Assembly: GCA_003140095.1 (NCBI GenBank)
Contig: PLIU01000248.1
Coordinates: 2,304-66,303 of the forward strand
Source: Verrucomicrobiales bacterium
GTDB lineage: Bacteria > Verrucomicrobiota > Verrucomicrobiia > Limisphaerales > Palsa-1400
Direction: 5' to 3'
DNA length: 64,000 nt
The notes under the pieces: generated by a model
What the model was told of the DNA's origin: nothing
Seen by the model: the letters and a program-made list of their open reading frames with translations, nothing else
The model's database searches: none
Translations under genes and position numbers: made by a program
Shown: positions 1-64,000 of the stretch, piece after piece
How the letters are laid out: each line of letters opens with the position of its first letter
Numbering within the stretch: the first letter of the stretch is position 1

Positions 1-1738
1 TGAGCACCACCCCGGCGGCGGACTTGGCGACATCGGTCGCCGTCGAAACCGCGATCCCCATTTGCGCCTGACGCAGCGCGGGCGCGTCGTTGGCGCCGTC
101 GCCGCACATGCCCACGATGTTCCCGGTCCTTTGGAACGCCTTGACCAGTTTGAATTTGTCTTCAGGCAAAACGCCGGCAAAGACGGCGAAACTTTCAGGG
201 CGCACGTCGTCGGGTATCGGTCCGGGTGGGCACACCGCGCCCTCGAGGCCAACGGCGTGAGCGACAATCGCCGCCGTCGCCGGTGCATCGCCCGTTACCA
301 TCACCGTGCGGATGCCGAGAGATTTGAGTTCGGTGACCAAGGCGGCGGAATCTCCGCGGGCCGGGTCGCTCAGCGCGATCAATCCCAGCAGACGCATCGC
401 AGAGGAAGGTCCCGCCACGACCGCCAAGACGCGAAAACCCTGCGATTCCAATTCTTTCGCCGCCGCTTGGGCGGTCGGCGAAGGGGCGGCGAGAACGCTG
501 ACGGTTGCGAAGGCGCCCTTGATGATCCGCAGCGTTCCAAGACTCGCATCCACCACCATCGCCTCGGACATCTTCGTCGCGGGATCGAATGGCACGAAGC
601 GAGATAATTTGGGCGGGTTGGGAGCGGCTTTCTTTAAAGCGGCCGAACGAATGGCCCCGTCCACGGGGTCTTGTCCGCCGTCGGAACTGGCGAGTGCCGC
701 CATGGTCAAGACGCGGGATTCGTCGCAGTCGGGCATTGGGCGGACCGCCGCCACTGAGAGCTCGTTGCGGGTGAGCGTCCCGGTTTTGTCGGCGCACAAG
801 ACATCCATGGACGCCGCTTCATCCACGGCCGAGAGGCGTGTCGGCAAGGCGCCCTGGCCTGCCAAGGCTCGCGCTCCCAGAGCGGTGGCCAGCGTGAATG
901 TGGCTGGCAGAGCAACAGGGATCGAAGCCAGAACGGCCGTTAAAACCAAGGGGATGATGTCCTTTGTCGGCAAGGCATGGGCCATAGCATACGCCACCAG
1001 CATGACAATCAGGATGCCATTGAATATCGCGAGATTACGCACCACGCGCAAGACGGCCTTTTGCTGGGAACTGACGACATGGGCCGTGCGAACCAACTCG
1101 GCCGTGCGACCGAACTTGGTGCGGATGCCCGTCGCCGTGACCTGTGCCACCGCCTCGCCTCGCCGCACCAGCGCGCCGGCAAAGGTTTGAAAACCCGCGC
1201 CCGCTTCGGAGCCGATGGACTCGCCGGTGAGCATGGATTGATCGAGCAGGACGTTGCCCTCGATCAATTTCACGTCCGCAGCCACAACGCCGCCGAGAGA
1301 TAGCTTTATGATGTCGCCCGGCACGAGGTCCGCAGCCGGGAGGACCTTCCACACGCCGTCGCGGCGCACCGAGGCGGTCATGGCCAGCCGTTTCTTCAAG
1401 GCGGCGAGCGTTGCCTGGGCGCGCCCCTCCTGGAAAAAACTAAGCACGGCGTTGAACAACAGAAGCGCCGCGATGATCCCGGCTTCGACATACTTGCCGA
1501 GCACCAACTCCAATACGACGGCCGTTTCCAGCATCCAAGGGATCGGCGCCCACAGTTTCTCGATGGCCCTTCGCGCCGGATGCGAAGAAGTATCAGGCGC
1601 GGCATTGGGGCCAGACTTTTCCAATCGGCGGCGCGCCTCTTCGCTTGTAAGCCCGGCCGATGACGCGGAAGCAGCCTCCTTGGGTGGAGCATCAGCGGCG
1701 CTGGGCTTAGCAACAAGTGGACTAAGGGTAGCAACCAT
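1..1738 (-). CDS. P-type cation ATPase, plasma-membrane H+-ATPase-like (P3A-like). Only the N-terminal ~579 codons are present; the gene runs off the left edge.
   Basis: Absent from the ORF track because it has no stop in the window. Reverse translation from the ATG at 1738 gives MVATLSPLV...GLTSEEARRRLEKSGPN...PIPWMLE. It contains the phosphorylation motif CADKTGTLT (rc of ~765-800) and the hinge motif CGDGANDAPAL (rc of ~70-110). The frame is open to position 1. Confidence 0.9.
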   Translation of the reverse strand, partial: MVATLSPLVAKPSAADAPPKEAASASSAGLTSEEARRRLEKSGPNAAPDTSSHPARRAIEKLWAPIPWMLETAVVLELVLGKYVEAGIIAALLLFNAVLSFFQEGRAQATLAALKKRLAMTASVRRDGVWKVLPAADLVPGDIIKLSLGGVVAADVKLIEGNVLLDQSMLTGESIGSEAGAGFQTFAGALVRRGEAVAQVTATGIRTKFGRTAELVRTAHVVSSQQKAVLRVVRNLAIFNGILIVMLVAYAMAHALPTKDIIPLVLTAVLASIPVALPATFTLATALGARALAGQGALPTRLSAVDEAASMDVLCADKTGTLTRNELSVAAVRPMPDCDESRVLTMAALASSDGGQDPVDGAIRSAALKKAAPNPPKLSRFVPFDPATKMSEAMVVDASLGTLRIIKGAFATVSVLAAPSPTAQAAAKELESQGFRVLAVVAGPSSAMRLLGLIALSDPARGDSAALVTELKSLGIRTVMVTGDAPATAAIVAHAVGLEGAVCPPGPIPDDVRPESFAVFAGVLPEDKFKLVKAFQRTGNIVGMCGDGANDAPALRQAQMGIAVSTATDVAKSAAGVVL

Positions 1739-1969
1739 TTTGGATGCCTCAACAGATTGGCCGAAGATTCAATTTGCGTTGAGGTGGCGCGCACGCTGAA
1801 TCGTGGGCTTTCAACTTGTTTTTGAGGGTCATGGCAGCAATAACTTCATTCCTACTCAATAAAGCTTGGAAACCGCGCGGGCGCTATGGGGACTTCACCC
1901 CATATCTGCGGGGCGTGGGCGCCGCACCGATTGGTGGCGCGGCGCTACTGGACGGACATCGGCTTTGGT

Positions 1970-2640
1970 AGTATCCTTTGGCCATGAGGGCCCTATCAGA
2001 GGGGGGATGCGGATGACCTGCCTTGGAGAAATGGCGCGGTGGCCGCACGACCTGCGCGGAGAGTTAAATGTCCGCCTGCAGCCACGGCCAGGAGAGAAGG
2101 CCGATCAACCTTAAAAAGACATTTGAATTGGCCACAAAAGAACACAAAGAGCCAAGACAAGGATCCAGAATGAAGGATGAAGCAGCCAAGCCACGTCACA
2201 GGCGCGCAGTCAAACCCGGTCAAACCTAATCAACCGCGAATGGACGCGAATAGACGCCAATGACTGAGGCGACAACCCAGGCAAATCCAGCCAAACCCGA
2301 TCAATCCGGGTCAAACGCAGTCAAACCAGTCAAACCGGATCAAACCAAATCAAACCGGATCAAACCTGCGAGGCTGCTGGCGTGTCCCAAAATTGGACAA
2401 TGCGATGCGGAAAAGAGATCGGAGGAAGGCAGCTTGGTCAAACCCGGTCAAACCCAATCATACCGGACCAGACCTGGTCAATCCCAGTCAAACCCGGCCG
2501 AAACCGGTCAAACGGGGACTCGCAGGAGTCAGAACAAATTATGGGCGGCCCGCTTTGCGGGCTGCTCGCCCCTCCCGAAGGGTCAAACCCAGTCAAACAA
2601 GTCAAACCCGGTCAAACTGGTCAAACTGAGTCAAAACAGA
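1970..2640 (+). repeat. Composite intergenic repeat element, copy A. It has a ~70-nt head module, a CACAAAAG...GAAGGATGAAG...CACGTCAC module, and four blocks of ~10-bp GGTCAAACCN tandem units.
   Basis: Head 1970-2041 aligns with the rc of 19604-19670. Region 2130-2199 resembles the rc of 19465-19500 and the rc of 61452-61521. Decamer blocks lie at 2208-2236, 2290-2367, 2436-2514 and 2581-2637. The three overlapping + ORFs here exist only because the unit has no stop triplets. Confidence 0.75.
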
Positions 2641-2794
2641 AAGTGAGGTGACCCTTTGATCACAAAACTGCCAATTTTAAACTCCAAAAGCAGGCAAAAA
2701 CCCCATTACAGGGGCTTTATCTTGCGGCAACCCCATTATATAGTGGTTTTTCGCTTTACTTTCTCCCGGGCTTGATGTTTCTTTGTGCGTTAAG

Positions 2795-5700
2795 ATGTAT
2801 TTAAAGAATTTAACTGTGTTGGGGTTCAAATCTTTCGCGGAGAAAACGTCGCTGAATTTTCAGCCGGGCGTCACCGCCATCGTCGGCCCCAATGGCTGCG
2901 GCAAATCCAATGTCTCCGATGCCATCCGCTGGGTTCTGGGCGAGCAATCGGCCAAAGCGCTGCGCGGCGGCGAAATGGCCGACATCATCTTCAACGGCAC
3001 GGATTCGCGCAAACCCCTAAGCATGGCCGAGGTTTCCCTGACCATCGGCGGCATCGATGGCGAGCATTTGACCGCGGCCGGGGTGGAGATTGCTTACAAC
3101 GAGGTGACTTTGACGCGCCGTGTGTTCCGGGACGGCTCAAGCGAATACTTTCTGAATAAAACGCCCTGCCGGTTGCGGGACATTCAGCAACTCTTCATGG
3201 GCACGGGCGTGGGCCGGAGCAGCTACAGCATCATGGCGCAGGGGAACATCACGCAAATCCTTTCCAGCAAACCGGAAGACCGGCGCGTGGTCTTTGAAGA
3301 AGCGGCCGGCATCACCAAATTCAAGGCGCAGAAGAAGGAGTCCTTGCGCAAGTTGGAGGCGACTGAGCAAAATCTGCTGCGCGTGGCCGACCTGATCCGC
3401 GAAGTCAAACGGCAGATCGGTTCGCTCCAGCGCCAGGCCGGCAAAGCCCGCCGCTACAAGCAACTGATGCTCGAACTCCAGCATCTGGAAACGCAGTTGG
3501 CCCGCCACCACTTCGACGTGTTGCAGACGGACATCCGCGCCCGCACTCAAGAGTTGGAGCAATCCCGCGCGCAGATCGAAGCGCTTTCCGAAACGGTGCT
3601 GCGGGCCGAAAATGAAATCAGCGCGTTGCGCGAAGAGCTTTCCACGCAGGAACAGCAGATCGGCCAATGGCAACAGGAGGGGCTGGCATTGAAGGGCCAG
3701 ATTGACCAGCACGAAAGCCGCATCCAATTCAACCAGGACAGGTTGCACGACCTCGAAGCCCAAAACGTCCGCGCCACCAGCGACATCGTCCAAGCCGAGG
3801 AACGCGCCCTGGCCGCGCGGCAGGAGTTTGAAAGTGTGGTCGCGCGCCTCAACACGGCCGAGGCCGCGGTGCGCGAGCATCAGCAAACCTTGGAGGCCAA
3901 GCGCCTGGCTTTGCAAAGCGTCGAGAATGCCTTGCGCGCCGACCAGGAGGCCTTGCGCCAGGCGCAAACGCGCGCCTTCGAGGCCGCCCAGCAACTCAGC
4001 CGCGCCCGCAACGAAATCACCGCGCTGGATTTGCAAAAGGAAGGCAACGCCGTCCGCCTGGAAAAGCTTTCCGCCGAAAAAATCCAGCTCGAAGAGGAGC
4101 GCGCCGGATTGGAAGGCCGGCTGCAACAATTCTCGGCCACGGTGCAGGAGGAGATTTTAAACGCGCAGACCCATCGCGGCACGGTGGAGGACCGGCAGCA
4201 GCGATTGCGTGAGATTCAACAACAGTTGAACGACATCACGCTGCAACTGGACGACGGGCTGCGGCGACAGGCGGAAACACGCTCGCGCCTCAACGTCCTG
4301 GAGCAATTGCAGGCCGAGCACGAGGGGTTCGCCCCCGGCGCCCTCTCCGCCCTCAAGACCGCCGGCAATGTGCTGGGTTCGCTGGCGGACAAGATGCGGG
4401 TGCCGGACCCCTACGTGGTGGCCATTGAGACGGCGCTGGGCCACCATTTACAATTAGTATTGACAGAACAGCCGGAAACGGCGCGCCAAATCGTCGAGGA
4501 CCTGCGCGCCAGCAAATCCGGCCGCGCCAGCATCGCGGCCCTGCATTTGACAGCCCCGCAGCCCGGTTCCTCCGGCGCCAACGGCTCCAAGCAAGAACAG
4601 CCCGCCAACACCGTCGGCGCGTTGAGCGTCATCGAAGCCGAGCCGTCGGTGCAACCGCTGTTGGAGCGGTTGCTGGGCCAGACGTTGATTGCGCCCGATC
4701 TGGCCTCGGCCACCATGGCCTGGCGGGATGCCAACGGCGCTTGCGACTTCGTCACGCCCGCAGGTGAATTGCTCAACCGGCACGGCATCTTCACCGGCGG
4801 TTATTTGAACGGGCACGGTTCGAGCCAGGCGGCGGCCTCCATTTTGGGCCGCAAGAATCAGATCGCCGAGTTGCACCAGGCCACGGCCGCTTTGCAGGAA
4901 AGCGTGCATGAAATCAGCCGGCAAAAGGGCGCGCTGGCCGGCGAACAGACGCAGTTGCAGGCCGGTTTGCAAGAGGCCCAGACGGAATTGCGCACGCAGG
5001 AAGTGGCCATCGCCACGCGTCAGGGCGAGTTCAAGGCGCTGGAGAATTCCGCGCGCGTGCTCGCGCAAAAAATCGAAACCGTCGTCTATGAGATTGACAG
5101 CCTGAAGGCGCAGGAAGCCGAGGGCACGGCCAAGCGCCAGGTGCTGGCCGAGCGGGCCGCCGCGCTCGAAGGCGCCGAGCAGGAAGGACAGGCCGCAGTG
5201 ACGCGGTTGACCGCCGCGCTCGAGAATTGGCGCCAGCAGCGCGACGCGGCCAACGCCTCGCTCACCGAAACCAAGGTCGCCCTGGCCACCGAGGAGCAAT
5301 TGAGCCATTCCTTCGCCAGCCAGAAAAAGCCGTTGGAACAGCGGATCGCTGAATTGACCAATCTAGCCGAACAGCGTCGCGGGGAGATTCAAACCTTCCT
5401 GGACCGAAAACAACAGGCTGATTTGGAAATCGCCGAGTCGCGCCAGAGAATCGAAGCCCTGTGCCACCAGCGCGAACAGGTCAATGTTAAAGTCGCGCAG
5501 ATGCTCTCGCAAAAGCAGGCGCTGGAGGAGCACATCCAGACTGAGGACGGCGCCTTGCGCGAACAACGCCGCCGTTTGGCCGACTTGCAACAACAGCGCG
5601 GCGCCACCGAAGTGGAGTTGGCGCAGAAAAACATGGCGGCGCAGAACCTGCGCGACCGCATCCGGGAAAAATACCAGCTCAACCTGGAGGACATTCGCAG

Positions 5701-6556
5701 CGAGTGCATCACCATCACGCTGGCCGACGAAGGGCCGGCCCAGATTCACACGATGACGCCCGAAGAAATGGCCGTTAGCGGCGCCGCCACCGATTGGGAG
5801 GCCGTGTCCGGGCAAGTGATCCAGTGGCAAGCCCGCATTGATGAAATGGGGCCGGTCAATTTGGTGGCCATCGACGAATACGAGGAAACCGAGCAACGGC
5901 ATCAATTCCTGACCAAACAAAACGACGATCTGGTGCAGGCCAAAACGCAGTTGGTGGAAGTCATCAACCGCATCAACACGCAGACCCGGCAGATGTTCCT
6001 GGAGACGTTCGAGAAGGTGCGCGATAATTTTCGCCAGATGTTTGTCGAAATCTTCGGCGGCGGCAAAGCGGACCTCATCCTCACCGAGGGAGGCGACGTG
6101 CTGGAATGCGGGATCGACATCGTGGCGCGGCCGCCGGGCAAACAGTTGCAGAGCATCTCCTTGCTCTCGGGCGGCGAGCAAACCATGACGGCGGTGGCGC
6201 TGTTGTTTTCCATCTACCAGGTCAAGCCCAGCCCCTTCTGCGTGCTGGACGAATTGGACGCGCCGCTGGATGAATCGAACATCAACCGGTTCATTCACGT
6301 GTTGCAGCGGTTCCTGGTGCATTCCCAGTTCGTCATCATCACGCACAACAAACGCACCATCGGGATGGCGGACGTGCTCTATGGCGTGACCATGCAGGAA
6401 CACGGCGTGAGCAAAATTGTCAGCGTCAAGTTCCACAAGACCCACGACGCGTCGAACGGCAACCCGCTGCTGGAGCCGCCGCCGCCGGGACGATCCATCG
6501 AGGCGGAGGAAGACGAGGCGCGACCGCGCGAGGAAATGATGGTCATGGCCAAATAA
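2795..6556 (+). CDS. smc: Chromosome segregation protein SMC
   Basis: N-terminal Walker A FKSFAEKT...GPNGCGKSN, a long coiled-coil middle, and a C-terminal signature LSGGEQTMTAVALLFSIY plus Walker B FCVLDELDAPLDE. The ATG at 2795 (MYLKNLTV) is preferred over the track's TTG at 2783. Confidence 0.95.
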   Translation: MYLKNLTVLGFKSFAEKTSLNFQPGVTAIVGPNGCGKSNVSDAIRWVLGEQSAKALRGGEMADIIFNGTDSRKPLSMAEVSLTIGGIDGEHLTAAGVEIAYNEVTLTRRVFRDGSSEYFLNKTPCRLRDIQQLFMGTGVGRSSYSIMAQGNITQILSSKPEDRRVVFEEAAGITKFKAQKKESLRKLEATEQNLLRVADLIREVKRQIGSLQRQAGKARRYKQLMLELQHLETQLARHHFDVLQTDIRARTQELEQSRAQIEALSETVLRAENEISALREELSTQEQQIGQWQQEGLALKGQIDQHESRIQFNQDRLHDLEAQNVRATSDIVQAEERALAARQEFESVVARLNTAEAAVREHQQTLEAKRLALQSVENALRADQEALRQAQTRAFEAAQQLSRARNEITALDLQKEGNAVRLEKLSAEKIQLEEERAGLEGRLQQFSATVQEEILNAQTHRGTVEDRQQRLREIQQQLNDITLQLDDGLRRQAETRSRLNVLEQLQAEHEGFAPGALSALKTAGNVLGSLADKMRVPDPYVVAIETALGHHLQLVLTEQPETARQIVEDLRASKSGRASIAALHLTAPQPGSSGANGSKQEQPANTVGALSVIEAEPSVQPLLERLLGQTLIAPDLASATMAWRDANGACDFVTPAGELLNRHGIFTGGYLNGHGSSQAAASILGRKNQIAELHQATAALQESVHEISRQKGALAGEQTQLQAGLQEAQTELRTQEVAIATRQGEFKALENSARVLAQKIETVVYEIDSLKAQEAEGTAKRQVLAERAAALEGAEQEGQAAVTRLTAALENWRQQRDAANASLTETKVALATEEQLSHSFASQKKPLEQRIAELTNLAEQRRGEIQTFLDRKQQADLEIAESRQRIEALCHQREQVNVKVAQMLSQKQALEEHIQTEDGALREQRRRLADLQQQRGATEVELAQKNMAAQNLRDRIREKYQLNLEDIRSECITITLADEGPAQIHTMTPEEMAVSGAATDWEAVSGQVIQWQARIDEMGPVNLVAIDEYEETEQRHQFLTKQNDDLVQAKTQLVEVINRINTQTRQMFLETFEKVRDNFRQMFVEIFGGGKADLILTEGGDVLECGIDIVARPPGKQLQSISLLSGGEQTMTAVALLFSIYQVKPSPFCVLDELDAPLDESNINRFIHVLQRFLVHSQFVIITHNKRTIGMADVLYGVTMQEHGVSKIVSVKFHKTHDASNGNPLLEPPPPGRSIEAEEDEARPREEMMVMAK

Positions 6557-6590
6557 CCGCATGAGTTCACCCCAATAGAACCCACCCCTT

Positions 6591-7262
6591 ATGCCTATGT
6601 CCGCTCATCACGATGCCGGCGAATTCATTGACAGCGACTTTCAACCGGACCGTCCTGCGGCCTGCCCCGCGCCGCCGGCGGGCGCAAACGCGGCCAACCG
6701 TCCGCCCACGCGCGAGGAGATCGAGGTGCTGGTCAGCGAGAAGCAAATCAAGCTGGCGGAGTTGAAGCGGGCGCAGGAAGAATTGGAGCGCGAGCGGGCG
6801 GGCCTGGAAGAACTGCGGAGGCGTCAAGTCGAATTTCAAACCGGCCGCGCCGAGATCCTCCAACAGCTCACCCGCGGCGTCGGCCTGCTGGAGGAGGCGG
6901 AATTGAACTCGCGCCGCGACACTGAGGAAATGGCCCGCACGCTGGCCGAGTTCCGCCAGGCCGCGCAGAAAGTGCAGGCGATCAACGAACAAGCTTGGAC
7001 CTCCGAAAATCACAGCGTCGAATTGACCCGTGCCGCCACCACCGTCGAAAATGCCCGCATGGAATGGAACGCGGCGAGGCTGAAATTTCCGTTGCTGGCC
7101 AGCGCGCCACGCGCCGCGCCCGGCCCGGCCGCGGCTCCAGCCCGATCGGTCTTTCCGGTCGAGGCCGATTTATTGCAGTTGTGCAAGTTTGGCCTGGCGC
7201 TGAATTGGCCGCTGGTGTTGTTGGGAGCGTGCATATTCGCGGCGTTGTTATGGCGTCGCTGA
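6591..7262 (+). CDS. Hypothetical coiled-coil protein with a single C-terminal transmembrane helix (tail-anchored topology)
   Basis: 223-aa ORF immediately after smc. It has a heptad-like charged region (KQIKLAELKRAQEELERERAGLEELRRRQ) and a hydrophobic C-terminus LALNWPLVLLGACIFAALLWRR. No family recognised. Confidence 0.6.
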   Translation: MPMSAHHDAGEFIDSDFQPDRPAACPAPPAGANAANRPPTREEIEVLVSEKQIKLAELKRAQEELERERAGLEELRRRQVEFQTGRAEILQQLTRGVGLLEEAELNSRRDTEEMARTLAEFRQAAQKVQAINEQAWTSENHSVELTRAATTVENARMEWNAARLKFPLLASAPRAAPGPAAAPARSVFPVEADLLQLCKFGLALNWPLVLLGACIFAALLWRR

Positions 7263-7783
7263 CCGATGGCATGGGGATCTTTAAAAAAAGAGCGGATCCC
7301 ATTTCTGAACGGTCGCGGGAGTTGACCGCCAGAATTGCCGAACTGGAGTCCCGGATCAAGCAATTGAGCCGGCAAGCTGAGCCGGAAGACCATCGGCGCA
7401 TCCGCTCCACCGCTTATCCGCCCGGCGCGCCGACCGCCGCCCGGCGCGCCGCCAGCGCGGCCAACGCCGAACCTGTGTTCGAGCGCGTGGACCAGAAACA
7501 ACTCAAAGACCCTCCCGAACCGCTGGCCACCGCCCGCCATTACAACGAAATGGGGGCGCGCAAGTTTGATCTCATGGAACTGGCCGCTCGGATTAAACGG
7601 CATTTCCGCGGCCCGCCCGCCGCCAATCCGAAGCTTGTCAACTATTTAGCCGCCGGCAACATTCAAGGCTTGCGCCCCTTGCGTTACGAGAAGCGCGTGG
7701 CCCGCAATCGTTTTGTCGCCCTGACCCTGGTCTTCGTCATCGTGCTCTTCGGGCTGTTCTGCTTTTTGGCGCGAAGGCATTAG
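7250..7783 (+). CDS. Hypothetical coiled-coil protein with a C-terminal transmembrane helix
   Basis: The ATG at 7250 overlaps the upstream stop (7260-7262) by 13 nt. The sequence runs MASLTDGMGIFKK...ELTARIAELESRIKQLS and ends in FVALTLVFVIVLFGLFCFLARRH. The track ORF 6995-7783 is in the same frame, but its first 85 codons overlap the previous gene. Confidence 0.55.
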   Translation: MASLTDGMGIFKKRADPISERSRELTARIAELESRIKQLSRQAEPEDHRRIRSTAYPPGAPTAARRAASAANAEPVFERVDQKQLKDPPEPLATARHYNEMGARKFDLMELAARIKRHFRGPPAANPKLVNYLAAGNIQGLRPLRYEKRVARNRFVALTLVFVIVLFGLFCFLARRH

Positions 7784-7791
7784 TTTTTTTG

Positions 7792-7870
7792 TCCTGATCC
7801 TAATCCTGATCTTAATCTTAATCTCTTTCGTGCAATTCGATTAAGATTAAGATTAAGATTAGGATTAGGA
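7792..7870. repeat. Long inverted repeat (hairpin) made of tandem hexamers. Left arm is (YTRATC)x5, right arm is (GATTAR)x5.
   Basis: Arms 7792-7823 and 7839-7870 are 32 nt each. Of the 32 positions, 29 are Watson-Crick, 2 are G-T and 1 is a C-A mismatch. The loop is 15 nt. A T7 run lies immediately 5' (7784-7790). It sits between the stop at 7783 and the plsY start at 7889. Confidence 0.85.
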
Positions 7871-7888
7871 AATTAAGAAGAAACAGAC

Positions 7889-8515
7889 GTGGACATCGGC
7901 GCTTACATCTTTGTTGTTGTCATCTCCTATTTGCTGGGAGCCACGCCCTCCGGCTATCTGGTGGGCATGGCTTGCGGCATCGATGTCCGCACGGCCGGCA
8001 GCGGCAACATCGGCGCCACCAACGTAGTCCGCGTCTTGGGTCGGAACGCCGGCGCGGTCGTGCTGGCGGCCGATGCGCTCAAAGGCTTCGTGGCCGCGCG
8101 TTGGGTTCCGCTTCTGGCGCTGTACCTGTTTCCGTCGCCAGGCACATTGCGGGAGCATTTGGCGCTGGTCGCCGGTGTGGCGGCGATTCTGGGGCACATT
8201 TACACTTTCTGGCTTTATTTCAAAGGCGGCAAAGGCATCGCCACCTCGGGCGGCGTCGTGCTGGCTTGGGCGCCGCTGGCATGTCTGACGGCGCTGGCGC
8301 TGTGGGGAATGGTCCTGACGATGAGCAAGTACGTTTCGCTGGCCTCCATCGCTGCGGCGATCATCCTGCCTTTCGCGGTCTGGTTTTGGAACGGCAGCAC
8401 GACCATGACATTGGCGATGACGGGGCTGAGCTTGCTGGCGATTTACAAACACAAGGCAAACATCCAGCGCCTGCTCAAGGGCCAGGAAAGCCGCATCGGA
8501 AAGAGAGTGACATGA
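7889..8515 (+). CDS. plsY: Glycerol-3-phosphate acyltransferase PlsY
   Basis: Motifs SYLLGATPSGYLV, GSGNIGATNVVR and FKGGKGIATSGG in a multi-TM protein of typical size (208 aa). GTG start. Confidence 0.9.
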   Translation: MDIGAYIFVVVISYLLGATPSGYLVGMACGIDVRTAGSGNIGATNVVRVLGRNAGAVVLAADALKGFVAARWVPLLALYLFPSPGTLREHLALVAGVAAILGHIYTFWLYFKGGKGIATSGGVVLAWAPLACLTALALWGMVLTMSKYVSLASIAAAIILPFAVWFWNGSTTMTLAMTGLSLLAIYKHKANIQRLLKGQESRIGKRVT

Positions 8516-9492
8516 ATGTAACCGTGATCGGCGCGGGAGCGTGGGGCAGCGCGCTGGCCAATTTGTTGTGCCAGAACGATCATGCCGTCACACTCTGGGG
8601 GCATGATGCCAAGCACCTCGCCCAAATCCGGGAAACCCGCGTCAACCCGCTGTATTTGCCCGGCGTCGAACTCTCGCCGAGAATCAAATTCCAGGAAAGA
8701 CCGCAGGAAGCCATCCAGGGCGCCGAATGCGTTGTCATCGCCGTGCCGTCGAAGTTTTTCCGCGAAGTGACAAGCCAGTTTTCCGCCTTCGACGGCTTGG
8801 CGGTCAGCGTGACTAAAGGTATCGAATATGAAAGCGGCCTGACCATGTCCGGCCTCCTCAAAACGACGATGCCCAAAGCAACGGCGGCGGCGCTTTCCGG
8901 TCCGACCCTGGCCTTGGAAGTAGCGCGGGACATACCGGCGGCCATCGTGGCGGCCCACCCGCACCCCGAAACGGCCAAACACGTGCAGGTGCTTTTTGGC
9001 CGGCCAGCCTTTCGCGTTTATACCAGCCCAGACGTGCCGGGCGTCGAATTGGGCGGCGCCATTAAAAACGTGGTGGCTCTGGCCGCGGGCATCGGCGACG
9101 GCCTTGGGTTCGGCGACAACTCCAAGGCCGGCCTGATCACGCGCGGTTTGGCCGAGATGCGGCGCTTGGGCGTGGCGCGCGGCGCGCACGCGGACACTTT
9201 CTTCGGCTTGAGCGGATTGGGCGACTTGGCCGTGACCTGTTATTCACGGCTCAGCCGCAACCGCGCTTTTGGCGAGCGAGTGGGCCGGGGCGAAAAGGTA
9301 GAGTCGATTGTGGCCGGTACCCACAGTGTGGCCGAAGGCTATCCCACCGCGCGCGCGGCCTTTCGCCTGGCGCGCAAACTTGGCATCGAATCCCCCATCA
9401 TCGACGAAGTCTATGCCATGCTTTACGAAGGCAAGGAAGTTCGCCAGGCCGTGCAGGATCTGATGAGCCGCGAGCCTAAGCCCGAAGATTGA
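8512..9492 (+). CDS. gpsA: NAD(P)H-dependent glycerol-3-phosphate dehydrogenase
   Basis: [19 protein letters not shown] Rossmann motif, [34 protein letters not shown], and EGYPTA. The ATG overlaps the plsY stop (ATGA at 8512-8515). Confidence 0.93.
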
Positions 9493-9574
9493 CCTCTTTT
9501 CCGGGTCTTTGAATTTAAGGTTGAAAAAACGCGCGCATTTGCAATCGTGTCTTTCAAATAACGAAAGCCGTTCC

Positions 9575-10429
9575 GTGCAAATAAAAAAAGCCGTCATCAC
9601 CGCCGCCGGCAAAAGCCAGCGCACATTGCCGCTGCAAACGTTGGTGGATCGCGACGGCCAGCAAAAAACCGCCTTGACCATCATCGTCGAAGAGGTGCTC
9701 AAAGCCGGGACCGAGGAAGTGTGCGTGGTCATCTGCCCGGGCGACCAGGACGCCTACCGCGCCGCTGCCGGCTCTCACGCCAGCCGCTTGCAATTTGTCG
9801 AACAACCCGCCCCGCTCGGCTACGGCCACGCCGTCCAATGCGCCGCCGCCTTTACCGCCGCCGACCCGTTTCTCCTGCTGGTGGGCGACCACCTCTACGT
9901 CAGCCGCGCGGAGAAAAATTGCGCGCAACAATTGGTCCAGGCCGCCAGCGCCGAATCGTGCTCGGTCTCGGCCGTGCAGGCCACGCACGAGAGCAAATTG
10001 CCCTTCTATGGCGCTGCCGGCGGACGGCCGGCGCCGGGACGACCGCGTCTTTACCAGATCGAGACAGTGCTGGAGAAACCCACCCCGACAGAGGCGGAGC
10101 AAAAGTTGATCGTCCCCGGCCTGAGAGCCGGACGCTACCTGTGCTTCTTCGGCATGCATGTCTTGACGCCGATGGTCATGGAACGTTTGAAGGAGATCGC
10201 CGTTGCCGGCACAACCGGCGTCACCCTCAGTGCCGTCCTCAACGCCCTGGCCAGCCGGGAGCGCTACCTCGGTCTGGAATTGTTGGGCAGGCGCTACGAC
10301 ATCGGCCTCAAATACGGATTGTTGACAGCCCAATTGGCCCTCGCCCTGGACGGCCGGGACCGGGACGAAGTTCTCTCCAATCTGGTAGAAATGCTCGCCG
10401 TGCGCTGGGAGCAAACCCCCGCTGCATGA
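9575..10429 (+). CDS. Sugar-1-phosphate nucleotidyltransferase (GalU/NTP_transferase-like)
   Basis: From the GTG at 9575: (M)[20 protein letters not shown], resembling the GalU-type KAVIPAAGxGTRxLP N-terminus. It also has [12 protein letters not shown] and LLLVGDHLY. The alternative ATG at 9509 adds 22 non-conserved residues. Confidence 0.75.
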
Positions 10430-13400
10430 CTCCGCGCCTGCGCCACATCATCACCGCCACGGACCCGTCCGAGCGCCACCAATCGCTCGACGCCCTTTGC
10501 CGCCGCTCTTCGCTGGAGCAACTGCTGGCGGAATGCGAGGACCTGGAGTTGTTCCGCCGCCGTAGCGAGAGCCTTTATGAACGGGTGCGCGCCCTCTTTT
10601 TCCTTTACGCCCTCCATCGCTTTCATCTGCCCTTGCAGCCGGGCCTGAACCGTCTCGGCTGGATTCCCTTCACCGGCTGGTCCCACCTTCTGCAGCGGCG
10701 GTTTGAAGAGGCGGTCAAAAATTTTCTTGACGCGCAGCGCAAGGACGGCCCCAACGACGCCATTTCCAGCGCGCTGGCCGCCGCCTATTACCGGTTGGGC
10801 ATTCAAACGCTCGCCGACCAGGTCCGCCGCAGTGTCCGCTCGGTGCCCGGCAACCAATGGATGTTCCGCATGGGCCACCCCGCCGACCAGCCCTTGCGCC
10901 TCCGGCCCGAATTGTTGCAACGCGAGGCCGACGGTTGCTACCCCGTCCTGCGCGAGCAAACGCCCGTGCGCATGGACCTGACGCACAGCGCCTGGAGCGA
11001 CATTTTTTTCCTCGGCATGGATTACCCGGAAGGCGCGAAGGTCTTGAATGCGTCGGTGGATTTGGGCGTGCGCGGACGGGATCGCGCGCCCAAACCGCCG
11101 ATCGAGGTCTATCTGCGCGTCATTGACGAGCCGGTCTTGCGCCTGGCCAGCGTCGATTTGGGCGTGGCGGCCGACATCTCCAGCCTGGCCGAGGTGTTTG
11201 ATTTCGCGCGCGACTATTTGGGGCTTTTGAAAGCGGCGGTCATCGCCGCCGGCATCGTGCCGCCGGGGTTGGAAGGCTCCGGCCAAAGCCTGGCCGATTT
11301 GCTGGCGCGCCTGGTCGGTCCGGGCCGCGGACTGGAGTTGGTCAGCAGCGTCAACAATATTCCAAAAGGGTCGCGTCTGGCCGTTTCCACCAATTTGCTG
11401 GCGGCGCTCATTTCCGCCGGCATGCGCGCGACCGGCCAGGCCCGCTCCTTGCAAGGCGCCCTGGCCGAGCACGAGCGCCGGTTGGTGCTGGCCCGGGCCA
11501 TCCTGGGCGAATGGCTGGGCGGCTCGGGCGGCGGCTGGCAGGACTCCGGCGGCGTCTGGCCCGGCCTCAAACTCATCCAGGGCGCCCTGGCCAGGGAAGG
11601 CGACGCGGAATTCGGCTTGAGCCGCGGACGCCTGATGCCGACACACAAGGTTTTCGGCCTCGATGACGCTTCCGAGGCCGTGCGCCGCAAATTGCAAGAG
11701 AGTCTGGTGCTCGTCCACGGCGGCATGGCTCAGAACGTCGGCCCCATCCTGGAGATGGTCACCGAGAAGTACCTGCTGCGCTCGGAGCCGGAGTGGCAAG
11801 CGCGGGGCGAAGCGCTGGGCATCCTGGACGAAATCCTGGCCGCCCTGCGGGCGGAGGACATGCCGCGCATCGGCGCCGCCACCTCGCGCAACTTCGCCGG
11901 GCCGCTGCAAACGATCATTCCCTGGGCCGGCAACTTTTACACGGAAACTTTGATTGACAAGGCCCGGGCCGAATTCGGCGCCGATTTTTGGGGCTTCTGG
12001 ATGCTCGGCGGCATGTCCGGCGGCGGCATGGGGTTCATTTTCGCCCCCGCCCGCAAAGCCGAGGCGCAGGACCGCCTGCAAGCCATCATGTCCAAAACCA
12101 AGCGCGCCCTGGAAAGCGCCCTGCCGTTCGCCATGGAACCGGTGGTCTATGATTTCGCGCTCAACGAGCGTGGCACCTGGGCCGACTTGTTGACAGGCGA
12201 TGACGCCCTGCTCCCGGCGCCTTATTACGCCATGGTCGTGCCGCAATTGCTCAAGCTGGATTTGCGCACCCTGCCCCGGATGCGCCGGGCCGAATTGGAC
12301 AAATTCGCCGCCGCCAGTCAAAGCAAGCCCGAACTGGCCGGGGTCGTGCGGGATGTTTTCGACCGTTTGCTGCCGCGTTTGCCGCGCGAGTCCACAGTGG
12401 AGCGAAGCCTGGAGGCCATGCTGGCTGAAAATGGCTTTGACCGCGCCGAACACGAACACATCCGGGCCGACCTCATCGATGGCCGCCTCGGCCTGGCCCA
12501 GAACCGCTTGCCCGCCAGCGCGGTCATTCAGGATGTCCAACCCGGCGACGTGATCGACGCCACCATCCCCCTGCCAGAAGAGGATGCGGTCCGGGGGCGC
12601 GAGGCCATCGCCAGCGGGGCGGCGGCGATCGTCACGCTGGCCGCCGGCCTGGGCAGCCGCTGGACGCAAGGGGCGGGAGTGGTCAAGGCCCTGCATCCGT
12701 TTCGCAAGTGGGCCGGACGCCATCGCACTTTTTTGGAAGTGCATCTGGCCAAGAGCCGGCGCGCGGGGCGCCAGCACGGCGTCATGCTGCCGCACGTCGT
12801 CACGACTAGCTATTTGACTCACGCGCCGATCGAGGAATTTCTCCGGCGGCAAAACCACTACGGCTATCCCGGCCCGCTGTTGCTCTCGCCCGGCCGCGCT
12901 ATTGGGCTGCGCCTGGTGCCGATGGAGCGCGACCTGCGGTTTTTGTGGGAGGAAATGCCCCAGCAACTGCTCGATGAACAAGCGCAGAAAGTTCGCCAGA
13001 GCCTGCACACCGCCCTCATCGCCTGGGCCAAACAGGCCGGCGAAGGCGGCGACTACACCGATAACGTCCCGGCGCAATGCCTCCATCCGGTGGGTCATTG
13101 GTACGAAGTTTCCAACCTCATGCGCAACGGCGTGCTGCTCCGACTTTTGCAAGAGCGTCCGAACCTGCGCTATCTGCTGGTTCACAACATCGACTGCCTG
13201 GGCGTCGATTTGGACCCGGGCCTGTTGGGATTGCACATCCGGCTCGGGGCCTGCTTGTCCTTCGAGGTCACCACTCGCCGCCTGGAAGACCGCGGCGGCG
13301 GCTTGGCGCGAGTCCAGGGCCGCCCGCGCATTCTGGAGGGCCTGGCCATGCCGCGAGAGGAAGATGAATTCGCCCTCTCCTATTACAATTCGTTGAGCAC

Positions 13401-13746
13401 GTGGATCGACGTCCCCCAACTGCTGGCGCTCTTCGAGTTGTCCGCCAAGGACTTGCCCAACGCGAAAAAAGTTTCCACGGCCATCCGCAACATGGCCGCC
13501 CGCATGCCTACTTACATCACGCTCAAAGAAGTCAAGAAAAGGTGGGGCCACGGCCAGGAGGACATTTTCCCCGTCGCGCAATTTGAGAAGTTGTGGGGCG
13601 ACATGAGCGCGTTGCCGGAGGCCCGTTGCCAGTTCGTGGTCGTGCCGCGCCTGCGCGGCCAGCAGCTCAAAGACCCGGCGCAGTTGGACGGCTGGCTGCG
13701 CGACGGCTCCGCCGCGCACGTCGAGTCCCTTTGTCAGTGGGAGTGA
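10426..13746 (+). CDS. Large (1106 aa) multidomain protein. The N-terminal/central region is fucokinase/GHMP-kinase-like and the C-terminal domain is UDPGP-type (UTP-glucose-1-phosphate uridylyltransferase family).
   Basis: The ATG at 10426 overlaps the upstream stop (ATGA). Motifs [29 protein letters not shown] and [12 protein letters not shown] are GHMP/fucokinase-like. Motifs [10 protein letters not shown] and [10 protein letters not shown] resemble the UDPGP family. The 1154-aa antisense ORF is a shadow ORF. Confidence 0.7.
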
Positions 13747-13759
13747 TCTGAATCTCATA

Positions 13760-14248
13760 TCACTCCAGCCTCACCAAACGTTCTATATTTGACAATTCGC
13801 CCAACAAGGCCGCCACTCCCCCGACCTGCCCCGGCAGGACAAACTCCGGCGCGATCTCCGCCAGCGGCTGCAAGACAAAACGCCGCAAGTGCGCGCGCGG
13901 ATGCGGCAGAACCAGCTCCGGCTGTTTGGCCGTGCGCGCGCCGAACGCGATCAAATCGAGATCGAGCAAACGCGGTTCGTTGGCGATGTTGCCCCGCCGC
14001 CGTCCGAACTCCTCCTCCAGAACTTGCAGTTGACGCAGCAGCGATTGGGGCGTTTGGTCCGCGCGCGGCCGGAACCCGGCCATGGCGTTGACGAAAAGCG
14101 GCGAGCCGGGCGGACAATCGACCGGAACGCTTTGCCAGAGCGAAGAGCGCAGCAACGGCGCGTCCGACAGCGTTTGCAACCGGCCCAAGGCGCGCCGGAC
14201 AATTTCCACCGAATCGCCCAGATTCGAGCCAAGGGCGACAAAGGCCAT
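13760..14248 (-). CDS. folK: 2-amino-4-hydroxy-6-hydroxymethyldihydropteridine diphosphokinase (HPPK)
   Basis: MAFVALGSNLGD..., LLDLDLIAFG and LVLPHPRAHLRRFVLQPLAEIAP are classic HPPK motifs. An upstream ATG at 14272 is an alternative start. Confidence 0.9.
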   Translation of the reverse strand: MAFVALGSNLGDSVEIVRRALGRLQTLSDAPLLRSSLWQSVPVDCPPGSPLFVNAMAGFRPRADQTPQSLLRQLQVLEEEFGRRRGNIANEPRLLDLDLIAFGARTAKQPELVLPHPRAHLRRFVLQPLAEIAPEFVLPGQVGGVAALLGELSNIERLVRLE

Positions 14249-14295
14249 TTCGCGCGAATGTTTGTTCATCAAGCAAAGAGCTGGCCCGCAAAGCG

Positions 14296-14520
14296 CTACA
14301 CATTGTCCGGGTGAACCACGGTCAAACCTGGTGCGCGCTGAAAGTCACCTGTGTTGCGCGTCACTAGCATGGCTTGAGCAGTTTCGGCGCTGGCGGCGAT
14401 CGGAGCATCGGGAACTTTTATGCGTTCCGACTTGCGGATCTGGATGGTCCGTTCAATCACTGCGCCGGATATCGAAACCTCCTCAATCCACTGACTCCCA
14501 GTTCGGACGCCTCGAGGCAT
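14296..14520 (-). pseudogene. PIN-domain (VapC-like) toxin, C-terminal half only
   Basis: The 74-aa ORF ends with DAPIAASAETAQAMLVTRNTGDFQRAPGLTVV, matching the typical PIN C-terminus (D..IAA.A......LvTrN..DF). The N-terminal ~55 residues, including the first acidic residues, are missing. The ORF overlaps the upstream small ORF out of frame. Confidence 0.55.
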
Positions 14521-14626
14521 CGGGCAACAGCGTCAACAAAGCGCGCCCACGTTCCGGCAGTTGGCCGTTTCCATTTGGGACGATCCTTCCGTTCTCGATG
14601 TCAGCCTCAATCGTCACGTATGTCAT
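14483..14626 (-). CDS. Small antitoxin-like ORF (AF2212/DUF104-like), 47 aa, possibly 3'-truncated
   Basis: Below the ORF-track size cutoff. The sequence MTYVTIEADIENGRIVPNGNGQLPERGRALLTLL... resembles the IEAvYENGvfkP...L.EG..v motif of AF2212-type antitoxins. It lies directly upstream of the PIN remnant. Confidence 0.4.
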   Translation of the reverse strand: MTYVTIEADIENGRIVPNGNGQLPERGRALLTLLPDASRRPNWESVD

Positions 14627-14734
14627 CGCAATATCGTATCACTCAATCCAGCCAGAATCAAGCGTCTTATGTGCCTTCCTGCGACGGTGTGCAGGAACCT
14701 ATCTTTACAACCCAAAGGAATGAGAAACGATAGC

Positions 14735-15472
14735 TTACCCTCTCAACCCCAGCACGTCCTGCATGTCGTAAAGCCCGGGCTTTTGGCCGGCGACCCATTG
14801 TGCGGCCCGAAGCGCGCCGATGGCAAAGGTGTCCCGGCTGGCGGCTTTGTGCGTCAATTCCAGCCTTTCGCCCGCCGCCGCGAAGATGACGGTGTGGTCG
14901 CCAACCACGTCGCCTCCTCGAATGGAGTGGATGCCGATCTCCGCCGCCGTGCGCTCGCCCACCTGACCCTGGCGGCCATGTCGGGCGGCTTGCTCCAAGG
15001 GCTGACGGCGCGCTTCGGCCAGGATTTTCGCCAGCGTGGCGGCCGTGCCGCTCGGGGCGTCTTTCTTGAGCCGATGGTGCATCTCGACGATTTCCAAATC
15101 GAATTCCGGCCCCAGAATCTCGACCGCTTTTCGTGTCAACCAAAACAATGCGTTGACACCGGTGGAATAGTTCGCGCTCCAGACCATTGGCATGTGCGTG
15201 GCCAACGACGCCAATTCCTTCCGTTCCCACTCGGAATGGCCGGTGGTGCCGATGACGATGGCCTTTTGGCGCGCCGCGCAAAGGCGGGCAAACGCAAGAG
15301 TGCTCTGGTGGAACGTGAAATCGATCACCACGTCGCCCTGGCCGATGACCGTGCCCAAATCGTCGCCCAAATCGATTCGTCCGCTGACGGTGATCGCGGG
15401 CATCGTTTCGGCGCAGCGCAGCAAGGCCTGGCCCATTCGCCCTTTGGCGCCGGCGATAATGATTTTAGCCAT
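14735..15472 (-). CDS. dapB: 4-hydroxy-tetrahydrodipicolinate reductase
   Basis: MAKIIIAGAKGRMGQ, VIDFT, IGTTG, EIVEMHHRLKKDAPSGTA and IHSIRGGDVVGDHTV are full-length DapB hallmarks. Confidence 0.93.
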   Translation of the reverse strand: MAKIIIAGAKGRMGQALLRCAETMPAITVSGRIDLGDDLGTVIGQGDVVIDFTFHQSTLAFARLCAARQKAIVIGTTGHSEWERKELASLATHMPMVWSANYSTGVNALFWLTRKAVEILGPEFDLEIVEMHHRLKKDAPSGTAATLAKILAEARRQPLEQAARHGRQGQVGERTAAEIGIHSIRGGDVVGDHTVIFAAAGERLELTHKAASRDTFAIGALRAAQWVAGQKPGLYDMQDVLGLRG

Positions 15473-16349
15473 GACGTAGCACTCCGCATTGAGTGAGGGT
15501 CGATTCTAACACGCCGCGGTTTTTTGCCCTCATCGGGACCAACGGCAGACGGAATTCTTCCTCAATGAGACCCATCATGGCCAAGGCGGCTTTGACCGGC
15601 TGCGGGTTGGTCTCGATAAACAAGTCTTTGAACAGCGGGTAAAATTGCTCGTGCAGCTTCAACGCGACGGGCAAGTTTCCCGCGCGGAAAGCCGCCACCA
15701 TGCGGGAGATTTGCCGCGGGACAATATTGGAGGCGACGCTGATCACTCCATGCGCGCCCAGCGCCAGGAACGGCAGCGTGAGCGCGTCGTCGCCGGAGAA
15801 AATGGAAAACCTCGGTCCCAACGCCGCGCGCAATTGGCTCACCCGGTCGGGGTTGCCGCCGGCTTCCTTGATGCCAACCAGGCGGGGAGTCGCGCCCGCC
15901 AGGCGCCGGACGGTCTCCACGCCGATCTCGATTCCGCACCGCGAAGGAACGCTGTAAAGGACCAGCGGCAGCCTGGTGGCGCGGCTGATCTCCAGGAAAT
16001 GCTGGAACAATCCCTCCTGCGATGGTTTGTTGTAGTAGGGTGCCACTTGCAGCGAGGAATTGGCCCCGGCTTTCGCCGCCTCCTGTGTCAAATACACCGC
16101 CTCGCTGGTCGAATTGCCGCCGGTGCCGGCCATGATGGGAATTCGCCCCGCGGCGTACTCGACGGCGTGCGCGATCACCTCGATGTGCTCCTTGTAATCA
16201 AGGGTCGGCGATTCGCCGGTGGTGCCGACGGGCACCAAGCCGTCCACGCCGCCCTTGACCTGCATGTCGATGAGCCGTTTGAACGCCGGCGCGTCGAATT
16301 TGCCGTTGCGAAACGGAGTCACGAGGGCTGTATAAGTTCCTGCTAACAT
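15465..16349 (-). CDS. dapA: 4-hydroxy-tetrahydrodipicolinate synthase
   Basis: From the ATG at 16349: MLAGTYTALVTPF..., GVDGLVPVGTTGESPTL, GTGGNST and VGIKEAGG (active-site Lys). It overlaps the dapB start by 8 nt. Confidence 0.93.
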   Translation of the reverse strand: MLAGTYTALVTPFRNGKFDAPAFKRLIDMQVKGGVDGLVPVGTTGESPTLDYKEHIEVIAHAVEYAAGRIPIMAGTGGNSTSEAVYLTQEAAKAGANSSLQVAPYYNKPSQEGLFQHFLEISRATRLPLVLYSVPSRCGIEIGVETVRRLAGATPRLVGIKEAGGNPDRVSQLRAALGPRFSIFSGDDALTLPFLALGAHGVISVASNIVPRQISRMVAAFRAGNLPVALKLHEQFYPLFKDLFIETNPQPVKAALAMMGLIEEEFRLPLVPMRAKNRGVLESTLTQCGVLRHG

Positions 16350-16413
16350 ATCGGGGCAAATGAAATCCGCGCCGCGCCGCCAGTTCAATCCCTTTCGGGC
16401 GGCCAATTTGGGA

Positions 16414-17619
16414 TCAATGTTTCTGGCCGCTGTCGAACGGGAATGATGGATCCTCCCACTGCGGAATATCGTCCTGGCACCCGACCGTCCGCAAATAGGT
16501 CAGGTTCCATTCTTCCAAGGCAAAGTCATCCGGCGGCGCTTTGCGCGAAGCGATGTGGTCGGCGACATAAAGGGCGGAAGTGAGGGAAAAAGCGCCGCCC
16601 GGCTCCTGTTGCGGATAATCCTGAAAGGAAAGGGCGGTGACAACCTCGGCGGGCATGCCCCAAAGCTCCATGAGATAAGCCGTCAATTGCGCCGCCGTGG
16701 TTTGGAAAGTTTCGAGCACACGCGGCGCCAGCGGGGATCTGAGCTGCCGCGCGCCCTGGCAGGCAGCGGCGAATTGTCCCGGAAAGTTATCAGCCAAAAT
16801 GAATCGGCCCGCCTCATGCAGCAGCCCGGCCAGAAACCCCTCCTCGGCCGTCCGGCGCGGAAGCCTCTTTTGCCGGCACAGATGCTGGGCCAAATAGGCG
16901 GTTTCCCAGCAGTGGCTCCAGACCCGCGGCAAATCCAGCTCGGCATGCCCTAATGTCTCATAGTGCCGGAAAAGGCTTTGCGAGAGCACGATGGCCGCGA
17001 TCATTTCCGTCCCCAGGCACATCACCGCGTCGGTGGGATTGTTGATCAAGTAGCCTTGCCCGAAAAGCGGCGAATTGGCCAGTTGCAGCACCTTGATCGT
17101 TAGCCCGGGGTCTTCCGCCACCATGCGGGCAATGACCGAGCCGGCCGTGCGGTTGTCATTTATTTCCGTCAGCAACGATTGGTGGACCTGCGGCAGCGAG
17201 GGAATCGAGCGCAACGACGTCGCCATCGATTGCAAGCCCTTGTTGACGATTCGATCCTGCGCCGAGAAACTCCTCTGCACCAGTTCCCGCAGCCGGGCGA
17301 TCTCGAACGGCTTGGCGATATACTGATGGGCCGAGGTGATCAGCGTCAGCTTGCTGAGCGAAACGTAACCGGACATAATGACGCGAATGGCCCCCGGCGC
17401 GATTTTCCGCACCTCCTCCAACAACTGGCTCCCCTGCATGCCCGGCATGAGTTGATCGGATAGAATCAGGTCGGGCGCCTTGGCCCTGACCGCGGCCAAA
17501 GCCTCCAACGGGTCGCTGAATCCGGCCACGTCCCACAAGTCATCGTTGCCGCGCAGGATCAGCACGGCCGTTTCCAGCACGGCCACCTGATCGTCAACAA
17601 TATAAATGCATCTTTTCAT
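16414..17619 (-). CDS. Response regulator receiver domain fused to an HDOD domain
   Basis: Receiver: IYIVDDQ...PDLILSDQLMPGMQG...KP. HDOD-like: LPQVHQSLLTEINDNRTAGSVIARMVAEDPGLTIKVLQLANSPLFG...GLLHEAG. Confidence 0.85.
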   Translation of the reverse strand: MKRCIYIVDDQVAVLETAVLILRGNDDLWDVAGFSDPLEALAAVRAKAPDLILSDQLMPGMQGSQLLEEVRKIAPGAIRVIMSGYVSLSKLTLITSAHQYIAKPFEIARLRELVQRSFSAQDRIVNKGLQSMATSLRSIPSLPQVHQSLLTEINDNRTAGSVIARMVAEDPGLTIKVLQLANSPLFGQGYLINNPTDAVMCLGTEMIAAIVLSQSLFRHYETLGHAELDLPRVWSHCWETAYLAQHLCRQKRLPRRTAEEGFLAGLLHEAGRFILADNFPGQFAAACQGARQLRSPLAPRVLETFQTTAAQLTAYLMELWGMPAEVVTALSFQDYPQQEPGGAFSLTSALYVADHIASRKAPPDDFALEEWNLTYLRTVGCQDDIPQWEDPSFPFDSGQKH

Positions 17620-17738
17620 TTCGTGCCATCAGTGGGTGGCTCATTACACCCCCGCGCTTGTCCGCTTATCTCACAACTATTTGCTTGACTCAACTCTTTC
17701 TTGGAGAAGCCTCGCCCATTCTTGCGTTTCCGCCAGGT

Positions 17739-19088
17739 TCAGACTGCGCCAGGCTCCGGATGGGTCCACGGCGCGCGATAGGGCCGGCGCAGCAGGGCAT
17801 TGGCCTCCGCGTCCCCCGCCACCTGGCCGGCCCGGTTGTCCCAACGTAACGAGCGCCCCAGCTTCATGGAGACATTGGCCAGGATGCACGAAGCGCTGGA
17901 GATATAACCTTCCTCGATGTCCGAGATGGGCCTTCCGCGCGAAGCCACGCACGACATAAAATCCTGCATATTTCCGCGGTTGCCCGGCGCGGCGAAAGTC
18001 TCGATCCCCGGCTCCGTCCGGTCCTCGGGATATTGATCCAATTCCAGGACGGCATCCCGGTGAATGCGCTGGCCGCGGCCCCTGGGGATGAAATCGTAGC
18101 AGTTCACGCTTGCCTTCAATGTTCCTTTGTCTCCGTAAAACGTCGTGCCCCAGAAGTATTCCGGATCGGGCGGGTCCCCCCAGGAACGATGCTGCCAGAC
18201 CACCTGCAGGCTCCCAAAATCAAACACCGCCGTCTGCGTGTCGGGCGTATCGGGCTTGTCCTCCTTATCTAGGAGGATGCCGCCGGAGGAACTGATGGAG
18301 ATCGGCCACCCCAGCCCCAGCATCCAGCGCGTTAAGTCGAGCATATGGACGCCCATGTCGCCAATGATGCCGTTGCCGTATTCCATGAAATTGCGCCAGC
18401 CGCGCGGATGAACCAGCTTGTTGTAGGGGCGCATCGGTGCCGGGCCGGTCCACATTTCGTAATCCAGGTTGGCGGGCGGGGCCGTGTCCGGCGGATTCTG
18501 CCTGGCGCGCATGGAATAATAGCAGTAAATCTCCACATGGCTGATGGTCCCCAGCTTGCCCGCTTTGACGATGTCATTCCGGGCTTCGATCAGGTGCGGG
18601 GTGGTGCGGCGCTCCAGACCCACCTGGACCACGCGTTTATGTTTCCGCGCGGCGGCCAGCATGGCTTGACCTTCGACCACGTCCACACTGATCGGTTTCT
18701 GCACGTACACATCCGCCCCGCTCTCCACCGCCGCGATCATGGCCAGCGCGTGCCAATGGTCGGGAGTGCCCACCAGCACCACATCCAGGTCCTTTGCCGC
18801 CAGCATCTCGCGGTAATCGCGATACGTTCGAGGTTTCTGTTTCGATTTTTGACGCGTGGCGAAATAGTCCGCCGCGTCCGACAACATCGTCCGATCCACA
18901 TCGCAGAGCGAAACTACTTCGACAGGCGCCACCTGGATCAGGCGGCAAAGATCGCTCTTCCCATACCATCCGCAGCCGATCAGCCCGACACGTTTGTTCT
19001 CCCCAGCCGCCACGGCAGCCAAAGGCCCGGCCGCGCAAAGCGCCAAGCTGGCGGCGGACGACACCTTAAGGAACTTTCTTCGATTCAT
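17739..19088 (-). CDS. Gfo/Idh/MocA-family NAD-dependent oxidoreductase with a twin-arginine (TAT) signal
   Basis: From the ATG at 19088: MNRRKFLKVSSAASLALCAAG (RRxFLK). Rossmann motif RVGLIGCGWYG, then TPDHWHA and VYVQKP. Confidence 0.85.
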   Translation of the reverse strand: MNRRKFLKVSSAASLALCAAGPLAAVAAGENKRVGLIGCGWYGKSDLCRLIQVAPVEVVSLCDVDRTMLSDAADYFATRQKSKQKPRTYRDYREMLAAKDLDVVLVGTPDHWHALAMIAAVESGADVYVQKPISVDVVEGQAMLAAARKHKRVVQVGLERRTTPHLIEARNDIVKAGKLGTISHVEIYCYYSMRARQNPPDTAPPANLDYEMWTGPAPMRPYNKLVHPRGWRNFMEYGNGIIGDMGVHMLDLTRWMLGLGWPISISSSGGILLDKEDKPDTPDTQTAVFDFGSLQVVWQHRSWGDPPDPEYFWGTTFYGDKGTLKASVNCYDFIPRGRGQRIHRDAVLELDQYPEDRTEPGIETFAAPGNRGNMQDFMSCVASRGRPISDIEEGYISSASCILANVSMKLGRSLRWDNRAGQVAGDAEANALLRRPYRAPWTHPEPGAV

Positions 19089-19249
19089 GGCCGTATATTG
19101 GAACCAAGGGCCTCCGCGGTCAAGACGCGTCGCAAGCCAATCGTGAGTGACTCCTTCCACACGGGCCTCCATCCTGCCGTCCTGTTCCTTCTTTCACAAT
19201 CAAAATAGTAATCTCCATCAGATCAGTGTACTTTCCATGAAAGATGGGT

Positions 19250-19670
19250 CATACTTGTTTTGCCTTCTCCGCGTATTGTGGTGTTTTGAACATTGAATTT
19301 TGGACCGTAAACCCTTGAAATTTGCACTTTTTTCCTCCGCGCAGGTTTGATTTGGTTTGATTTGGTTTGATTAGCCCGACCGAGTGCAATTTCGGCCATG
19401 CCGCTAACATAAGCATCTCGCTTAGGATACTATGCTTGCTCAAAACATTTTGACTGGATTTGAAGTGACGTCGCTTCATCCTTCATCGTTCATCTTTGTC
19501 CTGCCATCCCGCCCAGCAGGTTTGACTGGGTTTGACTGGGTTTGACCGCGCGGCAGTAAGAAGCCTAATTGCTTCCACTTTCATCCTTCTTCCTTCGGTT
19601 TTTCACCGCGCCATTTCCAAGGCGAGTCATCGGTGTCTCCCTTTGACAGGTTTCATGGCCAAATGATACT
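19250..19670 (-). repeat. Composite intergenic repeat element, copy B (inverted relative to copy A)
   Basis: The rc of 19604-19670 aligns with 1970-2041. Region 19465-19500 (GTGACGTCGCTTCATCCTTCATCGTTCATC) matches the rc of 2168-2199. Decamer blocks GGTTTGAYTN x3 lie at 19344-19372 and 19519-19547, each with exact 10-bp spacing. Confidence 0.75.
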
Positions 19671-19687
19671 CTCAACGCCGAGATGCG

Positions 19688-20968
19688 TCAAGTTGATGCG
19701 GCGCCAGCGAGGAGCTCTTCCTTTGCCAGAGAGCGGCGCACTTCCGCCGGAAGTTCCCAGAGTCGATGGGGCGTTTTATCCACTTCCAGTTCGAACACAC
19801 CGATTTTCGGCGGGAAGAAGTGGCCGAGCGACGGCCAGCGCCTTTCAATCCGTGCTAAGATGTCCTGGATTTTGATTCGTGCCAGGCTTGGTTCCGATCC
19901 AAGGCGGTTGCCCCAACTCCAAAGTGCCCCGTCTTTGGTCAACACCACGGTCGTTTGATCTCCCAACCCCAACCCCCACGGGTCGAATCCATAGGGAACG
20001 GGTTGCGGCGCATCCGACGCCAATCCGCACACCCACCAACTTCCGTCCTGTTTGCGGGCGGAATGGCCACCGGGCCCCGTATCAATCTGCTTCCAATCCC
20101 GGCCAGTTCCGATTTGTGTCAGGTGTGCCTGGCTAGAGGACCAAATCCTTGGACGCCGCCAGAGTGTTCCGTCCGACTTGAGGACCAGCAATTCATCCGT
20201 GCAGGCCGCAATAGCCACGCAGTTTGTATCGGCGTTGAGTTGCCGGGGCGCTAATTCGATCTTGCCGGCAATCTGTCCCCAGGCCCAGAGGGTGCCGTTT
20301 GTCCTCAGCGCGAAACTTGCGATCGAGTTAGCCGCTATGGCCTCCCAATCCTTGTCCGTTCCAACCAAAACAGGGTTTGGCCTGTGATTGGTCGTCCCAT
20401 CGCCCAGTTGACCATGATCATTGAGGCCCCACGCCCAAAGGGAGCCGTCGTTTTTCAGTGCCAAGCCATGGTCCCAGCCGGCAGCCATCTGAACCCAGTT
20501 GGTCTCGGCGCCGATGCGCGTCGGAGCCAAATTGAGCGCCGTGCCAGGACCCAGTTGCTGATTCCAACCCCAGGACCACAGGGTGCCATCATCTTTCAGC
20601 CCGAGCACTGCGAAACCAGCCTCCGCCACCTTCACCCAATGAGTATCCGACCCGAAGCGTTGTGGAATCGCTCCGATCCCGAGACTGTTATTCCAACCCA
20701 GACGCCATTTTCCCCAATTCCAGAGAGAACCATCAGGCGCCAGGAACCATGCCGCGCCCAGACTACCGGCTCCTTCGGGAACGATAAGTCGCGGCGTAAC
20801 ATTGCCCGGCGGCAACGGTTTTCCGACCCAGACCCCGGCAGGGTGCCGCGAGTGGTCCACCGAAAGGAATACCATCAGGGGCACGGCCGCCGCCACGCAT
20901 CCGGTGAGCCATTTCCTGATCGATGCTCGCACACATCCGACAGTATCGCCTGCCCTTCTCACTGGCAA
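19688..20968 (-). CDS. RCC1-repeat (regulator of chromosome condensation-like) beta-propeller protein with an N-terminal hydrophobic anchor/signal
   Basis: Repeated units of the form DGSLWAWGLNDHGQLGDGT, DGTLWSWGWN and NGTLWAWG. N-terminal hydrophobic segment CVAAAVPLMVFLSV. Confidence 0.8.
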   Translation of the reverse strand: MPVRRAGDTVGCVRASIRKWLTGCVAAAVPLMVFLSVDHSRHPAGVWVGKPLPPGNVTPRLIVPEGAGSLGAAWFLAPDGSLWNWGKWRLGWNNSLGIGAIPQRFGSDTHWVKVAEAGFAVLGLKDDGTLWSWGWNQQLGPGTALNLAPTRIGAETNWVQMAAGWDHGLALKNDGSLWAWGLNDHGQLGDGTTNHRPNPVLVGTDKDWEAIAANSIASFALRTNGTLWAWGQIAGKIELAPRQLNADTNCVAIAACTDELLVLKSDGTLWRRPRIWSSSQAHLTQIGTGRDWKQIDTGPGGHSARKQDGSWWVCGLASDAPQPVPYGFDPWGLGLGDQTTVVLTKDGALWSWGNRLGSEPSLARIKIQDILARIERRWPSLGHFFPPKIGVFELEVDKTPHRLWELPAEVRRSLAKEELLAGAAST

Positions 20969-21126
20969 CGTGCAAGAAGGTAAGTACGACCCAATTAAGT
21001 GAAATGCGCCCCGTGCTCCACGACACGGCTTCTTTTCCGTTGCCCATCGCTGGCAATTCCCTTAGAACGGATTGCCGTGAGCACAAAGTTCGTCATCACC
21101 ATCGGCCATGTAAAACGGGACTGACG

Positions 21127-22314
<1,188 letters not shown>

Positions 22315-22357
22315 GGGTAAGGTTGATCCATTTGTGAAACATGATATACTTTGCTCC

Positions 22358-22627
22358 ATGAAAACGATCACGATTCGAGATTTGCGCCAGCGTTGGCCGG
22401 AGGCCGAAGCGGCGTTGAAGGTGGAGAACGAAATTCTCATCACGCGCGATTCCAAACCGGTCGCCATGCTGGTCCGAGTTAACCCGGCCGCCAACGCCCG
22501 CGCCCGATGGGACATGAAGGCCCATGCTCGTTGGCAAAAAAGGATTGCCGGGGGAAAGTTATCTCGTAGTGACGCGACGCTGGCGCAAAGCCGCGCCGAT
22601 CGTGCCTTGATTGGCAAACCGAAGTGA
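22358..22627 (+). CDS. Phd/YefM-type antitoxin-like protein
   Basis: MKTITIRDLRQRWPEAEAALKVENEILITRDSKPVAMLV matches the Phd/YefM N-terminal pattern (..elr......v......ItrrGkpvAvLv). Its stop overlaps the GTG of the PIN remnant (GTGA at 22624-22627). Confidence 0.6.
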   Translation: MKTITIRDLRQRWPEAEAALKVENEILITRDSKPVAMLVRVNPAANARARWDMKAHARWQKRIAGGKLSRSDATLAQSRADRALIGKPK

Positions 22628-22695
22628 TTTATCTGGACACCAGTTGCCTGCTCAAGTTTCTTCGCGAAGAGCCGGAAAGCGAGAATGTGCGTCTT
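22624..22695 (+). pseudogene. PIN-domain (VapC-like) toxin, N-terminal ~22 codons only
   Basis: (V)IYLDTSCLLKFLREEPESENV is a typical VapC N-terminus and includes the first catalytic Asp. After ~22690 the frame only reads the AAA gene out of phase (arginine/proline-rich nonsense). Confidence 0.5.
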
Positions 22696-22735
22696 TACCC
22701 ACTATCATTTCTCCAATGCATTCTTAACCGCGTTT

Positions 22736-24280
22736 ATGACCAACAAATCCAAAGTACAATTATGTCCGGCGCAACAAAACTTGCTGGACGCGCTGCTCAA
22801 AGGTCTGCCCATCGGTTCCATTTTCCGCCTGTGGGGCGGTGTGGGGCGCGGGAAGACCACCGTATTGAAGCAACTGCACCAGCACACTGGCGGTGCGTTC
22901 CTCGGCATGACCGATTTTGTCGCGGCGGCCAGCCTCAAGCATCCGCTGGCCTTGGAGGAGACCCTCTACAATCTGGTGCTCGATGCTCTGAGAACCCACC
23001 CGGTCGTGATCCTTGATGACTTGCACCTGCTCGATTTGTTCTCCAGCGGCTGCCACTTTTATCCGCGTGCAGGATATTTTAACTCGGTGATCATGGGGCT
23101 ATGCAGCTACGCGTTGGAATCGGACCGCAAGTTGATCTTCGGCACCACGGAGCATTTGGCCGAAGCAGCCGCGCAACGCAGCTATTCGTTCGGCATCGAC
23201 CGCTTCAAAGTCGAGGATTACTCCGCGCTGGTCAAAGGCTGGCTGGGCGAGAAATCAGCCGATCTGGATTTCGACAAGATTTTCCGCTTTGCGCCCAAGT
23301 TAAACGCGCACCAACTCAAGGCCGCCTGCAAATGGCTGGCCGGCCATCCGTCGCTCAACACCAATGTGTTCATTGATTATCTTCGCTCCCAGCGCCTGGC
23401 CAGCAATGTGGACCTGGGGGAAGTGCAGGCGGTGGACCTGCGCGATCTCAAGGGCGTGGACGACGTCTTGCGGAATCTGGAAACCAACATCGTCCTGCCA
23501 TTGGAGAACGACGCGCTGGCCCATCAGTTCAAGTTGCGCTCTAAACGGGGAGTGCTGCTCTATGGCCCGCCTGGCACTGGTAAGACGACTGTCGGCCGGG
23601 CCATGGCCCATCGGCTCAAGAGCAAATTCTTTCTGATTGACGGCACTTTCATCGCCGGGACGGATAGTTTTTACAACCGCATCAGCCAGGTCTTTGAGAC
23701 GGCCAAGGATAACGCCCCTGCCATCATTTTTATTGACGATGCGGACGCGATTTTTGAGGACAGCAAGGAGCATGGGCTTTATCGCTACCTGCTCACGATG
23801 TTGGACGGATTGGAGAGCGAAAGCGCCGGGCGCGTCTGCGTGATGATGACGGCCATGAACGTCGCCAGTCTGCCGGCCGCGTTGATCCGCTCCGGGCGGG
23901 TGGAACTGTGGCTGGAGATGAAGCTGCCGAATGAGGAAGCCCGTGCGCAAATCCTCACCCGCCACGTCGCCGAATTGCCCGAAGAAGTGCGGCAGGTGGA
24001 CGTGGCGGCCTTGGTCCCGGCGACCGAAGGTTTCACGGGCGCTGATCTCAAGCGTCTAATCGAGGACGGCAAAGCCCTCTACGCCTATGACAAAGTCAAG
24101 CGCTTTGAAATGAAAGAGCCTACCGCCTACTTCCTCAAAGCGGTGGAGGGCGTGCGGGAAAACAAGCAACGTTTTGCCGAGGCCGAAGCGCAATCCATGC
24201 TGAAACCGAAAGCGTCCTCGGCAAGTTTCGCCAGATTTGCCATGCGCGGCATTCGCGCCAGCGGCGGCGGAAACCAGTGA
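22736..24280 (+). CDS. Two-module P-loop ATPase: a divergent N-terminal P-loop module plus a C-terminal classical AAA (Cdc48/FtsH-clade-like) module
   Basis: N-module: WGGVGRGKTTVL and VVILDDLH. C-module: LLYGPPGTGKTT (Walker A), AIIFIDDADAIF (Walker B with DD), and MTAMNVASLPAALIRSGRVE (second region of homology). Start is ATG 22736 or 22685. Confidence 0.85.
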   Translation: MTNKSKVQLCPAQQNLLDALLKGLPIGSIFRLWGGVGRGKTTVLKQLHQHTGGAFLGMTDFVAAASLKHPLALEETLYNLVLDALRTHPVVILDDLHLLDLFSSGCHFYPRAGYFNSVIMGLCSYALESDRKLIFGTTEHLAEAAAQRSYSFGIDRFKVEDYSALVKGWLGEKSADLDFDKIFRFAPKLNAHQLKAACKWLAGHPSLNTNVFIDYLRSQRLASNVDLGEVQAVDLRDLKGVDDVLRNLETNIVLPLENDALAHQFKLRSKRGVLLYGPPGTGKTTVGRAMAHRLKSKFFLIDGTFIAGTDSFYNRISQVFETAKDNAPAIIFIDDADAIFEDSKEHGLYRYLLTMLDGLESESAGRVCVMMTAMNVASLPAALIRSGRVELWLEMKLPNEEARAQILTRHVAELPEEVRQVDVAALVPATEGFTGADLKRLIEDGKALYAYDKVKRFEMKEPTAYFLKAVEGVRENKQRFAEAEAQSMLKPKASSASFARFAMRGIRASGGGNQ

Positions 24281-24317
24281 GGCGGTGCGAATGTTGAGGT
24301 TGATTCCTCTGTGAAAA

Positions 24318-25712
24318 ATGAACACCAAAGATTTTTTGCGCCTGGGCGTTCCCTTGGGCGAGGCCACTCGCCGGGCGACGGATTTCGTCGCCAAATTCAT
24401 CCTCCGCGGCGGCGATAAGGCGCGCCTGCGCGAGGAAGTCGCGGCCATTGTCGCCCATCCGGCGGCCTTCACGGGTGACCCGTTGCGCGGGGAATTGGCC
24501 CGGGCCTTGTTGGAAGCGCCGCCTCCGCCGCGCGCCGAGCCTGTCAAGTATCGGCAATGGGGCCAGGGTCTGGAGCACGAAGCGATCATGCAGATGGAAC
24601 GGGCCTGTTTGCTGCCGGTGGCGGTGGCGGGCGCCCTCATGGCCGACGCCCACGTCGGCTACGGCCTGCCCATCGGCGGCGTGCTGGCCACGGAAAACGC
24701 CGTCATCCCCTACGCCGTCGGCGTGGACATCGCCTGCCGCATGAAAATGACGGTGCTGGACCTGCCCGTCCGCGATTTGCAGCAAAAGCCCGATCGCCTC
24801 ACCCGCGCGATCGAGGCGGAGACGCGCTTTGGCGTCGGCGCCAACTTCCAACAACGCCGCCGCCATGAAGTATTGGACGCGGATTGGTCGGCCAGTCCGA
24901 TTACCCTCCAGCACAAGGACCGCGCGTGGTCGCAATTGGGCACCAGCGGCAGCGGCAATCATTTTGTCGAATTCGGCCTGTTCACCGCGCATGGCAGAAT
25001 TGAGAACCTGGAGCCGGGCACATACGTGGCGTTGCTCTCCCATAGCGGCAGTCGCGGCACGGGCGCGGCGGTGTGCGATCATTATTCGAAGCTCGCCTTC
25101 GCCCGCTTCAAGGATTTGCCGGGCGAGTTGAAGCGCCTGGCGTGGCTGACGCTGGATTCGCAGGAAGGGCAGGAATACTGGGCGGCGATGGAGCTAATGG
25201 GAAGATACGCGGCGGCGAACCACGCGCTCATCCATCAACACATCGCGTCGAACCTCGGCGCGCAAGTGCTGCTGGATTTGGAAAACCACCACAACTTCGC
25301 CTGGAAAGAACGGCATCTCATCGGCGGCGTGGAACGTGAAGTCGTCGTGCATCGCAAAGGCGCCACGCCGGCGGGCCAGGGCGTGCTGGGCATCATTCCC
25401 GGTTCGATGGCCTCGCCGGGTTTCGTGGTCAGCGGCAAGGGCAACGCCGAATCGCTCAACTCCGCCTCGCACGGCGCGGGCCGGGCCATGAGCCGGAAGG
25501 CCGCCCATGAAAAATTCAACTGGAAGGAGGTGCATCGTCTTCTCCGCGAGCGCGGCGTAACCTTGCTTTCCGCCGGCCTGGACGAAGCGCCGATGGCCTA
25601 CAAAGAAATTCGCGCCGTGATGGCCGCGCAGCAAGACCTGGTGACGATCCTCGGCCAATTCGATCCCAAGCTCGTCAAAATGGCCCCCAGCGGCGAGCGC
25701 CCGGAAGATTGA
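24318..25712 (+). CDS. rtcB: RNA 3'-phosphate/2',3'-cyclic-phosphate ligase RtcB family protein
   Basis: RtcB hallmarks are all present: MADAHVGYG, VGVDIACRM, GTSGSGNHFVEFG, LSHSGSRGTG, ENHHNFAW and ASHGAGRAMSR. An extra ~75-residue N-terminal region precedes the canonical core. Confidence 0.92.
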   Translation: MNTKDFLRLGVPLGEATRRATDFVAKFILRGGDKARLREEVAAIVAHPAAFTGDPLRGELARALLEAPPPPRAEPVKYRQWGQGLEHEAIMQMERACLLPVAVAGALMADAHVGYGLPIGGVLATENAVIPYAVGVDIACRMKMTVLDLPVRDLQQKPDRLTRAIEAETRFGVGANFQQRRRHEVLDADWSASPITLQHKDRAWSQLGTSGSGNHFVEFGLFTAHGRIENLEPGTYVALLSHSGSRGTGAAVCDHYSKLAFARFKDLPGELKRLAWLTLDSQEGQEYWAAMELMGRYAAANHALIHQHIASNLGAQVLLDLENHHNFAWKERHLIGGVEREVVVHRKGATPAGQGVLGIIPGSMASPGFVVSGKGNAESLNSASHGAGRAMSRKAAHEKFNWKEVHRLLRERGVTLLSAGLDEAPMAYKEIRAVMAAQQDLVTILGQFDPKLVKMAPSGERPED

Positions 25713-25717
25713 CGGAG

Positions 25718-26407
25718 ATGATCGCCCTTCCCGTATGGAAACGTGAATTGGAAGAGCACGGCTTCGCCATCGTGCCCGAAGTCCTGCCCACGCGCGCCGT
25801 GGACGCATTGGCTGCACAAATGGCGCCCCTTCCCGGTCACGCCATGCGTCTTTTGGTGCAATCGGTTCCAGCATTTAAGGAAATGGCGGATAGCTCCGCC
25901 GTCCGGGCGTTGGTCGAACAGGTGCTCGGGCCAAATGCGTTTGTGGCCCGAAGCATCTTCCTGGATAAAACGCCGCAAGCTAACTGGAAGGTAGCGTGGC
26001 ACCAAGACTTGACCATCGCCGTGCAGACCAAAATAGAAGTCCCGGGATTCACGGCGTGGTCGGTGAAAGAGGGAGTGGCGCATGTCCAGCCTCCGGTTTC
26101 GGTTCTCCAACGAATGCTCACGCTGCGCCTGCATCTGGACGATTGCGACGGATCGAACGGCGCGCTCCAGGTTTTTTCCGGCTCGCACACCGCAGGAAGA
26201 TTGGACAGCGATACAATCGCTCGATGGCGAACGGAAAAGCAGCCGACGACATGTGCTATCGCGCGCGGCGGAGCGTTGCTGATGCGCCCCCTATTACTGC
26301 ATGCCTCCTCCACTGCGCGCGAGCCAAAACACCGTCGCGTGGCGCATCTGGAATTTGCCGCCGATTCCCTGCCGTGCGGCCTTAAGTGGTCCGTCCAATG
26401 CGCGTAA
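25718..26407 (+). CDS. Phytanoyl-CoA dioxygenase (PhyH) family Fe(II)/2-oxoglutarate-dependent oxygenase
   Basis: WHQDL (His-x-Asp facial triad), GALQVFSGSH (distal His) and LLMRPLLLHAS. The track start is TTG 25709, overlapping the rtcB stop. The ATG at 25718 is the alternative used here. Confidence 0.8.
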   Translation: MIALPVWKRELEEHGFAIVPEVLPTRAVDALAAQMAPLPGHAMRLLVQSVPAFKEMADSSAVRALVEQVLGPNAFVARSIFLDKTPQANWKVAWHQDLTIAVQTKIEVPGFTAWSVKEGVAHVQPPVSVLQRMLTLRLHLDDCDGSNGALQVFSGSHTAGRLDSDTIARWRTEKQPTTCAIARGGALLMRPLLLHASSTAREPKHRRVAHLEFAADSLPCGLKWSVQCA

Positions 26408-26420
26408 AAGTGAAGGTAGC

Positions 26421-27365
26421 CTAAATGTAACGCAACCGTTCCCGGTGAATGAAGGCCAGCGCGGCTACCAACCGCAGGCTGTCCGCATCGCTATCGATGA
26501 ACACATACCACTGATAGTGAGTCTGGAGATGAACCTGGATTCGGGCACCACCTTCAGAGTTACCTTTGAAGTTGCCAGTGAACAGCGGCATATGAAACGT
26601 CCATTTTGGCTGGCCTGCGAAGTCCATTCTATACTTGTTCAGCAGAATACTTCGCTGCCTGATTCTACAGACGGGCGCGCCATCTTCGAGCATGACGAAT
26701 CGAGCCCCCGGAAGCCTCCGTTCGCATTTGATCCTGATCAACTCCTTATCCGTCTTGTCATAAACAACAAAATCGGGCAAACGACAAAATCCCAGCCGAA
26801 AAAGGCGACGATGATTGAAACGCGGCGTTTGGACCAGCCAGACAATCTCGCCTCTAGAATCGTAAATCTTGCCGTTGCCCTTGTGACTGCATAGAAAGCA
26901 GTATTTGCCGCGTTCAATAGGCTGGTTCTGCCGGGAGATCGCCTTTTCCTTTGGTGCCGGAAGCGAGTTTAGGAAATGTATTACAGCAAAGAAGTCTGCC
27001 GTTCCCAGCATGAATGGATTAAACTCGAATGTGCGCCCGTTGGCTCCTATTGAAAGTTGCGGACTCCTCTGAATCATGCCCTCTTGTATCCACTCAATAT
27101 CTGCATAGTAAATTTTTGTGGTTCGTCTCTGAAGCAAGCCGGTTGGGAGCAAAACAGCGTCCTGTCCCAACTCAAGAAATCGTGGGAACGCAATCCGACG
27201 CACCGTGAACACCAAGCCCCCGACCGTAAGCAGCGCGCCTAGTCCAAGAAATCCAAAAGAAGCCCAATGAATACTCGCAAGAGAGAACAAAAAGACGCCC
27301 ATTGCAATAAACCAAAAGGTGAGCCGCCACTGCGGATTGTATGGATATCGGTGTGGTAGATCCAT
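26421..27365 (-). CDS. Hypothetical membrane protein: two N-terminal TM helices, a middle domain, and a C-terminal LURP-one-related/YxjI (tubby C-terminal-like) region
   Basis: TM segments WRLTFWFIAMGVFLFSLASI and FGFLGLGALLTVGGLVF. The C-terminal pattern ...LLNKYRMDFAGQPKWTFHMPLFTGNFKG...YQWYVFIDSDADSLRLVAALAFIHRE resembles the LOR/YxjI family ending. G+C is visibly lower than its neighbours. Alternative start at 27416. Confidence 0.55.
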   Translation of the reverse strand: MDLPHRYPYNPQWRLTFWFIAMGVFLFSLASIHWASFGFLGLGALLTVGGLVFTVRRIAFPRFLELGQDAVLLPTGLLQRRTTKIYYADIEWIQEGMIQRSPQLSIGANGRTFEFNPFMLGTADFFAVIHFLNSLPAPKEKAISRQNQPIERGKYCFLCSHKGNGKIYDSRGEIVWLVQTPRFNHRRLFRLGFCRLPDFVVYDKTDKELIRIKCERRLPGARFVMLEDGAPVCRIRQRSILLNKYRMDFAGQPKWTFHMPLFTGNFKGNSEGGARIQVHLQTHYQWYVFIDSDADSLRLVAALAFIHRERLRYI

Positions 27366-27582
27366 GATGTGCAAATATGCCCGGCACTGGACGACAGTTC
27401 GAATACTCGGTATCACCTTTCTGCTTGATCATTGTGAGTTTATTTGGCTTTGCCATGGATGTCCAGTGTCGCGATGTCACGGGATGTCATGGGCCGCGAG
27501 ATAGTGGGCATGAAGGGACTTGCAACCCCAAGGCCCGAAGGTAAAGCCTCGCTTGGACGGCGGCTTCGATATAAACAACGGC

Positions 27583-28002
27583 ATGACCTATCAACGAGAA
27601 ATCCAGGTTCAAACCACCGGACATAAAGAGATGCACGACCTCACCGACGAGGTGGCCCGGATCGTGAACGAATCAGGCGTGCGCTCCGGGGTGGTTCATC
27701 TTTTCAACGTCGGCAGCACCGCCGCGATTGGCACCATTGAATTCGAGCCGGGTCTCCAGGAAGACCTGCCCCATATATTGGACAAACTTTTTCCGCCGAG
27801 CCGCGACTACGGCCACGAACGCGCCTGGCACGATGGCAATGGCCATTCACATTTGCAGGCGACGATGCTTGGGCTCTCTCTCACCGTGCCCATCAGAGAT
27901 CGCAAACTCGTGCTGGGCACGTGGCAGCAAATCTTCCATCTCGAGTGCGACATCAAACCGCGGCGGCGCACGATTGCGATCACGGTGATGGGCGACTCGT
28001 GA
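27583..28002 (+). CDS. YjbQ/UPF0047 family protein (secondary thiamine-phosphate synthase enzyme family)
   Basis: From the ATG at 27583: MTYQREIQVQTTGHKEMHDLTDEV..., GVVHLFNVGSTAAI.IEFEPGLQEDL, DGNGHSHLQA and GTWQQIFHLECD. These are typical of YjbQ. Confidence 0.85.
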   Translation: MTYQREIQVQTTGHKEMHDLTDEVARIVNESGVRSGVVHLFNVGSTAAIGTIEFEPGLQEDLPHILDKLFPPSRDYGHERAWHDGNGHSHLQATMLGLSLTVPIRDRKLVLGTWQQIFHLECDIKPRRRTIAITVMGDS

Positions 28003-28041
28003 CTATCCGGCTATCAATCGCGTCGTTCACCACCCGCTCGA

Positions 28042-30588
28042 TCACCGGCCGAGCGACGCACGACCGCCTTGCGCGGCTTGCGCCGCCTTCAATTCCGCCT
28101 CGCGCACCTGCACTTCGGCTTGGGCGGCTTCGGCTTCTGAGCTGGGAACCGCGCCTATCTTCATCAACTGCGAGACGCGCCGCAAAGCATGCTGCGCCGC
28201 CGCCAGCCTCGCTTGAGCGACGCGCACATCGTCTCCCTCGAGTTCGGCCTTCAGTACGTCCACTTTGTCCTGCGCCGCTTCGAGATGAGCCGTGGGAATC
28301 AGACTCACCTCGCTCATTTGTTTAAAACTGGCAACTAGGTCTTCGGCCTGGGTGAGTTGGACACGAAGCACATCCGGGTTGCGTCCTATCGTCAGGATTC
28401 CGACGGCGGAACTGGTTTTGGGTGCGTCGCCGTTTTGCACCAACTTGTAGCGAATCTTCACGCTGGGCGGGTTGTTCGTGAAGCCGGTGACTTGCAAGAG
28501 TCCCTCGACTCCGTCACGCGTCGAAAATGCAATGGGGTGCATGAAATTGGTTACGCCAAGCCACATTGCAAAAGGTTTATCTTTCAGGAAAAAGTCGGGC
28601 ACGTCGTTGGACTGGCCGTGAAATTGCGCCGCCTTGAGATCATTCCAAATATTAGTCACACCCACCAATGAACCAACGAGAGGAGGCCTCTTGAGGGGCC
28701 AGCCGTGCCGAACGGAGTAGGCTTCCAATTCGGCCTTGGAGCGGAAGTCGGGAATCTGGCTTTGTGGAACTGTGTCGTACGGGAATGGGAATGTTCCTGT
28801 CTCAAAGGTCGAGATGCCAAGGGGCACATATTGCTTATCGGAGCTGAAACAGAAGCCGATGTCCACCCCGTTTTCCCTCACCCATTGCAGAAAGGCGGAG
28901 GGAGGCGTTGACTCATGCAAATCCCCAACCTCGACGAACGAATGGCGCAAGACCTCGCCGGTGCGCAAGACCAGGAAATCACACTCCTTCCCATCGATCA
29001 TTAAAGTCCGTTCGATTACAGGACCGAAGGACCTGGTTGAATGGAAAGTCATTCTGCTTTCTTCGGCGGCTTCGGCCTTGGTTCCAAAATACACGTCGGC
29101 GAAATTTGCCCCATCGGCATACATCGCCACATGCGGCAGACCAGGAACAAGGTGCGAACGGATCAAAGCAAAATCACCTCGTCCTTTGGCAATCTGCGTC
29201 TGCTGCTCGGCATCCTCAGTCACGCTTCGGTTGGTTGTTCGGTTGGTTGAAGTGATGTAAAGCGCGAGCGTTGCCTGATCATGGCTGGCCAGGTTGTAAT
29301 GGCCTTTGACAGCGATCCAGTCGGGAGATCGATCGACGGAGGTGATTGCAATCGAATCGCCATAGGGAAAGTCCGTTTGGCCAATGTAAAAGCGTCCTGT
29401 TCCTTCGGCGCTTTTGGAATGTTCCTCCTGAATTTGGTCGGGTCGAAGCAAACTTCCCATTCCGAGATAGCCGATGATCGCCCTATGCTCGGCAAAGATC
29501 AGGGCCAGCACCACCGCCCAAACGGCGCATAGTTTCCACAGATTCCTGCGTTTAAGCGAAAAAAGCCGAACGTGTTCTGATTTAATTTGAGCGTCCTCGA
29601 GTTGGCTGCTATTTGGGGCAGACGTTCCGGCAACCGTTTCCACCGCAGTCTTGATCTCGCTAGCTTGCTGGTAGCGGAGTTCTGGATTCTTCTCCAACGC
29701 GCGCAACACCACTTCATCAAGCCGAATGTCAATATGAACTTTCCTGGACGGCGCCTCGAGGCGTTGGCCGGGCAATTCGCCGGTGAGCATTTCGTAGAAG
29801 ACAACGCCGAGGGAATAAATGTCGGCGCGGCTATCCACATGCTGCGGATCCGTCTTCTGTTCGGGTGCGCTGTAGCCAGGCGTGCCAACGGTGCTTTGCG
29901 TGGCGTTTTCGGGCGCGGCGTATTCGCCGGTTTTACCGCCCCGCTCAACCGACCCCAGCATTTTGGCGATGCCGAAATCGGCGACCTTCACGCGGCCGTC
30001 TTTGTCGAGCAGCAGATTCTCCGGTTTGATGTCGCGGTGGACAATGCCCCGGTCGTGGGCGAATTGCAGCGCGTCGCACAGCGGCGGGACGATGGCCAGC
30101 GCCTCCTCCGGGGTGAACTTCCGCGCGCGCAAAAGCTGGCGAAGATTCACCCCGTCCACAAATTCCATCAACAGGAAATAGAATCCGCCCGCCTGTCCGA
30201 AATCATGAATTGTCACGATGTTCGGATGGTTCAAGGCCGCCAGCGCCTGCGCTTCGCCCGTGAAGCGCTCGGCGAATTTCCCGTCTCCCACACGCTCCGG
30301 CGCGAGGAGTTTGAGCGCCACGAAACGTTTCAGGGTCTTTTGCCGCGCCTTGTAAACGACGCCCATGCCGCCACGTCCGAGGCATTCGAGGATTTCAAGC
30401 TGCGGAAAGTGCGGCGCGAGTTCCTCCGGCGCAAGCGTTTTCTGCGCCGCGGCCGCCTCCGCGCCGGGCTGCGTCGGCGCCATTGCCTCGGCCATCAGAC
30501 AGCGCGGGCACAAGCCACCCGTTGCGGCCGAAGGCAGGGCCGAGCCGCACTTTGGGCAGGAGTTCGAAGCTGGAATTGATTCGTTCAT
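28042..30588 (-). CDS. Ser/Thr protein kinase with an N-terminal zinc-ribbon, one TM helix and a large extracytoplasmic C-terminal region ending in a coiled coil
   Basis: CPKCGSALPS...GLCPRCL, then GRGGMGVVYKA, VALK, HRDIKPENLL, DFGIAK and GTPGYSAPE. TM helix LCAVWAVVLALIFA. The C-terminal ~480 aa has no family I recognise. Confidence 0.9.
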   Translation of the reverse strand: MNESIPASNSCPKCGSALPSAATGGLCPRCLMAEAMAPTQPGAEAAAAQKTLAPEELAPHFPQLEILECLGRGGMGVVYKARQKTLKRFVALKLLAPERVGDGKFAERFTGEAQALAALNHPNIVTIHDFGQAGGFYFLLMEFVDGVNLRQLLRARKFTPEEALAIVPPLCDALQFAHDRGIVHRDIKPENLLLDKDGRVKVADFGIAKMLGSVERGGKTGEYAAPENATQSTVGTPGYSAPEQKTDPQHVDSRADIYSLGVVFYEMLTGELPGQRLEAPSRKVHIDIRLDEVVLRALEKNPELRYQQASEIKTAVETVAGTSAPNSSQLEDAQIKSEHVRLFSLKRRNLWKLCAVWAVVLALIFAEHRAIIGYLGMGSLLRPDQIQEEHSKSAEGTGRFYIGQTDFPYGDSIAITSVDRSPDWIAVKGHYNLASHDQATLALYITSTNRTTNRSVTEDAEQQTQIAKGRGDFALIRSHLVPGLPHVAMYADGANFADVYFGTKAEAAEESRMTFHSTRSFGPVIERTLMIDGKECDFLVLRTGEVLRHSFVEVGDLHESTPPSAFLQWVRENGVDIGFCFSSDKQYVPLGISTFETGTFPFPYDTVPQSQIPDFRSKAELEAYSVRHGWPLKRPPLVGSLVGVTNIWNDLKAAQFHGQSNDVPDFFLKDKPFAMWLGVTNFMHPIAFSTRDGVEGLLQVTGFTNNPPSVKIRYKLVQNGDAPKTSSAVGILTIGRNPDVLRVQLTQAEDLVASFKQMSEVSLIPTAHLEAAQDKVDVLKAELEGDDVRVAQARLAAAQHALRRVSQLMKIGAVPSSEAEAAQAEVQVREAELKAAQAAQGGRASLGR

Positions 30589-30635
30589 ACCATGTCCTGA
30601 CGCGAAGACTTGGTTAGGTTACCAAGATTCTTAAC

Positions 30636-31400
30636 TCAGCTTCCCAAGGCCGCGAACAAATCGCGCATCTCCGCCGCGACCAGAGCGGGGTTTTCAAGGG
30701 TGCCGGCCACTTCCGCCTTCAGCAACTGGCGAAAGCGGCGTTTCAATCGATGCACCGCGACCTTCAGCGCGTTGGCGTTCATGCCGCCACTGGAGGCCAG
30801 TGCGGTCTGATCGCCACGCGCGGCATCGCCAGTAAGCCACGGTTTGACTTGCTCGAAGAATTCCAGGCGACCGTCAGCGGCGCATTCGCTTCGGAGCGAT
30901 TCCAGCGCCCGCGCCACCACCGTCAGCGCCCATTGCCGGTCGAAGGCCGCGTCGGGCGACAACACGCCGGCATCGGCCACCGAGCGAGCCTCGCCGGCAT
31001 CGGTGTCATTGAGAGAAATATTTTCCACGCCGCCGCCGCGTTTCAATCGGCGCCCCGCCTCACGGTGATGTGACAGAAAGTGCTTCACGGCGCCGAGCAG
31101 ATACGAACGAAACCGCCCGCGCTCCTGCTCGGCGTGGGCGATGGCGCCGCCCGCCAGCATGTTTGCGAAGAAGTCATGCGCCAGTTCGCGCGCGGCATCC
31201 CCGTCCCGCAACTCGCAGCGGAGGAAGGCGGCCACCGGTTCATAGTAGGCGTGGCACAGTTCGGCCAGGGCACGGCGGCCCTCTGGAGAGTCGGCTTTCG
31301 CCCGGCTGACCTGCGTCCACCGTGTCGTCCGAAAATCCTCGACCGGCACTTCCGGCCGGGGCGGGTGCGGCGTCGGTTGTGTCGGCTCAGCGGTCATCAC
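30636..31400 (-). CDS. ECF-type sigma-70 family factor, directly upstream of and co-directional with the Ser/Thr kinase
   Basis: The region 2-like segment YYEPVAAFLRC...ARELAHDFFANML and the region 4-like segment MNANALKVAVHRLKRRFRQLL are separated by a long linker. It is 47 nt from the kinase start. Confidence 0.75.
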   Translation of the reverse strand: MMTAEPTQPTPHPPRPEVPVEDFRTTRWTQVSRAKADSPEGRRALAELCHAYYEPVAAFLRCELRDGDAARELAHDFFANMLAGGAIAHAEQERGRFRSYLLGAVKHFLSHHREAGRRLKRGGGVENISLNDTDAGEARSVADAGVLSPDAAFDRQWALTVVARALESLRSECAADGRLEFFEQVKPWLTGDAARGDQTALASSGGMNANALKVAVHRLKRRFRQLLKAEVAGTLENPALVAAEMRDLFAALGS

Positions 31401-31540
31401 AATTTGGATAGATCATGCCACCGTTGCCTGACGTTTTGGAAGGGAAAGGTTACGCGCCTTTCGGTCGCGGAATCGGGAGAACTGGCTCAAAGTTTTTGGC
31501 GGCTTTCCCCTGTTAGCGGGCTTATATTAGTGATTAGAAG

Positions 31541-32974
31541 ATGAATGACAGCCAGAAATTGCTCGCCGATTACGTTGCCAATGGCTCCGAACCGGCCTTT
31601 CGCGAACTGGTCACACGCTACGTGGACCTGGTGTGTGCCACGGCGAATCGGCTGGTCGGCGGGGATGCCGATCTGGCGCAGGACGTGGCCCAAACGGTTT
31701 TCGTGGATCTGGCGCGCAAGGCGCACACCCTTTCCCCCGATGTCATGTTGGGTGGATGGCTGCATCGCGACACCTGCTTTGCAGCGGCCCATCTGATGCG
31801 AGCCGAGAGGCGCCGCCAATCCCGTGAAAGACAAGCCGTGACCATGAATGACATCCAAGACCACTCGGCGGGCAACCTGGCCCGGGTCAGGCCGCTTCTT
31901 GACGAAGCCATCAATCAACTTGGGGCGGAGGATCGCGCGGTGATTTTGCTGCGCTTCTTTGAACAACGCAGTCTGGGCGCGGTGGGCGAAGCCTTGGGCA
32001 GCACGGAAAACGCCGCCCAGAAACGCCTCAGCCGCGCATTGGAAAAGTTGCGCGGTCTCCTCAAACATCGAGGCCTGGCTCTTTCCGCGGTTGCCTTGGG
32101 CACGGTGCTCGCGAGCGAAGCCGTCACGGCTGCCCCCGCGGGATTGGCCGTCAGCCTTTCCAGCGCTGCGCTCGTTACGGCGTCAGCGGGAACCGAAACC
32201 GCATGCACTGCCTTGAAATTTATGGCCGTCACAAAACTCAAAGTCGCTGTCGTCAGCGCCATCGTCATCGCCAGCGTGGTGACCCCACTGTTGGTTCAAC
32301 GCCAGGCACAAGCCAGAATGCGTGATCAGGATCAATTGTTACGTCAACACAAGGAGCAGTTGGCGCAACTCGCCGCTGAACACGATCGGCTTAAAACCGC
32401 GCAAGCGAATGATTCGGCTCAGAGAGCGCAGTTGGTGGAGTTGCTCCAACTGCGCGGGGAAGCAGAATTGCTTCGCAGCCAGGCCAAGGACGTGGACGCG
32501 CTCCGGGAGGAGAATCGCCGGCTGCGACCGCCCGCAACACCCTTGTCGTTGACGCCCTTGCAGCAAAGGGAACTTGGCTGGGCCAAATCGGAATCCGCGC
32601 AGGCTTGGGTGCGCGCCTTCATCTCGTTTGCCCAAGCCAACCAAGGCCGGCTTCCAGACAGTTTCGCGCAAGCCGAGTTTTATTGGCCCACCAATTTCCC
32701 TCAAGGGACCGGCGTGACGGCCGATGAGTTTGAAATCCTCTACCAAGGCACGCTCGATTCGCTCACCAACCTGGACCCAAATCTTGAAGTGGTTTTGTTC
32801 CGGGAAAAGAGCCTCTGGCCATTAGTCAACGGCGATGGCAGCGTGAAGATGGGTAGAATTGACGGTATGGCCGATGGCGTTGCCCAATATGGATCCGTTC
32901 CCGCTGGCACTCTCGACAATGGTTATTTTAGCGACTATGAAAATTCTCACATGGCTTCGCCAGACGGCCCATGA
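31541..32974 (+). CDS. ECF sigma factor fused to a membrane-spanning, coiled-coil C-terminal extension
   Basis: Sigma region 2: FRELVTRYVDLVCATANRLVGGDADLAQDVAQTVFVDLARK. Region 4: ILLRFFEQRSLGAVGEALGSTENAAQKRLSRALEKLR. These are followed by two hydrophobic segments and a coiled coil (477 aa total). Confidence 0.8.
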   Translation: MNDSQKLLADYVANGSEPAFRELVTRYVDLVCATANRLVGGDADLAQDVAQTVFVDLARKAHTLSPDVMLGGWLHRDTCFAAAHLMRAERRRQSRERQAVTMNDIQDHSAGNLARVRPLLDEAINQLGAEDRAVILLRFFEQRSLGAVGEALGSTENAAQKRLSRALEKLRGLLKHRGLALSAVALGTVLASEAVTAAPAGLAVSLSSAALVTASAGTETACTALKFMAVTKLKVAVVSAIVIASVVTPLLVQRQAQARMRDQDQLLRQHKEQLAQLAAEHDRLKTAQANDSAQRAQLVELLQLRGEAELLRSQAKDVDALREENRRLRPPATPLSLTPLQQRELGWAKSESAQAWVRAFISFAQANQGRLPDSFAQAEFYWPTNFPQGTGVTADEFEILYQGTLDSLTNLDPNLEVVLFREKSLWPLVNGDGSVKMGRIDGMADGVAQYGSVPAGTLDNGYFSDYENSHMASPDGP

Positions 32975-33738
32975 ATAGGAATGCGTTCAAATTCGGTCTC
33001 GTCGGGGCAATCGTGCTTGCCAGCCTGAGCTCGATTTTGCTCATTGAGCGTCACGCTCAATCGCATTGTCGCGAGCAGGAAGAGTTGTTGCTGGAGCAAG
33101 CTTGGAAAATGGCGGTGTTGACGGCGGAAAACCAAAGTCTGGCAGAAATAGTGGCTCAACAGACGAACTCTGTTCTTTCCCGGGATGAATTCAGGGAGTT
33201 GCTGAGGCTGCGGGGCGAGATCGGGCCACTGCGACAGAGCGCGCGCGAATTAGCGGCGCTCCAGTTGACCCATCGGGAATTGCTCGCGGCCATCAAAAAC
33301 CGGGAATTGCCCCAGGAGGAATCCGCCTTGGCGTATTGGCCGAAGGAGCAATTAACGCCGGCGGGCTACGCCGAGCCGGACTCAGCATTGCAAACGGCCC
33401 TCTGCGCCATGAGCCGGAATGATACCAACGCGCTACTGAAGAGCGTGACCTCCGAAACCGGGTCCACGCTTGCCAGCGGTAAATTTCCAGGCGACAGCGC
33501 TGCTGAGAGAATTTCAGCGGCGACCAAAATGGCGTGTGATTCATTGACGCCGGCCAGCGGATTCTACCTCGTCGGGCAAGAGTTGTATTCCCCGGATCAG
33601 GCGACACTGAATGTTTATTTCGAAGGCGAAAGCGCGACTCGCCAGTTCGTTCTAAAACAAATTGGCGGCGAGTGGAAACTCAATGGCATCTACCCGCCCG
33701 GACTGGACGTCGCCGGGGGACCAATGACTTGGCCCTGA
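32971..33738 (+). CDS. Hypothetical membrane-anchored protein, paralogous to the C-terminal extension of the preceding sigma fusion
   Basis: The ATG overlaps the upstream stop (ATGA). N-terminal TM FGLVGAIVLASLSSILLI. ELLRLRGEIGPLRQSARELAALQ parallels ELLQLRGEAELLRSQAKDVDALRE in the upstream protein. Confidence 0.6.
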   Translation: MNRNAFKFGLVGAIVLASLSSILLIERHAQSHCREQEELLLEQAWKMAVLTAENQSLAEIVAQQTNSVLSRDEFRELLRLRGEIGPLRQSARELAALQLTHRELLAAIKNRELPQEESALAYWPKEQLTPAGYAEPDSALQTALCAMSRNDTNALLKSVTSETGSTLASGKFPGDSAAERISAATKMACDSLTPASGFYLVGQELYSPDQATLNVYFEGESATRQFVLKQIGGEWKLNGIYPPGLDVAGGPMTWP

Positions 33739-33859
33739 TTGGTGTCAATAAGCGCTTTGAGAAATCGCCACGGCAACAGAATTGTCCAAAAAACCCCAAT
33801 CCGACCGTTGCAGTTTAGCTGGAAAACGGCCGGACCGCCTGTACAATGCGAAGCAAAAT

Positions 33860-34372
33860 ATGAAAACGAATAGTGGGAGCAAAAGCGAAGGAACGTCTTC
33901 GCTGGCCGAGGCCATTGCCGCGCATCGGTTCGTCGCGAAGATGAAACCCGAACATCTGAGCAGGTTGGTGGACGTGGCGATGTTCAAACAGTTCAAGGTG
34001 GATGAAATTATTTTCAGGGAAGGCGATCGGGCTAATCGCTTTTACCTGATTTGCCAGGGCAAAATCGCCCTGGAAACCTCCCGCGACAACGAAGCCGCCC
34101 CGCTGATTCAAATGCTCGGCGAAGACGAGGTGCTGGGCTGGTCTTGGCTTTTTCCACCTTATTACTGGCATTTTACCGCGCGCGCCGTTGAGCCGGCGAA
34201 GGCGATTTTCTTTTACGGCACCCGCCTGCGTGAAGAGTGTGACGACGACCCGGCTTTCGGTTATGATCTCATGAAACGCGTGGCCGCGGTTGTCATCAAG
34301 CGGCTGCAGATCTCCCGCGCGCAATCACTGCAATTGCAACTCGAAGCGAGCCGGAGAGTTTCGCCAAATTAG
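33860..34372 (+). CDS. Stand-alone cyclic-nucleotide-binding (cNMP/Crp-type effector) domain protein
   Basis: FKQFKVDEIIFREGDRANRFYLICQGKIALE...LGEDEVLGWSWL...RAVEPAKAIFF is a typical cNMP-binding beta-barrel. No HTH follows. The track start (TTG 33782) is the alternative. Confidence 0.75.
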   Translation: MKTNSGSKSEGTSSLAEAIAAHRFVAKMKPEHLSRLVDVAMFKQFKVDEIIFREGDRANRFYLICQGKIALETSRDNEAAPLIQMLGEDEVLGWSWLFPPYYWHFTARAVEPAKAIFFYGTRLREECDDDPAFGYDLMKRVAAVVIKRLQISRAQSLQLQLEASRRVSPN

Positions 34373-34375
34373 AAA

Positions 34376-35698
34376 CTACGGCTGCTTGTAAATCACACCG
34401 TCTTTCATGACGAAACGCACGTCCCGCAACGCCTGGATGTTCGTGGTGGGGTCGCCCGGGACGGCGATCAGGTCGGCCAGCATTCCCGCGCGGATTGCTC
34501 CCAACTTATCCTCCATTCGTACAATCCTGGCATTGGTTAACGTCGCCGCCAGAATGGCTTGGGTCGGGCTCATACCCCCTCGCACCATCCATTCCAACTC
34601 GCGATAGTTGGTGCCATGCGCAAAAACTCCGACATCACTGCCGGCGCCGATGGTGACTTTGTTATCCAACGCGAGTTTGAAAGCATGGAGCGCCGTCTGC
34701 ATTTCAGCAGTGGCCGCACTTACGCCGGGCTTGTAGCCATGAAAGTATTCGGCCATGGCCTCAACGGCGGTGAGCGTCGGCAGGTAACCCACCCCTTTGG
34801 CTGCCATTTGGCGGAAAACTTCCTCGGTCCCCCCGAAACCATGTTCGATGGTATCGACTCCAGCCTCGACGGCCCGCCGCATCCCTTCGGCGGTGGTGGC
34901 GTGGGCCGCCACTAGACGGCCGGCGGAATGGGATTCCTCCACCAAAGCCCGGAGCTCCTCGACGCTAAAGGTGGGGCCTTGCTTGCCCGCCGGGCCGCGG
35001 CCGTAATCGGCATAGACCTTGATCCAGTCCGCGCCCATGCCCGCCTGCTCACGCACCGCCTTCAGGATTTCGGGAATTCCCGAGACTTCCTGCGCCCCTT
35101 TGGGGAGAAAGACGTTCTCGGCATAGCCGCGGGGTCCGGGACCATAGCTGGCAGTGGCCACGATGGCCTTGGTGACCACCAGCAGGCGTGGACCGGGAAT
35201 CAGCCCCTCCTCGATCGCGCGCTTGATGGACAGGTCTGAATACCCGGCCCCTTCAGTGCCCAAATCGCGAAGCAAGGTGAAGCCGGCCAGCAGTGTATCC
35301 TTCACGTGCAAAACCGCTTCGACCGAACGATAGGCGACCGGCTCCTTGAGGACTTGGTCGTCCCAGGAGGCTTCGTTGTAAGGGTGGAGAAAAATATGCG
35401 AGTGAATGTCCATGAGGCCGGGGAGCAGGGTCATCTCGGCCAACGCAATAATCACCGCGTTGGCGGGTGCTTGAATCTGCGCGGCAGGACCGACCGCGGC
35501 GATCTGAGGGCCGGTCACCAGCACAGACCATCCGGCGTGCGTCTGGCCATTTGCCGTGTCGAAGACCAGGGCGGGGTTGAGCAGAAAGGACGCGGCCACA
35601 GCCTTGCGATCCGGCGTCCCTTCGGCCTCAGCCCCCGCCATGCATCCCGCCAGCAAAGCGAACAAAACGAAGTCGAGCCAAAAAATCTCCGCGTTCAC
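34376..35698 (-). CDS. Amidohydrolase-family metallo-hydrolase (imidazolonepropionase / Xaa-Pro dipeptidase-like), secreted
   Basis: [12 protein letters not shown] (HxH metal site), VAAHATT, DTIEHG and GAGSDVG...[11 protein letters not shown]-terminal hydrophobic signal [16 protein letters not shown]. Confidence 0.88.
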
Positions 35699-35699
35699 G

Positions 35700-36365
35700 A
35701 TAACCGAGACTCGCCTTTCATGCCGACAATGTCAAGCGCACTGGGGCGCAAGGGCATCGTTCCAACTCCGGCAGACCCATGAACTCGGGCACGGCAGCCT
35801 TGACCTCTGAACCCTAGGCTGTATGTCGTTGCTCGGCGATTTCGCACAACGGCATCTGGGTCTCGACCAGGAGCTGCGCAATTTTGTCCACCTGCCGCCT
35901 CGTACCCGGCTTGCTCGAAATTGACCGCGACACTCGACAGGGGCGGGTCCGACAATCCGCAGACCACATCGTCATTGTCCACCCCGACGATGCCGATTTG
36001 CCCCGGCAGCGAGACGCCGGCCAACTTGCAAGCCTCCACCACTTGGCGGGCGCGGTCGTCGTTGCAAGCCATCAGACCCAGAGGTTTAGTCAACGATTGC
36101 AGCCATCGCGACATGGGGACGCGCTCTTGCAGCCAAGATGAACTTTCTGACGTTCGCGCAAGCGAAAAGTCGCAGCAATCAAAGCCGGCCTTCCGGATGC
36201 GATTAGAAAAGCTCTGTCGGCGGAGTTGAGAACACGACACATCCTTGCCGGCTTCCAGGACCAAGGGCCATGGTGATGAGCATAATTGGCAATCCCGCGC
36301 AACAAGGAGCGACCCGAGCCGCGCGATGAATCCACCAAAAGGAGAACTTTTGGGATTCTCGACAT
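35700..36365 (-). pseudogene. XylR-like (periplasmic-binding-fold + AraC HTH) transcriptional regulator, heavily degraded
   Basis: Recognisable pieces lie in different frames. These are [35 protein letters not shown] (from ATG 36365), [59 protein letters not shown], and an AraC-HTH piece VDKIAQLLVETQMPLCEIAEQ. The total is about half the normal length, and the 3' end abuts the amidohydrolase start. Confidence 0.65.
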
Positions 36366-36493
36366 AGATTGTTCTATGTCTAAATGCGCCTTCTGATCCC
36401 TAAACCCGACATGGAAGTCGGGCATCAGGCCGAAATCATCCGATCATAGCGAAGAGAATCAAGGTCGCCAGGGGACCCCATCCATGCCGTTTG

Positions 36494-38904
36494 TCATGGT
36501 GTGCTTTTCTGCGTCCCGATGCGCAAGACAGTGAGCGAGTTGCCGGGGAAGACGTGTTGGAAGTCGGGACCTCCGAGGCTCAAGGTTTGAGTCTTCGGCG
36601 AAACTTTGTCGGGCGCGTGCAGGGAATTTTCGTCGGCCGCATTTTCCGAGCAGAGCACGATGGCTTGAGCGCTCCGAGGCAGATTGCTCGCGCCTTTGAG
36701 GTGGACGGCGGTGTCGATGCCTTCGGCGCTGGCATTGACAACCTTCAGAATCACGTCGCCAGTGTGGTCGTCATGCGACGCAGAGGCGTAGAGCGCCTTG
36801 ACGGGATCTTGGTCTGCGTAGATCACGTCATGGACCAACTGACCGTCCAGCGAGCATTTTACTCTCTTGCCACTGACTTCAACGCGGATGTCATACCAGC
36901 GCCCGGTTTGGATTGCCCGGGTTTCGGGTCAATCGTGCCGCCGTATTCAATGGCGTTCTGCGTGTTGCCCCAGCCGCCGACATTCCACCAGGTGCGGTCT
37001 TCGTCATTGGCGACGTGGAACAAAATCAGGAATCCTTCCTTGCCGCCTATTTTGCGTGCCTTGAGCGTCAGCGTGTAATCTGCCCACGACTTGTCCCCGG
37101 CAATGGCACGGACGAATTCTCTTTCGACGCTCTGCTGCAATGCGCCGTCTTTGACGGACCAATGACCGTCGCCGAGCATCTTCCAGCCATTTGAATCATT
37201 CGAGAAATCAGATGCGAGCAGGATTTTGCCGTCCGGCGCTGTGACGTGGAGGTCCTTGAATTCCGCTTCCGTGTTCCAGGTGCCGACGCCGATCATGCCT
37301 GCGAGTTTGCCTGCGACTTGAGCCAGCGGTGTATTCACTTTGACAGGCAGTACGACGTCGCCACGATTTTCGCTGAACATCTGTTGCACATAATAGCTGG
37401 GCAGGCCGTACCACCCAGAACTGTCGAAGTTGATGAGGTCGGGGTTCCACGCGCGATGATTCAAATTCACCAGCAACGGCGCGTAGCTGGCCATGATGAC
37501 TTGATCGGAATTGCGCTCGAGGCCGGTCATGAACGCGGCTTCGCCGATGGCGCCGCGCAAATTACCCTTGCCGGCGTTTTGAGTGACAGCGTATTCGCCG
37601 ACGAAAACTTTGGGGCCGGTTCGATTCTTGTGGTCATATTGGGTGGCGTGGCGCATGAACCATTCTGGAGTGTCGTAGTAATGGTCATCCACAACATCTG
37701 GCGGGCAATCGCCATAATCTCCCCAGCCATCGGCCACCAATCGCATGTTGGGATATTTCTCCTTGATGGCTTTATAGAACAGCGGCCAGCGTTCGAAATA
37801 GGCGGGACCGTTGGCATTTTCGTTGCCGATTTCCATGTAGGCCAAATTAAACGGCGCCGGATGCCCTGCTGCAGCCCGGCGTGAGCCCCAAACAGAGTTG
37901 GCCGGACCGTTGGCGTATTCAATGGCGTCGAGCGCGTCCTGGACCCATTCCCCCATGCGATCAAGAGGGACGACTTCGTGATGGGACATGCCGATGTTGA
38001 TGCAGAAAAGCGGGGTCGCGCCGAGGTCTTCGGCCATTTGCAGGTATTCGAAAAAGCCGAGGCCGTGGGTGGCCTGGTAACCCCAGATGTTCCAGAGCGG
38101 TTCGCGCACGTCGATGTTGCCAATGGTCCGCTTCCAATGATTCATGTGGGCAAAGTCATCTCCCTCTACCCAGCAGCCACCGGGAAAGCGCAGGAAGGAC
38201 GGATGCAAACGATCGAGCGATTCAGCCAGATCGGGACGAAGGCCGTGATTCTTCCACGTTTTTTCCGGTATGAGAGAAACCATGTCGAGGTAGAATGCGC
38301 CCTTGCCGGCGGTGGAGATTTGCAGGCGCGCCTTTGGATCGCTGGCGACGGGTGTCAACTCCAGTGTGTGGTAGCGCCATTCGTGGCCGAGGCCAGTGAC
38401 TTCCCTTTTGGCCAGTTCGTTGCCGGAGGCGCTGAGCATGCGCACGGTCAGCGGCCCGGAAAAGCCCTCGACGGCGCGCGCCGCGAGTTTGAAGGCGTAT
38501 GTGTCCCCTTTGATGAGGTTCATCCCCCAGTAGCCTTCGTTTTCCAAGGCGACTGAACCATCGACTGTAACACGCAGACTATGGCGATTGAATGGATTGA
38601 GGGGGCGGCTGGAATCGATAGCAATCGTGCTTTTGCCGCCATTGGCATCGGAAACCGTCCAGAAGTCGGGTTGGTCAGCATCCTCGAAGGATCGGTTGCG
38701 GACCAGTTCGGGATAGATACCGCCGTCGGCGGAAAGGTTGATATCCTCAAAGAAAATGCCCCATAAAGCGGGTGAGATAGGGTGACTTGGTTTGTCAACA
38801 TCGACCGTCAAGCTGGCTTGGGCGAAAACGCCGTAGGCGAAGGCGCCCAAGGACGCTACCAGAAGGATGAGCTTCCAGCGGGGAGTGTGCATTGCATGAT
38901 TCAT
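36494..38904 (-). pseudogene. GH51 alpha-L-arabinofuranosidase with a nested concanavalin-like (DUF1080-like) insert, interrupted by a frameshift near 36916-36921
   Basis: From the ATG at 38904: signal peptide, then ALWGIFFEDINLSADGGIYPELVRNRSFE, YMEIGNE, and SYAPLLVN...PSYYVQQMF. The upstream frame stops at 36859. The frame of ORF 36494-36838 continues as IQTGRWYDIRVEVSGKRVKCSLDGQLVHDV..., through the Alpha-L-AF C-terminal-like end. This could also be a sequencing error in the CCCGGG run. Confidence 0.8.
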
Positions 38905-39022
38905 GGTTCGTGCTTTAGTCAAAATGTTAGTTAAGCGTCTGCGATGACGCGACATCGTGCTATCAGTAATTGCGCCAATCAGCAACAAAACCCGGCTGGC
39001 ATTCGCGCCGGTGGCAAAGAAT

Positions 39023-39232
39023 CTATTGCCGCGCCTCCTGCAGGAGGATGCGGGCGAAGACCCAATCGAACCAAAAGCCTTGCGTGCCGCTGCCTGCTTC
39101 CAAATCCTTGCTGAATGTGTCTTGGATAGACTGACGACCTTGGCGGAGTTCGCTGAGTGCTTCGTCCCGCTGACCATTCTGGTACAAAGCCAGGGCGAGT
39201 TCCACGTGCGCTGTCGCCGCTCTGGGGGCATT
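39023..39232 (-). pseudogene. Possible 3' remnant of a TPR-like protein gene
   Basis: Only the last ~70 codons of ORF 39023-39403 look protein-like: AHVELALALYQNGQRDEALSELRQGRQSIQDTF...WFDWVFARILLQEARQ. There is no credible N-terminus or start. Confidence 0.25.
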
Positions 39233-39518
39233 GATTTGCGGACAGGCCACGCAGCGTCTGGACCACTCGATACTCCTCGGCGAGGCGACGCTTCGCCAAA
39301 ACGCGGTCGGTCGCCCGCAAACTTCGGCAAATATTCTTGCCATTGCTCTGGAAACGGGCATAGTAAACGCCGCTTGAAGTATATCGGAACAGATTTCGGC
39401 CACGCGGCGAAATTTGCCGTTGCGGGTATGCGCTTCAATTTACCCGTGAAAGGGAGTCGTGAAAATGAAAAATCGCAGGTTTTTATTGTTCATGTAAGTA
39501 ATTGCAGTTAAACTGGTT

Positions 39519-39594
39519 GGGGTCGTAGCTCAGTTGGTAGAGCGTCTCGTTCGCAATGAGAAGGTCAGGGGTTCGACTCCCCTCGGCTCCACCA
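39519..39594 (+). tRNA. tRNA-Ala (anticodon CGC), CCA encoded
   Basis: Manual cloverleaf: acceptor GGGGTCG/CGGCTCC with a G3:U70 pair, D arm GCTC-AGTTGGTA-GAGC, anticodon arm TCTCG-TTCGCAA-TGAGA, T arm AGGGG-TTCGACT-CCCCT. 76 nt including the 3' CCA. Confidence 0.95.
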
Positions 39595-39817
39595 CCCGAT
39601 TCTCCTAGTCGCAAGCACCTGCGAAATAAAGCCGCCGGCCACTTTCCCTTGCGATCCGGGCGCGCCTCGGCGATTATCAGCCATGAAAAGTCGCCGCGCC
39701 AGAAAGACCACGCAGGCCGAAGAATCGCAGAGCGGGAGCGAGCACGAATCCGAAAGGAGTCGGCGAAAACCGAGCCTTAGCAACCGCGGCCTTGCCGAAG
39801 GCCGCCAACGCAAGTCA

Positions 39818-41128
39818 ATGCAGAAAAACATGATGCACGATGCCACTGAGCGTTTGTCCTCTCGGGGCCGGCCCGGCGGGTGGTGGAACGTGCTTTGTTG
39901 TTTCTTTCTCCTGGTCATCTGCCCAAGGAATGGAATGGCCGCTGATTCTTGGCCTGAATTTCGCGGCCCCGGCGCTCAGGGTATCTCCACGGCGACCAAC
40001 GTTCCGGTGAGTTGGAGCGCCACCAGCAACATCGCGTGGAAAGTTGCCGTTCCCGGCAAGGGTTGGTCGTCTCCGGTGTTGGCGGGCGGTAAAATCTATT
40101 TGACCACCGCTTGTCAAACAGAGGGAAGCGGCGAAGTTTCGCTTCGCGTCATTTGCCTCAGCGCGGCCGATGGCCGGACGCTTTGGAACGTCGAGGCGAT
40201 TCATCCCGATTCTTCCGTCTTGATCCCAGGACACATGAAAAACAGCCTGGCCAGTCCAACTCCGATCATTCATGGTGACCGACTTTTCGCGCATTTCGGG
40301 CACATGGGAACAGCGTGCCTGACTCTGGATGGAAAAGTTTTGTGGCGGCAGCAGGCACTTAAGTATTCGCCGGTGCATGGCAACGGCGGCTCTCCCTTGC
40401 TCGTGGATTCCGCATTGGTCTTTAATTGCGATGGCCTGACTGATCCCTTTGTGGCGGCGTTGGATGCCAAAACCGGCAACGTAAAGTGGAAAACGCCCCG
40501 CGATACGCAAGCCAAGAAAAAATTCTCCTTCAGCACTCCGCTGTTGGTGGACCGCGGCGGCTCGAAGCAAGTGGTCAGCGCCGGAAGCGGTTTCGTGGCG
40601 GGTTATGACCCGGTTGACGGCCGCGAGCTTTGGCGGTTTCGATACGGCAATGGTTATTCAGTCGTCCCCCGGCCCGTGCTGTCGGGCGATTTGCTTTTCA
40701 TCAGTTCAGGATTTGATTTACCCATTCTGTATGCGATCAGGCTTGACCGTGCAAGTGGGGACATCTCCTCAAACAATGCCGCATGGAGATACGCCAAACA
40801 AGCGCCGAACACGCCTTCGATGCTGGTGGTGGGCCGGGAACTTTACTTTGTGTCGGATGCGGGTATTGCTTCCTGTTTGGATGCGCAAACGGGAGCGGTC
40901 CATTGGAGCGAACGACTGGAAGGCGATTTTTCCGCCTCGCCGATGTATGCGGAGGGCCGGATTTACTTTCAAAATGAAGCAGGCTCCGGTTTTGTGATCA
41001 GGGCCGGGGCCCGGTTTGAACTCATTTCAAAAAACGATTTGGGAGAGCGTTCGCTGGCTTCCTATGCCGTCGCGGACAATCAATTGTTCATTCGCACCGT
41101 TGATCATTTATGGGCCATTAGGAATTGA
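39818..41128 (+). CDS. PQQ-like / BamB-like beta-propeller repeat protein, secreted
   Basis: Signal-like WWNVLCCFFLLVICPRNGMA, then WPEFRGPG...WSSPVLAGGKIYLTT and repeated beta-propeller blades (DAKTGNVKW, DPVDGRELWRF, DAQTGAVHW). Alternative upstream ATG at 39683. Confidence 0.8.
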   Translation: MQKNMMHDATERLSSRGRPGGWWNVLCCFFLLVICPRNGMAADSWPEFRGPGAQGISTATNVPVSWSATSNIAWKVAVPGKGWSSPVLAGGKIYLTTACQTEGSGEVSLRVICLSAADGRTLWNVEAIHPDSSVLIPGHMKNSLASPTPIIHGDRLFAHFGHMGTACLTLDGKVLWRQQALKYSPVHGNGGSPLLVDSALVFNCDGLTDPFVAALDAKTGNVKWKTPRDTQAKKKFSFSTPLLVDRGGSKQVVSAGSGFVAGYDPVDGRELWRFRYGNGYSVVPRPVLSGDLLFISSGFDLPILYAIRLDRASGDISSNNAAWRYAKQAPNTPSMLVVGRELYFVSDAGIASCLDAQTGAVHWSERLEGDFSASPMYAEGRIYFQNEAGSGFVIRAGARFELISKNDLGERSLASYAVADNQLFIRTVDHLWAIRN

Positions 41129-41168
41129 ACGGTTATGCCACAAAACAGAGCCCTGGTTCCCGGCAGTC

Positions 41169-41294
41169 ACATATGGTGTTGACACCGACGCCGATGGGTT
41201 TGCCTCGTGGAGAATGGTTGTCTCGGGGGATAGCATTTATGGAGTGGCTGACAGCGGCGGAGCTGACGGAGAAGGAGCAGTATTCCGGCTCAAA
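41169..41294 (+). pseudogene. Isolated single GloVer-type repeat unit (fragment of a repeat protein)
   Basis: TYGVDTDADGFASWRMVVSGDSIYGVADSGGADGEGAVFRLK fits the DG..P...L...g..LYGtT..GG....GtvFkL unit of GloVer tandem-repeat proteins. There is no start, signal or further units. Confidence 0.3.
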
Positions 41295-41386
41295 GCTGCC
41301 CCATTTTGCACAATTTCGCCGATTTTCCTTTCGTTAGCAACCGAATTCCCCTAATATGCGGCGGTTTAATTAACGGTTACGCTTTT

Positions 41387-41920
41387 ATGAAAGACAGAAA
41401 TCAAACAAAGAAGCGATCTTCGCCGAAAGACTCCGGGAGTACTCCTGAAATTCACGTGATTTATACTCTCAGCAATACGATGGTGAACGATTCAACCACG
41501 GGCACATACACCGAAACTTTTCAATTTACAGACGGAGGTACAAAGGACTTTCGCACGCTCTGTATCACGGGAGGTGAACAGAGTATCACCTGGCTATGCA
41601 ATTACCAGTTCGTTTTGCTTTTCCCGAGCCCCCCCGGCTGCTCTAGGCGCTTCAATGTATCATCCGGAGGAATAATTCTTTATTACGGGCAAGTCCAGGG
41701 GGACTGGGCAGGCGTTCAATGCGGCCCCACGCCCGACAGCAGTGGAAACTACAAAGTTGTCCTGACGCCAATCCAAACTAGTAAGGAGGTTGGGCCATTT
41801 GGTTACACTATTATTCCTCTTGCCTACACAACCACTACGTGCATACCCAACGGGAAGGCGACGGTTAAGCCAATCGTACGCGCGACACTCACGACCTCGT
41901 CGCTCGGGGCGCGGGGGTGA
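41387..41920 (+). CDS. Hypothetical orphan protein (177 aa), lower G+C, directly upstream of the kinase gene
   Basis: ATG 41387: MKDRNQTKKRSSPKDSGS... A basic N-terminus with no obvious signal peptide, 5 Cys, and Thr/Gly-rich beta-like segments. No family recognised. It ends 40 nt before the kinase ATG. Confidence 0.45.
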   Translation: MKDRNQTKKRSSPKDSGSTPEIHVIYTLSNTMVNDSTTGTYTETFQFTDGGTKDFRTLCITGGEQSITWLCNYQFVLLFPSPPGCSRRFNVSSGGIILYYGQVQGDWAGVQCGPTPDSSGNYKVVLTPIQTSKEVGPFGYTIIPLAYTTTTCIPNGKATVKPIVRATLTTSSLGARG

Positions 41921-41960
41921 CTTTCTGTTGAATGGTTGGCCGGGCAAATCGCGCTTTTGT

Positions 41961-44108
41961 ATGGACACCGTGCGAATTTGCAAACAATGCCGGCAGCCGC
42001 TGCCTGAGAAGGCGGCAGAAGGGCTTTGTCCCCAATGCCTGGCCCAAGCCCCCTTGGGCGGCGAACCCTCCGCCGCCGAACAAAGCATCGCCCAAGAAAT
42101 CGCCGAATTGGCCCCCCACTTTCCGCAATTGGAAATCCTTGACCGGCTGGGCCGGGGCGGCATGGGGGTGGTATACACGGCTCGCCAGCCGCAATTGGAT
42201 CGCTTAGTGGCTCTGAAAATCCTGCCGATGGAGTCCCCAAAGCATCCTTCCTTTGCCGAGCGCTTCAGCCGGGAAGCCAAGGCCCTGGCCAAACTCAATC
42301 ATCCTGGCATCGTGGACGTTTATGACTTTGGCCAGACTGGCCCGTATTATTACTTCATTATGGAATTTGTGGACGGGATGAACTTGCGCCAGTTGCTCGA
42401 CAGCCAGACCGTCACGCCGCGCCAAACCCTGGAATTAGTGGTGCAGATTTGCACCGCCCTTCAATACGCACACGAGGAGGGAGTGGTCCATCGCGACATC
42501 AAGCCGGCCAACATCCTGATGAACAAAAAGGGTCAGGTGAAAATCGCCGATTTCGGCCTGGTCAAACTGCTGGGCGCCACGCCCGACACGACGTTGACCA
42601 CGTCGCAGGCCGCCATGGGGACGTTCAACTACATGGCGCCCGAACAGCGCGAAAACGCCCAAGGCGTCGATCACCGGGCCGACATTTTTTCCCTGGGCGT
42701 GGTGTTCTACGAGATGCTCACCGGCGAAGTTCCGATGGGGCGCTTCGAGCCGCCCTCCAAAAAGGCGCAGGTGGACGTGCGCCTGGATGAAGTTGTCTTG
42801 CGCGCCTTGGAAAGCGAACCGGCGCGGCGTTATCAAAGCGCCAGCGAGATCAGGAGCGGGGTGGAAGCCATAACTCGGGTTCCTGCCGGCGCCACTGCGG
42901 AAATGAAGCAGGGGCCTTGGCTGGTGCTCTTGGGCGCTGCAGCACTGATGGCCATGGCGATCTGGCTCAGACCTTACGCGCCGGCGCTACTGGACTTTAT
43001 TATCAAGCCCGGACCGGAGCGATTGGTGGCCCGGGCCAAGGAAAAACTTGAACAGTACGACTTTCCAGGCCTCCTCGACAGCGCGATTGGGGACCTGCGA
43101 ACGGCGGTCGGGCTGGATTCCAATATGACCGATGCTCATGCGTGGCTGGGTTTGGCTTACTGGAAGCGATACAAATGGAGCACAGGTAAAGAGGATCGCT
43201 CGGACGCCTTGCGCTACTCCTCCAATGCGTTGCGGTGCAACCCGGAGTCGAAGACCGGCTGGTTTGTGCAAGGGCTTGTGGAGCAGGACGAAGAGCGGTT
43301 CACCAACGCGGCGAACTCCCTGGGCCACGCCAACACCAATGCCGGATGGGATGACGGAGAAGTGCTGATCGAGCTTGCGAAGGTCTATTGGAACTTGAAG
43401 GATATGTCCAACGCACAATATTACATCCAACGTGCCAGCAACGTGCGGGATAAGCCCTGGCATTTTTTCAACAACATGGGCGACCTCGAGTTTGGCCTGC
43501 TCCATTACCCAGACGCGGAAACAAACTTCCACGAGGCCATCAAAAGGGCGCACGACAGCCCGAAAGCATGGTTTAATCTGGGCGTGGCTATCCTAAATCA
43601 GACCAACCGGGATATCGAGGAGGCTTTAGCTTGCTTCCAAAAGTCACTGAGCTACGCAGCCACCGACGATGGATACTGGGCTCGCGGGGAATATTACCTG
43701 CAAATCGACAACTGGCTGGCTGCGGCCGCCGATTTCGAGACGGCGGCTGAGCTTAATCCATACAGGTACAATTATCCCGGACTTGCGGGTCTTGCGCTCA
43801 TGCACCTGCCGGAGAAGAAAGGCGAGGCCAGGGAACATTTGAGCAAGGCCCTGCTTAAGGTGCAATCGCGGCTCAAAGACACCTGGGACCCCTTGGCGGC
43901 GGCCAACTGCGGCCTCTATCAAGCCGCGCTGGGACAAGCCGCCGACGCCTACGATACGCTCCAGCGGGCCATGAAATTATCCCCAAGCACCCAACTAGTC
44001 AGGGACAATATCGTAGCGGGGGCAGACCTCCTTGACGCGTTGTACCACCTTCCAGCCGAGGCCGCGCACCTCCGGCAATTGCTCCCAGAAAAGGATGATC
44101 ACCTTTGA
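41961..44108 (+). CDS. Ser/Thr protein kinase with an N-terminal zinc-ribbon, one TM helix and C-terminal TPR repeats
   Basis: From ATG 41961: CKQCRQPLP...GLCPQCL, GRGGMGVVYTA, VALK, HRDIKPANIL, DFGLVK and MAPEQ. TM helix WLVLLGAAALMAMAIWL. TPR-like units (AHAWLGLAYWKR, AWFNLGVAIL...). Confidence 0.9.
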   Translation: MDTVRICKQCRQPLPEKAAEGLCPQCLAQAPLGGEPSAAEQSIAQEIAELAPHFPQLEILDRLGRGGMGVVYTARQPQLDRLVALKILPMESPKHPSFAERFSREAKALAKLNHPGIVDVYDFGQTGPYYYFIMEFVDGMNLRQLLDSQTVTPRQTLELVVQICTALQYAHEEGVVHRDIKPANILMNKKGQVKIADFGLVKLLGATPDTTLTTSQAAMGTFNYMAPEQRENAQGVDHRADIFSLGVVFYEMLTGEVPMGRFEPPSKKAQVDVRLDEVVLRALESEPARRYQSASEIRSGVEAITRVPAGATAEMKQGPWLVLLGAAALMAMAIWLRPYAPALLDFIIKPGPERLVARAKEKLEQYDFPGLLDSAIGDLRTAVGLDSNMTDAHAWLGLAYWKRYKWSTGKEDRSDALRYSSNALRCNPESKTGWFVQGLVEQDEERFTNAANSLGHANTNAGWDDGEVLIELAKVYWNLKDMSNAQYYIQRASNVRDKPWHFFNNMGDLEFGLLHYPDAETNFHEAIKRAHDSPKAWFNLGVAILNQTNRDIEEALACFQKSLSYAATDDGYWARGEYYLQIDNWLAAAADFETAAELNPYRYNYPGLAGLALMHLPEKKGEAREHLSKALLKVQSRLKDTWDPLAAANCGLYQAALGQAADAYDTLQRAMKLSPSTQLVRDNIVAGADLLDALYHLPAEAAHLRQLLPEKDDHL

Positions 44109-44139
44109 TGCCGCAGTTAATCACCCCGTCTCTAACTAG

Positions 44140-44669
44140 CTGTTAGCTAGAGAGTCCCTCAAAGAGATACCCAAGCATCAGCCCGACATCGTGTTGATGG
44201 ATCATTCAACTGCCTGATATCTCCGGCATTGAATGCACAGCTCAAACAACTGTTGCCTTCGGTCCAGATCAGCATGGTCACTGTGTATGAAGACACCGAA
44301 GGCATATTCAAGGCGTTGCGTGCCGGCGCTTGCGGGTACCTTTTGAAGCATTGCACCCCCGAAGAACTCGTTTCCGCCATTCGCGAGGTTCGACATGGCG
44401 GCGCGCCCATGTCACGGGAAAATGCCCGCAAGGTTATCCTCTCCTTCCAGGAACCGGTGGCCGCCACGGCGGAAGTGGAAGGTCTTTCTCCTCGAGAACG
44501 CGAAATCCTTGAATTGGTGGCAGCGGGTCTGCCAAACAAGGAGATCGCCACGCGCGCCTGCCTGACCGACGGCGCCGTGCGCTGGCATATCCGGCATGTT
44601 TACTACAAACTTCATGTCCGCTCACGAACCGAGGCCGCTCTCAAATTCTTGACGTCCCGGACGGATTAG
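44140..44669 (+). pseudogene. NarL/FixJ (LuxR-HTH) response regulator, N-terminally truncated and frameshifted
   Basis: Receiver pieces lie in three frames: ARESLKEIPKHQPDIVLMD, IQLPDISGIECT, and (ORF 44229-) AQLKQLLPSVQISMVTVYED...GACGYLLK. The LuxR HTH is intact: LSPREREILELVAAGLPNKEIA...VRWHIRHVYYKLHV. The first ~40 receiver residues are absent. Confidence 0.65.
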
Positions 44670-44696
44670 CTTTGGGGGGATTTTGGACCCATCTAG

Positions 44697-47600
44697 TCAT
44701 TGCGTGCGGAGAATGTAAAACCGTTGCAGAACCTCTGCGCTGACCGCATTGGTAAGAGTAATGGAGAAATTCCCGCTCGCGCCCAAGAGATTGGTCGCCG
44801 CCGGCGTCCATTGGCTCAATGGCAGGGCCAGATTCGTGCTGGTCAGCACAAGATAGGTGTTGCCGGACTGCCCGTTGGTTCCGTTAAGGACAAGATTTGC
44901 CCCCGCCACGCTCAGCCCGGCGATGCCCGGCTGCGCCGGATAAACACTGATGGCGTCCAGGCCGAGAAAACTCGGGATGTCCAGGAACCCGAACTCCAAC
45001 ACCGTATTCGTTCCCGTTGCCAACACCTTAAACTGCAGGTTGGTCCACCCGCTGCTCGCGGGCATATTGGTCTGGTTAAACAGTGTCGTGGCATTCCACG
45101 ACACCAGAAACACATTCGGGCTTAACCCATCCGGGCTGTTCAGCCACAACGAAAGCACATACGGCTCGCCTTCGGTCGTCGCCAGTGTTTGCGAAAGATA
45201 GCTGAGGTTGGTCGCCCCCAATACCGCATAATAATTCCCAGAATGCGGAAAAACCCCATTGATCGTGTTGGTGACAAAATTATCCGCCGGATCTCCGCCG
45301 AACAGATTCCATCCCGTGAAATCCCCCGTCTCAAACCCGCCGTTTTCGACCAGCCCCAAATACACCGGCATCAGTGTCACCAGGATCGACATCGCCTCTC
45401 CGGCGAGCGGGACGCCCGCGCTGTTGGTTTCCACCACCGACGCCGCGAAATGGCCGACGGCCGTGTAGGTATGCGACGGGTTCTGCGCCGCGCTGGTTGA
45501 ACCATCCCCAAAATTCCAATTCCAATTCACGACCGGATTGGTTGCGCTATCGACCGCCGCCGCGGTGAAGCTTACTGGCAGCGGGACATAGCCGCTGCTC
45601 GGATGGGCGGTGATGGCAATCCCCGCCAAGGCCTTCGTGGGCGCGGTCCCAAATGTCGAGACCCACCCGGTCGCGCCCGGCAAATAGTAAACCGTCGCGT
45701 GGCTATCACTGGCGAATACCGTCGAATCATCTGGAGGCGCATTCCCCTCGAAATAGGCCGCCGCCAGGCCGCTGCAGTAGGCAAACGCATAATCGCCCAC
45801 GCTGCTGACCGCGCTCGGAATGAGGACGGTCGTCAGCGCGGTGCATTCGTTGAACGCGGAATACCCTATGCTTGTCAAGGTCGCCGGCAGCACGAAATTG
45901 GTCAGGCCAGAACAATCCTCAAACGCCGCCACCCCGATGTCCGTCAGCCCGTCCGTCATGGCTACGCTGCCCAAGTCAACGCAATCGAAGAAGCAGAGAG
46001 ACTCGATGTTGGTCACGCTGGCCGATATCGCCACGCTGGTGATCGGGCATTCCTCGAACGCCTGCGAACCTATGTCCCCCACGCCGTCAGGAACGGTGAA
46101 ACTGCCTGGCAGGCCGCCCGGGTATTCAATAAGGATGGTTCCAGCCTGATTATACAGCACGCCACTGAGGCTGCTAAGGGCTGAATTTCCTGCTGCCACC
46201 GTGATTGCCGTCATGTTGATACAGTTTGCGAACGGAATCTCACCCAGGTTTGTCACGCTGGCAGGGAGGACAATGCCGGTCAGGCCGTTGCAAAAAGCGA
46301 ACGCCTCGTCCCCGATGCTCGTGACACTGTCCGGGATGGTGACGCTCGTCAAGAGGCCGCAACTCTCGAACGAATAATTCCCGATGTTCGTCACGCTGGC
46401 CGGAATGGTGACACCGGCCAGCTTGCAGGAATCAAACGCCTCATCTCCGATGCTCGTGACGCTGTTGGAAATTGCATACGACGTTCCAGGCTTGCCATCC
46501 GGATATTCCACCAACTCCGTCTGGCTTTTGTTGAACAGCACTCCCGCCACGCTCGTGTAGGCCGGATTGGCCGGATCCACCGTTATCGCCGGCAGAAAGT
46601 TGCAATACAAAAACGCCGCCTCACCAATACTGGTCAGCGCGGCGGGAATCATGACGTTCGTCAAGCCGTCGCCGAAAAACGCATTTTGCCCCAGGCTCGT
46701 CACGCTGTCAGGAATCGCCAGATTGCTCAGATCGGGACACGAGGCGAAGGCATCGTCGCCGATGCTCGTCACCGTGCCGCGAAACGTTACTTCGCTCAGG
46801 CTGAAGCAGTCCTCGAACGTCCCAGGTCCGATGTTGGTGACGCCCTCCGAAATGGTCACCGTGACCAAACCCGAGCATGAACTGAACGCGTATTCCCCAA
46901 GATTCGTGACGCTGTCCGGAATCGTCACGCTCGTCGGGGTGCTGGCACTGGAGAATGCTTGCGCTCCTATGCCCGTCACCGCCAGGCTGTTGATCGTCGA
47001 GGGAATCTCCACCACGCCCCCCGGCCCCGTGTAGCCAGTGATCGTGATGCTCCCCGTGTTGGTCACAAAAGTGAAATCCGACGCCGGCGCAGCTTCTTGC
47101 GTATAGGCGCCCGACGCCGAATTGGTGACATCGGCGTTGACGGAAACCATTTGATTGCTCGGCGCCGTCCACCCGTTCACCGTCGTGAAACTCACGGTGT
47201 GTGTCCCCACCGTTAGGCCCAAAACCGTCGCCCCGCTCGGCTGCACCAGCCCGTCATCCACCTGCCATTGCGCTCCGGAAGCCACCGCTCCGGCCGGAAG
47301 GATCGTCACCTGCAGCGAACCATCTGGACTCGGCGCGCCCTCTATCACCGTCGTCATACTTTCAAACGTGGAGCTCCACCCGCTCGTCCCCGCCAGGTAA
47401 TAAACCGTCGCGCTGTCGCCCAGGAACGCTGAGTCCGATATGGGCGCGTTACCCTCAAAATACACGCTGCTCAGGCCGTCATAGGCGAACGCCCCATAGG
47501 AGAGATCCCCGACGCCGGCGGAAATGGTCACGGTTGCCAACTTGGGACAGTCAGCAAACGCAAACACCCCGATGCTCGCGACGCCGTTGAACATCGTCAC

Positions 47601-48740
47601 GTTCGTCAGGCTGCCGCAGCCTTGCAACGAATCCAATCCAATGCTGGCGACATTGCTGGAAATAATAACGTCGGTCAGGTTGCAGTCCTCGAACGCATTG
47701 TCAGCGATGCTGGTCACGCTGCTGGGAGTCGTGTAGCCGCCCGAAAAGCCGGGCGGAAATTGAATCAGTGTCGTTTGGCTCTTGTCAAAGACCACGCCTT
47801 TGACAGAGCTAAAGAACGTGTTGCTCGCATCCGCGTTGATCGCCGTCAACTGGTCGCAGCCTGCGAAGACCGCCGTGGAGATGGAGCTTACGCCGGCACC
47901 CAGCGTGACGTTGGTCAGCCCGGCGCAATCCGAGAACGCTCCGTATTCGAGGCTAGTGACGCTGGCTGGCATCGTTACGCCGGTCAAGCCATCGCACAAA
48001 ATGAAGGCCTCCGTCTCAATGGTCATGACCCCGTTCGGAATCGTGTAGCTTCCGTTCAGTCCTGTCGGATATTCCAGCAGCGTTGTCTCGTTCTTGTCGA
48101 ACAACACCCCGCCCACGCTGCTGAACGACGAATTTCCCGCCGCCACCGTGATGGCCGACAGGGTGTCGCAATTAATGAACGCGTCCGACCCGATGCTCGT
48201 CACACTGTCGGGAATCGTCACGTTGGTTAGACTGAAGCAATATCCAAACCCCATCGCCCCGATGTTCGTCACGCTGTTGGTCATCGTCACCCCGCTCAAA
48301 TCGTAACACGCCGCGAAAGCACTCTGTCCCACGCTGGTCACGTTCGTTGGAATCGTGTAACTCCCGCTCATCCCTGGCGGATACTCCAGCAGCGTCGTGC
48401 CGCTCTTATTGAACAACACTCCGCCGGCGCCGCTATACGCCGGGTTGTTGGAATCCACTGTGAACGAAGTCAGGTCGTCATTGGGCGCGAACTCCTGCGC
48501 CTGGATGTTTGTCACGGTGTCGGAAATAGCGACGCTCGTGATGCCCTTGTCTTCGAATCCTGAGCCTTGGATCTCCGTCACCGGCAGGCCGCCAAGGGTG
48601 CTCGGGATGGTCACAGCCCCGCCCGGCCCCGTGTAGCCGGTAATGATGGCCGTGCCATTGTTGGTGATAAAGTCGAATTGCGCCTGCGCCGCCGGAGCGG
48701 TCAGTAACAGTAACACAAAAAAGAGCCGATTCGTTTTCAT
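44697..48740 (-). CDS. Giant secreted leucine-rich-repeat (BspA/LRR_5-type) surface protein with Ig-like and PKD-like domains
   Basis: Signal MKTNRLFFVLLLLTAPAAQA. Dozens of ~23-aa units (IPDSVTSIGDEAF..C..LTSVTI) in two blocks split by an Ig-like module. PKD-like FGDGSTSAAQNPSHTYTAVGHF. A C-terminal module ends in QRFYILRTQ. Confidence 0.85.
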   Translation of the reverse strand: MKTNRLFFVLLLLTAPAAQAQFDFITNNGTAIITGYTGPGGAVTIPSTLGGLPVTEIQGSGFEDKGITSVAISDTVTNIQAQEFAPNDDLTSFTVDSNNPAYSGAGGVLFNKSGTTLLEYPPGMSGSYTIPTNVTSVGQSAFAACYDLSGVTMTNSVTNIGAMGFGYCFSLTNVTIPDSVTSIGSDAFINCDTLSAITVAAGNSSFSSVGGVLFDKNETTLLEYPTGLNGSYTIPNGVMTIETEAFILCDGLTGVTMPASVTSLEYGAFSDCAGLTNVTLGAGVSSISTAVFAGCDQLTAINADASNTFFSSVKGVVFDKSQTTLIQFPPGFSGGYTTPSSVTSIADNAFEDCNLTDVIISSNVASIGLDSLQGCGSLTNVTMFNGVASIGVFAFADCPKLATVTISAGVGDLSYGAFAYDGLSSVYFEGNAPISDSAFLGDSATVYYLAGTSGWSSTFESMTTVIEGAPSPDGSLQVTILPAGAVASGAQWQVDDGLVQPSGATVLGLTVGTHTVSFTTVNGWTAPSNQMVSVNADVTNSASGAYTQEAAPASDFTFVTNTGSITITGYTGPGGVVEIPSTINSLAVTGIGAQAFSSASTPTSVTIPDSVTNLGEYAFSSCSGLVTVTISEGVTNIGPGTFEDCFSLSEVTFRGTVTSIGDDAFASCPDLSNLAIPDSVTSLGQNAFFGDGLTNVMIPAALTSIGEAAFLYCNFLPAITVDPANPAYTSVAGVLFNKSQTELVEYPDGKPGTSYAISNSVTSIGDEAFDSCKLAGVTIPASVTNIGNYSFESCGLLTSVTIPDSVTSIGDEAFAFCNGLTGIVLPASVTNLGEIPFANCINMTAITVAAGNSALSSLSGVLYNQAGTILIEYPGGLPGSFTVPDGVGDIGSQAFEECPITSVAISASVTNIESLCFFDCVDLGSVAMTDGLTDIGVAAFEDCSGLTNFVLPATLTSIGYSAFNECTALTTVLIPSAVSSVGDYAFAYCSGLAAAYFEGNAPPDDSTVFASDSHATVYYLPGATGWVSTFGTAPTKALAGIAITAHPSSGYVPLPVSFTAAAVDSATNPVVNWNWNFGDGSTSAAQNPSHTYTAVGHFAASVVETNSAGVPLAGEAMSILVTLMPVYLGLVENGGFETGDFTGWNLFGGDPADNFVTNTINGVFPHSGNYYAVLGATNLSYLSQTLATTEGEPYVLSLWLNSPDGLSPNVFLVSWNATTLFNQTNMPASSGWTNLQFKVLATGTNTVLEFGFLDIPSFLGLDAISVYPAQPGIAGLSVAGANLVLNGTNGQSGNTYLVLTSTNLALPLSQWTPAATNLLGASGNFSITLTNAVSAEVLQRFYILRTQ

Positions 48741-49199
48741 TTGTAGTTTAACCTCCCCGACAGTCGCGTGACCAATTCAGTCTTCCATGAACTGGCCTTT
48801 CGACGAAGTTCCAATAATCCCCAGCCGCGGCAATGAGTCAACACAATTGGTAATGTTCTCCGCGCGGAAGGCGCACCTCACTTTTTGTTCAGCCTTTTCC
48901 ACAGTTTGACGGCAAATTCGTATTCATGAGTGATTTGGAGCTTAAATCTTATTTATTTTAAACGTTAGGATAAGAAAATACATGGCTGGCTATAATCTGC
49001 GCTATTAGGTATTCACCCCATAAGAGTCCCGTCGAACCCTGCTCCTCCGTCCCATTGTTGCGTCAAGGAACGGCGCAGTCCCGCAGTCGCCAAAGCTATG
49101 GCGGGACTAGCAGCTACCGTGCCAAAAAGAGTATGGAACCCGGCATCGTGTCAGCGCACTTATCAATGAAAAGCGACGGCGGCAGAAAGCAAAACCGGA

Positions 49200-51533
49200 T
49201 TAATCGGCGAGAAGTTCAGCGCATGAGGAGAAAGCTTGGCGGGGATTGTCCCCCGACGCGGGCTTGCCGACCACGCGCAATCCAAAAACTGTGGTTGCTT
49301 TGGCCAGCGGGCAGGTGAATTGTTCGCCGCCCGTCAGACCGGCCGCGCTTGTTGCGGTAGTCGCGGGATAATCCTTTAAAACGGCTACCGTTTTCCACTC
49401 GCCTCCCTTGCTGGTCTGCACCTGAACTTGCGGCTGGCCGGCGCTGGCATCAAACCAGCCGCCATCGTGGAAAGTCTTGCCGTGGACGAAAGTCACGCGA
49501 TTCAGCTCGGAGGGCGCGGCCAGCGTGACCGCGAACCAATCTTCAGCCGCGGGTTTGCCGTCGTACGTGACTACGAATGTGCCTGGGTCCCCGTCGGTGA
49601 TGGAACCTGCCACGTTGCCCTGGCGGGAGCGGCTTTCCTTTGCCTCCAACAGCAAATTGCCTTCGGTCTGTCCGATGGGTATCCAAACCTTATAATCGGA
49701 ACCGCTGGTGCCCGCATCGGCGAACGGTACCAGGCGAATGGGGAGAGAAGTGCCGGCCTGGGCGGACTTGGAAGCCTGCCGAGGGATGGCGTTGACACGG
49801 AATACTTGCGCTCCGGGCCAAGTTGTGAATTTCTCCGGAGCCGCTTCGGGAGTGACGGCGAGCGCCGCCAGGTCCGCACTGGGCAACGCCATGGATTTAA
49901 GGCTCGGAAATCGATCACCCAGCAGTTCCGCGTCCGCCGCCAGCACGAGCGGACCATAAAGCACGGCGAGCTTTCCGCTGTTTTTGTGATCTCCCACAAC
50001 AACCTGCGGTTCCAGTTTGAACCGGAGTTCAACGTGGTCGCCGTTTTTCCAGGAGCGTTGGACCGCCACATACCCATCCAGCCCGGGCGAGAGAGACACA
50101 GGTTGGCCGCCAGCCAGGACCGAAGCCGTGCGACACCAGGCGGGTATGCGCAGCTTGAGGGCAAATTTCTCTTCTCTGGCAAGACCCAGCGTGATCCGGA
50201 TTTGGTCCTCCGCCGGATAGCGGGTTTGCGTGACGAGCGTCACGGGAGTCTGGTCTTTAAGTTTTAGCTGCGCGGTTCCGGCATCATAAAGGTTGACGAC
50301 TACGCCGGCGGCGTCCGTGCTGACGGCAAAAGTGGGAATGAGCGCGATACCCCGAGGCCCGCTGGAAAGGCAACAATTGCCGTTCATCATCCTGCTGGTG
50401 AAGGGCTTCTTGCCTTCCATTTGCACGTAATAGCCCCAGGCCGAGCCGTCGCACTTCTGGGCGCCGAACAATTGGTTCAGCACCACATGCTCCAACTGCT
50501 CGGCGAACCGCGCCTCCCCTGTCAACCGCAGCAGCTGGGCATTGAACTGAATCCAGGTCACGGTGACACAGGTTTCGCCGACATTGGCGACGTTGGGAAA
50601 ATCGAAGTCCCCGTGGAAAACCTCGCCGTAACTTGACGCGCCGGTGATATAAAGCCGTTGTTCTACAATGTCCTTCCAGGCGTCCAGGCAGGCCTCGAGA
50701 ATCCTGGGGTCGCCAACGGTGCGGTAGTATTCGAGGGCGCCGTTAAGACAGGAAAGCATCTCGTAGGCCTTGCCGTCGCCGACCTTGTCAACCCGCTTGA
50801 GGGCGAGCAACGTCGAGATGATTTTCGGGCCATTGGGCTGTTCCCAAGCGCGCAGGATATACTTGCAGAAGTCGAGATAGCGTTGCTCTCCGGTCAAGCG
50901 GTAGAGCAAAACCATGGGTTCAAGCACGCTTGTGGGGGCCAAACCAGCGTGCCAGCCGGCCTTGATAATGTCGCGTTTGCCGGGTTCATCTCCGAATGTG
51001 TTGCACAAAAGGTCACCCATGCGCCGGCAGGCGGACAGGGGCTCCATGTTGCCCGTGTAGCGCATATAGGTAATCAAGCCGATCAGATTGTACTTATGCG
51101 ACCACACGTCCCATTCCGTCCAGCGGTCCTTATCGAGATAGGTGCCGAGATAGCCGTCTTCCTCCTGGCACTTGATCAATTCGGAAGCTGTGTAGTCCAG
51201 TTTCTCGCGCAACGCCGGGTCGCCCGTGTTGACCCAAGCCAGGGTGGCCGCGTGCAGCCACTTGCCTACGTGTTCGCCATCGTAAGTCTGAATTGACGGC
51301 CGGTGGCGGAAACCCTCCAGCAGCGGATTGACGTCAACTTTTGCGAGGCGGTTCGTTTCGTTGGCCTCGATCCGGGCACCGAGCCAGCCGGTTAAACGCA
51401 CCAGGTCGGGTTCGATAAAGGCCTGCCGATCCGCCACCGCGCAGACTACCTTGTCTGGGATCGGTGTGATGGCCGCTGACGACGACCCCGTGACCGCGTT
51501 GACGGCAAGCAAAAATCCGACGACTAACCACAT
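49200..51533 (-). CDS. GH127-like (DUF1680, beta-L-arabinofuranosidase family) glycoside hydrolase with a C-terminal extra domain
   Basis: From ATG 51533: signal MWLVVGFLLAVNAVTG, GEHVGKWLHAATLAW, WSHKYNLIGL, GETCVTVTWIQFNAQLLRLTGEARFAEQLEHVVLNQLFGAQ, and CCLSSGPRG. Confidence 0.82.
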   Translation of the reverse strand: MWLVVGFLLAVNAVTGSSSAAITPIPDKVVCAVADRQAFIEPDLVRLTGWLGARIEANETNRLAKVDVNPLLEGFRHRPSIQTYDGEHVGKWLHAATLAWVNTGDPALREKLDYTASELIKCQEEDGYLGTYLDKDRWTEWDVWSHKYNLIGLITYMRYTGNMEPLSACRRMGDLLCNTFGDEPGKRDIIKAGWHAGLAPTSVLEPMVLLYRLTGEQRYLDFCKYILRAWEQPNGPKIISTLLALKRVDKVGDGKAYEMLSCLNGALEYYRTVGDPRILEACLDAWKDIVEQRLYITGASSYGEVFHGDFDFPNVANVGETCVTVTWIQFNAQLLRLTGEARFAEQLEHVVLNQLFGAQKCDGSAWGYYVQMEGKKPFTSRMMNGNCCLSSGPRGIALIPTFAVSTDAAGVVVNLYDAGTAQLKLKDQTPVTLVTQTRYPAEDQIRITLGLAREEKFALKLRIPAWCRTASVLAGGQPVSLSPGLDGYVAVQRSWKNGDHVELRFKLEPQVVVGDHKNSGKLAVLYGPLVLAADAELLGDRFPSLKSMALPSADLAALAVTPEAAPEKFTTWPGAQVFRVNAIPRQASKSAQAGTSLPIRLVPFADAGTSGSDYKVWIPIGQTEGNLLLEAKESRSRQGNVAGSITDGDPGTFVVTYDGKPAAEDWFAVTLAAPSELNRVTFVHGKTFHDGGWFDASAGQPQVQVQTSKGGEWKTVAVLKDYPATTATSAAGLTGGEQFTCPLAKATTVFGLRVVGKPASGDNPRQAFSSCAELLAD

Positions 51534-51583
51534 TTTAGGGGTACGTTTCACAATGAATGCTTTCAGGAGATTCTCCGCGAGTG

Positions 51584-52435
51584 TCAATAATAGAAATACG
51601 GGGAGCCGGAGGCGCGGTTCATCATCTGGTTGAAAGGGCGCCACTCGACATGGCCGTCCATCATCCCGATATTTCCCCCTTTGGGAATGGACCTGCCCTC
51701 CAGGTGCGCGCTGATGTGGCCTTTGTAAGCGTTGTCATACTTATAACCGCCATCAACGTCACTCCAATTGTAAATTACCATCCAATCATAGGAGTCATTG
51801 TTGCCGCTATTGTTGAGTGTGGCGCAGGCGGTGAGGGGTCGCTTGGAGAGATTGCCGATAAGCACGCCGCCAGGATGGGTCTCCGTGCCTGGAGTCGAGG
51901 TCGCGCCCAGTTTTTGGTTCGTGTTGGTCGCGAACTCACCGGCGTAGGACGGCGTGTTATAAAAGGTCAAGGCGTATCCCGTGACCCGGTAACCGGTGCC
52001 CTCCTTTGCGCCTGGATCGGGCCATGGAGCATTGTCCCAACACCAGAGGGAGGGGTCACCGCCGGGCACCGTGCCGTAGGGCACGGCGCCAAACCAGTCC
52101 GTGGGGCCGAATTTGGGCGCTGTTCCCGGATCATACCAAACCTGTGGCGTCGTTCCCGCCTGCGTCACCTGGTTGGCGAGATAGACGTCCATGTCCCAAC
52201 ACCAAGAGCCGTACGAGCCGTCGGGGAGAAAATCCTTATTTTCCCCCGCGTACATCGTGAAGGCCAGCATCTGCTGTTTTTGGTTGCTCATGCACTGGAC
52301 GTGGACAGCTTGCAACTTGGCCTTGGCCAGGGATGGGAGCAGCATGGCAGCGAGGATCGCGATGATGGCGATCACGACCAGCAGCTCGATTAAGGTGAAG
52401 CCGCCTGTGCGGCTTCTGTTTTCTTCCGTTTTCAT
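51584..52435 (-). CDS. Prepilin-type N-terminal cleavage/methylation domain protein (pseudopilin-like)
   Basis: GFTLIELLVVIAIIAILAAMLLPSL N-methylation motif after a short leader. C-terminal GGNIGMMDGHVEW, typical of the expanded PVC-group family. ATG 52435 (alternative 52456). Confidence 0.85.
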   Translation of the reverse strand: MKTEENRSRTGGFTLIELLVVIAIIAILAAMLLPSLAKAKLQAVHVQCMSNQKQQMLAFTMYAGENKDFLPDGSYGSWCWDMDVYLANQVTQAGTTPQVWYDPGTAPKFGPTDWFGAVPYGTVPGGDPSLWCWDNAPWPDPGAKEGTGYRVTGYALTFYNTPSYAGEFATNTNQKLGATSTPGTETHPGGVLIGNLSKRPLTACATLNNSGNNDSYDWMVIYNWSDVDGGYKYDNAYKGHISAHLEGRSIPKGGNIGMMDGHVEWRPFNQMMNRASGSPYFYY

Positions 52436-52582
52436 TTTAATGCCAACCCATTTCATTGTTTACGATAGCCGCAAACCCATGTTCACTCAACTCCCAGCCA
52501 GGATGACCTTCCTTCATCTCGGCGGCGATTGGTTCCACGGGGACACCAGCTCCGCCGAGAATTAGAAGATCCAATGCGTGGC

Positions 52583-55500
52583 TTAATTCGCCTTCACCCG
52601 ATAGAACATCTGCGGTGCGCTCGGCGTAAAGGTAAACGGTGACGGAGCCGGGTTCGTGGTCCACGGCCCGGTCAAGTTGGTCGCTTGTTCCAGCGTGCCC
52701 GACGGCCAGGTTAACTGCAGACTCGAACCCACGAAGCCAAGCTGCAGCGTCAGCGGAGGCCCGCTCAGTGTCGCCGCCATGAGCGTGACGTTGCCCCCGC
52801 CATAGTCGGCGGCGCAAGTGACGCTGACGGTAAGAGTCTGGTTGGTTGAGCCTGCGGCAAACTGCAGGGTATAGGCGTCCGCGGAGCCGATGCTATTACC
52901 GCCTGGATCACTAAGACTCTCGTTGGCATAGGGTGGAGACGAAGCGTCACTAAGCGAGGCCTGAAAGTTGACGATTGTGCCATAACCGCCCGCATAGACT
53001 GTGAGAAGCTTCTTCGTCGTGTCTGCCGGAACGGTGATTTGGTAGCCGTTGTTTAGGCCACTATAGTAAATCCCGGTCGTCGTGTTTGTCACTGCTCCGT
53101 CGGGCGTGCCATCGCTCCAGGAAATGGCGATGACCGCATTGTTAAATAGATCCGGGCCGTTGCCGGGACCGATGGCCGTGACGTCGCTGATTTCATTTGT
53201 GACCCCTGCTTTTTGTTCTAAAAAATTGAGCCCTGCCCCGGTCGGCACTCCCCAATCGGCCCAGTCCAGCGTGCCTTCCGCAGTCAGGTTGACGTTTGCC
53301 GGGGCTGTGGCCGCGCTGCCGATCAGGGTTCCAGCAATGGGCAGAACGGTCAAAGTGGCCACGCTGCTCGTGGCGGCGCCGTAACTGTTCGTGACCACGA
53401 CATAGTAATTGGCCGCATTGGCAAACACCAGGTTGCTGACGGTCAAGGTCGGCGTCAGCGAGCCGGAGATTTGGCCTGAGTCGGCTAGTGGGGTATAGAC
53501 GCCGTTCGACTCCATCAACCATTGGTAGGACAAGGGCGCCGCACCCTCCACCAGCGCCGTAAGTTGCGCGGTCGTCGCGACATTGTTCGTCAGGGAAGCA
53601 GGCTGGCTCACGATGTTCGGCTTCGGGCCGGCCAATGTGGCCGCCATGAGGGTGCAGTTGCCCCCGTCGGTGGCGCAAGTGACGGTGACGGTAAGCGTCT
53701 GGTCGTTCGTGCCCGCGGCAAACTCTATCGTATAGGCGCCCGCGTGGGCGCCGCCGCCGGCAGTAACCAAACTATTATCGATATAGGGAGGGGCGCTGGA
53801 GTCACTGAGCGCGGCTTGAACTTGCACCTGGCAATTGTATCCCCCCGCATAGAGCGTGAGAATCTTCTTCGTCGTGTCTGCCGGGACGGTGATTTGGTAG
53901 CCGTTATCCAGGCCATTAAAGTATATCCCGTCCGTCTCGTTAGTTATTACCGCGTCGGGCGTGCCATTGCTCCAAGAAGATGCGACAATCGCATTGCCAA
54001 ACTGATTCGGGCCGCTGGTCGGACCGATTACCGTGACGTCGCTGATTTGATTCGTGCCGCCTGCCTCTTGTTCCAAATAATTGGGTGGTGACCCGGTCAT
54101 CTCGCCCCAGGTGGCCCAGTCCAGCGTGCCTGCGACGGTCAGGTCAGCCGTTGGCGGAGTTGGGACCGCGGCGCCGATCAGGGTTCCAGTGACGGGTAGA
54201 ACGGTCATAGTGATCACACTGCTGGTGACCGCGCCGTAACTGTTCGTGACCACGACATAGTAATTGGTGGCATCGGCAGAAACCAGGTTGCTGATGGCCA
54301 ATGAAGCCGTCTCGGCGCCGGAGATTGGGCCCGCGTCGGCAAGCGGGACATAGACACCGTTCGACTCCATCCACCATTGGTAGCTCAAGGGCAGCCAACC
54401 CTCGGCCGACGCGGTAAGTTCCACGCTCTGCGCGTTCCAGTTGGTTAGGGAAGAAGACTGAGTCGCAATGTACGGTTCCGGCCCCCTCAGTGTAGCAGAC
54501 ATGAGCTCGGTGTTGCCACCGCCTCCGTTATTGAGAAGAGAGTAAGCCAGGATGTTAAGTATTTGGCCGGGCGAGCCTGCGGCAAACTCTATGGTGTAGG
54601 CAATCGATTCATCGGCATAGGCGAGAGTCGTAATGCTCTCATCAACATAGGCCGGAGCGCTGGAGTCACTGAGCGCGGCCTCAAAGTGAAGCTTCGAACT
54701 ATACGCATCCACATAAACCTTGAGAATCTGCGCGTTGGTGCTGGCGGCGACTGAGAATTGGAAGCCGTTGTTCACGCCAGCCCAATAAATCCCGGTAAAG
54801 GAGTTGGTGACGGCCAGGTCGGGCGTGCCATCGCTCCAGGAAGCAGCCTCGGGCGCACCGTTATTTTGAGTCGGGCCGCTGGCGGGATCACCGTAGGTCG
54901 CGGCGTCGCTGATTTTATTTGTGACCCCTGCTTTTTGTTCTAATAAATTGGGCCCTGTCCCGGTCGGATCCCCCCAAGAGGCCCAGTCCAGCTCGCCTTC
55001 GGCCGTCAGGTTAACGGCTGCCGGGGCTGCCGCGCTGCTGCCGATCAGGACGCTGGTTTGTGTCAAGAGGGTCAGATTGGCCACACTGCTCGTGACCGCG
55101 CCCCAATGGTTGCTGACCACGACTTGGTAATTGGTCGCATTGGCCAGCACCAGGTTGCTGATGGTCAAAGTCGAAATCGTTGAGCCGGAGATTTGGCCGC
55201 CATCGGACAGCGGCACATAGGCGCCGTTGACCTCCTGCAACCATTGGTAGGACAGCGGCAGGCCACCAGCAGCCTGCACGTTGAGTTGTGCGGCCAGCGT
55301 CAGAAAGTTTGTTTGGGAAGCGGGCTGAACAGATATTACCGGCGCGGGCGGGGGGATTTGCAGAGTAGCCGCGGAGAGGCCGACGGTCGTGTCACTGCCG
55401 TCGGTAGCGCCTGTTACGCTGATGTAAACAGCGACGGTCAGCGTCTGGTTGGTCGAGGCGGCCGCGAACTGTATCGTGGCGAAATCTTCCGCCTGGTAGT

Positions 55501-56032
55501 CCCCGGAATCATCGACTGTAAATGTAATGGGAGGGGCGCTGTTGTCGCTGAGCGTGGCGGTGCAAGCTGCGATGCCGTCGTAGCCCCCAAAATAGACCTT
55601 GAGATATTTGGTTCTTGTGTCCGCCTTGACCGTGAATTGCAGGCCGTTGCCCGCAGGTCCATTGGCAAAGCAATCATTGGTGCCTGTGGACGAGTTGTCG
55701 GGTGTGCCATCACTCCAGGAAAAGAAAGGACCACCGTCAGAGTCATAATAGGGGCCGATGGCGCCGTAAACCGAAAGGTCGCTGATGGAATTTGTGTCCG
55801 GTCCCACGGCCTTATGATCGAAAACACCAGTCGGGTCAGCGTGAGTTTCCTCCCAAAAGATCCAGTCCGCCGTGCCCTCCGACGTCAGGTCGTTGGTGGC
55901 CGCATATTCCGGTGTTGCGGGACTGATCTGATTTACGCTGCCGAGCAGGGTTCCGGCAGCAACCTGGCTGCTGACAAAGCAGGCGCCGGCCAGGCATGTG
56001 AGCAGCATGGTGATTTTTCCATTTATTCTCAT
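52583..56032 (-). CDS. Giant secreted protein made of four super-repeats (~180-aa unknown beta-rich domain, followed by an Ig I-set-like domain in the first three)
   Basis: Signal MRINGKITMLLTCLAGACFVSSQVAAG. Four units of the form EGTLDWA.WG...G.N.LEQKAGVTN.ISD...SWSDGTPD...GYQITVPADTTKK.L.VY.GGY. The first three units are each followed by an Ig-like PLSYQW..E.NGVY.PL.....ISG..T.TL.ISNL....A.NY.VVV.N..GA.TSS. The protein ends in QMFYRVKAN. Confidence 0.8.
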   Translation of the reverse strand: MRINGKITMLLTCLAGACFVSSQVAAGTLLGSVNQISPATPEYAATNDLTSEGTADWIFWEETHADPTGVFDHKAVGPDTNSISDLSVYGAIGPYYDSDGGPFFSWSDGTPDNSSTGTNDCFANGPAGNGLQFTVKADTRTKYLKVYFGGYDGIAACTATLSDNSAPPITFTVDDSGDYQAEDFATIQFAAASTNQTLTVAVYISVTGATDGSDTTVGLSAATLQIPPPAPVISVQPASQTNFLTLAAQLNVQAAGGLPLSYQWLQEVNGAYVPLSDGGQISGSTISTLTISNLVLANATNYQVVVSNHWGAVTSSVANLTLLTQTSVLIGSSAAAPAAVNLTAEGELDWASWGDPTGTGPNLLEQKAGVTNKISDAATYGDPASGPTQNNGAPEAASWSDGTPDLAVTNSFTGIYWAGVNNGFQFSVAASTNAQILKVYVDAYSSKLHFEAALSDSSAPAYVDESITTLAYADESIAYTIEFAAGSPGQILNILAYSLLNNGGGGNTELMSATLRGPEPYIATQSSSLTNWNAQSVELTASAEGWLPLSYQWWMESNGVYVPLADAGPISGAETASLAISNLVSADATNYYVVVTNSYGAVTSSVITMTVLPVTGTLIGAAVPTPPTADLTVAGTLDWATWGEMTGSPPNYLEQEAGGTNQISDVTVIGPTSGPNQFGNAIVASSWSNGTPDAVITNETDGIYFNGLDNGYQITVPADTTKKILTLYAGGYNCQVQVQAALSDSSAPPYIDNSLVTAGGGAHAGAYTIEFAAGTNDQTLTVTVTCATDGGNCTLMAATLAGPKPNIVSQPASLTNNVATTAQLTALVEGAAPLSYQWLMESNGVYTPLADSGQISGSLTPTLTVSNLVFANAANYYVVVTNSYGAATSSVATLTVLPIAGTLIGSAATAPANVNLTAEGTLDWADWGVPTGAGLNFLEQKAGVTNEISDVTAIGPGNGPDLFNNAVIAISWSDGTPDGAVTNTTTGIYYSGLNNGYQITVPADTTKKLLTVYAGGYGTIVNFQASLSDASSPPYANESLSDPGGNSIGSADAYTLQFAAGSTNQTLTVSVTCAADYGGGNVTLMAATLSGPPLTLQLGFVGSSLQLTWPSGTLEQATNLTGPWTTNPAPSPFTFTPSAPQMFYRVKAN

Positions 56033-56090
56033 AGGATTTTTGTTTTTTGTCTTTTTATTCGTTTTGCCAAATTTGGGATTCACACACTGA

Positions 56091-57119
56091 CTAATCACAA
56101 TTGCGGTCACCTGTCAAACAGGATTGATTGGGAGATTGCGTCCGGGAAAATAATTGTTTCAACAGCGCGAAATGTTGGATGGTCAGGTGATGTCGCCATG
56201 CATCGAGGATCACCGCCCCCACGATCACAACACCGGTGATGACGCGCTTGGTGGGTTCGGAGGCGCCGATCTGCGCCAGGCCGGCTTCCAGCGTGGCGAT
56301 AATCAGCACGCCAAAAAAAGTGTTCACCACAGAACCGCGCCCACCCATAAGGCTGGTCCCGCCAATGACAACGGCCGCGATGGCCAAGAGTTCCAGGCCT
56401 ACGCCGGCGTTCGGATCCGAAGAGCCGAGCCGAGACGTGTAAAAGACTCCCCCCAGCCCGCTGAGCAAGCCGAGGAGCGCGAAGACCGCAATCTTGGCCG
56501 GCATAGGGTTGATGCCCGCAAGACGCACGGCCTGTTCGTTGGTGCCAATGGCGACCAGATAGCGACCAAACACCGTGCGCGAGAGGACAACCTGTCCAGC
56601 CACGACCACCAGCACAGCCATAAGGAACGCCGGCGAAACCGCCAGGCCAGCGACGGGCGCGGACAGGCTTTCCACGGCGCTGCCGATGTATTTGGTTTGC
56701 GAGTGGGTGGTGAGATAGGCCAGACCGCGCGCGATCTCCAACATCCCCAGCGTGACGATGAACGAGGGAATGCCGAGGCAGACGATGACGAGGCCGTTCA
56801 AGGCGCCAGCGACCAGACCGAGCCCCAGACCAAAGAGGATGGCCGCCCAGAACGGCAGGTGAAAATTAACCAGGGCCAATCCCACCACCGCGCCGCAAAG
56901 GCCGAGGACCGAACCGACCGAGAGGTCAATCTCGCCGATGATGAGCACGAGGGTCATGCCCGCCGCGATCACCGCCAGCGCGGGAATGCGATTGGCCAGC
57001 GTGATGAAGGTGCGGGCGCTGAGAAAATTGCGGCTCAGCAGGCCGAACAAGAGCACCAGCCCGAGCCAGATCACGAGCATGGCCGTGTATTCGATTAGTT
57101 TCTTGGGTCTAAGAGTCAT
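56091..57119 (-). CDS. Sugar ABC transporter permease (ribose/xylose RbsC/BPD_transp_2 type)
   Basis: About 9-10 hydrophobic segments. Motifs TLVLIIGEIDLSVGS and GGTSLMGGRGSV are typical of the RbsC family. The start overlaps the upstream ATPase stop by 4 nt. Confidence 0.88.
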   Translation of the reverse strand: MTLRPKKLIEYTAMLVIWLGLVLLFGLLSRNFLSARTFITLANRIPALAVIAAGMTLVLIIGEIDLSVGSVLGLCGAVVGLALVNFHLPFWAAILFGLGLGLVAGALNGLVIVCLGIPSFIVTLGMLEIARGLAYLTTHSQTKYIGSAVESLSAPVAGLAVSPAFLMAVLVVVAGQVVLSRTVFGRYLVAIGTNEQAVRLAGINPMPAKIAVFALLGLLSGLGGVFYTSRLGSSDPNAGVGLELLAIAAVVIGGTSLMGGRGSVVNTFFGVLIIATLEAGLAQIGASEPTKRVITGVVIVGAVILDAWRHHLTIQHFALLKQLFSRTQSPNQSCLTGDRNCD

Positions 57120-58642
57120 CGTTCAGTGACGTTGTCTTTCCCGTCGAGATAACCACTGAACGCGGCCCGGGTGATTTTTTCCTGTGTCCACTCCTCGGGC
57201 GTGAATTCGCCTTTGATCTGGCCTTGCGACAGGACGAGAATGCGGCCGCACAGGGCCATGAGTTCAACCAGTTCGCTTGAGACGACCACGACCGCCTTCG
57301 ATTCACCCGCCAAGTCGCGCAACAACTGGTAGATGGCGTGTCTGGCAGCGACATCCACGCCGCGCGTTGGCTCATCGAACAAGAGAATGCGGCAATCCCG
57401 CGCGAGCCACCGGGCGATGACCACTTTTTGTTGGTTGCCGCCGCTCAATTCGCCTACGGGCTGTTCGAGTGAAGTGCAGCAAACCTGCAAACGGCCGCAG
57501 AAGGTTTCGGTGGTTTTGGTTTCCGCGCTGGTGTCAAGCCAGCCAGCGCTGTTGGCGTGCCGTGCGATGGTGCTCAGCGTAGTATTGACTCGGATGGATT
57601 GCGGCAACAGCAGGCCGTCCCGTTGGCGATCTTCAGGCACGAGGCCAATGCCGGCACGAAGAGCATCGGCCGGGATTCGGATGACCACAGGCTGCTCACC
57701 GACAAGAATCTCCCCGCTTTCTTTGGCGTCCGCCCCGAAGATGGCGCGCAAGGTTTCCGTCCGGCCTGAACCGATCAGACCAGCGATGCCCAGAATTTCA
57801 CCGTGTCGAACCTCGAAACTGACGTTCCGCACCCGTTCCCCCGCTCGCAGGTTTCGCACGCGCAAAGCGACTTCCCCTTTGGGACGTTCGATGGCTGTCT
57901 TTCGCGCTGGCAAATCGCGTCCGACCATTTTGCGGACCAGTTCCTCGGGTGTGGACTCGCCGGCGCTGCATGTGGCGACGGCGCGGCCATCGCGCATGAC
58001 GGTAATGCGGTCGGCGATGCGCCGGATTTCATCCATCCGGTGGCTGATGTAAATGATCCCCACGCCATCCTTTTGAAGTCGGCGGATGTTTCCGAACAAC
58101 TGCTCGATTTCAGGATCGGTCAGCGCCGCCGTCGGCTCATCCAGAATGAGCAGCCGACAATTCTGCGATAACGCGCCGGCAATTTCGACCAATTGCTGCT
58201 GACCCACGCCCAAAAATCCCGCCGGCGTGGCGGGATCAACCGCGTCGAGACCCACACGCGCGAGGGCTTTGCGGGCTTTTTCGTGCAGGGCAGCGAAACG
58301 GAGGAATCCACCGTGTCGCGGCAAGCGATTGAGAAAGATGTTTTCCGCGATGCTCATGGTCCCAATCACATTCAGCTCCTGCAGCACCATGATAACGCCC
58401 GCGCGTTCGGCTTCACGCTTGGAAATGGGGGTGTAGGGACGGCCTTCAAGGTGAATGTCTCCGGCATCGCGGACGGTCAGCCCGGAGAGAATGCGCGCAA
58501 AAGTGGATTTGCCCGCGCCGTTGCCGCCCACCAAGGCATGAACTTCGCCTGGCTGCAAGGAGAAGCTGAAGTCCACCAACACGGGGACGTTGTAGCTCTT
58601 CTGAAGCCGGGTCACTTGCAGGAGTGGAGCAGCTTTGGACAT
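57116..58642 (-). CDS. Sugar ABC transporter ATP-binding protein with duplicated ABC domains (RbsA/MglA type)
   Basis: GGNGAGKST, a first signature (VGQQQLVEIAG) with LLILDEPTAAL, a second P-loop GLIGSGRTE, LSGGNQQKVVIARWL, and LLFDEPTRGVDV. Confidence 0.92.
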   Translation of the reverse strand: MSKAAPLLQVTRLQKSYNVPVLVDFSFSLQPGEVHALVGGNGAGKSTFARILSGLTVRDAGDIHLEGRPYTPISKREAERAGVIMVLQELNVIGTMSIAENIFLNRLPRHGGFLRFAALHEKARKALARVGLDAVDPATPAGFLGVGQQQLVEIAGALSQNCRLLILDEPTAALTDPEIEQLFGNIRRLQKDGVGIIYISHRMDEIRRIADRITVMRDGRAVATCSAGESTPEELVRKMVGRDLPARKTAIERPKGEVALRVRNLRAGERVRNVSFEVRHGEILGIAGLIGSGRTETLRAIFGADAKESGEILVGEQPVVIRIPADALRAGIGLVPEDRQRDGLLLPQSIRVNTTLSTIARHANSAGWLDTSAETKTTETFCGRLQVCCTSLEQPVGELSGGNQQKVVIARWLARDCRILLFDEPTRGVDVAARHAIYQLLRDLAGESKAVVVVSSELVELMALCGRILVLSQGQIKGEFTPEEWTQEKITRAAFSGYLDGKDNVTER

Positions 58643-58651
58643 AACGGGAGA

Positions 58652-59599
58652 TTACTTGGTAATGAGATCCACCGCCGTGATCTGGTCCGCTGGCGGGGCT
58701 TCACCTTTTAAGATTTTCAGGGCTGCCTCGATGCCAAACACCGCGAGCCGGTCGCCGTGCTGGTCCGCCGTCGCCACTACTTGCCTCTTGTCCAATAACG
58801 GCCGCAAGGCGCTAATGTTGTCGAAGCCCACGACCAGAACCTTGCCGGTCTTGCCCGCCTGTTGAATCGCGGAGACCGCGCCCAGGGCCATGTTGTCGTT
58901 CGCGCACAGAATGGCTTTGAGGTCGGCATGCTCATTGAGCATGGCGGCCGCGACGTTGTTGGCCGCTTCCATTTCCCAGCGGCCGCTTTGGACGCTCACG
59001 ATGTTCACGCCTGCAGCCTTCATGGCGTCCTCGAAGCCCAGACGGCGTTGCTGGCCGTTGAATGCGGTGGGGATGCCCTCAATGATGGCCACGTTGTCGC
59101 CTGCCGAAAGTTGCTTGGCGAGCGCGTCGCCCACTTTGCGCGCGCCGGCACGGTTGTCCGGGCCGACGAAAGGCACGGTAAGATCCGCTTGCTTGAGCAC
59201 GTCGGCATCGAGCTTGTTGTCGATGTTCACGACGAGGATGCCCGCCTCTTTGGCGCGTTTCAGGACCGTCACCAGCGCTTTGGAGTCCGCCGGCGCGATG
59301 ACGATGGCGTTGACCCGTTGCGCAATCATTTGCTCGACGAGGTTGACCTGCTCGGCGAGGTCGGTCTCGTTCTTGATGCCGTTGACAATGAGATCGTAAT
59401 CGGCGGCATGGGCAGCCTGATGCTGTTTTGCTCCATCCGCCATGGTGCTGAAGAATTCGTTGGCCAACGACTTCATGACCAGCGCGACCTTGGGTTTGCC
59501 GGGGGCGGATTTGTTGGCGCTGTTGTTGGCGGACTTGTCACAGCCACCGTTCAACCCGGCCAGCGCACCCAAGGCCAAGGCGAGCGTCAGCCTCGCCAC
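58652..59599 (-). CDS. Sugar ABC transporter periplasmic substrate-binding lipoprotein (RbsB-like)
   Basis: KVALVMKSLANEFF, AIVIAP, ILVVNIDN, DNRAGARKVGD, ILCANDNMALGA and VVGFDN. The preferred start is GTG 59599, giving the lipoprotein-like signal (M)ARLTLALALGALAGLNGGC. The track start (TTG 59767) adds 56 implausible residues. Confidence 0.85.
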   Translation of the reverse strand: MARLTLALALGALAGLNGGCDKSANNSANKSAPGKPKVALVMKSLANEFFSTMADGAKQHQAAHAADYDLIVNGIKNETDLAEQVNLVEQMIAQRVNAIVIAPADSKALVTVLKRAKEAGILVVNIDNKLDADVLKQADLTVPFVGPDNRAGARKVGDALAKQLSAGDNVAIIEGIPTAFNGQQRRLGFEDAMKAAGVNIVSVQSGRWEMEAANNVAAAMLNEHADLKAILCANDNMALGAVSAIQQAGKTGKVLVVGFDNISALRPLLDKRQVVATADQHGDRLAVFGIEAALKILKGEAPPADQITAVDLITK

Positions 59600-60035
59600 G
59601 GAGTTCGAGAGCAGATGTTTTTTGATAAAATACAGTGAGTCATGGTGAAAAAGAATGCGCAAGAAGGCAAGCCTGCAAAACGGCCGATGGTTAAGCTCAT
59701 GTGCGCCTCGCTTGAGCCAGACCAGATAAGAACGGCCCGCTCCGCGGGTTTCCTCGCCGGCCGCCAAAATTCCTGCGTCATCTTGTAAAGGTTATTTCTT
59801 GACGTACCTAAGAAAAGTTGGTGCGAAGTCTGCGATGACTTGCCTGCTGCCTGACGTCAGCGGCAATGGCGAGGCCTTTTGCGTTGTGCGCGCGCCCAGC
59901 CCGGCGGAGGAGCCGAAACGCCGCGTGTCGCCCCAGCGCGAGGTTTTCCAACAGGAGAAACAATGTATGCGGCTGATGGAGCACATTGAATGATCCCGGC
60001 TGCCCAGCCAATTCCCCAAAAGCGGATTACTTGGA

Positions 60036-61337
60036 TTAAGGGCGCCGTTGCGCTCCATTGCCGGTAATGAGCAACCTTTCGAGAGCGTTACAAGCTACCT
60101 CGGCACCTCGTTCCCCTTGGATGCGCTGGCTGATTTTCGCCGCCGCGAGCCCATATTTGGAATCAGTGAGCAACTTCTGCAATTCTCGAGCGGCACGCTT
60201 TGCCGAATAGCGCTTGCGCGCAATGGTGCGCCCTACGCCCAACCGAACCATCCGCGCTCCGTTGTCCGGTTGGTCGTAGCTATAGGGCATCACCAACATC
60301 GGGCGGCCTGCCCGCAGGGCCTGCCCCGTGGTCCCGATCCCGCCTTGATGCACAACGGCTGCCGCCCGCGCAAATATCTCGGAGAATCGAACATACCCGC
60401 AAGCGACGACATCTTCCGGCAAGGGGGCCGGTGCAGGGTTCCGCCCGACCAGCAGAACGGCGCGACGTTTCACCAGGCAGGCGGCTTCCGCGCTTTCTTG
60501 ATAGAACCTGCCTGGGTCGAGCACCGCCGAGGAACCGAGAGTGAACACGATAGGAGGACCGCCCGCGGCAAGGAATCTCACCAAATCCCGCGGAAGGGAA
60601 GTCTCCTGAATCGCGCCGTCGTAAAACGGGAAGCCGGTAACGACTGTGTTCGAGGGCCAATCCGGTTGCGGATCAGCCAGTTCAGGTGAAAAGATGGCCA
60701 GCACAAGTTGCGGCGAGTGCCGGTCCTGATAAATGGGATCCTTGCCCGGTCGCAATCCTAATTCGGTTCGCAACCGCCGCACAGGCTCACTCCAGGCGCG
60801 GGTAATGAGCTTGACCAAGCCAATGCTCAACTGATTTACGGTGGGACCCAAGGAACGCAAAAGGAGTGCCAGCTTGGGGAAGGGCGGCAGCACAGGCGGG
60901 TCGTAAGCGGAGAAAAAGGCAAACGGCGATGTAGTGTAGGACGCCCAACGGACGCCAGTTTTTTCAGCGACGAGCGGCGCCGCATAAACAAGCTCCCCTG
61001 ATACAAACAAGTCGGCGCCCCCCTGGCCAGCAATCGCTCGCATCAGGTCGTCGTAAGTGGCCCGCAACTCTGGGAACAAATATCCTCGCAGCAATCGGTC
61101 AACTCCCTTTTTCGGGTCAAAGATTTCTCTAACAACATGCGCCATCGCCGGATTTTCCGGCGTGATGTCAGGGCGCAAGGGGTGAAAACCGAATCCTAAG
61201 GTTTCAATCTTAGGACGGTAGGAAGCGCTGGCACAGAACCAGACGCTATGGCCGCGCTGACGGAGCTCCAACCCGATGGCAATCAGCGGATGGAGATCAC
61301 CCAGGGAACCCAAAGTGGTCAATAGAACGCGGCTCAT
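60036..61337 (-). CDS. GT1-family glycosyltransferase (UDP-glycosyltransferase/MGT-like)
   Basis: MSRVLLTTLGSLGDLHPLIAIGLELRQRGHSV (GT28-like N-terminus) and the C-terminal donor-binding motif VVHQGGIGTTGQALRAGRPMLVMPYSYDQPDN. Confidence 0.88.
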   Translation of the reverse strand: MSRVLLTTLGSLGDLHPLIAIGLELRQRGHSVWFCASASYRPKIETLGFGFHPLRPDITPENPAMAHVVREIFDPKKGVDRLLRGYLFPELRATYDDLMRAIAGQGGADLFVSGELVYAAPLVAEKTGVRWASYTTSPFAFFSAYDPPVLPPFPKLALLLRSLGPTVNQLSIGLVKLITRAWSEPVRRLRTELGLRPGKDPIYQDRHSPQLVLAIFSPELADPQPDWPSNTVVTGFPFYDGAIQETSLPRDLVRFLAAGGPPIVFTLGSSAVLDPGRFYQESAEAACLVKRRAVLLVGRNPAPAPLPEDVVACGYVRFSEIFARAAAVVHQGGIGTTGQALRAGRPMLVMPYSYDQPDNGARMVRLGVGRTIARKRYSAKRAARELQKLLTDSKYGLAAAKISQRIQGERGAEVACNALERLLITGNGAQRRP

Positions 61338-61451
61338 GGTCGTGGATAATAGGCGGAAGAAGCGAAATTGTCATTTCCTTCCACCACAAACCAATGAAGG
61401 CGGCGGGGATCCTCGGAAGTTGGTATTTTCAGCAATAAGCAACCAATCGCA

Positions 61452-61521
61452 GACTTCATTCTGCTTCACTTCATCCGTCATCCTCCTTGCTTTTTTTCGT
61501 GATCCTTGTGTCTTTTGTGGC
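61452..61521 (-). repeat. Partial copy C of the intergenic repeat family (CACAAAAG...GGATC...GATGAAG module only)
   Basis: CTTCATTCTGCTTCACTTCATCCGTCATCCTCC...GATCCTTGTGTCTTTTGTGGC resembles the rc of 2130-2186 (GGCCACAAAAGAACACAAAGAGCCAAGACAAGGATCCAGAATGAAGGATGAAG). No decamer array is attached. Confidence 0.5.
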
Positions 61522-61675
61522 AAATATCAGCACCGTGTGGGTCATTTCGCGAGCGCATGGTTCATGCGGAAGGCGAAACGCCGGCTTGCGGTCTTGACTC
61601 GTTCAATGTGGCGGCGTCAAGCTGGAGCGGTCCCGATAACTTGATTCTCGTGTCACGAAAGCTTTGACAAGCAAT

Positions 61676-63190
61676 ATGAAACATACAACGCGCAGAGACT
61701 TCCTGAAGAGCTCGATGGCGGCCGGGCTGGCGCTTGGGTTGCCGAGAATAATAATCGGCGGCGAGCAGCCGTCCAAAGACACGGAACCCAGTGACACGGT
61801 CCGGTTGGCGGTGGTGGGAATGGGTGCGACCACCGCCGTTGGGGGCGTGGGCGGGCGAGGGCACCAACTCATTCCCCGGCTGCGAGAAGTGCCGGGCGCC
61901 AGGATCGTCGCTTTGTGCGATGTGGACCAATCGTTCCTGGACCGCGAAGCCAAGCCCTTCAAGGACCGGGGCCAGGAGGTCGCCACGTACCATGACCTCC
62001 GCCGGGTGCTGGACGACAAGAATATCGACGCGGTGGTCGTCGCCACGCCTAATCACTGGCATGCGCTGGCGACAGTCTGGGCCTGTCAGGCTGGCAAGGA
62101 TGTATATGTCGAGAAGCCGTTTTGCTACAATATCTGGGAAGGCCGACAAATGGTGGCGGCGGCCCGGAAATATGGCCGCATGGTCCAGGTGGGCACGCAA
62201 AATCGTTCCAGCCCGGTCCTCCGACAAGCTTTCGACTACTTGCGAAGCGGTGAGCTTGGACCCATCCGCTTTGCCCATTGTTTAGTTTACAGGCCGCGCG
62301 ACGGCATTGGCAAGGTTGCCACTCCGACGCCCGTGCCCGCGACGGTGGACTACGATCTTTGGTGCGGCCCCGTGCCCAAAGGGCCGCTCATGCGCAAGCA
62401 ATTGCATTACGAATGGCACTGGTTCTGGGCCACCGGCAACGGCGAGATGGGCAACAACGGCATCCACGTCATCGATCTCTGCCGCTGGGTTTTGGGGCAG
62501 AACCAGCCGCCGCCGCGCGCCATGAGCATCGGCGGCCGCTTTGCCTTCGACGATGGCGGCCAGACGGCGAATACCCAGATTGCGCTTTTGGATTACCAAC
62601 CCGCCTCGATCATTTGCGAAATTCGCAACGTGAGGGCCGGCACGAGCAAGGACGCCATCGGGAAGTTCCGCAACCTAAACGGTTCCGCCGGCCTGGTGAT
62701 CGATTGCGAAGGCGGCTACTTCGCCGGCGAAGTCCCCACTGGAGCAATCTTCGATACGCAGGGCAAGAAGATCAAAGACATCGCGGATGACGGGAGTTCG
62801 GAGCGGCTGGAAACCTTGCACCTATCCAACTTCGTAGCCGCAGTGCGCAGCCGCAAAGCCGGCGACCTGGCGGCCGGGGCTTTGGAGGGACACCTCTCGG
62901 CGGCCTGTTGCCACATGGCGAACATTTCCTACCGGCTGGGCAAACAGTCGGCGCCGGAGGCCATCGGGGAATCGATCCAAGCGAACCGGGAGCTATCGGA
63001 TGCGTTTGAGCGATGCCGCGAGTACTTGCGCGAAAATGGTGTTGACTTGAGTGCCACTCCGGCCGTTCTTGGCCCCTGGGTGACCTACGACCCCAAGCGT
63101 GAGCGGTTTGTCAAAGGCTTCTCGCGCCAAGCCAACGGACTTTCGCAGCGTGACTATCGCCGGCCTTTCGTGGTGCCGAAGATCGCGTAA
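61676..63190 (+). CDS. Gfo/Idh/MocA-family oxidoreductase with a TAT signal (second copy in the window)
   Basis: From ATG 61676: MKHTTRRDFLKSSMAAGLALG, VRLAVVGMG, ATPNHWHA and VYVEKP. Same architecture as 17739-19088. Confidence 0.85.
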   Translation: MKHTTRRDFLKSSMAAGLALGLPRIIIGGEQPSKDTEPSDTVRLAVVGMGATTAVGGVGGRGHQLIPRLREVPGARIVALCDVDQSFLDREAKPFKDRGQEVATYHDLRRVLDDKNIDAVVVATPNHWHALATVWACQAGKDVYVEKPFCYNIWEGRQMVAAARKYGRMVQVGTQNRSSPVLRQAFDYLRSGELGPIRFAHCLVYRPRDGIGKVATPTPVPATVDYDLWCGPVPKGPLMRKQLHYEWHWFWATGNGEMGNNGIHVIDLCRWVLGQNQPPPRAMSIGGRFAFDDGGQTANTQIALLDYQPASIICEIRNVRAGTSKDAIGKFRNLNGSAGLVIDCEGGYFAGEVPTGAIFDTQGKKIKDIADDGSSERLETLHLSNFVAAVRSRKAGDLAAGALEGHLSAACCHMANISYRLGKQSAPEAIGESIQANRELSDAFERCREYLRENGVDLSATPAVLGPWVTYDPKRERFVKGFSRQANGLSQRDYRRPFVVPKIA

Positions 63191-63208
63191 CATAGATAGA
63201 ATTGGAAC

Positions 63209-64000
63209 ATGCCAGGACCTGGTTCATATTGGGTAGGCGAGGAAGAAAAAAAGCAGGTGCTCGAGGTGCTGGCCAGCGGTCACCTGAGCCGCTATGGAAA
63301 TCTGGAAGACCCGAAATTCACACGCAAAGTTTTCACGCTGGAGGAGGAGTTTGCCAGGTACGTTGGCGTCCCGTATGCGCTGGCGACAAGTTCCGGCACA
63401 AGCGCGCTGTTGTGCTGTTTGTTGGCGGCCGGGCTGAAACCCGGCGACGAAGTCATCGTGCCCGCTTACACTTTTGTGGCGACCTACAGCGCCGCAGCGT
63501 TCCTGGGTCTGGTGCCGATTCTATGCGAAATTGACGAGAGTTTGGATCTTGACCCGACGGATGTGGAGCGGCGGATCACACCGAAGACACGGGCCATCAT
63601 GGCGGTGCATATGCTGGGCAACCCGTGCGACATGGACGCCATCCTGGCCATCGCCACCCGGCACGGTCTGTTGGTGATCGAAGATGCCTGTCAAGCCGCG
63701 GGGGCCTCCTACCGGGGACGCAAAGTCGGCAGCATCGGGGACATGGCAGGTTTCTCGCTCAATGTGTTCAAGACCATTACGGCCGGCGACGGCGGTCTGG
63801 TAACGGCGCGCACCGAAGCGCACTATAAAACGGCATTTGGCTTTCATGACCAGGGGCACTCCCCATTACGCGCAGGGGTGGAGGTGGGGCGCCGGTGCCT
63901 TCTGGGCCTGAACTTTCGCATGAATGAAATCACGGGCGCGCTGGCGCTGGCGCAGTTGCGCAAGATCGACCTCATCATCGCCGCGCTCCGTGAAAAGAAG
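63209..64000 (+). CDS. DegT/DnrJ/EryC1/StrS-family PLP-dependent sugar aminotransferase/dehydratase; 3' end beyond the window
   Basis: Not in the ORF track (no stop). From ATG 63209: FTLEEEFARYVGVPYALATSSGTSAL, VIVPAYTFVAT, IMAVHMLGNPCDMD, LVIEDACQA, and FSLNVFKTITAGDGG (PLP Lys). Open to position 64000. Confidence 0.88.
   Translation, partial: MPGPGSYWVGEEEKKQVLEVLASGHLSRYGNLEDPKFTRKVFTLEEEFARYVGVPYALATSSGTSALLCCLLAAGLKPGDEVIVPAYTFVATYSAAAFLGLVPILCEIDESLDLDPTDVERRITPKTRAIMAVHMLGNPCDMDAILAIATRHGLLVIEDACQAAGASYRGRKVGSIGDMAGFSLNVFKTITAGDGGLVTARTEAHYKTAFGFHDQGHSPLRAGVEVGRRCLLGLNFRMNEITGALALAQLRKIDLIIAALREKK

Follow-up and report, generated by a model that had tools for sequence, protein, structure and literature searches.

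Tandem 10-bp Units Upstream of smc Belong to a Dispersed, Co-oriented Family of Mosaic Intergenic Repeats in a Verrucomicrobiales Bacterium

Results

Four Blocks of 10-bp Units Lie between a Promoter-Like Head and the smc Leader

The window that we analyzed, a 64,000-nt stretch of a Verrucomicrobiales genome assembly, carries upstream of smc four blocks of roughly 10-bp (G/A)TCAAACC units, which occupy positions 2208 to 2637. By TRF, autocorrelation, Fourier analysis, and shuffling, these tandem units are real and strongly periodic. TRF detected arrays with a period of 10 (also 9, 19, and 20) at 2273-2366, 2436-2513, and 2582-2639, while reading of the sequence gave ~26 units (3 + 9 + 8 + 6 over blocks 1 to 4), 17 of them with an exact TCAAAC core. 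The window contains the word GTCAAACC 14 times, where 2.3 occurrences would be expected, and none of 100 shuffles contained 14 or more. Autocorrelation peaks at lags of 10, 20, and 30 (0.46, 0.41, and 0.35, respectively) compared to ~0.25 for smc coding DNA, and the Fourier spectrum shows a peak at ~9.8 to 10 bp and a 5-bp harmonic reaching up to 11 times the mean, when the best of 200 shuffles reached 5.8 times. Throughout the genome, consecutive cores are 10 bp apart in 802 instances, 9 bp in 36, and 11 bp in 13, i.e., 10 bp in 94% of cases. The 10-bp phasing proposed in the initial annotation is therefore upheld, as is the division into four blocks, although block 2 begins slightly earlier than proposed, with degenerate units from ~2279. 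The spacers, which had been described as unique, are so only within the window, since BLAST and profile searches showed that they are multicopy modules genome-wide.

On balance, and with moderate confidence, we view 2208-2637 as the array portion of a single copy of a larger element spanning about 1946-2665. The features of this element and its surroundings are as follows.

1946..1988, + strand: head, a sigma-70-like promoter followed by CCATGAG (nhmmer profile of 53 genomic heads, match C314:4249-4291)
2012..2075, + strand: head-body modules T3 (GATGACCTGCCTTGGAGAAATGGCGCGGTGGCCGC) and Q (..GAGTTAAATGTCCGC) (~9 other genomic BLAST copies)
2120..2207, + strand: modules E (2120-2152) and Dm (2170-2207, ATGAAGGATGAAGCAGCCAAGCCACGTCACAGGCGCGC), leading into block 1 (BLAST, ~20 other contigs)
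2208..2237, + strand: block 1, two exact units and one degenerate unit, G-type (sequence reading)
2230..2278, + strand: spacer module C (TCAACCGCGAATGGACGCGAATAGACGCCAATGA..GGCGACAACCC) (16 other genomic copies, 89-100% identity)
2279..2367, + strand: block 2, ~9 units, G-type grading into A-type, with an ATCAAAC-CTG junction at its end (TRF, sequence)
2378..2414, + strand: spacer module B (TGGCGTGTCCCAAAATTGGACAATGCGATGCGGAAAA), inside spacer 2368-2435 (~20 other genomic copies)
2436..2514, + strand: block 3, 8 units, mostly G-type (TRF period 10, 7.8 copies)
2515..2580, + strand: spacer module A (GGGACTCGCAGGAGTCAGAACAAATTATGGGCGGCCCGCTTTGCGGGCTGCTCGCCCCTCCCGAAG), with a GCCCGC-TTT-GCGGGC hairpin (76 BLAST copies, 107 nhmmer copies)
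2581..2637, + strand: block 4, 6 units, G-type, two of them 9 nt long (TRF)
2638..2665, + strand: 3' terminus, with CAGAAAGTGAG and an inverted GGTGACCCTTTGATC resembling the decamer (comparison of sorted 3' flanks from every locus)
2686..2794, + strand: smc promoter/leader region (..GGCAAAAACCCCATTACAGGGGC..CCCCATTATATAGTGGTTTTT..), outside the repeat (genome-unique, conserved in relatives)
19344..19670, - strand: second copy of the family (E074: T3 [g3] M M2 [a3] J)

The head consists of TGGACG (1949-1954), a 17-nt spacer, TATCCT (1972-1977), and then CCATGAG, which is a weak variant of the consensus T[TGA]GAC[GA]-N17-[GA]ATnnT-N5-6-CATGAG. The modules that follow recur at other array loci and are co-oriented in every instance: 14 for T3, 6 for Q, 18 for C, 25 for Dm (usually 5' of a G-type array), and 25 for B (usually with an A-type array on one side and a G-type array on the other). 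Counted by BLAST, segments 2378-2414, 2230-2278, and 2170-2207 have ~21, ~17, and ~15 genomic copies, respectively. Module A is present also in the relatives G003, G014, and G002. At its 3' end, the element carries a local form of module P (a GGTCAAACC-AGAAAAGGA-GGTTTGACC hairpin with 18 instances in the genome), and its likeness to other loci ceases at about 2640-2650. Beyond it, the segment 2686-2794 is conserved 5' of smc in G001 to G004, G013, and G016. The second copy in the window is inverted: the reverse complement of T3/Q lies at 19604-19670, and the blocks lie within 19344-19546. Read along the minus strand, T3 (19670-19604) is followed by three G-type units (19546-19519), M/M2, three A-type units (19372-19344), and then module J toward a gene starting near 19172.

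The Arrays Are Noncoding

Since stop triplets are missing from the unit, the arrays can be read through in all three forward frames, and modules Dm and K offer an AGGA-like motif and an ATG that read into G-type arrays, which is what a repeat protein made of KPGQT/SNPVK-type peptides would display. The codon usage of the overlapping ORFs is adverse to such a protein, with log-likelihoods per codon of -0.05 to -0.28, below the fifth percentile of called small genes (mean +0.146). Pfam gave no meaningful match to these ORFs, the single hit being subthreshold (E 0.02, 15 bits against a cutoff of 25). Moreover, unit numbers (3, 4, 5, 6, 7, etc.) are not bound to multiples of three, 9-nt variants disrupt any frame, and ORFs are interrupted differently at each locus. 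The view that the region does not code for protein is therefore borne out by codon usage, Pfam, and frame behavior; a repeat protein is extremely improbable and, for practical purposes, refuted.

The Element Is One of 158 Dispersed Loci

The initial annotation treated the repeat as a locus-specific element upstream of smc. This is refuted by a genome-wide search, which revealed 286 decamer blocks in 158 intergenic loci of the 7.8-Mb genome, which belongs to an uncultured, Limisphaerales/Pedosphaera-like soil Verrucomicrobium, and none in a shuffled genome. Nor is it an smc-specific feature in other species, with a ~10-bp repeat 5' of smc in 12 of 80 relatives, mostly trivial. The link to smc is incidental. 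Array loci overlap called genes by 8% on average, and as many as 83 of the 158 are no farther than 1.5 kb from a contig end, which indicates that the repeats break the assembly.

The elements (0.3 to 1.2 kb long) are composed of alternating (ATCAAACCAA)n and (GTCAAACCCA)n 10-bp arrays together with more than 20 kinds of 25- to 80-bp modules, and each spacer is itself a dispersed module present in about 17 to 100 copies. Blocks contain 3 to 11 exact cores, 9-nt variant units occur, three-unit blocks are the commonest (160/286), and ATCAAACCAA is the most frequent unit genome-wide (322/757 units). Array type and neighboring modules go together. CTG comes directly after 78% of 278 A-type blocks, along with F, G, J, B, Dm, or I, whereas G-type blocks have different partners, being followed by M, P, A, N, or C. 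Polarity is strict: the ~480 module instances, of 24 kinds, have the same orientation as the arrays with none reversed, and only 9 pairs of neighboring blocks among 481 blocks are on opposite strands. The genome contains, in addition, a distinct REP-like family tagged with GTAG (module R).

We concur with the earlier assessment that this is not parS, iterons, or CRISPR, given direct 10-bp units at 158 loci with multicopy spacers. parS is a 16-bp palindrome (TGTTNCACGTGNAACA) present in few copies near the origin, and the similarity of its half-site GTGAAAC to GTCAAAC is only a one-base near-match; a separate parS-like palindrome, TGTTCCACGTGGAACA, is found at C381:6868. Iterons are 17- to 22-bp direct repeats that sit beside a rep gene or replication origin at one or a few loci, whereas the flanking genes at the loci that we examined are unrelated chromosomal genes (e.g., for a P-type ATPase, smc, or an oxidoreductase). 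CRISPR combine constant 23- to 50-nt repeats with unique spacers of uniform length and cas genes, whereas decamer runs vary in length and are separated by multicopy spacers of 50 to 300 nt.

Curvature Does Not Unify the Two Unit Classes

A 10-bp period places the CAAA tracts in phase, and intrinsic curvature had been suggested for the arrays; as a function, it would bend DNA 5' of promoters. This was assessed using a wedge model with approximate parameters. G-type units are indeed predicted to be curved: (GGTCAAACCC)n reaches 35 degrees per 31 bp compared to 41 for A6 tracts, and exceeds 99.7% of shuffled-unit arrays under these parameters. Predicted bend maxima in the window fall at 2300-2350 and 2600-2700, on blocks 2 and 4, and no other part of the first 20 kb is predicted to be as curved as block 4. 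However, the same model predicts the commonest unit, ATCAAACCAA, to be nearly straight (8.5 degrees), yet this unit exhibits the same genomic behavior; curvature can therefore not be the unifying property. Considering also that A3 tracts are weak benders, that phase is not maintained from block to block across spacers, and that arrays are patchily present among relatives, we regard DNA bending as a very unlikely function.

Elements Point at the Gene Downstream

Next to the strict polarity within elements, there is a strong polarity relative to genes. Of 128 downstream genes, 108 have the orientation of the element (p = 9e-16), and the ratio within tandem spacers is 32 co-oriented elements to 7 anti-oriented ones (p = 7e-5). 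Elements favor divergent spacers and avoid convergent ones, being distributed over divergent, tandem, and convergent spacers as 42/39/5 against a background, for spacers of at least 400 bp, of 235/412/178. An element usually ends just 5' of the next gene's own promoter, pointing at that gene. These downstream genes are functionally diverse, and only one array, in a divergent arrangement, is near a tRNA gene. Co-orientation was also seen in a second genome, G013 (16/17), and the bias was weak in G004 (10/17) and in other metagenome-assembled genomes (MAGs) (19/32), both on crude gene calls.

There are 53 copies of the head in the genome (T[TGA]GAC[GA]-17-[GA]ATnnT), and in 46 of them the RTG of CATGAG is located 5 to 6 nt past the -10. 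Decamer arrays follow within 1.5 kb on the 3' side of 48 heads, on the same strand in all 48, and the gene downstream of the head is co-oriented in 39 of 42 cases. The ffs promoter has a -10 of the same form, TAGGAT. The elements start with what resembles a sigma-70 promoter and a palindrome, and such heads may be active promoters whose transcripts would read through the arrays. Terminator-like sites in the elements are half as numerous in sense (62) as in antisense (122), an asymmetry that largely follows base composition, and promoter-like sites are equal on the two strands (58 versus 59). Visual inspection showed only a 5- to 6-nt inverted match, TTGAC/GTCAA, linking the head to the arrays. 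An ECF-sigma-like TCAAAC-N15-CGTG at the junction of A-type arrays with module B, also found by eye, was discarded because it is inconsistent across other modules.

A predicted start at the conserved palindrome of a promoter-like head, strictly polar modules co-oriented with the downstream gene, and the lower number of terminator-like sites in sense raise the possibility that the arrays act as RNA. They would form a long leader in which the unstructured, A/C-rich and G-poor decamers (A 45%, C 30%, T 15%, and G 10% on the sense strand) serve as landing pads, either Rho rut-like or for an RNA-binding protein, with modules as processing or stability elements, tuning the downstream gene. MIRU repeats are co-transcribed, with a proposed effect on transcript stability or coupling. 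BOX (PMC3049150) and STRR (PMC2670836) repeats are likewise co-transcribed, and similar effects have been proposed for them. Against this, ffs and smc have conserved promoters of their own 3' of the arrays, Rfam found no match in the window element and 10 other loci except for the neighboring SRP RNA gene, and compensatory changes are nearly lacking in the module A hairpins, where G-U pairs are not consistently preferred on the sense strand either. We thus find a role as RNA unlikely.

The Decamer Word Is Conserved across Genera While Its Surroundings Change

How widespread is the decamer? Of the 31 family species, 16, representing 6 of 10 genera, have a triple of it, as do other Verrucomicrobia subdivision-3 MAGs. 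The genome studied here has 335 pattern matches and every other family genome at most 25 (from 1 upward in carriers), with no triple in the closest relatives G001 to G003 or in the single-contig genome G007. Across genomes, the TCAAACC core is kept, the surrounding modules are genome-specific, and the loci are mostly different. The head sequence was not found in 40 relatives. Only 2 of 14 orthologous downstream genes with arrays in G013, and 2 of 10 in G004, have them in common with this genome, and a conserved regulon is ruled out by this positional turnover together with the diversity of downstream genes.

Conservation of the word over at least six genera exceeds what would be expected for a purely neutral satellite and hints at a trans-acting partner. 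A Y1 transposase (RAYT/IS200-type, PF01797) does not track the arrays, as it occurs in all 31 family genomes whether or not they have arrays. Alternatively, the arrays may be cooperative DNA sites for a putative lineage-specific protein that would load head-to-tail along a single helix face just 5' of promoters; candidates are a nucleoid-associated protein, an OmpR/PhoB-like winged-helix regulator that binds direct repeats, and a recombinase belonging to the element itself. Sites of the OmpR/PhoB family typically are two or three direct repeats at a 10- to 11-bp phase beside the -35. The exact spacing and the prevalence of three-unit blocks described above fit this notion, as does retention of the core amid genome-specific modules. 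In G013, furthermore, the triple is 12 to 40 nt 5' of good -35/-10 pairs, including that of ffs, which has an element upstream in the present genome too. On the other hand, the distance between array and promoter varies, a single spacer may contain as many as four blocks with a total of 26 units, the two unit classes have different neighbors, array positions are hardly conserved upstream of functionally unrelated genes, and the distribution is patchy, from none in G001 to G003 and G007 to 335 matches here. The small number of shared orthologous sites speaks against an OmpR/PhoB-type regulon. We therefore consider a binding array possible but doubtful.

Discussion

The interpretation that we favor, with the same moderate confidence as the reading of the window element, is that the family is a mosaic intergenic repeat, prone to slippage and carrying a predicted promoter, akin to STAR, STRR, BOX, and BrickBuilt. 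Short tandemly repeated repetitive (STRR) sequences are heptamer arrays of heterocystous cyanobacteria. Like them, the decamer family is a very short tandem unit found at many noncoding loci and in various members of a bacterial lineage; the STRR unit is 7 rather than 10 bp, and STRRs are not described as having a fixed module vocabulary or a promoter head. Proposed roles for them are in transcript stability or translational coupling (PMC2670836).

As expected of a dispersed short-unit satellite, the decamers occupy 158 intergenic loci and are carried by related species at different loci. STAR of Staphylococcus aureus is similar in having short direct repeats and recurring spacers at many intergenic loci that expand and contract, in several species of one lineage with differing loci and a copy number unrelated to phylogeny (PMC3532100). 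However, the STAR unit is a GC-rich 14-mer whose copies are at least 40 bp apart (PMC3532100), whereas the decamers are directly tandem in blocks of 2 to 11. The decamer family also has two unit classes with different neighbors, more than 20 spacer modules, a promoter-like head, and strict polarity toward the downstream gene. The BrickBuilt MITE of Porphyromonas gingivalis offers a parallel in overall design, in which a leader and a tail flank an internal tandem repeat whose copy number varies, and it too is always intergenic, tens to hundreds of nucleotides from genes, endowed with promoter elements and species-restricted (PMC4596501). It differs in that its 19 copies have one kind of repeat, 23 nt long, and end in small inverted repeats (PMC4596501), whereas decamer elements have several arrays each, ~158 loci, and modules shuffled among copies. 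We identified no mobilizing enzyme, terminal inverted repeats, or target duplications, the ends of the elements being only roughly defined, and nowhere in the assembly is there a gene between inverted decamer blocks that could be the autonomous partner of a MITE.

BOX of Streptococcus pneumoniae (PMC3049150) and the BIMEs of enterobacteria (PMC2817692) are likewise mosaic, dispersed, and intergenic, with variable internal units (boxB); they have been judged parasitic, yet are co-transcribed with their neighbors and able to affect them. Unlike the decamer, which is not palindromic and none of whose ~480 associated modules is reversed, their units are hairpin-forming or palindromic, REPs alternate within BIMEs, and BIMEs are mostly found at gene ends (PMC2817692), not at gene starts. 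A REP/BIME system with a RAYT was rejected because the decamer is not a palindromic, GTAG/CGTC-tagged unit of 20 to 40 nt, because its modules do not alternate in orientation, and because RAYT presence is uncorrelated. Putative mobile promoters similarly are closely similar promoter-bearing sequences 5' of unrelated genes in one genome, but they are single 50- to 100-nt segments (PMC3575422), while the head is here the first module of an array element of 0.3 to 1.2 kb.

How might such a mosaic arise? Slipped-strand mispairing would change array length, and the arrays, being ubiquitous and co-oriented, could serve as homology for the exchange of modules between loci by recombination or gene conversion. 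Together, slippage and exchange would account for the varying number of units, the mosaic arrangement of modules, and the constant polarity. The elements may behave as selfish or near-neutral DNA with a predicted outward promoter; this promoter and the excess of terminator-like sites in antisense would let them survive only where a co-oriented gene lies downstream. They probably have incidental effects on gene expression, through an additional promoter upstream or a long leader and, for G-type arrays, a patch of DNA predicted to be bent.

A more speculative idea, which we find quite unlikely, is that TCAAACC is the recognition word of a putative, undescribed recombinase, transposase, or DNA-organizing system of subdivision 3, for which co-oriented arrays would be crossover or docking sites, and which would shuffle promoter-bearing modules. 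If true, this would be a natural machine for shuffling promoters and leaders among gene-upstream regions.

For annotation, these findings remove a false lead, there being no specificity here for smc, chromosome segregation, or a local operator. They also have practical consequences, since the repeats disrupt short-read assemblies of Limisphaerales MAGs, as the number of loci at contig ends illustrates, and mislead start-codon calls, as for the oxidoreductase gene 17739-19172, whose called start is within a repeat module. Dispersed satellite families are reportedly rare in prokaryotes (PMC6749651). This one is unusual in keeping a 10-bp word over genera while its surroundings change, in alternating two unit flavors with a fixed module vocabulary, and in being strictly one-directional, with a promoter-like head aimed at gene starts. 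If the arrays are crossover points or docking sites, the family would offer a route to study how noncoding DNA 5' of genes is rebuilt and how a genome comes to disperse its promoters.

A 10-bp periodic, non-coding array upstream of smc

The stretch at 2208-2637 reads as four runs of (G/A)TCAAACC-type units, about 26 in total, of which two or three are 9 nt long. The initial annotation had described these blocks as periodic at ~10 bp, which was confirmed by Tandem Repeats Finder (TRF; period 10, with alternatives of 9, 19, and 20), by autocorrelation peaks at lags of 10, 20, and 30, and by Fourier peaks at ~9.8-10 bp and at a 5-bp harmonic, above all of 200 shuffles. Across the 64-kb window, the word GTCAAACC is found 14 times versus 2.3 expected, and none of 100 shuffles reaches that count. 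The window holds the following decamer arrays:

2273-2366: period-10 array (TRF)
2436-2513: period-10 array (TRF)
2582-2639: period-10 array (TRF)
19344-19546: second decamer locus, inverted

Overlapping forward ORFs exist at the array solely because the decamer unit lacks a stop triplet. Two results bear out the earlier reading of the array as non-coding: the codon usage of these ORFs, at -0.05 to -0.28 log-likelihood per codon (mean of called small genes, +0.146; smc, +0.448), and a Pfam search yielding a single sub-threshold match (E 0.02, 15 bits vs a cut-off of 25). The proposal that it is intrinsically curved stood only in part. In a Bolshoy/Trifonov-type wedge model, which is indicative only, (GGTCAAACCC)n comes close to phased A6 tracts in predicted curvature and exceeds 99.7% of shuffled-unit arrays, with the maxima of the window falling on blocks 2 and 4 of the four, but for the commonest unit, ATCAAACCAA, the model predicts straight DNA.

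A dispersed and strictly polar mosaic repeat

The element is not local. In the assembly (7.81 Mb, 515 contigs, 57.8% G+C), 286 decamer blocks, i.e., runs with three or more TCAAAC cores in phase, were found in 158 loci, with none in a shuffled genome, and in a k-mer census no other repeat of the genome came close to the decamer in abundance. Neighboring cores are spaced by 10 bp in 802 cases, 9 bp in 36, and 11 bp in 13. Since 83 of the 158 loci have a contig end within 1.5 kb, decamer repeats interrupt the assembly, and the real number of loci is probably larger.

In BLAST searches of the genome, likeness of the window element to other loci spans ~1925 to ~2650, including the spacers, which had been considered unique and are instead multi-copy modules by BLAST or profile search; only the tail at 2638-2790 is single-copy.

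1925-2075: 5' part of the element, ~9 copies
2170-2207: module, ~15 copies
2230-2278: spacer module, ~17 copies
2378-2414: spacer module, ~21 copies
2515-2580: spacer module, 76 copies by BLAST and 107 by profile search

When 25 hand-defined modules were placed on all decamer loci, ~480 instances of 24 kinds were mapped, none of them reversed relative to the decamers. The family is thus a non-coding, dispersed, and strictly polar mosaic repeat, the hallmark of which is a 10-bp satellite in two flavors, A-type and G-type ([a] and [g] below, with a digit for the number of units). The commonest units are ATCAAACCAA (322 of 757) and GTCAAACCCA (121 of 757). The order of modules and arrays follows a loose grammar: A-type blocks (n=278) continue with CTG in 78% of cases, then with module F, G, J, B, Dm, or I, while G-type blocks (n=144) lead into M, P, A, N, or C, and into CTG in just 6%. 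Recurrent orders include M-M2-[a3]-J-K-[g3], [a]-F-O-[g], and S-[a3]-G-[g3]-P, and the copy in the window has the order T3 Q E Dm [g] C [g/a] B [g] A [g] P-like. Module P is an inverted decamer forming a hairpin (GGTCAAACC/GGTTTGACC) with the last unit. Hairpins in module A are conserved; compensatory changes are nearly absent, and wobble pairs show no consistent dependence on the strand. Terminator-like sites are more numerous on the antisense strand than on the sense strand (122 vs 62) because antisense arrays are T-rich, and promoter-like sites are equal in number on both strands.

Two other places in the window touch on this repeat vocabulary:

7784-7888: hexamer-repeat hairpin of TCCTAA/GATTAA units (TRF)
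17739-19172 (-): Gfo/Idh/MocA-like oxidoreductase, start region 19090-19172

The hairpin is probably part of the vocabulary; hexamer runs of the same GATTAT/GATTAA/TAATCC kind occur inside modules O and K, and TAATCCTAATCC k-mers are found ~29 times in the genome. The called start of the oxidoreductase (MEARVEGV..) lies within module K (GAAAGAAGGAAnAGGACnGCnGGATG), and the true start is more likely to be MNRRKFLKVSS.., a twin-arginine signal 28 codons downstream.

Elements sit at gene starts

Placement was assessed with our own crude gene set, obtained by codon-usage scoring of ORFs (5853 genes, 84% coding). By these crude calls the arrays are intergenic, and the downstream gene is co-oriented at 108 of 128 loci (p = 9e-16). 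By spacer type, 42 elements lie in divergent, 39 in tandem, and 5 in convergent spacers, against a background of 235, 412, and 178 spacers, respectively, of at least 400 bp; those in tandem spacers split into 32 co-oriented and 7 anti-oriented (p = 7e-5). The family is therefore located at gene starts and avoids gene ends, which is the reverse of REP/BIME placement. Judged by eye, the genes that follow are diverse (IlvB-, IlvD-, PrfC-, MoxR-, and YajC-like, glycosidase, transporters, and others).

As judged from sequence, the arrays appear to be placed upstream of the promoters that belong to the genes themselves. The promoter of ffs, the SRP RNA gene (Rfam RF00169, 67.5 bits; 70-166 (-) of locus L020, G000:C390:42300-43450), which is followed by dnaX, is located between the decamer element and the RNA 5' end. 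Upstream of smc, the proximal 110 nt (~2686-2794) are kept in six relatives without the rest of the element. This region, conserved across genera (loci L050-L055), reads GGCAAAAACCCCATTACrGGGGC ... CCCCATTATATwGTGGTTTTT ... TTTAC, contains a CCCC-N6-GGGG hairpin, and is a candidate for the promoter, leader, or a regulatory element of smc, separate from the repeat.

The first module is promoter-like

The first module, or head, has 53 copies by profile search, with the consensus CCAC-T[TGA]GAC[GA]-N17-[GA]ATnnT-N5-6-CATGAG-N8-9-CTCATG. It is promoter-like, matching a sigma-70-type -35/-10 pair with a predicted start at the conserved palindrome, and the ffs promoter of this genome is in the same style (TTGCCG-N17-TAGGAT). 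Decamer arrays follow 48 of the 53 heads within 1.5 kb, on the same strand every time, and the gene after the head is co-oriented in 39 of 42 cases.

An ATG or GTG at the predicted transcription start opens a small ORF (e.g., G000:C129:11065-11200, C15:21046-21180; window 1984-2114). In one head type it reads MRLLCS[SC]AKKGGYEDWRRH..; in that of the window it is MRLIRGGYG-stop overlapping a second ATG. The frame is preserved in a 12-nt insertion variant. A leaderless leader peptide could be encoded there, but ORF lengths spread over 7 to 199 codons and so lend it no support.

Patchy distribution and rapid turnover among relatives

A search with the Smc protein identified the relatives as Verrucomicrobiia/Limisphaerales/Pedosphaera MAGs from soil, peat, and lakes. 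The triple TCAAAC-N4-TCAAAC-N4-TCAAAC is present in 16 of 31 species and 6 of 10 genera of the GTDB family and is missing from all 16 genomes taken from the order's other families, with a reversed-pattern control at ~0. This genome has 335 copies and the others 1-25, with none in its closest relatives (G001-G003) or in a single-contig genome (G007). Scanning one genome per species across 185,579 species for (TCAAACCAAA)x2.6 returned almost only Verrucomicrobia subdivision-3/Limisphaerales MAGs, some with many copies, each within its own genome-specific repeat. The head was found in 0 of 40 relatives, and module A in three.

The family is thus patchy, and its positions and modules turn over rapidly. 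G004, of the same genus, has 18 loci, yet with other modules and a weak orientation bias (10/17), and shares 2 of 10 orthologous positions (smc and one other). G013, of a different genus, has 17 loci with a different ~90-nt module in common, followed by GTCAAACCCAGTCAAACYGRRTCAAACCGAT; 16 of the 17 are directed toward the gene that follows, with a good -35/-10 pair often 12-40 nt beyond, that of ffs (TTGCCG-N17-TATTCT) among them, and 2 of 14 orthologous positions are shared (ffs-dnaX and one small gene). The element upstream of ffs (locus L047 in G013) is among the few cross-genus positions. Upstream of smc, G004 carries (GTCGCACCCA)3(GTCAAACCCA)2, G013 GTCGGACAAG-like units, and G002 two copies of TTGCACCCTA. 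Such repeats are sporadic there across 80 relatives, and with 158 loci genome-wide, the idea of a feature tied to smc did not hold.

Relation to known repeat families

Membership in REP/BIME, MITE, parS, iteron, or CRISPR families was ruled out, the defining features tested being absent, in agreement with the initial annotation for parS, iterons, and CRISPR. Canonical parS differs in sequence and location; the only palindrome of the assembly within 2 mismatches of its consensus is TGTTCCACGTGGAACA at G000:C381:6868. In this genome, inverted arrays do not flank any gene. Y1 transposases, of the RAYT/IS200 type, occur in 31 of 31 genomes of the GTDB family; one G004 decamer locus (L187, G004:C2:2545417-2547551) lies ~1 kb from two Y1-transposase-like ORFs, which may be a coincidence.

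Other repeats are present in the genome. A separate GTAG-tagged palindromic REP-like family (k-mer GACCGCCGCGTGAGGGCACGCGGCCTACAGGAT, ~44 k-mer counts, e.g., G000:C144 ~12990-13100) occurs in addition to the elements, and a related REP-like word (..CCCGCCGTAGGCCTTGCGAAGGCGGG..) is found in G004 and G013. The abundant GGCCGAGTTCTCGAAATTCCTCGAAAATTTTGGAATACCC (~62 k-mer counts on both strands, 0 inside decamer loci) is a repeat family of its own.

Among described systems, the nearest are STAR elements (PMC3532100), STRR arrays (PMC2670836), the BrickBuilt minisatellite MITE (PMC4596501), BOX and BIME mosaics (PMC3049150, PMC2817692), and putative mobile promoters (PMC3575422). Dispersed non-coding satellite families were reported in 2 of 261 reference prokaryotes surveyed (PMC6749651), and a full-text literature search found no description of the decamer family in Verrucomicrobia.

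Discussion

The decamer family is an interspersed mosaic intergenic repeat of a kind already known. Slippage would alter array length, and the arrays, as ubiquitous co-oriented homology, could act as joints for module exchange. The elements would be selfish or near-neutral, kept only where their outward promoter and antisense-strand terminator-like sites are harmless, and any influence on neighboring genes would be incidental. A purely neutral view fits poorly with one observation: the TCAAACC word is kept across genera while all else differs, so this word may have a trans-acting partner, either a binding protein or a recombinase. The decamer finding is real but of an ordinary kind, and its link to smc is incidental; the interest of the family as a whole, which is moderate, lies in its polarity, grammar, and conserved decamer word.
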